NCBI RefSeq assembly: GCF_001194135.2
Contig: NC_068989.1
Coordinates: forward strand, 82,057,504-82,121,503
Origin: Octopus bimaculoides
Lineage: Eukaryota
DNA: 64,000 nt
Direction of reading: 5' to 3'
Shown here: one piece after another, positions 1-64,000 of the stretch
How the letters are laid out: each line of letters begins with the position of its first letter
Numbering within the stretch: position 1 is the first letter of the stretch
The notes under the pieces: generated by a model
Seen by the model: the letters and a program-made list of their open reading frames with translations, nothing else
The model's database searches: none
What the model was told of the DNA's origin: nothing
Translations under genes and position numbers: made by a program

Positions 1-13869: not shown

Positions 13870-14205
13870 GGGACAGAGAGTTAAATAGTATGGTATGATC
13901 GTAATGGTCCCATAATACCCATAATTAACCCACCCACCCATCAACCAACAAACCAGTGGTTATAGTAAGAGAGTTAGGTAGTGTTGTGGTGCTCCTATAG
14001 TACCCATTGTTAAACCAACCTACATACCCATGTCAACCAACAAATTGTATAGTAAGGGAGTTAGGTAGTGTGGATGTGGTGGTCCTATGTTACTCATAGT
14101 TAACCCATACGCATCAACGAATCAACAAGAGGTATAGTAAGAGGGTTAAGTGAGTGTAGTGGTGTGGTGGTAGTTCCATGTTACCCATGCTTTAACCTAC
14201 CAACA
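13870..14205. repeat. Diverged ~85-bp tandem repeat, about 4 units
   Basis: Recurrent tatagtaagagagttaggtagtg...ccat..ttaacc...caac. Confidence 0.7.
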
Positions 14206-14484
14206 ATGTAGAAATGTTGAAGTCATTTAGATAATTATCCGCTCTATTAGACAATAATTACATTTGATGATGGAATAATCACATCAACAACACCATAACC
14301 ACCACCAACACCACCACCACCACCACTACTACCACCACCAACAACAAAAACAACAACAACAACAACAAGTTATATGAAAGATTAAAGAACATTAGAGCAG
14401 ACAGGAAGTAAGACATAGTTCTGTTTTACTCTGCATTTGATTCACCAAACACCACCACCACCACCGCAATAATGGCACAGGCAT

Positions 14485-15088
14485 GACTGTGCGGTAAGAA
14501 TTTGTTTTCCAACGACATGGTTCTGAGTTCAGTTCCACTCTGTGGAACCTTGGGTAAGTGTCTTCTACCATAGCCTTAGGCCAACCAAAGCCTTGTAAGT
14601 GGATGGAAACTGATAGAAGCCTGTCTCACACACACACACCATCATCATCATCGTTTAACGTCCACTTTCCATGCTAGCATGGGTTGGACAATTTGACTGA
14701 GGACTGTTGAACTGGATGGCTGCACCAGGCTCCAATCTGATCTGGCAGAGTTTCTACAGCTGGATGCCCTTCCTAAATGCTCTGGTGCTGCCATTGATAA
14801 CAGTGGTCTTAGCTTTAAATAGTGTGAAAGCACTAAGAGATTTTGGAAACCAACTGATGAGAAAATCAGCTGCGAATGTTCCTTGTGTTGTGTTTTACTC
14901 TCCTTTTTCTGTCCGTTCTGTTTTCATCTATTTTTCCTCTCTCTACCTAACCTTTGAGATGTGTGTGTGTCCGTCCCCTTATGACTGTCTTCCACCACCA
15001 CTTGACAACTGGTGTTGGTATGTTTATATCCCCATCACTTAGCAGTTCAACATAAGCGAGTGACAGAATATACTCCAGGTGCTACAAC

Positions 15089-15127
<39 letters not shown>

Positions 15128-15215
15128 TCTGGGGTTGAATCGGCTGACTAAAATTCTTCAAGGTGGTGCCCCAGCATGGCTGCAGTTTAATGACTGAAAC
15201 AAGTAAAAGATAAAC
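14485..15215 (+). mobile_element. SINE family A split by an RTE-tail insertion (~14638-14780) and other sequence
   Basis: Head 14485-14625, body ~14960-15075, tail ~15128-15215. Confidence 0.65.
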
Positions 15216-16752
15216 AATGGTTTTATCAGCAACACCAATGCCCCCCCCCCCCACTATGTCAATCACCAACAGCACTATACTGATCCCACCCTTGTACTAC
15301 TAACAGCCAAGACCATTAATAATGTCTCTACTAATACCACTGTCAACTCTGCCACTAATAGCAGCAACAACATCAAAATAGTAATTCAAATTAGGTTTTA
15401 TCTCTTTAATAGAGTGCCTGTATTTTCTCCTTGCCTTCCAGAGTCCATGATTTACACCTACACACATATCTATTATAAAAACACATACATGTCTATTATA
15501 AGCACACACACACACACACACACACGTCTATTACAAGCACATGCACCCATTATAAACACACACACATACAAGTGTATCTATTACAAACACACACACACAC
15601 ATATCTGTTACAAACACACATATCTATTATAAACACATGCACATATCGGTTACACACGCATATAGAGCTCTATTACAAACACATCTACACATACATATAC
15701 AACTACAATTACAGACATACACACACATACAACACTATCACATCTACACATATTCAAGTCCACAGACACCACACACACACACACACACACACACGTACAC
15801 TGCATTGATCGAGTGAAACCTGATATTAAAACAATATATTTTGTCAATATTAGTTTGCTCCTCTCTGACCCTTAGTGTATCTCAGAGATCAACACCTTCA
15901 CTCAACCACACCTCCACTCAACCACACCTCCACTTCCCTCACCCACAGCCCATTCCACACACTTCCCAAGGCTACTAAGGAGCTGGGTGCAGTACAGGGC
16001 TATTTTGAAATCAAACGAACCCTCCCAATTAATTTTGATCTCATTAAAGACACTGTTTAATTCTGTCAGTCATTTGTGGCCGAAGACAGTTAATTAGGAT
16101 CTGTGTTGGATTTACTTGAGTTAAAGGTGGCCCATAGAAAAAAGTTAGTGGGAGGGATCTCCTGAAGAGAAGGATTGGTAAGACATCATAATTATCATTG
16201 AAATATGTGTTTAGAAGAGATATGGACCCAACCGGATGTATTAAGTATAAGGTAAACAAGAATGTTTAAACATTACGTATATAAAGAGTAGAACTACTAT
16301 ATCATGTTCATCAATACAAAACCCCAAATATCCAACCTCGTAATCAAGGCCAAGATTGAACACAGGGTATTCTACAACAAAGTACAGGGAGTATTAACTC
16401 TATCAAGGTTAGTGTTTTTTTCAATTTACAGTATCACACTAACACATGCACTCACATTTACACACACACAAGCTGATACCAACCCTGCTTTGTCCAGTGT
16501 CACCCCTCATTAAACTAAACTAAGTTCACTTATTTTTCTCCACCAAATAGTCCACTACAAATGTCATTGTGGTATTATATGGTTGACCACTGTCCATTAA
16601 AACTGTCATTAAGGTATTACCTAGTTGGTTACTCACCTTATGCCAGTTTCTTACCATCTTAGCAACCTGTCCCTCTCTTCTAAGGAAAGATTGTCTTTGT
16701 CAGCCAGGATGTCTCTAAACTGGGCAATGGGTTATGTCTAACCCACAAGTTG

Positions 16753-16975
16753 AGGTGGATAGCTTAGTGGTTAGGGTGTGGGACTCGATCGCAAAATTGT
16801 GGTTTTGATTCCTGGATTGGCTGATGCAGTGAGTTCTTGAGCAAGACACTTCATTTCACGTTGCTCCAGTTCACTCAGCTGAGTAATACTGCGATGGTCA
16901 GGCATTCCGTCCAAGGATGAGGGGGGTGGTAAGGATATAAGCACCATGAAAACTGGGAGACTGGCCCTACGAGCA
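16753..16975 (+). mobile_element. Third tRNA-derived SINE type with a CORE/V-like central domain
   Basis: agcttagtggttagggt head, ttcttgagcaagacacttcatttcacgttgctccagttcactcagctg, ctgcgatgg...ccatgaaaactgggagactggccc; the same tail appears at 1-75. Confidence 0.65.
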
Positions 16976-17194
16976 CTAACATAGAGTGTGTGCCACCTGG
17001 GGGCAGCCCTTTAGTTTGCTGCCTCCGGACCCCTACAAAAAATACATATTGCCTACAGCAGACAGAAAAGTGATGTGGCCCCCCCCCACCATAAAAGTGC
17101 TGCCTGGGGTGAACTGCCCCCTCTAGCTACGCTAGTGACAGTGAGTCTCTATGACTTAGGAAGGATGTTTATCGTATTTTATCTCTCCTATCTA

Positions 17195-17405
17195 CCACCC
17201 AGGAACTCAGACAGCAAAGGGTGAGAACAAATACCACAAAACATCTTATCTGACATGCAAACGGTTATACCAATTTAGGCTTGCACTTTTACAAATGGTG
17301 AACAGTGAAGTTGACCTCAACAGGATCTGAACTCAGAGAAGAGAGGTCTGAAATAAAATAGCTCAATGCATTTTGTCTGATACACTAAAGACTGCCAGGC
17401 CATGC
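17195..17405 (-). mobile_element. Diverged family B SINE
   Basis: gaagttgacctcaacaggatctgaactcaga is the reverse complement of the B core. Confidence 0.6.
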
Positions 17406-18360
17406 CTGATGTTGTTGTTTAACTCCATCCCTGAACTAGCAGATTGAAGATCAAAGTTATTTTAGCTGTGACCGTCTCATCTGATATAAGAGTAGGTATA
17501 GCTATGTATGTGTTCTTTCCTTATTTAAGGCAGAAATATGAAATGATTTGACTGTGGTTGGTCTGAAGTGGGTTGTCGATGTCTGATAAAATATTGGACT
17601 AATTTATGAAGTGTATAGAAATACCAGTGGGTTTACCCTCAGATGGGTAATACATATACACTCACCCAAGCACATATACACAAACAAACACACACACGCG
17701 CCTACACACATATAATATAATGAATGAAGAAATAGGATATTAGTCAATATTCACAAGGCTTTTTATAGTTTGTGTGAATGCTTATGAGTATTTCTTTGCT
17801 TGTGTGTGTATGTGTGTGTGAGGAGAGAGAATATGTAAACTAATCAGAGATAGAGAGAGAAAGTAAGAGATAAACAGAGTGTGGGAGACTGTCTTCTGAT
17901 AGTCCACAGCTAAAAATCACAATAACAAAAGGGTATGATAATTATCGTTCAGATGAGGGACTGAACGTGGCTTTATTCAATCTAAAGTCTGAAGGTGAAG
18001 CTGATATCCTTCAAGTAATAAGTTCAATTTAAGGAAATCCGGGGTGAGGCCATCAGAATTATGGAAATGGTGTTGAGTGGAGCGGCCGAGCAATTTAGTG
18101 ACATGTTAGATAGGGGAAAGGTCAAATTATCATACAGAAACTACTCCAATTAGTATTACGGCTGTTATCTAACAGTTCAACATGTAACAGTAATGTTAGG
18201 GGGAGGGGTTACAGTTGTAGCAGTCTGATGGCAAGAGAGGTCATATAGCTGATGTAGAGCTGTAATAAGGTTGCTGATAGGGTTTCAATTCCCAGCTGAG
18301 GGTATTTCACTGATAACAAATAAAATATGGAATATGGCAACTAAAATATCATGTTTATGC

Positions 18361-18782
18361 TGTAGGGAAGTGGTTATACACCATTAGGTGTACACCGCTT
18401 CCGTACATTAAATTTCTAGAAGAAACAACGGAACGCAGATTCTGAACAACATAACAATATTTATTTACAGTGGAATTCAGTCCACGCTTGGAGGGAATTC
18501 GGTAGCTCGTCGCCCTCGGTTACTGAGACGCCTCCTGAATGATTTCCGTGGTTATTTGTGAAGCTCTGGTGCTGACATGTGAGAGAGCTCTGTTGGACGT
18601 CTTGGCTCGACGGAGATCAGTCAACGAAGAGACTGAGAAAAGGCGCCAAAGCTGGGTGTCGAACTCTACGCATGCGCATGAGACTCTTCCTGTATTCCTT
18701 CCGGACTTAGTCCCTGCGCATGCGTGGATAAAACTCCGGACATTGAACATATAACAGTCGTCTGCTATAAGATGTCACTACA
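18361..18782 (-). mobile_element. Solo LTR (Gypsy-like), 422 bp
   Basis: TGTAG...CTACA termini; exact 4-bp TSD ATGC (18357-18360 and 18783-18786); CpG-rich; AATAAA on the minus strand near 18460. Confidence 0.8.
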
Positions 18783-19366
18783 ATGCAATGAATGCTACTG
18801 GGGAACAACTATGTCATTCATTCCTCAAGAGTTGATAAAGTAAAGTACCAGTCATATACTGGAGTTGATTAAATCCAGCACACTCTTTCTCCAGATTTGT
18901 GACCTTTTGCCAATGTTAGAACCATTAGTGATTTTCAACATAGCAACAAGGACACAAGTTTTGTGAGAAAGGGTTAGTGGATTACATCACCCTTCGTACA
19001 TGACTGGTACTTATGTATGTACATACAGACACACACATACATATACATACACATGTACATATATATTTGGCTTGAACAGATGAGAGGCTCATAAGTGGAA
19101 CACCATTGCTCATAGGTACGCTGGCTCAGAACTGACCAAGAGACAAACAATGACACAGCGTAACTCATAATCATCGTCATCATTTTTACATTTGCTTTCC
19201 ATGATGGCATGGTTTAGGCAGTTAGACAAGGTCCCTAAAGATTGCAGGAACCACATCTTACTCCAGTGTCACAGATTTCGTATGGTTTCTATGGCTGGAT
19301 GTCATTCCTAATGTCAACCACTTAACAGAATATGCTGGGTACTCAAACTCAGGTGAGTGAACTCAC

Positions 19367-19514
19367 CTGAGTTTGAGAAATGGTGGAAGACTCTGGAGGG
19401 TAGACTATGAAGTGACGTAATGTAAATCCAAAACCAGCCTCTGTGCGGGGCACTATCTCTGTAAGGGGGGGCCCTGACCATGATCTAAGTACTGATTGGG
19501 TTGACCCCGTCAAC
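19367..19514 (-). pseudogene. Duplicated, frameshifted copy of the ARHGAP21/23 PDZ exon (pseudo-exon or candidate poison exon)
   Basis: 19354-19562 aligns to 20812-21049 with 7 substitutions, a 3-nt insertion and a 32-nt deletion. Both splice sites are retained. The 148-nt exon reads VDGVNPIST* from the ancestral acceptor. Confidence 0.9.
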
Positions 19515-19563
19515 CTGTAATGAAACATGCAATTTCTCAGTAAAAGATAACAAACACGGATTT

Positions 19564-19795
19564 AGGCAACAAGATGGCAGAAGCGTTAGCACGCCGGGTG
19601 AAATGCTTAGCGGCATTTCGTCTGCCCTTACGTTCTGAGTTCAAATTCTGCAGAGGTCGACTTTGCCTTTCATCCTTTCGGGGTCGATAAATTAAGTACC
19701 AGTTACGCACTGGGGTCAATGTAATCGACTTAATTCCTTTGTCTGTCCTTGTTTGTCCTCTCTATGTTTAGCCCCTTGAGGGCAATAAAGAAATA
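19564..19795 (+). mobile_element. Full-length tRNA-derived SINE (family B) co-inserted with the exon copy
   Basis: Head aggcaacaagatggcagaagcgttagc, B-box-like gagttcaaattc, body gtcgactttgcctttcatcctttcggggtcgataaattaagtaccag, tail ggcaataaagaaataa; right TSD at 19796-19812. Confidence 0.9.
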
Positions 19796-20824
19796 AGAAT
19801 ATGTTGGGTACTTTCTCATGCTTCTTTCTTTGCAGCAACACCAAGTGCAAATACACCATTATCCAGTCATACATACTTCTCACCCACAATGTCTTGTATC
19901 AATGTTCTATGATATATTCTATCCTCATATCATAGAACATTGGTAAATCTCTCATATTCTGTTGCAACCTTTGTTGAGTAAACCTGTCACCTAAATTCCC
20001 TTCTAGCTGCCCAGTACAATTCACTGCACCCCTATTTTTCAAGTTTTTCCAAGCCTGTGTCTCTGTTGCTAAATATCTGTCCATTTTACTGTTGCATACC
20101 CACACCACCTTTGATCTGGATGGAAACCTTGCACCAGCCATAGACTTGAAGTCTTATCTGGCCTGTTTGGCCACCAGATCAATAGGGGATCAGATGGTTT
20201 TCTCAGGCTAATGTTGCATATAACTAAGTCATTAGCATCAGAGACCTCCAGCAGCTTTGTTCCCTCCTCATTCCTAGAGCCAAAGTCTTTATACACACCA
20301 TGAAATCCATCAAAGTGCTGCCCAGCTTGTCAGTCGAAATAACCAGCCATGGTGATAAAGTTATCATCATTCATTATCAAGGTAAGAGGGCCACATAGAA
20401 TTGGGCTTTCTCTTCATCTGCCAGTTCTAATTGTGAAATATAGGCAGAGGTAAATGTTGTAGTCACATTAACCAAGACTAGTTTAAGCTTCGTTATCCTA
20501 TCACAATCTCTGACTACCTCAATCATTTTATCTACCTGTTTCTCAACTAATAGTATGCTTACTACACCCACACTATCACTACTGCTTAAACAAAAAATTT
20601 ATATCTTTTGTTCCTGGTCCATGAGGAATCTGGTAGAGGCTCCCCTCCATCTTCCCTCTTGCACACAGTACACATCCACATGTAGCTATTCTAGCATTTC
20701 AACAATTTCTCCAAGCCTGTATATTAACAAAGAAAAACAAAAGACAAACCAAAAAAAAACAAAAAAACATAAAAACAAAAAAAATAATTTGTCATTAATA
20801 AAAGTAGAAATTGAGTGAACTCAC

Positions 20825-21001
20825 CTGAGTTTGAGAAATGGTGGAAGATTCTGGAGGGTAGACTATGAAGTGACGTAATGTAAATCCAAAACCAGCCTCT
20901 GTGCGGGGCACTATCACTGTATGGGGCCCTGACCATGATGTAAGTACACTGGAGGTAGTAGTAGCACTATTACTACTACTGATTGGGTTGTCCCCATCAA
21001 C
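20825..21001 (-). CDS. ARHGAP21: Internal coding exon of an ARHGAP21/ARHGAP23-family Rho GTPase-activating protein (N-terminal part of PDZ domain)
   Basis: Minus strand: acceptor tttcattacAG (AG 21003-21002), donor CAG|gtgagt (from 20824); 177 nt, phase 0-0. Translates [75 protein letters not shown] is the characteristic ARHGAP21/23 PDZ carboxylate-binding-loop segment. ARHGAP21 versus 23 cannot be separated in an invertebrate. Confidence 0.9.
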
Positions 21002-21169
21002 CTGTAATGAAACATACAATTTCTCAGTAAAAGATAACAAACACGGATTAAGTTGAATGTTTTTGTCAGTTAATCCACTTCACATTGCAAAGGGGTGAGG
21101 GATAGGTTCCTCACATCTCATAATATCACTGGTGAAGGAGGGTGGTCTAAACATTCTTTGGTGGTGAAC

Positions 21170-21730
21170 GTAATGGTGAGTGATGGTGGTGGTGGTGGTG
21201 GTGATGGAGTTGATAGTGGTATTGGTGGTAGTGGTATTGGTGGTAGTGCTAATGATGGGTAGTGGCGACGGTGTTGATAGTGGTAGTGGTGTTGGTGGTA
21301 ATGCTACTGACGGGTGGTGGTGATGGTGTTGATAGTGGTAGTGGTGTTGGTGGTAGTGCTAATGATGGGCGGTGGTGATGGTAGTATTAATGGGGGGGGG
21401 GTTGTGGTTTTGGTGGATGGTGTTGATATTGCTGGTGGTAGTACTGTTTGTGGGTGGTGCTGGATGCAGTGGTTTTGGGTAGTGTTGGTACTGACAGATA
21501 ATGTTGGCATTGATGCTAGTGGTGCTGAGTGATGGTGGTAGTGTGTTAATGGTGGTGGTGGTGATGTTTGGTGGTTGTGGTAATGGTGGAATTTGTGGTG
21601 GTGGGGAGGGTATTAACGATAATGGTGGTGATGAGCTATTTATTGGCAATTGCAGGGGTAGTAGCATAGTGATGTTAATGACAGCGTTGGTGGTGATGGA
21701 GTTGGTATTGGTGGGAGAATCCATGCATGA
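21170..21730. repeat. (GGT/GTA/GAT)n low-complexity tract
   Basis: Degenerate trinucleotide repeats; similar tracts at 23390-23960 and 45830-46090. Confidence 0.9.
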
Positions 21731-22406
21731 TTAGGGGTTAATAGTCAACAAGTAATAGAATATAATGGCTGTCTACCCTCTGCAGTTTGCTCCACTCCCC
21801 AATCATATTTCTTCTTTCTCTCATCACCTTCTCACACTCTCAACTGATGCATGACACAATTCACTCTCCACCCTGATCCAATCCTTCTTCCCCCACACCA
21901 TCCATCCAGCTCTAGCCGGTAGCTGCCCACCCTCACTCCCCAACCTCAGTGTCATCAGTAAAAGTCATGGGCACTGCCCCACCCTCACTCTATGATCTTC
22001 AGTAAGAACAAATTTATCAAGAAGGTCGTGAGGGGAAAGGCTATAGTAGATAAGAGTGCCACCACTATGGTTATGATAAGAAATTTGCTTTGTAATCAAG
22101 TGGTGCCAGGTACATTCTCACTGCACATTACCTTGGGTAAGCAATTCCGATCATCATCTGACACACATACACATCATCATCATTATTTAACGTCCATGTT
22201 TCATGCTGACATGGGTTAGATGATTTGACAGGACCTGATGGGCCCAAGGACACCATTGTGTTCCAGTGTCTGCTTTGGCATGGCCTCTACAGCTGGATGC
22301 CATTTCTAACATCAAACACATACACACACACACGCGCAATAGGCTTAGACTCTTGTTTTAGTCCCACATTGTTCTGGTAAGTGTGTGTGTGTGTGTGTGT
22401 ATATGC

Positions 22407-22434
<28 letters not shown>

Positions 22435-22437
<3 letters not shown>

Positions 22438-22580
22438 CCAGCGACGCCTGCTGGGTTCGGCTGCTCTACATTGATAAAAGGCAAACACCCTGAAACTAGT
22501 CTGTAGACGCCAGACCAGCAAGGAGAAGCGGCTGACCTTCCCTGTTCGAAGGTTATAATGGACACAGGTTCGTGTGTCAC
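22435..22580 (+). mobile_element. Penelope-like element terminal-repeat fragment with a degenerate minimal hammerhead ribozyme
   Basis: 22466-22506 reads ctaca-TTGATAA-aaggcaaacaccct-GAAAC-ta-GTC-tgtag: stem I ctaca/tgtag, palindromic stem III actagt, GUC triplet; the core deviates from CUGAUGA. Confidence 0.65.
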
Positions 22581-23096
22581 ATAGCTAGCTAGTAAGGCAA
22601 TGGCCTCTTGGAGATAATCAACGGCAGCATTTGTCCTATTTTTTGGTCTGCCATGTTGGCTTGGCGATAACTATTAATATATATATATATATATATAATT
22701 ATTACAAAATACATGGGAACAGTGAGTTAACAATAGCAACTGTAACAGTTTGTTGAGCTAGTTGTATGACCAAATTAAACTCTACCAATCTGGTATTGAA
22801 TGCTCTGGTCCCTCATATATGTTACTCTTGCATGCTTTATGATTTTGGCATGTGTTTTGTATGTGTTTTGTATGTATTTTGTATGTGTGTGTGTTATATA
22901 TCTTTTACAAATGTATGTGTAGTGTACAAAGGTGAAGAATGTAAATGGCAGCATAAAAAAACTGAATATGTAGCATACTTCTTAATAAAGTTCTCTGTAA
23001 TATTTGTTCTGCAACATATTACAGACACTCCCTTACTACTCTCTCATGAGAAATGCTGTGAACCAGTGACTGACCAATCAGAAACCTGGGGTCAGT

Positions 23097-23335
23097 GATG
23101 GTGGGCTGGAGTCACTGATGGTGGGTTGGAGTCACTGATGGTGGTTTGGAGTCACTGATGGTGGTTTGGAGTCACTGATGGTGGGCTGGAGTCACTGATG
23201 GTNNNNNNNNNNATGGTGGTTTGGAGTCACTGATGGTGGTTTGGAGTCACTGATGGTGGGCTGGAGTCACTGATGGTGGGCTGGAGTCACTGATGGTGGG
23301 CTGGAGTCACTGATGGTGGGCTGGAGTCACTGATT
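23097..23335. repeat. 20-bp minisatellite (gatggtgggctggagtcact), about 12 units
   Basis: Directly visible tandem units with ggc/ggt/gtt variants; 10-N gap inside. Confidence 0.95.
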
Positions 23336-25056
23336 GTCATATATGATAATCCTCCACAGCAATGTAGCTTTGTGATGATGATATAGGACAGTTATGGTAG
23401 TGGTTGTGGTGGTGGCGGTAGTATTGGTAGTAGATGTAGAGGTGGTGGTAGAAGTGGTTGTGCTGGTAGTTGTATTGGTAGGGATAATACTAGTAGTAGT
23501 AGTGAATGTGGTGGTTCAAGTAGTAGTAGTGGTGGCAGTTATAGTAGTAGTGGTAGTAATAGTATTAGTAGTTGTGGTGGTAATGTTTGTAATAGTAGTA
23601 GTTGTAGTGATAGTAGTAGTGGTGGTGGTGGTAATATTAGTAGTAGTTAGTAGTAGAGGTGGTAGTAGAAATGGCGGTGGTGGTAGAATTGGCTGTAGTG
23701 GTTGTTGAATTGGTAGGGATAGTATTGGTAGTTGTGGTAGTAGTAGTAGTGAATGTGGTGGTTCTAGTAGTAGTAGTGGTAGTGGCAGTAATAGTATTAG
23801 TAACTGTGGTGGTAGTGGCTGTGGTTGTAACAGCAGTAGTTGTAGTGATGGTAGTAGTAGTAGTAGTGATGGTAGTAGTCGTAGTAGTGGTGGTGGTGGT
23901 AGTAGTCGTAGTAGTGGTGGTGGTGATAGTAGTAGTGGTTGTGGCGATAAGAGAAATCGAGGAGTAGGAGGAAGATAGACCATGGTGAGAATATCATCTA
24001 CCTTATTGGACCAACATTGGCATCAACAGTAGAAGAGATAAAACGGAATAGAGATGAGGATGATGATGATGATGACACTGATGATGATGACGCTGATGAT
24101 GATGACGCTGATGATTGTGTGTTGATAGTGTGTGCAAGTGACAGTCCTCTCTTGAACTTTGTCCTCAAACCTCAGACCAGTAGCAGTGGCAGGGTGGAGA
24201 TGAACCCAGAATGATAAAATCTGCAGATGCTAGAATACTGTGGCATGATGTTGTAGTTGTTGTTGTTGTTGTCCTCATTCAATTATATGTAATATACAGG
24301 GAAGGGGGAGCAGAGAACATTTAATTGATAATAAAGTACAAATTTCATAATTGTCAAATGTGCTTTAGTTAAAGAGGTGGGATAGGAGAATTACATTAAT
24401 ATGTGTTTATATATATATATATATATATAATNNNNNNNNNNNNNNNNNNNNNNNNNNNNNNNNNNNNNNNNNNNNNNNNNNNNNNNNNNNNNNNNNNNNN
24501 NNNNNNNNNNNNNNNNNNNNNNNNNNNNNNNNNNNNNNNNNNNNNNNNNNNNNNNNNNNNNNNNNNNNNNNNNNNNNNNNNNNNNNNNNNNNNNNNNNNN
24601 NNNNNNNNNNNNNNNNNNNNNNNNNNNNNNNNNNNNNNNNNNNNNNNNNNNNNNNNNNNNNNNNNNNNNNNNNNNNNNNNNNNNNNNNNNNNNNNNNNNN
24701 NNNNNNNNNNNNNNNNNNNNNNNNNNNNNNNNNNNNNNNNNNNNNNNNNNNNNNNNNNNNNNNNNNNNNNNNNNNNNNNNNNNNNNNNNNNNNNNNNNNN
24801 NNNNNNNNNNNNNNNNNNNNNNNNNNNNNNNNNNNNNNNNNNNNNNNNNNNNNNNNNNNNNNNNNNNNNNNNNNNNNNNNNNNNNNNNNNNNNNNNNNNN
24901 NNNNNNNNNNNNNNNNNNNNNNNNNNNNNNNNNNNNNNNNNNNNNNNNNNNNNNNNNNNNNNNNNNNNNNNNNNNNNNNNNNNNNNNNNNNNNNNNNNNN
25001 NNNNNNNNNNNNNNNNNNNNNNNNNNNNNNNNNNNNNNNNNNNNNNNNNNNNNNNN

Positions 25057-25115
<59 letters not shown>

Positions 25116-27440
25116 TTTCAGATGAGTTACAGTACATTTTAACATGTGTTACTAATCTTGTATGGTCAGAGTAGCATTATATACAACATGCAGAAAAAAT
25201 TAAGCTTTGTGAAAATATACAATATACACGCACGCATGCATATACATATACACACACATGCTACAGTCATATACACATACACCACATATATAAACAAAGT
25301 GTGTGCTAGTTGCTGCAATGTTTCCCTTCAGCAAGAAATTATAAATAACTTTTCTGCTCGACATAGACTACCAAGCAGTAAGACAGCAGTAAAGCATGAC
25401 ACCTTGTGTCTCAGATTAACGAATGCCTTGTGAATGAGAGTTTGGAGATGGAAACTGTGTAGAAGCCATCACACAGGTCTCATGTATATTTAGACAGTCT
25501 GGTGTATGCCTGTGAAGCATTTGACTAACTTGTTTAACCCCAGGTCAACATTACTCAACAGACCTGTGATCTAAGGTGTTCTAACCACAATCGTCCAGTT
25601 TTTATCATAAAGTTTTATCTATACTATTCAATATTCTTCCAGATACCATATTTTAAGACAGTATCAGTGTGATTGAAAGGGAAGTTAGCTGTAATTTCTA
25701 GCATGTTGATTGGCCACATAAAGGGTTCTTGGTTAGTTTAGTTGCTTGTTTTGACGGGGTGACACTGTATCAGTATGTGACTGTAACCACATGTGATTGA
25801 CTATCAGTTCGTAACTGTGTCATTGTAACTGTATCAAGAGTGAGTGTAACACTGTGTGACTGTATCATTGTTGTCTAATTGCATCAGTGTATGTGTGATT
25901 GTAATACTGTATTTGTGTGTGTGTGTGTGTGTGTGTGTGTGACTGTATCAGTGTGATTATATCAGGGTGTGTAATTGTATATAACTGTATCAGTATGTAT
26001 GGTCATTGTTTGGTAGTATGTGACACATGTATTACAATGTTTATATGATGCGCATATTGTAACATCTACTTGTGACACATGAATATGATATGTATGTAAC
26101 ACAAATATGTGATGTCACGTTACATTTGTAAAACACAGACACCACACTGCACATATTGCTATGCTTGTGGTGCTTTGTGATATCATCAGTTAATGCTGCT
26201 ATGCATAACACATACTTTATAATGTCATTAGTTTATGCTGCTATATATAACACATATTTTGTGATGTCATCAGTTTATGCTATTGAAGGAATAGCTGTGG
26301 TCAGCTGTCTTTGACATCTTCAAATTCTTCTTCATCCTTAACTCCACAACATTAGAAGAATTATACACTCTGCACTGACTGATCCTTATCCACCATTGGT
26401 GCCTTTCCATGGCAAAGTTAGCAGCTTCTGTAAATCCACACATAATGCATGCATACATACATACATGTACATACACAATAAAGAAATATTATAGATCATT
26501 ACAGATTAGTTGATAAAGACTACCACCACCACCACCACCACCACTACTACTACCAACAACAACATCAGGTCCCTTTAGTTCTCTACTCAACACCCAAAAT
26601 ATATGCCCCATCCTCTTTCATCTATAAAACTGGATTCCAGGTAGAATGATGGGGAGAAGGGGAGGGGTGTAAATAAAATAAACAAAACCCCTTTTTTTCT
26701 CCCTCCATGGGGACACAACAGTCTGTCTGTGTCTGTTTAGTAGGTAAATTGTAGGCAGGGATTGGAGTGGAGATACAGTAATAGAGAGAGAGAAAACAGG
26801 AGCAGGGATAAGGAAACAGTAAGGTAACAGTTTGTGGGTGAGGGTAGAGAAAACAGTGAGGTACCAGAGACAGAGAGTGAGAGAGAGGATGTGAGAGAGA
26901 GGGTGTGAGAGCTAGAATGTGAGACAGAGAGAAAGAAAAAGTGTGTGTGTATGTAGCAGGGGTGGAAGAGGTATCGGTGGTAATATGACAAGATAAGAAA
27001 GTGTTTGTAGTATTGTTGTTGTTGTTGTTGTTGGTATCTGTGGAAGAGATTATTGCTATTAACAGATTTCAAGAAAAAGCCAGAACTTTTCTAAACAACC
27101 AATTCTGCTGCACCAGAGACAGGGAATTTTTTTTTTTTAACTGACAACAATGTGTCCCCACCACCATCACTGCTACTACACCCTCCCCACCATCTCAAGC
27201 TGTTTCAAAAAGAAAAATAGTTTTTTTTTTTTCATCTGCCTCACCAAAGATTATTTCCAAAAATTGCTGCTCTCTTAGAGGGGGTCCCCAAAGAATGATT
27301 TATCTGATAATGAAAGCAGAAGGAATGGGCTTTTTACTATACATATATTTTTTTGGAGGGCTTTCTTTACCTATTACATTTCCATTTTTGGGCAGAACCC
27401 CCGCCTCTTTCATTTTTTAAAAATTCTATTTGTGTGTAGC

Positions 27441-28093
27441 TTTTATCTTTTACTTGTTTCAACCATTAGACTGTGGCCATGCTGGGATCACTGCCTTGAA
27501 GAACTTTTAGTTGAATGAATTAACCCCAGAACTTGACATTATTTTTTAAAGCCTGGTACTTATTCTATCAGTCTCTTTTGCCAAACTGCTAAGTTACATG
27601 GATATAAACACACTGACACTGATTTTCAAGCAGTAGTGGGGGACAAACATAGACACAAACACACACACGCATGTGTGTGTATTTTCTTTTATTCTTTTAT
27701 TTGTTTCAGTCATTTGACTGTGGCCATGCTGGAGCATCGCCTTCAGTCAAACAAATCGACCCCAGGACTCATTCTTTGTAAGCCTAGAACTTATTCTAGC
27801 GGTCGCTTTTTGCCGAACCGTTAAGTTATGGGGGACTTAAACACACTCACATCGGTTGTCAAGCAATGGTGGGGGGACAAACACAGACATGCAAACACAC
27901 ACACACACACACATACACATATATATGTACAACAGGCTTCTTTCAGTTTCCATCTACCATATCCACTCACAAGGCTTTGGTCGGCTTGAGGCTATAGCTG
28001 AAGACACTTGCCCAAGGTGCCATGCCGTGGGACTGAACCCAGAACCATGTGGTTGGTAAGCAAGAGCTACTTACCACACAGCTATGCCTGCAG
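27441..28093 (-). mobile_element. Two tandem family A SINEs (partial 27441-27665; full ~27683-28093)
   Basis: Two successive ttttacttgtttc...gccatgctgg tails with family A bodies. Confidence 0.85.
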
Positions 28094-28226
28094 TTAAAAG
28101 TATATGTCTGGTCATAAAGTGACCAATGGTTTCGCATCTGGACATATACTTAACTGCATATATATATTACTGCTTTATGGTTTGGAGTGTGCTGCTTTTT
28201 CGGACACATGATACACTGATGATGCA

Positions 28227-28269
<43 letters not shown>

Positions 28270-29019
28270 AGAAAAATTCTTATAGTTACTTTTCTGTAAA
28301 AGATTGAATGGAGTTTGAACTCAGTTCCTTTGGTGCAGAAGGTGTCATTTCACAGTAAACATATAACCCTAAGTAAGCCAGTGAGTAAAGATGACCGCGT
28401 CAGAGAACAAATGCATAGAATGACCCCCACCGCCTCCTGCCATCACCACCTTTGCTGGGTTGTATGGGATTGAAAATTAAAGATTTAAATATCTCGACTG
28501 TTGCTCTCAGAATTAGCATTTAATTTGCATGAAATATTTTCAGGGCAAATCCAGGATTTACTGAATCAAGAATACAAGTTTATATTTGTGAAAATTGAGA
28601 CAGCACACAACATTTAGACATACAAGCATACAGACAAACCTGCACACACACACACACACACACAAATAGACAAACATGTAAAGTGAGCTAATGAAGGAAC
28701 CTCAAGCTGGTTGCTCAACCATTTAGAACTAAAAAAAAATCTATCCTGATTCCCACTTTATGGTTTAAAAAAGAACACATTGGACAATAAAGTCCCTAAT
28801 GTGCAGAAAGGCGGGATGATCATAGCTGGGGAACCTTTGATCTGTTAGATCAGAGTTGATTTGAAGGCTGAACAATAACAACAACAGCAGTAGCAGCAGT
28901 TACAATGAAAGAGTACCATGAGTGAGAACACAGTAATGCTCTTTTTTTTGTTTTTTATTGTTAGTTCAACTCATCGGCCGTGAGCAGGCAGGATTCATTA
29001 GCAGATCAGACAAACTGCT

Positions 29020-29395
29020 TTAGTACTGCATTTTCTGACTCTTTATGTTCTGAGTTCAAATCCTCCTGGGGTCAACTCTGCCTTCCATCCTTTCAGGGTT
29101 GATAAAATAAAGTACCAGTCATGTACTCTGGTTGATGCAATTAATTTTCTCCTCTCCTCAGATTGTTGGCATTCTGTCAGAATTAGAAAGAGTGACTTAG
29201 GCAGTGGCGGATAAAACGCATGGTGATGCTTCTTCCAGCTCTTTACATTCTGTATTCAAATACAACTGAGGTTGACTTTGCCTTTCATCCTTTCAGGATT
29301 GATAAAATAAGTACCAGCTGAACACTGGGGTCGATGTAATTGACTAACCCCACTCTCCCTTTAATTGCAGGTCTTTTGCCAAAATTTGGAACCAT
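29020..29395 (+). mobile_element. Head-to-tail pair of family B SINEs
   Basis: Two gttgactttgcctttcatcctttcagg...aagtaccag units. Confidence 0.8.
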
Positions 29396-29874
29396 TATTA
29401 TTTTAACGGAAATAGTTCTTTTTAATAGTCCCTAAATTTATAAAGTGAGTTAACAGCAAATCAGTCAACAGGCATGGGATCAATAGTTCTGGGAGTGGTG
29501 CCAGTCATTGGAGGCAGTGGTGGGAGCATTACAGAATTGATTTATGTGTCATTTAGTTTAATTTCTGGCATGAGGAAGACAATCTGTGATATATTGGTGC
29601 CTCTATCAAGGAGAATATATTTCTTTTGGAATTGGTAATAAGATCTGAATCAATGGTTCCTTGTCATTTAGGAAGAAATTTAGATAACAGAAATGCCCAC
29701 CTCTCCCAAAATAGAATTATGACAGATGTGTAATATTACTTTGATGAACTGAGAGAAGATGGATGTAAAAAGATGATGATGATGATGGTAGTGGTAGTAG
29801 TGCTCTTTTAGATTTAATAATAGAGTAAAAAAGAAAATTAAAATGGTGGTTCACAACTTTGTCTGTCTGTCTAT

Positions 29875-30250
29875 GTGCAGGCATGGCTGTGTGGTAAGAA
29901 GTTTTATTCCTAACCATATCGTTCCCGGTTCAGTACCACTGCATGACACCTTGGGCAAATGTCATCTGTTATAGCTTCAAGTTGACCAAAGCCTTGTGAG
30001 TGGAGTTAGCTGGAAATTGAAAGAAGCCTGTCGTGTGTGTATGTGTTTTTGTCCCCTGCTTGACAATTAGAGTTGGTGTGTTTACATCCCCATAACTTAG
30101 TAGTTCAGTAAATGAACACCAATAGAATAAGTACCAGGTTTTAGAACAAACAAAAACAAGTACTGGGGCTGATCCATTCAACTAAAAGTTTTTCAAGGCG
30201 GTGCCCCAGCATGGCCGCAGTCTAATGACTGAAACAAGTAAAAGATAAAG
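29875..30250 (+). mobile_element. SINE family A
   Basis: gcaggcatggctgtgtggtaag ... gactgaaacaagtaaaagataaag. Confidence 0.85.
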
Positions 30251-30496
30251 AATATAACACGTCCATCACTCTCTCTCTCTTAGTAGAGTTTATTAGAAAG
30301 ATAAATAAAAAGGAAGACTTCAAGTAAATTTAAAGAGTAGCATAGTTGAAATATGGAGCTTCTGTCTGTTTATTTAGCAACAGTCAGTTGTTAAAATGTT
30401 ACAGTGAAAACCTGATAAGAAGGAAACTAGTTGATGTGATGAAGCAGGTTAAACATTTGTTAGCAATAACATCAGTCATCAATTTAAAGATGGCTA

Positions 30497-30945
30497 AGGT
30501 ACCAAGCTGGCAGAAATGTTAGCATGCCAGGCGAAATGCTTAGCGGTATTTTGCTTGTCTTTACATTCTGAGTTCAAATTCCGCCAAGGTCGACACTGCC
30601 TTTCTTCCTTTCAGGGTCAATAAATTAAGTACCATTTGCATACTGGGGTTGATCTAATCGACTGGCCCCCACCTACCCAGAAATTTTGGGCCTTGTGCCT
30701 ATAGTAGAAAAGATTATTATTATTATTAAGGTGGTGAGCTGGCAGAATCATTCACATGCTAGGTGAAATACTTGGCAGTATTTTGTGTGTTTTCACATTC
30801 TGAGTTCAAATTCTACTGAAATCGACTTTGCCTTTCGTCCTTTCAGAGTTAATAAAATAACTACTAATTGAACACTGGGGTTGATGTAATCAACTAGTCT
30901 CCTCTCGCAAAATTTCAGGCCTTCTGCCTTTAGTAGAAAGGATTA
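30497..30945 (+). mobile_element. Head-to-tail pair of family B SINEs separated by (TTA)n
   Basis: Two aagg...agctggcagaa heads with complete bodies. Confidence 0.85.
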
Positions 30946-30984
30946 TTATTATTATTATGTGCGAGAGCAATGCATGCCATCAAA

Positions 30985-31532
30985 ATGACACTGGGGTAAA
31001 ATATACCAAGCCCAGTATACCTATCATGATTACCTGTCTGATAAGGGTACACCAGGCACATGCATCACAACCATATGTGCATGACATGGTGACCTCATTC
31101 CAAGATAAACAGTGCATGACCTTGCAGGTGGGGCCCACTTAGAATTTTCTTCAGGTTGAGTAGCCCATCCCGCTCAAGAGGTCCCGGAATAAGGGTTGTT
31201 TGAGGATGTTGAGCAAAACACCCATGTTTCCAAAAATCAATTATTCAAACCCCAAAAAATTCCTCTCAACACATGACTATGATGCTCCCCACTACTTCTG
31301 CTTGTGATCAGAGATGCACATATCGTCAGCCACCAAGGGACATGCTCAACTGGTTAAGGTCAAATAACTGACAAGCAAACCTGTGGTATTAAGCAGAATA
31401 TTTGCTATAGCCCATCTTTTATACCAAGACAAAACAATGTACATGATAACACTTCCAATCAATTAAGATCAGAAGCCATGAGAGCCACTGCCTGGTACTG
31501 CATCAGGGCATTTATTATTATTATTATTATTA
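30985..31532 (+). repeat. Dispersed repeat with a (TAT)n tail, probably a LINE 3' end or non-autonomous retroelement
   Basis: High-complexity ~550-bp block ending catcagggcatttattattattatt; family not assignable by eye. Confidence 0.45.
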
Positions 31533-31594
31533 NNNNNNNNNNACTATGTATATATGAATATGTAAGTATGTAGAAAAACATATTCCAGAATGTC

Positions 31595-31649
<55 letters not shown>

Positions 31650-31940
31650 ATAACGTTAGTATAAAATATGGGTCCAGTGAATCATGTGGCTATCACAGTA
31701 AGCTCCTCATCTGGAATTGGCTGGCTGTAATCATATGGAAGTCATATGGATAGATACATCTCTCTTCACCTCTCACACTTCTTACTTTATGCTATACACA
31801 CACATTTACAAATGTGAAACCTATGTGTGTGTGTGTGTATGGTCTGGTAGAACAAGCAGTATAAATTGAACTCAATATGAGTCTATCTATTTATCTATCT
31901 ATCTGTCTGCCTGTCTGTCTGTCTATGTGTATGTATGTAT

Positions 31941-31988
<48 letters not shown>

Positions 31989-32220
31989 TAAAACAAGTTG
32001 GAATCAGTTGATGTCTATGGAAGAAGTTAAAAACAGTCCCTTGCTTATCTTCAGAAAACATTGCTTTCTTAAGACAGAGAAATAACTAACATTCCACTGG
32101 GTCTTGTCAGAAGCCTGATAACAAGGATGGTGATGATGATAATGATGGTGGTGGTAAGTGGTTTTGAGGGGTAGAATTCCTAAAAAGGGGTTCAAATTTC
32201 TAGCATTTAAGGTTGGGAGG

Positions 32221-32274
<54 letters not shown>

Positions 32275-32769
32275 AAGAGAGTGAGAGAGAGAATGGTCCC
32301 ACTAAAGGGAACTTTTACTAGTTAGTCTTTACATGTTCTTATATGGACATTGGTGGTAGTGTTGGTGATGGTGTGGGATGCAGCTAGTCCCTGGGTGGGC
32401 AGGTAGAGTGTAGAAGACAAACAGATTACAAACACTGGCTGAAAAAACCAAGATAGGCTTTGATACTATTGATACTTTGATATCTTGACATATTATGGTT
32501 GAAACAAAACAATGGAATGGTCACAGCAAGAATGTTGTTGATCATAGAACTATGGGATCAGAGTTGGCCTGGGGTTAAACTGCGACTGCTTACAGTCACA
32601 ATCACAGTGGGTGGAGTGTCAAATGTAATCTGGTTTTAAAACCACCACCGCCGCCGCTACTGCTACTACTGTTACCACTACTGCTACTACTGTTACCACT
32701 ACTGCTATTATTACTGCAACCACCAATACCACTCTACTACCATCACTGCCTATACACTATCTCAGACAC

Positions 32770-33747
32770 ACCAATAGCAATAGGGAAATCTAAAAACTCA
32801 AAAGATTCAGGGCCACACAAAACCCCAAACATCTAAAATGTCATGATCCTGAAGAAATCACTAAACTCACCAATGTCTATCACTTGTCATGCTGACACTG
32901 TGAAATTCCAAAAATTTGGAATCCAACAGAATCCCCAAAGTCCCATCATACTGCAGCATCACCTCCCAAAGTACACCTTCAATTCAAGAAGGATTAATTC
33001 TTGACATCATTAATGTGCATATCTTATTCTCCAAATCACATGAACTCAGATCGTATTCTTGGCCACCATACAACTCACAAACACAGAAAATACATGATGA
33101 CTCCAACATCAAAAAATCTTTGCATGTGCACCTTTCTAGCTATCATTGACATCAGCAAAGCTGTTAATTCTATTCCTTGCAATTGACCGATATAAAAAAT
33201 ACCAAACACCACAAGTTACTAAGCATCTGTAGCACACAAAGAACACTTTCCAAAATCTGTAATTTCCCAGGTAGAGTACTGCAAAGATCCATCCTCTCAC
33301 CTAGTCTTTTATACCTACCTGACTTTTTCACACCTCCATAAAGCATAAACATGACCTAATACACAGATGGTATCACATTCACGTCCTACTATTCTGAAGA
33401 TACTTCCTTAAAACCCATTGTTCACCTAAAAACCTGGCTTCACCGCAACATCCTTAAAATAATACCTACCAAATCTACTGTTGCCTCTCTTACCAATAAC
33501 AACAAATATAACCAACCTTTACATTCAACAACATACACAGACCACACAAAGAGAACACTAAACTACTAAGAGTTGCATGCAACACTTTACTCTACTACTT
33601 GTTTCAGTCATTTGACTGTGGCCATGCTGTAGCACCGCCTTTAGTCGAGCAAATCGACCCCAGGACTTATTCTTATACGGGGATGTAAACACACCAGCAT
33701 CGGCTGTCAAGTGATGTTGGGGGGGGGGGGGACAAACACAGACACAC

Positions 33748-33792
<45 letters not shown>

Positions 33793-34330
33793 TATATACG
33801 ATGGGCTTCTTTCAGTTTCTGTCTACCAAATCTACTCACAAGGTCAGCCCGAGGCTATAGTAGAAGACATTTGCCCAAATTTTCCATGTAGTGGGACTGA
33901 ACCCGGAACCATGCGGTTGGTAAGCAAGCTAATTACCACACAGCCACCCCTACGCCATAATACTCGCAACAAATGTATGTGATACAAATAATTTATTTAG
34001 ATCCATCGTGGAATATGCCAGTCTTACTTAGCCTCTTGATCTCTCAACAGTAAATCACAATAAACGGCAAAAAACAGAGGGCTGTACTATGCAGTGTAGA
34101 TTGTACATAGGACAGATTCACTGATATGTCCTGTGTACAACACACACAAAAAATATTAAAAATGAAAGACCACCTGGACATGCAAGGAGCACAGTTTGTT
34201 GTTGCAACAACCTTCAGCTGTCACTATCTCTGCCACTACAGGAAAAAAAATCACCTGAAAACACTCAGACACTTATACAAGAACCTCAGGCAGAACACTC
34301 CTACAACATCCTAAAAGTACTCTCGCTCCC
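32770..34330 (+). mobile_element. Decayed Jockey/I-like non-LTR retrotransposon RT region, split by a SINE at ~33586-33958
   Basis: Frameshifted remnants AIGKSKNSK, EGLILDIIN, TFLAIIDISKAVNS, a QGSILSPSL-like stretch, and C-terminal KILKMKDHLDMQGAQF (34126-34314). Confidence 0.7.
33586..33958 (-). mobile_element. SINE family A nested in a Jockey-like LINE
   Basis: Family A motifs in reverse orientation; LINE reading frames on both sides. Confidence 0.85.
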
Positions 34331-34975
34331 ATATATCAGACAAACAAAAGGAATGCATATTTACACAGTAATGTAGCAACATCAATAACCCCATTGGCCT
34401 CAAACACTGTAATGAGATGAAAACCATTGTCAACAATAAGGGCACTGGAACAACTCAACGAGTCCATCTTGTCTATCTCAACTGTGATCACTGCTAGAAT
34501 TGAGGAGTCAAAAATATATAGACTAGAGAGTGGAGAGAGTGCAATATGTTGAGCCTTGTTAGGCCATGTCATTAATCCTTTCTGGATGCCTTTCCTGTTG
34601 CTAACCTTAACTGGTTTTCTAGCAAGCTAATACTTCCTCATCACCAGATATTTTCACAGAAAATTGGAAGTGAGGAACACTGCTTGTATGACAGTGGCAT
34701 TCATTTACAACTATCCCACAATGATAAAACAAGGAGACAGTAACACACATGCACACACACACACACATATATATACGATAGTCTTCTTTTATTTTCCTTC
34801 AAGCAAATTCACTTCCAAGACTTCGTTCATCTCAGGTCTATCCTTAGCCTTAATCCCAATGTGTCAAGCAGTAGGACTAAACCCCAAACCGTGTGTTGGA
34901 GAAGCAAACTTCTTACCATGCAGCCGTGTCTGCCCTGTATGTAATATGTATATATATATATTATATATATATATA

Positions 34976-35188
34976 CAGGGTGGCCCAAAAGTAGGTTTAC
35001 AGTTATCACGTAGGCACTTTAAATTTCTTTTAAAACATTTTATTACATTTAAGTTTCTATCTTACAATTAACTAAATTTGCATAGAATAATGGCTTCATA
35101 TTTTTTTATAATTAAGATCTAAACTGTTAATATATGAATGCGAAAGAGATAGTTGAATAACAGAAAAACCTACTTTTGGGTCACCCTG
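34976..35188. mobile_element. Tc1-like MITE, 213 bp
   Basis: TA|cagggtggcccaaaagtaggt ... acctacttttgggtcaccctg|TA: 21-bp TIR with one mismatch, TA target. Confidence 0.85.
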
Positions 35189-35200
35189 TATATATATATA

Positions 35201-35427
35201 TGAGGGGGTGCTGAAAGTTCCTAGCTTAAAGGGTATTGCAAAAAGCCTGGTTGGAGGCCCAGCCTTCCAAGTTCTTTTACAGGACTTTAAAAAAACTGAA
35301 GAACCACTGCAATAAGCGTGTGAATGTGGGAGGGGAATATGTTGAATACAAAATAATAGAATCCTAATTATCTGATCACTCCTGTATTTTCTTTTACCCA
35401 AAGACAGGAACTTTTCCGTATCCCTTG
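35201..35427 (+). mobile_element. Mariner-derived MITE
   Basis: Imperfect TIRs tgagggggtgctgaaagttcct / aggaacttttccgtatcccttg|TA; internal KKLKNHCNKRVNVGGEYVE resembles the mariner C-terminal W.KC...G.YVE. Confidence 0.75.
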
Positions 35428-36197
35428 TATATTACACACGCGTGTACGTGTACACACACACACACGTAAAGATGATGAAGAAAAATACAAGGAATTTGAA
35501 GAGTGTCAGTTGTGTGTCTATGGAAAAGCAACGTGAGAAAGTGAATGGCAGTGCCCATTATAAAGTTAGAGATGGGTTGGGATGAGACCATTTCAACTCA
35601 GTATGAAAGAACAAGTGTGATGGTTTAGTATGGTGGTGGTACTGGTGATGATGATGAAGATGGTGATGATGAATGTGAAAATAAGGCAAGTAGTGTATGA
35701 AAGTAAGAATGAAATGAAAGCTCTCTCCACAAAGCAAGTTGCCATAAAGATGATTTGAAGGGAGGCACAGAGCTGACATTGTTGATTAATTAAACTAGAA
35801 TTAGAGAACGACTGTGGAATAGATTCACATCTGTGGGTAGAGGGGAATGAGAGAGAGAGAGGGAGAGAGAGAGAGAGAGAGAGAGAGGAAGAGATAGTGG
35901 GGTGGGGAGTGAGGGGAAGGAAATAAAGCTAGCTGTTATCTAAAGATATCTCAGAGAAATTAGAACAGTAAACAGACAATTTCTCAATCAAAGTCCATCT
36001 TGTGGACATACAGTTTGGTCAGAATTACAATGTATCTTTTACAGAGTTGTCAAAAAAATAGCCAAAAAAAAAAAAAAAAAAAAAGGACAAAGAAATCTAA
36101 GATTGCAAAACTATTTATGTATGTGTCTGTGTCTATCATTTCATTCAAAAATATTCTGTGCTTTAGGTTTGAAGAAAATAATTCAATATACTCATAC

Positions 36198-36388
36198 ATA
36201 GGTGCAGTTGTAGGTATGTGGTAACAAGTTTGCTTTCAAACCATATAGATGTGGGTTCAGTCCCTCAGTCCCACTGCATGGCACCTTGGGCAAGTGTCTT
36301 CTACTATAGCCCCAGGCTAACTAAAGCTTTGTGAATGGATTTGATAACTGGAAACAGAGAAACCATGATGTGTGTGTGTGTATGTGTT

Positions 36389-36420
<32 letters not shown>

Positions 36421-36644
36421 TATATATATGCATGTTTGTGTTTGTCCCCCACCACACCACTTGACGACTGTTGTTGGTCTGTTTACAACCCTGTAACTTA
36501 GTAATCTGGCAAAAAGTGATTGATAGGATAAGTGCCAAACTTTTTTAAAAAAGCACTGGGGTTGATTTATTTGACTAAACCTTTCAAGGGCAGTGCTCCA
36601 GCTTGACCATAGCCTAATGACTGGAACAAGTGAAAGATAAGATA
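36198..36644 (+). mobile_element. SINE family A
   Basis: ggcaccttgggcaagtgtcttctactatagcc body and family A tail. Confidence 0.8.
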
Positions 36645-37337
36645 ATTATACATACATACATACACACGTTTCATATCTTCATATATATAAGGCCACTGGA
36701 ATTCCAGGTGGTGTTATTAAAGTAGACATTGGCTGAACCAGAACTGGCTGATAACTAAGTTTATATAAGCTAAACACACACATACACACACACTATTTTA
36801 AAACCTTTCTCAAGGTGTTCTATAACTTTTATATCAATATAAATATTTATACCCATTTTTATCTGTGCCAGGTGGGTTGTATATGTCTGCAAATATCAAG
36901 ATTTACATATTTCAGTGAAATCAAATACATCTGTCGGGCCTTGCTGGCATTGATCCCTAATGTAGAAATAATATCATATTGCCATGAATCATCATTAGTA
37001 TTGATTTTGGACCTTACTGATTATATTTTATCTATCGATTCTACCACATATCTCTGGTCATTCATTCAAGCTGCAAGAAACAGCAGCCAAAGTCACTCAA
37101 ATTACACTGTGATGTCTTAAGAAATGAAGTACACATTGGATAATGTAGTCATAGAAACACACAAAGTCAGGATGATTATGGCTGGAGTGCATTTGCTCAT
37201 AAGTGGTCTTGGTCGTGTCTGATCTGGGGCTAAACAACTACATGTTCAAACTGGGATTTGAATATATACCCCATTATTTCATGCATGATTCAACACTCAT
37301 ATTCCTCAGGTTTCACACAAATAAGGTCCTTAATTAG

Positions 37338-37529
37338 CTGGTCAGGTGGTAAGTGCATAAGACTGAACCCTGGTTGCTGAGTTTAATCCCATCCCACCCT
37401 CATGTGCAGATACATGAGTGAGACCTGATGACATTAACCTGTCTGAAAGCGAGATGTGGCAAACGATGTTGAAAGATGGCCAATACCAGTGTAACATTAT
37501 AACACTGGCGTTTCGAAGAGTTAGGGCAG

Positions 37530-37564
<35 letters not shown>

Positions 37565-37755
37565 CTATGTTTGTCCCCCCAACATCGCTTGACAACCGAT
37601 GCTGGTGTGTTTACGTCCCCGAAACTTAGCGGTTCGGCAAAAGAGAACGATAGAATCAGTACTAGGCTTACAAAAAAATAAGTCCTGGGGTCGATTTCTT
37701 CGACTAAAGGCGGTGTTCCAGCATGGCCACAGTCAAATGACTGAAACAAGTAAAG
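37338..37755 (+). mobile_element. tRNA-like SINE head (37338-37400) followed by the 3' half of family A (37530-37755)
   Basis: A-box-like tggtcaggtgg and B-box-like gagtttaatcc; the family A tail here is close to other A copies. Confidence 0.55.
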
Positions 37756-38349
37756 GAGAGGGATTGAACCCAAGACCACATGGTAGGGAGATACATCATC
37801 AGTGATGTTTCATGGAGTCATTAGGGTGTTTGTGGGGTTTTTTTGCGGGGAGGTAGGGTGTTTTTGTTTAGGCAGGTGACCCAGGCATAGTTGATCAAGC
37901 CCCAATTTGTGTCCAGTTAGTACTATTCCAGATTGCACTACCCCTTCCACAACCCCCCCACCCTCGATCAACAGCCACTTTCAGGCAACCTCCACTGCTT
38001 CTACAGCCAATTTAATGTGTTTCCATTCACTGGTCTGTATGATGCTAAGCNNNNNNNNNNNNNNNNNNNNNNNNNNNNNNNNNNNNNNNNNNNNNNNNNN
38101 NNNNNNNNNNNNNNNNNNNNNNNNNNNNNNNNNNNNNNNNNNNNNNNNNNNNNNNNNNNNNNNNNNNNNNNNNNNNNNNNNNNNNNNNNNNNNNNNNNNN
38201 NNNNNNNNNNNNNNNNNNNNNNNNNNNNNNNNNNNNNNNNNNNNNNNNNNNNNNNNNNNNNNNNNNNNNNNNNNNNNNNNNNNNNNNNNNNNNNNNNNNN
38301 NNNNNNNNNNNNNNNNNNNNNNNNNNNNNNNNNNNNNNNNNNNNNNNNN

Positions 38350-38387
<38 letters not shown>

Positions 38388-38494
38388 AATACATTTTGTT
38401 ATAATAATGATCATGGATTAAATTTTTTACTCACTCTCATACTTATCTCTGAGTACTTTATTCTAAGTGGCTGGACACGACTTCTTTTAAATTT

Positions 38495-38835
38495 ACTGTG
38501 TGGTAAGTAGCCTGCTTACTAACTACATGGTTCTGGGTTCAGTCCCATTGTGTGGCACCTTGGGCAATTGTTTTTTACTATAGCCTCGGGCCAACCAAAG
38601 CCTTGTGAGTGGATTTGGTAGATGGAAACTGAAAAAAGCCCAGCTATATATGACAACTGATGACAACTGATGCTGGTGTGTTTACATCCCCGTAACTTAG
38701 TGGTTCTGCAAACAAGACCGATAGAATAAGTACTAGGCTAGCAAAGAATAAGTCCTGGTGTCGATTTGTTCGACTAAAAGCAGTGCTCCAGCATGGCCGC
38801 AGTCAAATGACTGAAACAAGTAAAAGGATAAAAGA
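38495..38835 (+). mobile_element. SINE family A
   Basis: Family A head, body and tail. Confidence 0.85.
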
Positions 38836-40155
38836 AAAAAAGAATATACATATATAATATACATATGTTGTAGGATCTGCAATGTAGCAAATTAAAACAA
38901 CTATTATCTAAGCAATAAAGAAGTAAAAGCTCCCACTAGCAGTGTTTAAGTTTAAAAAAAAAAAACTCACCCAACTAACATTTCCAGTAAGACAAGTTAA
39001 ACCAATATTTCGGACAATATACACAACAGAAACTGAAATAGTCGTGGTCTTTAACTGCAAAGATGCAAATATATGTTTGTTACCTCACCAGTTTGTTTGA
39101 AACAGATCTACTTCAATCATCTCTATTGTCCAAATATTCCAGTCAACTTATCTTATCTCTCTTGCTTGTTGTTTTTAGATTTTTAAAGATTTCTGGAAGG
39201 AATTCCTGCAAATTTGTGAATAATTTCAGTTAGAGAAGTTTTTCAATTCACTATATTATACGGCCCTAACTGATGTATGTTTGATAAACAGAATGCTCTT
39301 ATAAGGTATTACATCCATCTATATATACATATGTCCTCCACCTCCTCCTCTTATACTGGCTTTCCATGATGGCATGGGTTTAACTGCTGTGTGTATGTAT
39401 GCATATGTTTGAGTGTATGTGTGTATGTACATGTAAATATATAGATATATATATATATATATAGCATGTATAAAGTTTGCATGTGTGTTTATGTGTACCA
39501 CGTATGTATGTATTTACAAGCATATACACAACATCAATGATATACATCAACTATTTTGTTCAAGATTTTCTTTTTCAACTGATTTTCTCACTTTGTGTAA
39601 ATTACTTTTTCTGTTACTTAATATATTTTGTTAAAGGGTTTTCAGACCCCCATCTACCCAGTAACAGACATCATCTACTCAATTTCTTATTTTGTAGCTT
39701 TTTACCAACAACTGTTTTTACTTCTTCACATCTTAAAATTTCGGTCTGAGAGAAAGAGAGAATATACAGAGAAGGAGAATCAGATGTCTATAACTAGACA
39801 GAGCATGGGGTAGAACGCGAGTAAATGTGTGTATTTTACCAGTTTTGTTACAAGAAAAACACCTTTGACAGTTTCAAGTGATGAAAAGCTGTCTGTTCCA
39901 GCTGTAATAAATAAGAAATGGTATAAAATGATGTCTCTTCAAGACACACTACCATAAAATTAGTGGTTGACTCTTAACTCTTATCTTCAATGGATGTGAG
40001 ATGAATCACCCACTGGATATGTTGTCACACTTCCACAGATAAACTATTTATTTTCACAGCGATTTTTTCATGAATTAGCAAGAGAACGAGGTGCAGGACC
40101 CATTACTTTTGTAGCTCTCCATACACTAAGGAGATTGATGGGTTTAATTTTTTAA

Positions 40156-40376
40156 CCCTTTAGTATTTAATCTGGCCATAACTTCCCCAAATATTCTACC
40201 TTTATTATGTTCAAAGAGCCAAATCAGGCCTTTCAATTCTACCCTACAATGTCATTAGAAAAAATGATACAATCATATCACTGAAATCTTGAAGCTACAA
40301 GATAATGCATGGTTAATTCAAAACCATGTGACTAATGAAGCATTATATTTGACAGATTAATCTAAATGCTAAAAAG
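40156..40376. mobile_element. piggyBac-like MITE, ~220 bp
   Basis: TTAA|ccctttagtattta ... taaatgctaaaaag|TTAA: imperfect TIR. Confidence 0.7.
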
Positions 40377-41196
40377 TTAATTCCGAACTTTTCCAGGCTG
40401 ACGTAGAAATGAGCTGCGACAGCACTGGTGCGAAGTTGTATTGGCCTTTGCCTTTCCCTTGGATAACATCAATGGTATGGAGAGGGGAAGCTGGTATGCA
40501 TGGGTGACTGCCAGTTTTCCATAAAAAAAAGAAAAGAAAAAAGAAAACCAAAAAAAAAACCCCTAGCCAGACTTGTACCTCAGAGGGTAAGTTTCTAGGT
40601 GCAATCCCATGGTCCTTCATGATGGAAAGGGGTCTTTATATGTAACAGTAGCATTGTCCCAGATACAGACGGATACAATATTTCAAATGTGTGATTCATG
40701 TTGCTCATATGAATGATGTGTGCTGCGGAAAAATAGTTTTTTAAATATATTTGGTGATTGTGTCTTTGTACAGTTGGAAAAAAAAAAACAAAACAATAGG
40801 AAGGAGTCAGTGCTTGATTATTTAAGGGAAATGTGTGTGTTTTGTGTCTTGTTATTAAAGGTGACAAGACTCTCAGAACACTAATTTAAAACTGTTTTCA
40901 AGATCTCTGGTCGTGTCTAATGTGATGGATGTGGATGGTACCTACATGCTGAAAGGTAAGGATAAATGAAGAGTTGTATGAGGTACATAGTTGAGTGTGT
41001 GTGTACATGTGTGCACTCGCACATGTGTATGTGTGTGTGTGTGTGTGTGCGTGCGTAGTGTTGTCTGAAGGCATGAGCACACTGGGCAGTTGTCTGGGGG
41101 TTTCATAGATCTAGGGGCCCAATTCCGATCTGTGTACGCTGTAACTTGCTGTTAATAAATCCTATGGGTTTCAGTGCAGTCATTTGCTGGGTTGGC

Positions 41197-41244
<48 letters not shown>

Positions 41245-42639
41245 NNNNNNNNNNNNNNNNNNNNNNNNNNNNNNNNNNNNNNNNNNNNNNNNNNNNNNNN
41301 NNNNNNNNNNNNNNNNNNNNNNNNNNNNNNNNNNNNNNNNNNNNNNNNNNNNNNNNNNNNNNNNNNNNNNNNNNNNNNNNNNNNNNNNNNNNNNNNNNNN
41401 NNNNNNNNNNNNNNNNNNNNNNNNNNNNNNNNNNNNNNNNNNNNNNNNNNNNNNNNNNNNNNNNNNNNNNNNNNNNNNNNNNNNNNNNNNNNNNNNNNNN
41501 NNNNNNNNNNNNNNNNNNNNNNNNNNNNNNNNNNNNNNNNNNNNNNNNNNNNNNNNNNNNNNNNNNNNNNNNNNNNNNNNNNNNNNNNNNNNNNNNNNNN
41601 NNNNNNNNNNNNNNNNNNNNNNNNNNNNNNNNNNNNNNNNNNNNNNNNNNNNNNNNNNNNNNNNNNNNNNNNNNNNNNNNNNNNNNNNNNNNNNNNNNNN
41701 NNNNNNNNNNNNNNNNNNNNNNNNNNNNNNNNNNNNNNNNNNNNNNNNNNNNNNNNNNNNNNNNNNNNNNNNNNNNNNNNNNNNNNNNNNNNNNNNNNNN
41801 NNNNNNNNNNNNNNNNNNNNNNNNNCTTTGAGCTTTGGAGGTGATAAGTCATAATTGGCAGGGTCATAAAGGTTGACACTGTGAGGGATGGAACATATAA
41901 TGTCAGAGTGAATTTCCATAGTTTGGGACAAGGTCTGTTTAGAGTGTGGGAAGATGGGGGGGGGGAGAAATTATAATGAATTTGGTAAATATGGGCACAA
42001 ATTCTGGAGAAAATTTCCTATAAGTATATTAAAATGACAGTGTGAAGATTAGTTAAACTACTGTAGGATGTGGCCTCGTAATCCGTGAAGAAGAAGAACC
42101 AAGAAAGCAACAGCTAAAGCAATTTGTAGTAATTTAGTCAGAACCTTTTACAGTTTGAGTTCAAATCCAACATAGGCTGATATTTTTTCTAAGATAAATA
42201 ACATAAAATAACAGTCATGTAATGGATTGATTAAATCAAATACTCTTCCTCCCCAAAATGTTGTATTAGGGACCACATACCCATCCTTACTGAAATGCTA
42301 ACCCCAACAGAATGCAGACTAACTGATGCCAACATCTGGTCTGTACAACAATGTATAGCACACATTGAAAGAATCACTGTTGAATCCCAGCTAAAGTATC
42401 CACATGACTTGAACTGATCAATAGAGACCCAAATATTCTCATCTATAAATCTTTCATTCTGAGTTCATACATATAAAGGTGTGGATGCATTTTTTGCCCA
42501 TGTAAAACGTGTGGAGATGAGTCATCTTATTATTAACACTCAAATCTCAAATGTCATCCTCTTATTAATACTTAAAACTCCTTTCCATTACTTAGGCACT
42601 TGTATTTATAAGTATATGCATGTATATATATATACACAT

Positions 42640-43130
42640 CATCATCATCATCATCATCATCGTTTAACGTCCGCTTTCCATGCTAGCATGGGTTGGACGA
42701 TTTGACTGAGGACTGGTGAAACCGGATGGCAACACCAGGCTCCAATCTAAATTTGGCAGAGTTTCTACAGCTGGATGCCCTTCCTAACGCCTATGTATAC
42801 ACACATACATATTTACATATCATGTTTGTGTGTATACACTTATATCTATCTATCTATCTATCTATCTATCGTAAGATAGATAGATTGATATAAATATATC
42901 ATCATCATCATCATTTAATGTCCATGTTGGTATGAGTTTGACAGAACCCAATGGGTCTAAGGACTGCATTGCAGTCCAGTGTTTGCTTTGGTATAGATTC
43001 TACAACTGGATGCCCTTCTTAATGTCAACCAATTTACAATGTGAACTGCGTAAATTGTTTTATGCCACTGAGGTGACCAAGTCGCTCACACATCTACAAA
43101 ACCTGTGGAGTAGGAAGTGAGATGGGGTAT
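42640..43130 (-). mobile_element. Two RTE-type 3'-tail elements with (CAT)n tails
   Basis: catcatcgtttaacgtccgctttccatgctagcatgggttggacg...ctggatgcccttcctaa. Similar tails lie at ~3130-3325, 14638-14780, 22160-22310, 47965-48050, 49790-49900 and 53960-54260. Confidence 0.75.
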
Positions 43131-43384
43131 CTTTACGCCAGATGGGGGTTTGGGTATGAAAGAAAGGGGTTGGATAGAACAGGATCTTGTTGTAGAAAAG
43201 CTACATGGCTACTCACATTTAGGGGAGAAAGAGAGAATGAATTAATACAGTAGTATCTCTAATGAGATAAACAGTGGTATATATTATCATTTTATTATAT
43301 GTGTATATCTATAACTATATATATATAGATATATGTGTATGTGTGTGCACATGGGTGTATAAGTATATATATGTGTGTGTATAA

Positions 43385-43417
<33 letters not shown>

Positions 43418-44849
43418 TGCGTGTGTGTGTGTTTATATGGAGGCGGGTTTAGTTACCATAGTACATTGTTATATACTGTTTTACAAAAGTGTTAAATTCC
43501 TTTTATAGACTACAATAACAGAATATATTGAACTGTTCTAAAGCTATTGATTTTTAGTATTGACAAAAGATCTGACAGTTTGGGAGAGGAGTGGTCGAGA
43601 AGGTTTTATAGATGATATCAAAGTACTTCCTGAGATTACAAAGAAGTGTCTCTGTGGCTGTTAGGTCTTCTGGAAATAGCAACCAAAGCTCCCTCAAATT
43701 ATACCAATTAAAAAAGGTTAATAGTAGAGCTGGGTTTCCAGCACAATAGCTGAAATATCTTTGGCCATTAAACTGTTGGATCCTGGCTGACCATGCGGGC
43801 AAGTAGCAGCTGGTCTATTTCACTGATCTAAGAAGGATGGAGGCAAAAATCTTCCTTGGAAAATTAAAACTGAGAACATAAAGTGGCATAACTAATTGTC
43901 ACAAGATATTTTCTTAGATATTATGTTTCACCTCTGTGTATGATTGATATTTTATAGAATTCAATAAAACAAAAGATAAAGCGACTACAATTGGATTAGA
44001 AATGAAAACATATACAGGATGAAGAAGAATCACCACAAGTTGGTCAATTAATAGTTGTATCACATAGCCATTTAAATTACTCCTTCTCTTTTTACATACA
44101 CACATTTATGATTAGAAATGTATGCATACATAAGTAGACACAAACACACAATTACAGAGACAAATAAGCACATATATACATGCAGAAGTAAACATGTAAC
44201 CACAGATACACAGCTCTTGTAGACTGAAATTATATTAATATCTGACAGTATATGTTTTTGCAGATTATGCTTATGTTTTTGTGGGAATATACATACATAC
44301 ATACACACACACATAGGTGTATATATGTATGTGTCTGTGTGTGTATGTATATATATATATATATATATATACAAATTAAAAGGGTAAAGATTTATCAATT
44401 TATTAATTTATTAATAAATCAACAATTAATAATTTTTACCAAGTCCTTCGGTATGTAAGCACCATTAATTAATCCCTTAATTATGTTTATATATATANNN
44501 NNNNNNNNNNNNNNNNNNNNNNNNNNNNNNNNNNNNNNNNNNNNNNNNNNNNNNNNNNNNNNNNNNNNNNNNNNNNNNNNNNNNNNNNNNNNNNNNNNNN
44601 NNNNNNNNNNNNNNNNNNNNNNNNNNNNNNNNNNNNNNNNNNNNNNNNNNNNNNNNNNNNNNNNNNNNNNNNNNNNNNNNNNNNNNNNNNNNNNNNNNNN
44701 NNNNNNNNNNNNNNNNNNNNNNNNNNNNNNNNTATATATATATATACATACACATACATACACACACACACACACACACTATTTCTTTTATCTTTTACAG
44801 CCTGCAGCTGCCGTCATGCAGGAGCACCACCGTGTGTGTGTGTGTGTGT

Positions 44850-44891
<42 letters not shown>

Positions 44892-47103
44892 GTACATATC
44901 TATATACTACATACCAGTGATAAATTCTGCAGTTTACATTTTTAAATTTTTTTATTTGCAGACACCTTGGCTATATAATTAAAGATACCTGTAAAGCTGT
45001 ATATATAGCTATGTACACACATAATTATATAGAATTTCTTTTATTGCTCTGTCTCATACACACAAACACACACACACATAAATGTTTGTCCTTATCATCA
45101 TCAGCAGCAGCATCAACATTGTAAACAGTTCATCGATAATTGTCAAGGTATGAAATATTTTGAGGTATAGAATCAGAAGGGAACTGATCGCTTCCGCTGG
45201 TCTCTCTCATCAGTTGCTGCAGGTATCCAGCTGCAGGTATCATGTTCAATCTCCATCAGAACCTTCATGCATGTCCTTGTATCTCTCTCTTCCATGCATG
45301 CATGCACGCACACATGCATAAATGCATTTACTTGCATGTACATATACATATAGATACACACACACACACACACATATTTATACGCACACACATATATTTA
45401 TACACACACACATACAAATGTATGCATAGAAGTATTTTGAATAGGATGAGAAGAAATTATTTCAAGTGATGACAGAAATAAGAAGTCCAGGCTAAATGAA
45501 CAAACCTTTCATTGAAGAAGTTTCTTTCAGCCAAGAAGTAACAGTTCCTGCCTCCTCCTTATGGCAAATGTACAGAGCGAAAGATCATTCCCGCACACTG
45601 ACACACACCACACACACATACACATATATATGTACATATATGGAACCTCTCACTCCCTCTGTCTCTCTGTCTCTCTCTGCTTAGAGGGAGGGAAAGATAG
45701 GGGTACAGGTATACATGTGCTCTTTAGTTTTCATTCCAGCACATAGCAAATTCTAGGGGAGGGATGCAAGAACGGTAGTGTGTGTGTGATGGTGACAGTG
45801 AGAAGAGGGGGCTTTAGTAGCTGTGTGGTTGTTAGATGTGGTGGTAATAGTTATTATTATTGTAGAAGAACGAGTTAATGTGGTAGTAGTAGCAGTAGCA
45901 GCAATGAAAGTGGTAATTGAAGTAACAGTAGTAGTATTACTAGAAATGACAGTAGTTGTGGTGGTTGTTTTATAATGGTGATGGTTGAGATAGTAGCATT
46001 AGTAGTACTGGTAGTGGTTGTGATAATGGTAGTTGAGATAGTAGTAGTACTGATAGTGGTGGTGGTGGTGGTGGTCGAGGGAGTGGTTGAAGTTGTAGTT
46101 CAGTTGCAATAATAATGTCAGTTTGGAATTGACTGGTGACAAAACAGGGATATAAGCGTTACTAGGATAGTGGTGGTTAGGATATTATTATTATGATGAT
46201 ATATGATATAAAAGTATGCTGGAAGATGTGACATGTAGCCAAAGTCTTGGATTCAGTAGAAAATTCCTCACTCCATTCTTGTATTTAGTGCAGTTAGGTA
46301 AAGTCCATCATAGGCCAGCTTGTAGAATTTGAGCCACGTTATAGTAATAATATACACAGAAAACATAATTAGTATTTTGAACATAATAAAGCATAAACTT
46401 GTTTCAGTAAACTGATTGTCAATATGACACATGGCGATTAGCAATGTTGCATAATGCAACCAACGGACTTCCTCTGCATTCTTAGTGGAAAATACAGAGA
46501 TGTATGCCCTCATTTTTATTTCAGCAATGCAAACTATGTTTAATATCATTGGTATGACATATTAGAGGGAGACAAAGTGTGAAGTAATATGAAGATGTAA
46601 AGAGTAGATGTTCAATGATATATATACAATGGTTGCTTAAGGTGAAGATATTTGAGCCTGATAACATAAAACTGCTATAGTGACCATCCTGTTTCATTTT
46701 CTAATTGTTATTATCATTGAGCCTACTTCACTTCAGAGTTATTTCATTTTCCTCCTCCTACTTTAGTATGTGTATAAGTATGGAGTCGTGAGTGCGTGTG
46801 TTTGTCTACCCAATTATGTATGTAAAGGGGACATGACCATCATCACTTCTCTCATTGACCATCTATCTATATTCTCTTAATACTATTCTATTACAATACA
46901 TTGTCACCCTCTATTTATACATACCAAAGATATTGAATATAATTTATACTTCGTATTTTTCACTGAAAATATCGAGGAAGTGTGTCAAATGTAGTACATA
47001 ACTTGGCAAATTGTTTTGTGTAATAACTGTAATTGGTTTGATGAAACACCTGCGTATTTTATAAAACTTGAAATAAAACAATTATGTTTACTATGTTTAT
47101 TAT

Positions 47104-47146
<43 letters not shown>

Positions 47147-47539
47147 CACTCCATTGCTTCATGTTATTAGCAGAGCCTGAATCTGAACTGTCATCAGTTT
47201 GAAAACATGCATTCATAATAAAATCAAGTTTAATGTGTAGATTCTGTTAAATTTTGAAAATGAAATGTATTTTAGTAAACATTCTCTTCATAACCATTCA
47301 AAATGTATACACATTTTTGGGGAACACTACACACACATGTATATGTATAGAGCAAATAGGTAAGTATGATCTAGGGATCCATGTGTAGGGAGTCAGTAAG
47401 TTTCAAGCATTTATGCAGCTACTGCAAATGACAAAAAAATGGACAATATGTGATAAAGAACATGTTCAGTAGCCTGTTCCATTCCTTGTTTTTGTGATAT
47501 ATATATATATGTATATATATTTATATATATTCTTGTATT

Positions 47540-47729
47540 TGTTTGTGATTTGACTGTGGCCATGCTGGAGCACCGCCTTTAATTGCACAAATCGACCCCA
47601 GGACTTGTTCTTTGTAAGCCTAGTACTTATTCTATCGGTCTCTTTTGCCAAACCACTAAGTTACAGGGATGTAAACATACCAACATCAGTTGTCAAGCTA
47701 TGGTGGGGGAACAGACACAGACACACACG

Positions 47730-47778
<49 letters not shown>

Positions 47779-47935
47779 GATGGGCTTCTTTCAGTTTCCA
47801 TCTACCAAATCCACTCACAAGGCTTTGGTCAGCCTGAGGCTACAGTAGAAGACACTTGCCCAAGGTGCCACACAGTGGGACTGAACCCAGAGCCATGTGG
47901 TTAGTAAGCAAGCTACTTACCACACAGCCACTCCA
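47540..47935 (-). mobile_element. SINE family A
   Basis: Family A motifs in reverse orientation. Confidence 0.85.
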
Positions 47936-50819
47936 TATATATATATATATATGCAGCCTTTTGGCTTGCCAGATCATGTCTAACTGTCCAACCCATGTCA
48001 GCATGGAAAATGGACATTGAATGATGATGACGGTGATGATAATGGTGATGGTACACACACATACACACACTCACACATACAAATCTACAATGTACAAAGC
48101 TTCTCTTGTAAATACACAAAATGATAAAGATAATATATGTCAGTGTGTGTGTGTGTGTATGTGGGTCAGTGTGTGTATGTAAGTATGTATGTGGGTCAGA
48201 ATATGTATGTGTGTTTGTGGGTCAGTGTATGTATATATGTATGTATGTTTGTCTGTTATGGTTGCTGTTACTGAAGGAGATACAAGTGACAGCAGATAAG
48301 CACCAGCACCACCACCACCACCAGCACCACCAGCACCACCAGCACCACCACCAGCACCACCACCACCACCACCAGCACCATTATCATAAACTATCATAGT
48401 GACCCCACCCCCACNNNNNNNNNNNNNNNNNNNNNNNNNNNNNNNNNNNNNNNNNNNNNNNNNNNNNNNNNNNNNNNNNNNNNNNNNNNNNNNNNNNNNN
48501 NNNNNNNNNNNNNNNNNNNNNNNNNNNNNNNNNNNNNNNNNNNNNNNNNNNNNNNNNNNNNNNNNNNNNNNNNNNNNNNNNNNNNNNNNNNNNNNNNNNN
48601 NNNNNNNNNNNNNNNNNNNNNNNNNNNNNNNNNNNNNNNNNNNNNNNNNNNNNNNNNNNNNNNNNNNNNNNNNNNNNNNNNNNNNNNNNNNNNNNNNNNN
48701 NNNNNNNNNNNNNNNNNNNNNNNNNNNNNNNNNNNNNNNNNNNNNNNNNNNNNNNNNNNNNNNNNNNNNNNNNNNNNNNNNNNNNNNNNNNNNNNNNNNN
48801 NNNNNNNNNNNNNNNNNNNNNNNNNNNNNNNNNNNNNNNNNNNNNNNNNNNNNNNNNNNNNNNNNNNNNNNNNNNNNNNNNNNNNNNNNNNNNNTAAGAA
48901 GGATGTGGAGAGAGAGATGGAAAGGAAGGGAGCCATGGCGATGATGATGATGATGATGATGATGCTGCTTGCCTTCCCAGAATAGTGTTCAGCTGTAATG
49001 TTACTGACAGTTCTAACTTGACAACAGACATCATCATCATCATAATCATCGTCAAGGAGTCAGTGACAAGGGTCTCTTGAGGGGTGGGTGGTTGAGGGGA
49101 GGATATAGAGAAGCCGCATCTTCATAGTCATAGTCAGCTGGTTTGCTAGAAATAGCAATGAAATATTCCTCATAGTACGTCCTAATGTCTTAAAAAAGAA
49201 AGGTCACATTAGATAATGTAGTCCTAGTTAGACTGTTTGGGGGGCAAAAAGGCATGCTGGTTGTAGCTGGAAAGGAATGGACTAAAACCAAGAGCTTCTG
49301 TGGCTACTTGACCTGCAAGAAATAACAGCCAAATCTCACAATCATGATCTACTGTCAGTAAAAAACAATGATGCAGTGGGTAGTATAGTTCCAGCTGAAC
49401 TATATTTGGGTGTTCACAATTGGCACACCTTTAATTATAGATCTGTTGAGTAAGCACTAACCTGGGGCTAAACAGCAATCTCAAAGATCATCATCATCAT
49501 CATCACCCACTGAACAAAAGATCTGTTGATTCCTTGTTTCTTTGACAGTCAATAAAGGACCAGTGCCAGTAATAAAATTGGTCCTTCACTGTCAGTCTCT
49601 GCTGTAGAAAATCAAGAACTAGATATGTCTACATCAAGGGCGTAGCTAGGGTGGGGCAAGCAGGGCACAAACATGTGTGTATGCATCAGTTACAAATGAA
49701 TATCACGGTCACACAAGCATTGTCATTCATTTCCAACGTTCTGTGAAAACATCTACCCATGAGGACATATTACCTTGCTTGGAAACATGCAAGGGTTGGG
49801 AACAGGATGGGTATCCAGCTGTAGAGAATCTGCTTCAATAAACTGTCCAATCCATGCAAGCATGGAAAAAGGACATTAAAGTAATGATGACGATGATGAT
49901 ATATACACATATTCATATATACAAAGAGAGAGAGAGAGAGAAAGAGAGAAAGCTATGATGATAGACGGATAGTTGCAAAGTTTGTTGTCTAGACAGTCGT
50001 AAATAGACAGTTGAATAAATAGATAGGGGACCAATATCTACAGTCGCAAGCAATCGTTGTGCACCCTTCCTCTGTCCTGAATTGAAGGCTTCAACTGACA
50101 TAACAACAACATCTGGTTCATTTGTTTGTAATAAATTAATAAGAGTGGAGGGGACAGTTGGTCGAGTGGGGGGAGGGGTTCAGGAGGGAGTTTACTATAG
50201 CTGAAGGGTCTGTGTGGGACATATATATACACACTCCATATGTGTGTATACATACACACAGCAGGAAGTAAATGGTAAATATACACCCTGCTTGTCACCC
50301 CCACCCTCACCCCAGCATATGATAGAGTTTATTGGGGTATGTCTGAAAGTAGACATTGTTAACTAAATAAGGACATGGAAAAAACTGTGAAGGGTGGGGA
50401 AAGGAATAGAAAGGGTAGGACATGCACATATGTGCAACACAGACTGTGCACCATACACTCAACTAATGCATGTCTGTGTGTGTGTAAGTGTGTGTGTGTG
50501 TGTGATTATATATGTATGCTGTACACTATGTCACAGTGCATTGCTTGTGACATACTTTCACTATGATATTCCTGTATATTATGCCAAAAGTTGTCAATTT
50601 GGCAAATCTTATCCCCCTCCTCATACAAGTGAAATTTTTGGTCACCTCCCCCTTTATAAATGAGAAGACAAAATAGAGTTGGCATCCATAAAATTCTTTC
50701 TTCTTTGCAATGGTGTTGGACAAGTGTAAAAAAGTTGGAAACCCTTGGCTTAATTTTATTAAACACGGCAATTTGTCCAACTCTTTTCCAAACCTTATAA
50801 CCCTTATCTACCTCTGTGA

Positions 50820-51239
50820 GAAAAACTTCATTATGTCTTGATGTATTCTATAGTCTCAGCTCACTGAAGTCTGATGTATCCCAGCTGTAATAATTATCTA
50901 TGTCATTCTTACATGTTCTAAGCATTGGAGAGTGTTACATGAATTGAAACCGATTCATATGTTAAGAGCAGTCTTAAATATATGATGGAGAACTCATCCC
51001 ACCAAAAAAACAGCTGTATGGAGATCGCTTGTTTGTTTCCACCATTATAAGGGAAAGGCACTTTTGCTTTGCAGGACGTTACTGATGAGCTAAACAGGAG
51101 CTGGCAAGTGACCTGTGGCTACGGATGCCACAGCATGGCAGTACTTGAGCAGGTCGTACGAACACAACATACATAGCTCAACTCATCAGAGACACTGGAT
51201 GCCACCCTGAAGAACCGCCTCAACTAATGCAGGACCAAC

Positions 51240-51240
<1 letters not shown>
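50820..51240 (+). mobile_element. RTE/RTE-X LINE 3' ORF remnant
   Basis: MLRAVLN...HPTKKQLYG...TIIRERHFCFAG...QELASDLWL..PQHG...LIRDTGCHPEE resembles the RTE-X C-terminus. Confidence 0.7.
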
Positions 51241-51277
<37 letters not shown>

Positions 51278-51837
51278 ACATACACAACTTGCTAAATGCT
51301 ATTTGCTGCATTTCATCAGTTATAGTCACTGTTTCATAGAAAGGTTGTTGGCTTGTCTCTTTTTGACAGGTTGGTCAACGGTTGCTTAATGAGAGTGTCT
51401 AGTCAAGAAAGGCTGACATAATGGGGTACTCTGAGTGGTACCTAGTTCAGAACCACAGCAGAACTAAACAACACTCATGTTATTAGCCACCTCACAATGG
51501 AATCTCACTCAAGCTGCAGAAAATGAAAACCAAATATCCTTCAAATCACACTGCTTTTAAAAAAAATTAAAAAAGGACACATGGAGTGATGTAGTCCTCG
51601 AGACACTATTCCTAGAAAAAAAAAAGAGTGTTTTCAAGAATGGAATTTCATTGGGCTTGTATTTTCTGGATTGGGGTTGGAAAGGAATTAAGAAGAAAAC
51701 AAGAAGAAGAAAAACTGCATTGATGATATCTGGAAGTGAGTAGAGTGTCTTGTTTAAGAACAGTATATACTGGTTACAGTGGGATATGAACTTTCAATCT
51801 ACAGCTTTACTTTAGTATATGGAATGGCACAATGTCT

Positions 51838-51897
<60 letters not shown>

Positions 51898-52205
51898 TAA
51901 GTAGTGGCACTAATTGTGGTGGTAGTAGTAGTAGTGTGAAATAATGGTTGACTGTTAATGATGATGAAGAAGAATGGTACAATATCTGCAAAAGATACAT
52001 GTGATAATGCATGTGTGTACATGTGTACATGTGTATATATATATATATAAGTGCATGCATGTGTTTATATATATGTGTGTGTACATCTGAAAAATATGCT
52101 GAAATCATATTGTGTCCATGTGTAGAATAGCCTAGCAACATTTGTGCGTGTGTATATGTATGTAAGTATTGTTTGTATATGCATGGTGTTATGAGTGCAT
52201 GTTGT

Positions 52206-52247
<42 letters not shown>

Positions 52248-52386
52248 ATGCATGTTTCTGCTTAGAAAGTGAAATCTATATTAAGGTAAAGTCCACATAT
52301 GGCAGTATTTGTTATCACAACTTGTGCAGCTTGTATTATGCTAGGACACAAACATACACACACCCACATATATATATATGTGTGAA

Positions 52387-52421
<35 letters not shown>

Positions 52422-54394
52422 ATATCTACGTGTATATATATATATATATATATCTNNNNNNNNNNNNNNNNNNNNNNNNNNNNNNNNNNNNNNNNNNNNN
52501 NNNNNNNNNNNNNNNNNNNNNNNNNNNNNNNNNNNNNNNNNNNNNNNNNNNNNNNNNNNNNNNNNNNNNNNNNNNNNNNNNNNNNNNNNNNNNNNNNNNN
52601 NNNNNNNNNNNNNNNNNNNNNNNATATATATATATATATATTTATATATATTCACACACACAACTTATACACATATCTCATTGCACAATATAGACATATA
52701 GTATGTATACTTACTAAACTAAACATATGTACAACCTATATACAAACATTATGCTCACCAAAGAATACAGAAATACAGTCTACACACACACACACACACA
52801 CACACTGTGTTTCTCTTTATAACTGCGCACATACACACATAAACAGACAGACACACACACATGTATATACACCACAAACTAACATTATGAAAGACGGAAA
52901 CATGGAATATGACAGAGAAACCTTCTTTCTTCCTTGAATGTTGATTGAAATAACAGGAGAGGGGAAATGTAGGATGTTTTACAGGGATCACACACACGCA
53001 CACACACATCAAAAGTGTATGTATGTGATGTTCATTACATACACACACGCACGTGTGTGTATGTATGTGTGTGTGTAATCCTCCATACATGCACAATGAT
53101 TGCCAGTCATATATACTGACAGATATAGTCATATAAATAGAGAGAGCCACACACACACACACACACACACACAAACGTGTGTGCAACTTTTACAGCATGT
53201 ACAAAAACATACAAGTGCACACACACATACACACATTTATATACATACATACATACATACATCCACATAACAATACAGTGTGTGTAAAGTACAGATGTCC
53301 ACAGTACATTGAGACACCCACTATGCACACACATATATACATAGACATACACACACACACATACACACTGAGTTATCATTGTCAAGCCCTAGGTCAGCCC
53401 TAGACAAATAGACCTATGATTAAAGACACTCTAGCCATGACTATCCTGTCTGTTTCAACAAATCCCACAGTATATCATGAAATGTATTTTCCTTTTGTTT
53501 TAGTTTTTGATGTGAGAGAGAATTAGCTGCTGTTTCTAGCAACCATTAGAGCTAAGTCTATCTTGTCCAACATAAATTATGTCTCAGTCACTACTTTGTC
53601 ACCAGCTTATGAGAAAGTCCCTTGTAATGGCTTGACCTGATACAAAATAGCAACTAAATCTTCCTTAACTTACACCATACTACCTTAAAAATGGAACACG
53701 TACAATCCTTCATTAGGGTCTTCTTCATCAACACGACCTGTGGCTAAATAAAAACACTCACTTTCATATACAGACACAATTTAGAAACATGGTGGTGTGT
53801 AAAAGATTCTATAATTTAATTTACCTTACTTTTAAACAACACAGATATCAATCAAAATACATAACTCACAAACACACACACATATTGTTGTGTTATGTGG
53901 ATATGTGTATGTATGGATTGTTGTGTTATGTGGATACAAGTATGTATGTATGTATGTATGTGTTGGATGGATTGACCAGGCTGGCATGCTGGAAGGCTGC
54001 ATCAGACTCCAGTCTGATTTGGTATGGTTTTCTATGGTTGGATGCCCTTCCTAACACTGAGGTGCTTTTATGTGCCGCCGTCACAGGTGCCAATTTGCGT
54101 GACACAGGTAACTGCCAAGACTGTGAATTTGCTCGGTTTGATGAGTTAATCGTGACATAATGCCAAAGGTCTTGGTCATTGCCTCCATGAGGCCCAGTGC
54201 TCGAAAGGAATTCGGCCACTTTGCCTTCATGAGGCCCAATGCTCAAAACTGAAGGATGAATAGCCAAAAGTCAGTGGAATGATGACACATCATACGAAAG
54301 GTTGTCATATCAAATCCACTCTGAGTAGTTACTAGGAGAAAAATAGACAGAAAGAGAATGAAAGGAAGAGGGAGAGAGAGTGTTTATGTAAACA

Positions 54395-54806
54395 TAGGCC
54401 TAGGAGTGGCTGTGTGATAAATAGCTTGCTTACAAACCACATGGTTCCGGGTTCTGTCCCACTGCGTGACATCTTGGGCAAGTGTCTTCTACTATAGCCT
54501 CGGGCCGACCAAAGCCTTGTGAGTGGATTTGGTAGACGGAATCTGAAAGAAGCCCGTCGTATGTATATGTATATATATGTATATGTTTATATGTATATGT
54601 TTGTGTCTGTGATTGTCCCCCAACATCGCTTGACAACTGATGGTGGTGTGTTTACGTCCCTTTAACTTAGCGGTTAGGCAAAAAAGACCAATAGAATAAG
54701 TACAGGCTTCCAAAGAATAAGTCCTAGGGTCGATTTGTTCGACTAAAAGGTGGTGCTCCAGCATGGCCGCAGTCAAATGACTGAAACAAGTAAAAGAGTA
54801 AAAGAG
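54395..54806 (+). mobile_element. Full-length SINE family A
   Basis: taggcctaggagtggctgtgtg ... gactgaaacaagtaaaagagtaaaagag. Confidence 0.9.
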
Positions 54807-55761
54807 TATGGGACATCAATGAGATAAACTGAGGAGTTGGACAAAATTAATGTTGAATGCAGCCACTGAAAACAAGCAAACATCATTGTATGTCTGTCTG
54901 TGTGTCCACCTAAAACAGATGAACACTATCTTGTGTCAACCTATAAAGAATATGCTACACGTGATATCATGCCATTATTCTTTACAGAACAACTAGCTGA
55001 ACCTACAGTTAAATAACTTACCTCACACACACACACAAACCTGTACACATAACCACAGACAAACACATATACAAACCCACCCACCTACACACACACAGTA
55101 TTTGCTTGAAGACATCAAGATTTCACATCAAATAGAGGTGAACGAACTACAAACTATCCACACATTGAAACCAAATCTTGCAGGAAGAAGCCAGAATGAT
55201 GAACCATTTATCTCAATAATATCTTAGCAGACAGTTTTTTCTCAAATTTCCTTAACATTTAATTCTTCCAGAATTCCAACATTCCCAAAGACAATTATCT
55301 TCTTATCTGGATTCTAACAGAAAAACAGTTGTTATTACACAACTCCACTCCATCCTCAAACCATCCTCCACATCTCCGTGAATTTAGAATGGTTGAGGTC
55401 AGATTCCCCACCTTCTTCAATAAGATCCACATCATTTTCTTTGAGTGTCAATTGAGCGTGAGTGGAGTGAGATATCCTGATTTAAGATTAAATTTAGGAT
55501 ATTTAGTTTAGGCTATCTCTTGTGACACGGACAAGAGTAGGTATGTCTGGAATAGAGACACTTATTTGGGAAGCTCCCTGATCTACTCCTTAATTCCATA
55601 TATAGATATTCACATCTATCATTTTATATTCAAAGTTTTCACTTCACTTTTATATAGTTTCTAGCCTTTCCCTTAGTTTTCTTCATAGAAATCATCATAA
55701 TCATCATTGTCATTGTTGTGGTATGATCGAATCAGCAGAATATTAGAGAAAGCAGAATTTA

Positions 55762-55969
55762 TTTACTCTCTTTACTTGTTTCAGTCATTTGACTGTGGCC
55801 ATGCTGGAGCACCACCTTTTGTCGAGCAAATCGACCCCAGGACTTATTCTTTGTAAGCCTAGTACTTATTCTATCGGTCTCTTTTTACCGAACCGCTAAG
55901 TTACGGGGATGTAAACACACCAGCACCGGTTGTCAAGCGATGTTGGGGGGGACAAACACAGACACACAA

Positions 55970-56026
<57 letters not shown>

Positions 56027-56191
56027 CGTATATACGATGGGCTCCTTTCAGTTTCCGTCTACCAAATCCACTCACAAGGCTTTGGTCAGCCCGAGGCTAC
56101 ACTAGAAGACACTGTGTTACACAGTGGGACTGAACCCGGACCCATGTGGTTGGTAAGGAAGCTACTTACCACACAGCCACTCCTGCACCTA
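55762..56191 (-). mobile_element. Full-length SINE family A
   Basis: Near-complete reverse complement of the 54395-54806 type. Confidence 0.9.
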
Positions 56192-56464
56192 TACTTTTTT
56201 TTATCTATTTAAAAAAAAATTTTATATTACAGTTGGTAAACAATATTGTTATTGATTACAGATCTCTAATAATGGACCAACCAATGGTTCACTGTTTCAA
56301 ATTAACCACTTACTGGCTCACAATACCTCTGGCAGCAACAGTGATAGGGAGTGTCCGTAATTTGACACAGAACAAATATCACAAGTGAATTATTTATTCA
56401 TAAAACAGTGGAGATTGATTTGGCCTTTTCTCCTTAGATAAAACACAGCAGCAATGAAGTACTA

Positions 56465-56563
56465 AAATTGACTAAACACCCAGGTTGATATTTCCAGAAA
56501 TTGACTAAACACCCAGGTTGATATTTCCAGAAATTGACTAAACACCCAGGTTAATATTTCCAG
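56465..56563. repeat. 33-bp tandem triplication
   Basis: aaattgactaaacacccaggttgatatttccag x3, with one substitution in the third unit. Confidence 0.95.
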
Positions 56564-57473
56564 GGCAATGTTTTACCAATTCTACCATCCATTGCTTTGA
56601 CTCTCTAGAATATGCTAACAATATTAAGCTTCACTACATTTCATAACTGACCCACAGACGCTCTCCAAATTTTGTCTCACAAATACGATGCCACTTCACC
56701 TGACCTTTTCTCCTGCTGCCACAGTGGAATCTGTTTCTTGGCTCTAGCTGGTCTCATGCCACTCATCATTCTCAGTCACTCCTGCCATATACAATATACA
56801 ACTGTTCAAGAGGGAAAGTCATGGCTCAGCCACTCCCTCAAGATTTCACTGGTCTCAGAGGGCTTTTGAAGGTTATGGGCCAAGCCCCTCTCTCCAAATC
56901 AAACCAGTAAACCAAAACAAACTTGATAAAAGAGTGAAATTGCAGACCTTGCTTTGATATGAACTTAAAACCTTTATTTATGGTACAAAATATATGACAT
57001 CAACGCAAACCCTTTTTTATAACTACAAGTAATGTTTTATTCTATAAGTTCAAATTGTCTGATCCCCATCTGTTTTCCCACAGTTACATTCGTTAGATAG
57101 GTACATGGTAGACCACCTGGGGTACAAAATCAAGAGGGCACAAAGCAAATGTAGTAATATTCTACAGATGCTAACAGATGAAAACTGAATCACTACCACC
57201 ACCATTGCTATGAGGAGTCAGTATGTGAATACTGGACTTGTGAGATATAACAGTCAAATCTCCCTCTAAGCATACCCAACTGATTATGTAATAGATTTAA
57301 TTAGTAAAGGATAACAGTCATTAGTTAGAATATATAATTAGATACACATTTGAGTTTTAAGGTTGTGCTGTTAATTAAGGACAGTTTTATGGGACCTCAG
57401 TAGCATGTTGGTCCGGGAGTTAAACTCTAATCCTAAAAGACAGACAAATGAAAGGAATTAGAAAACTGCTTAA

Positions 57474-57697
57474 CCCTTTCGTTGCTGTATTTTTATTTTT
57501 TGATGCTCTGTGTTTCTTTCAATTAATTTTAAATATAATAAATAATTTAGTAAAATAACTTAGTTATCATTAAGCTGGTGTTAGAAACATAAATTGTGAC
57601 TAAGATTTGGTGGAAGATTTTAATTGAAAACTTATAAAAACAAAACATTTGTACTACAGAGCTAAAGCCGGTTTCAGCCAGGTTAGTATCAAAAGGG
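57474..57697. mobile_element. piggyBac-like MITE copy 1
   Basis: TTAA|ccctttcgttgct ... agtatcaaaaggg|TTAA. Confidence 0.8.
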
Positions 57698-57716
57698 TTA
57701 ATTAATCATTTGTTAA

Positions 57717-57938
57717 CCTTTTTGTTACCATATTTCTGTTGAGATGTTCTGTGTTTCTTTCAATTAATTTTAAATATAACAAAGAATTTAGTAAAATAAC
57801 TTAGTTATCATTAAGCTGGTGTTAGAAACATAAATTGCAACTAAGGTTTGGTGGAAGATTTTAATTCAAAACTTATGTAAACAAGACATTTATACTATAA
57901 AGCCAGAGCCGGTTTCAACCGGCTTGGTATCAAAAGGG
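57717..57938. mobile_element. piggyBac-like MITE copy 2 (same family as copy 1)
   Basis: TTAA|cctttttgttacc ... ggtatcaaaaggg|TTAA; colinear with 57474-57697. Confidence 0.8.
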
Positions 57939-58049
57939 TTAAGGATTAAGAACAGCAAAAAAAAATCCTGAAATAATAAACAATGTGATGAGTAACAGTT
58001 TAGTGTGTTACCTTACAGGTAACTGATATTCCAGCAACACAGAAGGCAA

Positions 58050-58225
58050 TGAGCTGGAACAATTGTTAGCACACTGTTGAGAGTTCAAATTCCGCTGAGG
58101 TTGACTTTGTCTTTCATACTTTCAGGTCAATAAAATAAGTACCAGTTGATTACTGGGGTCAATGTAACCGATTTACGTCACTCCCTTGAAATTGCTGGTC
58201 TTGGGGCAAAGTTTGAATCTGATAT
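58050..58225 (+). mobile_element. Family B SINE
   Basis: gagttcaaattccgctgaggttgactttg...aagtaccag...ctggggtc. Confidence 0.8.
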
Positions 58226-58908
58226 TACAGCAACACATTTAGCTAGGAAATATCTGAATTATCATTTGTAGATTCGGTGTATTTCTGGATCACATAGATC
58301 CAGAGATCATTACACCTTCTTGCCTTATCAGTGATCATTCATAGTAGCCCCTCAATGTAACTGGTTAATCTCTCCCTCTCCCTCAGCTACACACACACAC
58401 ATTCACGTGTAGACACACGCACACACACACACACATTCATGTGTAGACACATGCACACACACGCACACACGTATATTTCCACAACCTCTTTCTCCTCTTC
58501 CACATTTCAAAGCCAATACATCGTCGCCTTTCTTCTCCAAAGAAGTATTTACATTTTACTGTTGTGATTGATGTGAGTGGTGTGACTAGTGTGACTGATG
58601 CGATTGGTATGACTGATAAAATTGGTGAGACTGATAGTCAATTTGAATATGCAAATAGCAGAAGCGAGAAGGAGGGAATTTCAGAGTAATCTAATTATGG
58701 AGAGGAAGGATAGGACAAAATATTTACTATTGATGTACATGTATAGATGTGAAGATGATGGATAGCTTGTGTGGAGAAGGTATACAACATGTGTGTATGT
58801 GTGTGTGTGTGTGTGTGTGTGTTGTGTAGTGAGAGTAAATAGTTAGAGTATGTAGTTACTATATTGCCATAAAAGGCAAGGTGTTGCCATAGAATGCATT
58901 AATGCCTA

Positions 58909-59718
58909 CATGTATCAAAAAGTTCCCAGACTAGTTCTGTAGCGCACCAACAGATGGCAGCATATGGTTGCATGTGCAGTGAGAGCTAGCAGTGACCTTC
59001 ATGAGGCAGTGTGCCGAGTGACATCACTGTGTTCATTTTGCAAGTTATGAAATTTGTGTTTTCGTGATCAGATGTATGCTGTTGCCTGCGATTTTGTCAT
59101 GGACAGGAACAAAGGGCCAATGTGAAATTTTGCGTTAAACTTCCTTGAGAAGTCTGCTACAGAGTCATAGAGGATGTTCCAGCAAACTTACAGTGATGAG
59201 ACAATGGGTCATCACCTCTGGAAATGCGGAGAAAATTCATCAGCTTGTGCATGAGGATTGTTGGAGGACAATCAATGATGATTTGAAGTATTTAAGGGAG
59301 GACATTTGGTGAAAGCAACCAGATCGGTGGAGTGTGAAGAATTGGATTCTTCATGATGACAAGGCATTCTGTCACCAAGCTCTCCTCACTCATGAGTTTC
59401 TCACCAAAATCAACATGGAATTGCTTCTGCACCCACCCTATTCATCAGATTTAGTGCCTGCAGACTTCCTCCTCTCCCCCAAGATGAAAATGCAGCTCAA
59501 AGGTCACCGTTTTAACACTGTTGTCAAGACAAAGAGTGAATCGCAGAAAGTTCTCAACTCACTTATGGGAAATGACTTCCATGCCAGATTCCAAAAGGGG
59601 CAAGAATGCTGGGGCCGGTGTATTACTGCACAAGGTGACTATTTTCAAGGAGATGATGTTAAAACTTAGATAAATAAGTTATTTTTTGTAGTAAACATAA
59701 CTTTTTGATACCATCACA
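58909..59718 (+). mobile_element. Internally deleted mariner (Tc1/mariner) DNA transposon
   Basis: TIR cores tgtatcaaaaagtt (58911) and aactttttgatacc (~59699). N-terminal remnant QRANVKFCVKL..KSATES; C-terminal ORF 59334-59669 WILHDDKA...HPPYSSDLVPADF.L.PKMK..LKG.RF (mariner YSPDLAP.D motif). Confidence 0.9.
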
Positions 59719-60204
59719 CATTTCATTTGACCAATCAGCACTGGCTAACTTATAGTTGCTGCAGTGAACTTTAAAGAAAGTGAGCAACTTTTCCTTCCCA
59801 AATAGTTTTGCAGAAGGTTCCGGAAAATGTGGCTTACAGTTATGGTGAATTCAACCCACAGACAAAAGCCACTCAGCTCTCCAAACAAAACTATGTCACT
59901 TTGCTTAGCAAGTTGATCTTGCACTTTCTTTCATTTTCTCTTATTCAAAATGCTTATGTCATATTCAACAAAAGGCACCAGCCTTAGATTAAAGTGTCTG
60001 ATAACACATATTGATTATATGCAGTGATTTAAATTCCTTCTACATATTTCATCTTGGATGACTATGAACTACTTCGATAATATCATTTAGCATATAGTAT
60101 TACAGAAGACTTTTAACTTTTGTTTGTTGTTTCATGAATGTCATTCCATTAATATATTTCTATGTTGACATATAAACGGTGCAGGTTAATAAAATATCTC
60201 AGTT

Positions 60205-60422
60205 CATCCCATATTCTCTGCCCACTTATTTCTGGGAAGGGTTGTGGAGGTAGAGTCCTCAAGTGTGCCTTTCATTGGGTCCTACCATAATCAACTGTCT
60301 CCAACTGATCCTCCTGGATGCCCAAGCAAGAACAACTGAACTCATGGATATTATCCAGTCATTTTGCTGGTGGTTTGCCCCTGGATCTTCTGCCAGTAGG
60401 CTTTGCCCATAAAACCTGTTCA
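60205..60422 (-). mobile_element. RTE LINE 3' end fragment
   Basis: Minus-strand reading QVLWAKPTGRRSRGKPPAK*LDNIHEFSCSCLGIQ...LRTLPPQPFPE matches the RTE C-terminal GKRPRGRP..RW motif. Confidence 0.7.
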
Positions 60423-60700
60423 GTGAGACATTCCGATAAGGAGGTCAGGACCAGTCATGTAGATACTATTTTATCCAAGTTCAGAGAACACCCAGAAAAA
60501 AACTCAGGATGTTGAAATGGAGTGGAGACTGTTCAGCTTAGCAATTTCTGCTTCAGCTGTTAAATGCTGTGGGCAAAAGCAGCTTAATGTGGCACCAAGT
60601 GACAGGAAGACCCCCTAGTTCAATCAAGAGATTAAAGATGACATCTGAGCAAAGAATGAGGCTTACAAAGCTTGGCTTGGAAATAAAGTCCTCTTTGCAA
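60423..60700 (+). mobile_element. RTE LINE linker fragment, inverted relative to the adjacent 3' end
   Basis: Plus-strand reading DKEVRTS...SKFRE...QDVEMEWRLFSLAISASAVKCCGQKQ...KTP*FNQEIKDDI*AKNEAYKAWL resembles the RTE post-endonuclease linker. Confidence 0.65.
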
Positions 60701-61287
60701 TTGCAGTAAACAAAACATATGAAAACTCTTGTCTTCAAATGTAACCTACCTAATAATATGAAATACCAAAGAAGAATATATAACTGAACACCACACTAAA
60801 CAGCATTTTGATGAGTGACTCTTAGCCATTCAAGTGAAGGCCTCTACTTTCTGGAAAGCAGTAGGATGTTATATCAAATAAATGACAAAATTAATCAAAT
60901 TTATTCCTTCATTGGTGTCAGTACAAGGATCAGAAAGGAAGGAAGCTCATCAGATTTTTGGACAATATACAAAAAAATCATTTGTCTGTGTCGACTAATC
61001 TGGAAACGAAATCTACAGAGAGGCCGAGATAGGAGAGATCGGCTAATCAAGGGAGGTAAATAGGATGTTATCTGAAGTAGGGATGAGAAAGTACAGTGAT
61101 GCTATTTTGATGACAGATTTAGTTTTCTGAAAATAACATCTGTTTTCCTTGTTTCATTTCTTTAGTAATATGGTGTGATGAGAAAATGATAAAGAAGACA
61201 CTTATCTGATTATCATTCAACTAGAACTGTAATTATTATCTTCAGCTTTGGTAATATAATAATAAAGAAACAGGAATGTTGTGTGTA

Positions 61288-61344
<57 letters not shown>

Positions 61345-63379
61345 CATATGTTCAGCTTTATATATGTATTACATGTCATACATACACACACATATATATA
61401 AATGGACCATGTTTATTAAATGATGATATGCATGGATATGTGTATGAATATATATACATACATATATATATATATATTGGTGTGTGTATGAGTATATTCT
61501 AAATATTTTGGGTTGCTATGTTCCTCTGAGATTCGGTTATTCCAGTTTTATAGAAACCCATGTCTATTTTGGTCTCTTAGAATGGCTCATTATACACTAA
61601 GTAACAGCAAAAGATAAAGTATGGAATTTATAGCAATGAGGTGATGTGTTGCCCTTCAGATGTAATGGAAGAATGAAATACCAGTCATATATTGGGGTAA
61701 TGAGCGTAACTCTTATTATTATATCTGCTTCAGACAAAGGAGTCTGTCAAAAGTATTAGACTTCTTACATACAGCAAGATAATTTATTCCCTTTTTTGTG
61801 AACTTATTATGATCATTGTTTGGCCATGCATACCATCACTAGCATCTGTTTGCCCATCTGTACCCATGTCTGTTTACCCCCCCACACACAAACTATCTCT
61901 CATGTCTGTTTGCCACACACACATAGGCCTGAGAACTGTCTTAACAGCATTATAGTTCACATGCAAATCAATGTAGCTAGTTTTTAAAAGTTTGTGTTTG
62001 AATTTAAATGACATAAAGATTGAAAGTTGCAGTTTCAGTGTTGTCAATAAACGATCAATAATTTTGATAAAATAAGGTAAGTTCATACACACGATGTGCC
62101 CTGGAGGTCAGCTCTTATAGGTAAGATAATCTATTTTTGATCAGGTTCAGGTGGGATTGGAAGTTCAAATTTTAAAACAAATAGTGATAGAGAAGGTACA
62201 CGGAGTATACACATTTTATATTTCCCACACATTATAAAAAAACTTAAAATATCTAGTCATTAGTCACCATGTATAGTACCATTTTATTCTTATTTAAAAT
62301 TATCAGTATGGCATAACCTGTGGCAAAGAAATTACGCTAAATTAAACATTTTTACGAAGTTAATTCTTATTTTAGAGAGAGAAAGAAGTTTACGGTTTAA
62401 AAAGCATTCATGGGATGTTTAATCTTATCACAGATCATTAATAGTTTATCTATAGAATGAGAAGAGAGAATTCCTTACATATAAATTAATACATCTGGGG
62501 AAATCTGCCTTGCAAAAGAGTTCTTAATGTAGATACAATTACAGTCTTAACAATGAATGAATTTCACAAGCCATTTTCAGTATTTTCATTTTGGAAGCAG
62601 ATAAAGTTTCAAGCTGTCATTCCATTTTAGTTTATCTTTTGTTATGAGTTAGGAAAGACTTCCTATGTGTTTATTCTACCATGACTGTTGTCGCTAGTTT
62701 GTATGGATATTTGAAAAAGTTACAGCTAGAGTAATTCACACATGATATGACCTGATGGCCAGCCATTGTAGGGGAAACAGTCCATTCTAGATCAATATTA
62801 GGTGGGATTGGAAATTTGAGTTTTAAGGTAGGTTCATGTATTATGAGAAAATGTGGGTACTATCATAGCAAGCAAGGTCCTTGTCCACCAGTTTCATATG
62901 ACAGATCCCTTCTAAGATTCACTTGCAACCAGTATCTATCACAAACCTATTACAATATATCTGCTAACTCCACTATCAAACTAATCTTATGTAATATCAC
63001 ATGACTAGAAGCCTAGTCAAGAAAATGTTGAATCCTTAAAATGTTGGATTGTTATAATGCCCACTTTGGTATACAGTATACTTATTAAAACCAGTGAAGA
63101 TACGACTATCTCTGACTGCCTACTATGTACTCTGGTACTTCACGTATTTTTCTTTGCTTATAGCGATTAGGTTATTCCATTTGTCATATGGGAGGGGTGT
63201 GCCTTTACTACTAATTCCTTACAACAGCTCTCCTTTCAAGTTTTTCTAAGAAAATGTAATTTTATTTCACAATACTTTTTTTTATTCACCCCACCTCCCT
63301 TTTTTCAGGTGTTTTTCATACAATTTAATATTTTTTGAGCTTGGTATCTATTTTCAGGAACTCTATATGTTTTCTTTTC

Positions 63380-64000
63380 CTCTCACTCGTATGCCTGAGT
63401 TCAATCACCAGCAGTGGTGTTGATACTTAGAACATATTGTACAATCATTCCATCGGTTCCTCCAACTTCTTTAGTTCACTTTCCATGAATCTCTTTTCCA
63501 ATTGGTTCCCATGTCTCTTTTGTATGCTTTTTCTACTTTTTACCCAATACATCATTTTGCCTATACACTTGGTAATTATGCCATCATCCCAACTCTACTT
63601 TCCATTCTTGTATGCCCTGATATACACCTTTTTACCAACTTTAAAGAATCTTGCTGGTACTTCTTTTCTTGCCAGGCAGCAATTTATTGAAGACTGATTT
63701 TACTTCCCCCGTAAACATCAGCTCCGCTGGTGACATACCTGCTGGTGTATTTGGATTTGGTGTCACACAGTACACTCTTAAGAATTGTTAGGGCTCTCTT
63801 GAAAGTATCAACAAAGTGTTCTGCCGGTCCGTTAGATCTGGGATGGTCTGGAGCAGTAGTTATATGTTCTACCATGAAAATTCCACAAAATTTTAAAAAT
63901 TCGTTAGACACAAATTGTGTTCCCTTGTCTGGGATGCCAAATCTCGCAAACAATTCGTGTAAAAAATTTGTCACAGTTGAGGAGGCTGGTTTTTTTACTT
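63380..64000 (-). mobile_element. Gypsy LTR-retrotransposon integrase fragment (decayed, runs off the window end)
   Basis: ORF 63684-63974 FLHELFARFGIPD.KGTQFVSNEF.KFC...EHITTAPDHPRSNGPAEHFVDTFKRAL is an rve core with a deletion in the first catalytic region. Confidence 0.88.

Follow-up and report, generated by a model that had tools for sequence, protein, structure and literature searches.

Retroelements take part in exon shuffling, in which L1 3' transduction and SVA 5' transduction or exon trapping move flanking or spliced sequence to unlinked sites. To our knowledge, the mechanics of retrotransposition have not been studied in the cephalopod lineage. In experiments on L1, the ends of insertions made by target-primed reverse transcription (TPRT) carried templated insertions, hairpins of self-annealed cDNA and template switches (PMC11702581), and both template jumping and MMEJ are established models for the attachment of the 5' end (PMC2912911). 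For Pol theta, snap-back synthesis and templated extension in trans are documented (PMC4912351).

Here, we describe a locus in a window of octopus DNA (the whole analysed stretch of 64,000 nucleotides) in which a SINE, a copy of a nearby exon and a short fold-back share one pair of target-site duplications. Judged from the sequence, a single event appears to be by far the best reading of this arrangement.

Structure of the insertion

The insertion landed in an interspersed repeat (19170-19326, minus strand) whose tail, on the minus strand, is of the (GAT)n type. The inserted material is bracketed by AGAATATGCTGGGTACT on the left (19327-19343) and AGAATATGTTGGGTACT on the right (19796-19812), which form a 17-nt direct repeat with 16 of 17 positions identical. 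From left to right, the repeats enclose a 12-nt fold-back, a 209-nt exon copy and a full-length SINE of 232 nt; the last two nucleotides of the left duplication (CT) are also the start of the fold-back. The first-pass annotation had described a 17-bp repeat with 16 matching positions around three parts, and each part was found at the coordinates it gave. It had also raised the possibility that the 17-mer recurs often in the tails of RTE elements; a motif search of the 64-kb window returned two matches in total, even with up to three mismatches permitted. By our own arithmetic, the chance that the 17 nt found 3' of the SINE recur with at most one mismatch within the 500 nt upstream is about 1.5e-6.

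The SINE (19564-19795, plus strand; earlier assigned to a "family B") has nine other relatives in the window, partial or full, the closest being 10766-10542 on the minus strand with 90.7% identity. Its 5' end lies at the start position common to three further full-length copies, its 3' end (...GGGCAATAAAGAAATA) is common to the copy at 10542-10766, and this agreement with independent copies bears out the earlier view of a full-length plus-strand element. The 3' end adjoins the right duplication directly. A single-site duplication, a 3' end located at that duplication and a dispersed family with defined ends all point to a target-primed SINE insertion. For a tRNA-derived head, ARAGORN found no tRNA in the SINE and Rfam no tRNA match at E <= 1. 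Box A/B-like motifs were seen by eye only.

The target-site duplication may be 13 to 17 nt in length: the first AGAA of the repeat could be part of the SINE 3' end or a priming microhomology, since AGAAG likewise comes after the sister SINE copy at 10542. Two diverged paralogs of the host repeat (42900-43057 and 3323-3163) each cross the region of the 17-mer once. When the joined flanks were searched against the window with blastn and nhmmer for a paralogous empty site, only diverged paralogs of the left repeat were recovered, none clearly aligned past the 17-mer. For the host repeat, earlier labelled a putative "RTE", Pfam searches of single ORFs and of a stitched EN-like translation, together with a PDB sequence search, returned no credible match, and the EN-like ORF fragments at 19900-20700 on the minus strand had no match in Pfam or PDB. 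No partner LINE that shares the 3' tail of the SINE emerged.

The source exon and its gene

The copied segment (20812-21049, plus strand) is separated from the right duplication by 1,000 nt, lies on its right-hand side and consists of one exon with 48 nt of upstream and 13 nt of downstream intron. The authentic exon (20825-21001, minus strand; 177 nt, phase 0-0, VDGDNP...) encodes the opening part of a PDZ domain of the ARHGAP21 type. It matches PDB 2YUY (Rho GTPase activating protein 21) over residues 22-53 with E = 3e-10, and a Pfam search with the 59-aa exon fragment by itself detected no PDZ. By this PDZ exon match, the insertion is placed in an intron of a RhoGAP gene of the ARHGAP21/23 type.

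Orthologues of the authentic exon are present in other animals. In a distant cephalopod contig (L001, 72% amino acid identity, found via P0001), the exon is intact and occurs as a single copy within 10 kb on either side. An intact exon that is conserved between this contig and other animals sets the direction of copying, which was from the authentic exon to the copy. By our own estimate, a random 238-nt segment within 2 kb on either side would capture exactly one whole exon with a chance of about 1.5%, a low value that may hint at an exon-linked template and that the single-event model does not explain.

The exon copy and its fate

Repeat search and alignment delimited the copy to 19354-19562 (209 nt, plus strand), which matches in coordinates and extent the earlier description of a whole PDZ exon with 48 and 13 nt of intron. 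It differs from the source by seven substitutions in 206 aligned nucleotides (3.4%), by a 32-nt deletion with TAC at its borders and by three extra nucleotides in a G run, for a net loss of 29 nt. The homology ends sharply, and the flanks of the copy are unlike the continuation of the source flanks. Judged against the source and the L001 outgroup, the copy carries two or more derived non-synonymous changes.

The exon within the copy (19367-19514, minus strand) keeps both splice sites. The first-pass annotation had proposed the locus as a route to tandem exons, a suggestion that the copy does not bear out: it is 148 nt long versus 177 nt, its reading frame is shifted and a TAG interrupts the authentic frame, so that length, frame and open frame all depart from those of a functional tandem exon. 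Because of the frameshift, the stop codon and the masking of its donor in a strong hairpin, the copy is disabled; its sequence is that of a damaged exon, and this single copy probably has no immediate biological effect, or a mildly deleterious one by way of a cryptic exon or of nonsense-mediated decay.

The copy exon is the first coding exon in the deposited protein P0002 (UniParc UPI00069521F3), and the frameshifted peptide is found in one deposited protein only. The underlying gene model joins 19514-19367 to 16161-16093 at canonical splice sites. The second of these exons (16090-16161, minus strand) has a ...ttctcttcag acceptor and 23 codons followed by a TAA stop, and it is unique in the window. 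A tblastn search of the window with an ARHGAP21 segment gave no match to the second half of the PDZ domain, which sets the exon at 16161 apart from the canonical exon that would come next in the PDZ domain. We considered UPI00069521F3 as transcript evidence and downgraded it, the UniParc entry being a deposited gene model.

The fold-back hairpin and the junctions

The 12-nt fold-back CTCAAACTCAGG (19342-19353, plus strand) is the exact reverse complement of 19366-19377. Together with a TGAGT/ACTCA palindrome, it makes up a 17-nt inverted repeat of 100% complementarity, which the inverted-repeat search and folding resolved as a perfect hairpin (19342-19377) whose 17-nt arms are separated by 2 nt. 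As minus-strand RNA, this hairpin has a folding energy of -27.6 kcal/mol (z = -6.7) and holds the 5' splice site of the copy exon.

The palindrome, TGAGTGAACTCA, is already present at the source (20812-20823), where it is formed by the GTGAGT donor, and it sits exactly where the homology between copy and source stops. A snap-back is explained because the palindrome already existed at the source, and the earlier claim to this effect, with a mini-palindrome at the source donor, is upheld. A 5-nt snap-back with a 2-nt loop is unstable by itself, which counts against the proposed snap-back.

The junctions carry 2 nt of microhomology (CT) at the target, as the first-pass annotation had it, and the 5-nt palindrome (TGAGT/ACTCA) at the snap-back. 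The microhomology it had claimed at the join between SINE and exon (TTAAG/TAAGG) is present over 3 to 5 nt, but one mismatch has to be accepted: the join reads TTTAG, and both parents have A at the mismatched position.

A probable single retrotransposition event

We consider it probable that one retrotransposition event made the whole structure, in which repeated rounds of microhomology-primed synthesis, together with end joining, completed the 5' end of a TPRT intermediate and left a "filler". The single event is favoured because one duplication pair encloses everything and the source is only 1 kb away. The divergences, 3.4% between copy and source and one in 17 positions between the duplications, are consistent with a common age. 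Simultaneity is argued from the structure because neither an empty allele nor an orthologous site was retrieved. In the search for the latter, no encoding contig was found on record for UPI00069521F3, the authentic-exon ORF or the copy ORF, and P0001 led only to L001 (72% amino acid identity), whose introns are unalignable. Metagenome contigs scanned for exact 32-mers yielded zero matches, and a protein-guided scan returned distant animals only, at no more than 70% identity, apart from short partial matches of 14-25 residues.

The pre-insertion target is predicted to have read ...CACTTAACAGAATATG(C/T)TGGGTACTTTCTCATGC, with one 17-mer. The bottom strand would have been nicked at AGAA|, where the SINE RNA would have been reverse-transcribed; the start is shown to be target-primed because the SINE 3' end adjoins the right duplication. 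Synthesis would then have run to the SINE 5' end, which was reached, as the SINE is full length. The 3' end of the nascent minus strand would next have re-primed through TTAAG/TAAG, with plus-sense sequence on the same arm of the chromosome, at a distance of 1 kb, as its template; we infer this nearby re-priming. From there, 238 nt would have been copied leftwards through the exon; the 32-nt deletion is probably one slip between two TAC triplets during this copying. Dissociation just beyond the GTGAGT donor would have left a nascent end, ...TGAGTTCACTCA-3', able to snap back, and self-templated extension would have added 12 nt. Finally, the nascent strand would have paired through 2 nt (AG/CT) with the 3' overhang on the opposite side of the target, and fill-in would have produced the duplication of 13-17 nt. 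The outcome is a pseudo-exon in sense orientation in the downstream intron of its own gene.

Retrotransposon reverse transcriptase, through template jumping and snap-back, and Pol theta-type polymerases are each capable of every one of these steps. Of the mechanism proposed by the first-pass annotation, the layout, the single duplication, the copying direction, the intron flanks, the palindrome and the microhomologies stand; the assignment of the additional copying to the retrotransposon's own reverse transcriptase is one possibility, given that Pol theta or MMEJ-type repair leaves the same scars. Its exclusion of an mRNA template was sound: the orientation rules out pre-mRNA because a minus-sense nascent strand requires a plus-sense template. 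A second-strand model with pre-mRNA was also considered and rejected, as it leaves the fold-back unexplained without extra switches. By rough estimate, local genomic DNA (the sister chromatid or an invaded duplex) is the more probable template and antisense RNA the less probable one. The top strand of the same arm is lost, not exposed, in normal 5' resection; therefore, the sister, the homologue or a D-loop is required.

On the octopus transposable element clock, a JC of 0.065 corresponds to about 18 My, and the same source quotes a split at 13-33 My (PMC13282606). Because the copy and its source differ by 3.4%, this clock suggests an age of roughly 5-10 My for the event, which would make it younger than that split if the window is from O. 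bimaculoides, as its 100% match to UPI00069521F3 suggests.

Alternative explanations

The alternative that survives best differs from the preferred reading in enzyme and template only. Here, the retrotransposon reverse transcriptase jumps end to end, from the 5' end of the SINE RNA to an antisense (plus-sense) unspliced RNA of the exon region, and then self-primes. A full-length SINE is what an end-to-end jump predicts, and the parts are co-oriented within one duplication pair with the 5' part joined at the SINE 5' end. Non-LTR reverse transcriptases are known to jump between templates, with short microhomology either added or exploited (R2 work cited in PMC2912911), and double template jumps yield tripartite chimeras (PMC2104539); the mismatched join would be compatible with a nucleotide that was misincorporated or added without a template. 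Yet this reading requires a putative plus-strand transcript across 20812-21049, and positions 21049-21052 show no signal of an RNA 3' end, with a T5 run about 10 nt beyond. Moreover, known reverse transcriptase chimeras mostly take abundant nuclear RNAs from elsewhere, not from 1 kb away. We regard this explanation as possible, though not likely.

Very unlikely, in our judgement, is a history of two events, in which the SINE arrived with its 17-nt duplication and a later break repair added the fold-back and the exon copy between the duplication and the SINE. Templated insertions and fold-backs do arise at ordinary breaks without retrotransposons, as recorded in PMC11724301 and PMC5068794. However, the second break would have had to hit the exact junction nucleotide and leave the duplication and the SINE 5' end unharmed, the join has microhomology with the SINE consensus start, and the reverse order, with the filler first, leaves a duplication that does not bracket both parts.

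Still less probable is an assembly artefact, in which reads of the authentic exon or of another haplotype were mis-joined beside the SINE in a draft short-read assembly. The window is interrupted by 10 N gaps and includes at least one duplication that is an artefact, a 149-nt duplicate of 95% identity that flanks the gap at 5760-6327, and stretches of up to 66 nt are identical between copy and source. Against this, the insertion and its source both lie within one 15-kb gap-free stretch (8181-23202), and a mis-join would not make seven substitutions, two indels, sharp ends, a palindrome-anchored fold-back and a matching duplication; nor does a divergence of 3.4% with a 32-nt coding deletion look allelic. 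A haplotig or segmental duplication was ruled out, as the homology stops sharply on both sides and the flanks differ.

A mobile chimera, whose exon-like part was either transduced from the 5' flank of a SINE source elsewhere or formed an extension at the 5' end of that source, has a precedent in SVA 5' transduction and exon trapping, but it is barely credible here: a chance landing 1 kb from the parent exon in a Gb-sized genome has a probability of about 1e-6, the exon sequence occurs in only two copies in the window with one deposited protein carrying the frameshifted peptide, and the source right flank (...GGATT|AAGTTGAATG) carries no SINE after 21049, which also rules out 5' transduction. 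Twin priming or 5' inversion was rejected, the SINE being complete and uninverted and the inverted 12 nt being derived from the exon copy.

Implications

The event is real, a one-off by-product of the sealing of an insertion and a variant of known complex retrotransposition junctions. It provides a clean natural record of each step of 5' sealing, namely nearby re-priming, slippage, snap-back and a 2-nt join, and it indicates that the filler can be a whole exon with splice sites, in the right orientation and in the right gene. If such fillers were frequent, the SINE and LINE expansions of cephalopods would be linked to exon duplication. It is doubtful, though conceivable, that locally templated retrotransposition recurs in SINE-dense cephalopods and seeds sense, splice-competent exon copies, with the UPI00069521F3 model reflecting a real transcript and the donor-masking fold-back acting as a damper that aids persistence. 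Were recurrent local templating true, SINE activity would directly feed tandem exon duplication and alternative splicing.

Comparison with known systems

The locus resembles the complex L1 TPRT junctions of human cells (PMC11702581; models in PMC2912911) in that the cDNA 3' end shows extra templating, self-annealing and microhomology joining with a duplication of normal size. Unlike those junctions, it involves a SINE, in a cephalopod genome, and is fixed in the germline; also unlike them, its filler is a 209-nt direct copy from 1 kb away, with a complete exon and both splice sites, in sense within its own gene. Like L1 twin priming, it has inverted sequence at the 5' end of a non-LTR insertion bracketed by TSDs, with microhomology at the inversion point, whereas its inverted 12 nt come from the filler and not from the retroelement RNA, and the SINE is neither inverted nor truncated.

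Chimeras made by reverse transcriptase template switching, such as U6-L1 (PMC4476161) and the tripartite MINE and WEIRD chimeras of Magnaporthe (PMC2104539), also have their parts fused head to tail in one duplication pair, with the retroelement at the 3' side and the 5' part added once the element's 5' end has been reached. The 5' parts of those chimeras are copies of abundant processed RNAs from unlinked loci. In contrast, the 5' part of the present insertion retains intron sequence, runs antisense to the one transcript known there, originates 1 kb away and is accompanied by a snap-back inversion.

Iterative priming on 2-5 nt, a reverse-complement snap-back, a nearby template and a final 2-nt join are shared with Pol theta and SD-MMEJ repair (PMC4912351, PMC5068794 and PMC5728401). 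The junction signatures of such repair are found here as CT, TGAGT/ACTCA, TTAAG (one mismatch) and TAC, with a template 1 kb away. Inserts made by this repair typically measure 3-30 nt, versus 209 + 12 nt at this locus, and the present break end, unlike that of an ordinary break, is a retrotransposon cDNA. As in exon shuffling by L1 and SVA, a retroelement insertion has brought host exon sequence to a new place; unlike in that process, the exon adjoins no source element and was duplicated locally.

Architecture of the insertion

Reading 18900-21400 together with a repeat scan reproduced the structure described in the first-pass annotation. The insertion is bracketed by a 17-mer direct repeat, read as its target-site duplication (left, AGAATATGCTGGGTACT, 19327-19343; right, AGAATATGTTGGGTACT, 19796-19812). 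Even with up to three mismatches permitted, the 17-mer matches the window at these two places only. Between the two repeats lie, from left to right, a fold-back, an exon copy, and a SINE. The fold-back (CTCAAACTCAGG, 19342-19353) is the exact reverse complement of 19366-19377 and overlaps the left 17-mer by CT. The 209-nt exon copy (19354-19562) matches the source at 20812-21049, and one ambiguous T separates it from the 232-nt plus-strand SINE (19564-19795). The scan showed that the fold-back and the palindrome TGAGT-GA-ACTCA form a perfect inverted repeat with 17-nt arms; the palindrome was present beforehand at the source (20812-23).

The focal SINE has nine further matches in the window. 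Closest among them is 10766-10542 (-), with 90.7% identity and the same 3' end ...GGGCAATAAAGAAATA; it is 5'-truncated by approximately 8 nt, nested in a different SINE (between ggcgtggctgcgtggtcagaag and aagcttgcttcccagccacatgg), and carries a duplication of only about 5 nt, AGAAG. AGAA follows both subfamily insertions, possibly as a target or priming preference. Because the first four bases of the 17-mer could be SINE tail or priming microhomology, the focal duplication is 13-17 nt long. Neither ARAGORN nor Rfam recognized a tRNA head in the focal SINE. Elsewhere, at 934-1324 and 30497-30895 (+), related SINEs stand head-to-tail: right where the (ATT)n tail of one ends, the next begins, an arrangement suggesting that existing SINE tails served as insertion targets or priming sites.

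An interspersed repeat, (ATC)n...CCATGCTGGCATGG...GCTGGATGCCCTTCCTAA..., diverged and represented elsewhere in the window by at least seven relatives, flanks the insertion on the left. Of these relatives, 42900-43057 and 3323-3163 each run through the 17-mer region once and serve as a weak paralogous "empty site". On the right, 19900-20700 (-) contains broken ORF fragments (e.g., ...VDVYCVQEGRWRG..., ...SAYISQLELADEEKAQFY..., and ...GSRNEEGTKLLEVSDANDLVICNISLRK...) in which, by eye, a LINE endonuclease of the apurinic type can be made out; searches of Pfam and PDB with these fragments gave no match, which leaves RTE, the label of the first-pass annotation, a putative one. If that reading is real, about 1 kb would span the element between its endonuclease and its 3' tail, and it would thus be internally deleted.

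The source exon and its copy

The authentic exon (minus strand, 21001-20825) is 177 nt long, open, and of phase 0-0, bordered by ...tttcattacag and gtgagt. Its product (VDGDNP...) matches the N-terminal strands of the human ARHGAP21 PDZ domain (PDB 2YUY, E = 3e-10), and exon-sized orthologous matches occur in a distant cephalopod contig (L001) and many other animals. L001 holds a single copy of the exon within ±10 kb. Pfam made no PDZ call on the 59-residue exon fragment by itself, and the second half of the PDZ domain was sought in the window and not found. The copied segment comprises the exon and flanking intron, 48 nt of it upstream and 13 nt downstream, in agreement with the earlier description. 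About 100 nt from its edge, in the intron upstream of the authentic exon, lies a degenerate GGT/GGTGAT-rich minisatellite of approximately 570 nt (21150-21720, +), ACC-rich on the gene strand.

The copy differs from the source by seven substitutions in 206 aligned nt (3.4%), a 32-nt deletion with TAC common to both ends, and a G4 to G7 expansion with a T>A change alongside. As a result of the deletion and the G-run expansion, the copy exon (19514-19367) is 148 nt long; in the authentic frame it reads VDGVNPIST*. Two of the five exonic substitutions are synonymous and three non-synonymous. At V>E and D>V, the outgroup L001 protein sides with the source (it has V and an acidic residue, respectively), which makes the state of the copy the derived one. 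From its sequence, the copy looks to be under no constraint.

Both splice sites of the copy exon were kept unchanged. In the pre-mRNA, the copy donor CAG/GUGAGU forms the 5' arm of a new hairpin (19342-19377, minus strand), with a predicted energy of -27.6 kcal/mol (z = -6.7) versus -4.2 kcal/mol over the corresponding stretch of the source. Such a hairpin should hinder U1 binding and mask the donor. This expected masking conflicts with a gene model that uses the copy donor, a 72-aa protein returned by protein search (UniParc UPI00069521F3). Residues 1-49 of the protein show 100% identity to the copy rather than to the source, read in the frame that the indels opened, and residues 49-72 are 100% identical to 16164-16093 (-), followed by TAA. 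The terminal exon (16090-16161, -, 23 codons) has a good acceptor (ccttctcttcag/GAGATC), and its sequence was found once in the window. The protein therefore represents splicing from the copy donor to an exon lying 3.2 kb downstream, and it begins exactly at the copy acceptor, with a non-Met residue. We dropped it as transcript evidence because the UniParc entry is a deposited gene model; it shows only that an annotation pipeline took the copy for an exon. The same search returned no deposited protein with the authentic exon. The perfect identity of the 72-aa protein suggests that the window stems from the annotated species, probably Octopus bimaculoides to judge by the age of the identifier.

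Proposed mechanism

Given the plus orientation of the SINE, first-strand cDNA was minus-sense and grew leftwards from the right-hand target end. Once past the SINE 5' end, synthesis must have continued on a plus-sense template, from about 21049-21052 down to 20812. AGG(C/T) after TA opens three other full-length relatives, the focal SINE begins AGGC after TT, and the source continues GGATT/AAGTTG. The SINE/exon junction GGATTTAGGC is consistent with a 3-5-nt overlap (TTAAG/TAAG/AAG), with one position mismatched, T where both parents have A.

At the other end, ACTCA of the nascent end ...GGTGAGTTCACTCA-3' could pair with TGAGT, and self-extension of 12 nt would yield ...CCTGAGTTTGAG-3'. The terminal AG would then pair with CT at the 3' end of the overhanging top strand, and fill-in would make the duplication. 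This scheme of snap-back, 12-nt extension, and 2-nt joining, put forward in the first-pass annotation, recreates the observed sequence to the base. By itself, the snap-back is thermodynamically unstable and hence needs a polymerase tolerant of minimal primers; non-LTR reverse transcriptases and Pol theta are both described as working from such primers. In L1 experiments, templated insertions, cDNA self-annealing hairpins, and template-switching reverse transcription were described at target-primed reverse transcription (TPRT) ends (PMC11702581).

The requirement for a plus-sense template excludes the gene's own pre-mRNA, as the earlier claim of a template other than the mRNA held. A DNA template is favored by locality and the serial use of microhomology, including the TAC-flanked internal deletion. 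A difficulty for this model is that ordinary same-arm 5' resection would destroy, not expose, the top strand, so that the template would have to come from a sister, a homologue, or a D-loop. An antisense RNA is a possible template. About 10 nt past the right end of the copied segment, a T5 run (21060-21064, +) would be a Pol III-type stop if a plus-strand small RNA existed; no promoter was seen. The donor-derived palindrome accounts for the end point of copying (20812), and short microhomology alone for its start. A random 238-nt piece within ±2 kb would hold exactly one whole exon with an estimated chance of about 1.5%, and this capture is a loose end of the model.

Alternative explanations

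A duplication around fold-back, exon copy, and SINE is the expected product of a single staggered-cut insertion. With regard to a haplotig or mis-join, the draft assembly is a fair caveat: the window has ten N runs (starting at 5760, 8102, 23203, 24432, 31533, 38051, 41245, 44498, 48415, and 52456), and a 149-nt duplicate (5528-5676 and 6413-6561, 95% identical) straddles the 568-N gap 5760-6327, probably an assembly or haplotype artefact. However, the focal region lies within the gap-free block 8181-23202, and an artefact leaves unexplained the sharp homology ends, the private substitutions, and the fold-back starting at a pre-existing palindrome. Local tandem duplications at 57502-57942 (241-nt period, 90.5%) and 23087-23334 (repeats of approximately 135-155 nt, 92-96%, around a 10-N gap) are unrelated to the insertion.

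If the SINE had come first and the filler (fold-back plus exon copy) later, the second break would have had to fall exactly at the SINE's first base, without erosion on either side. In the reverse order, the SINE's duplication would not surround the filler. A mobile chimera would have landed 1 kb from its parent exon with a chance of about 1e-6, and 5' transduction fails, as no SINE follows 21049.

Age and comparison with known systems

An octopus transposable element calibration equates a JC distance of 0.065 with about 18 My, and the O. vulgaris/O. bimaculoides split is quoted at 13-33 My (PMC13282606). The copy/source divergence of 3.4% would imply about 5 My with drift in both copies and, with drift confined to the copy, as much as about 10 My. 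Such an event would be younger than the split, and an empty site is therefore expected in related species.

The event is real and informs on mechanism, yet it concerns a single, disabled copy. Of the earlier proposal of local exon duplication by a SINE, the copying of an exon with its splice sites stands, whereas a functional tandem exon does not, given the 148-nt length and the stop in the authentic frame. Functional tandem exon duplication and twin priming were both rejected. In its workings the insertion resembles known complex 5' junctions of TPRT, RT-switch chimeras, and TMEJ templated insertions. Its unusual side is the result: the filler is long, of local origin, and amounts to a whole exon, splice sites included, lying sense-oriented within its own gene.
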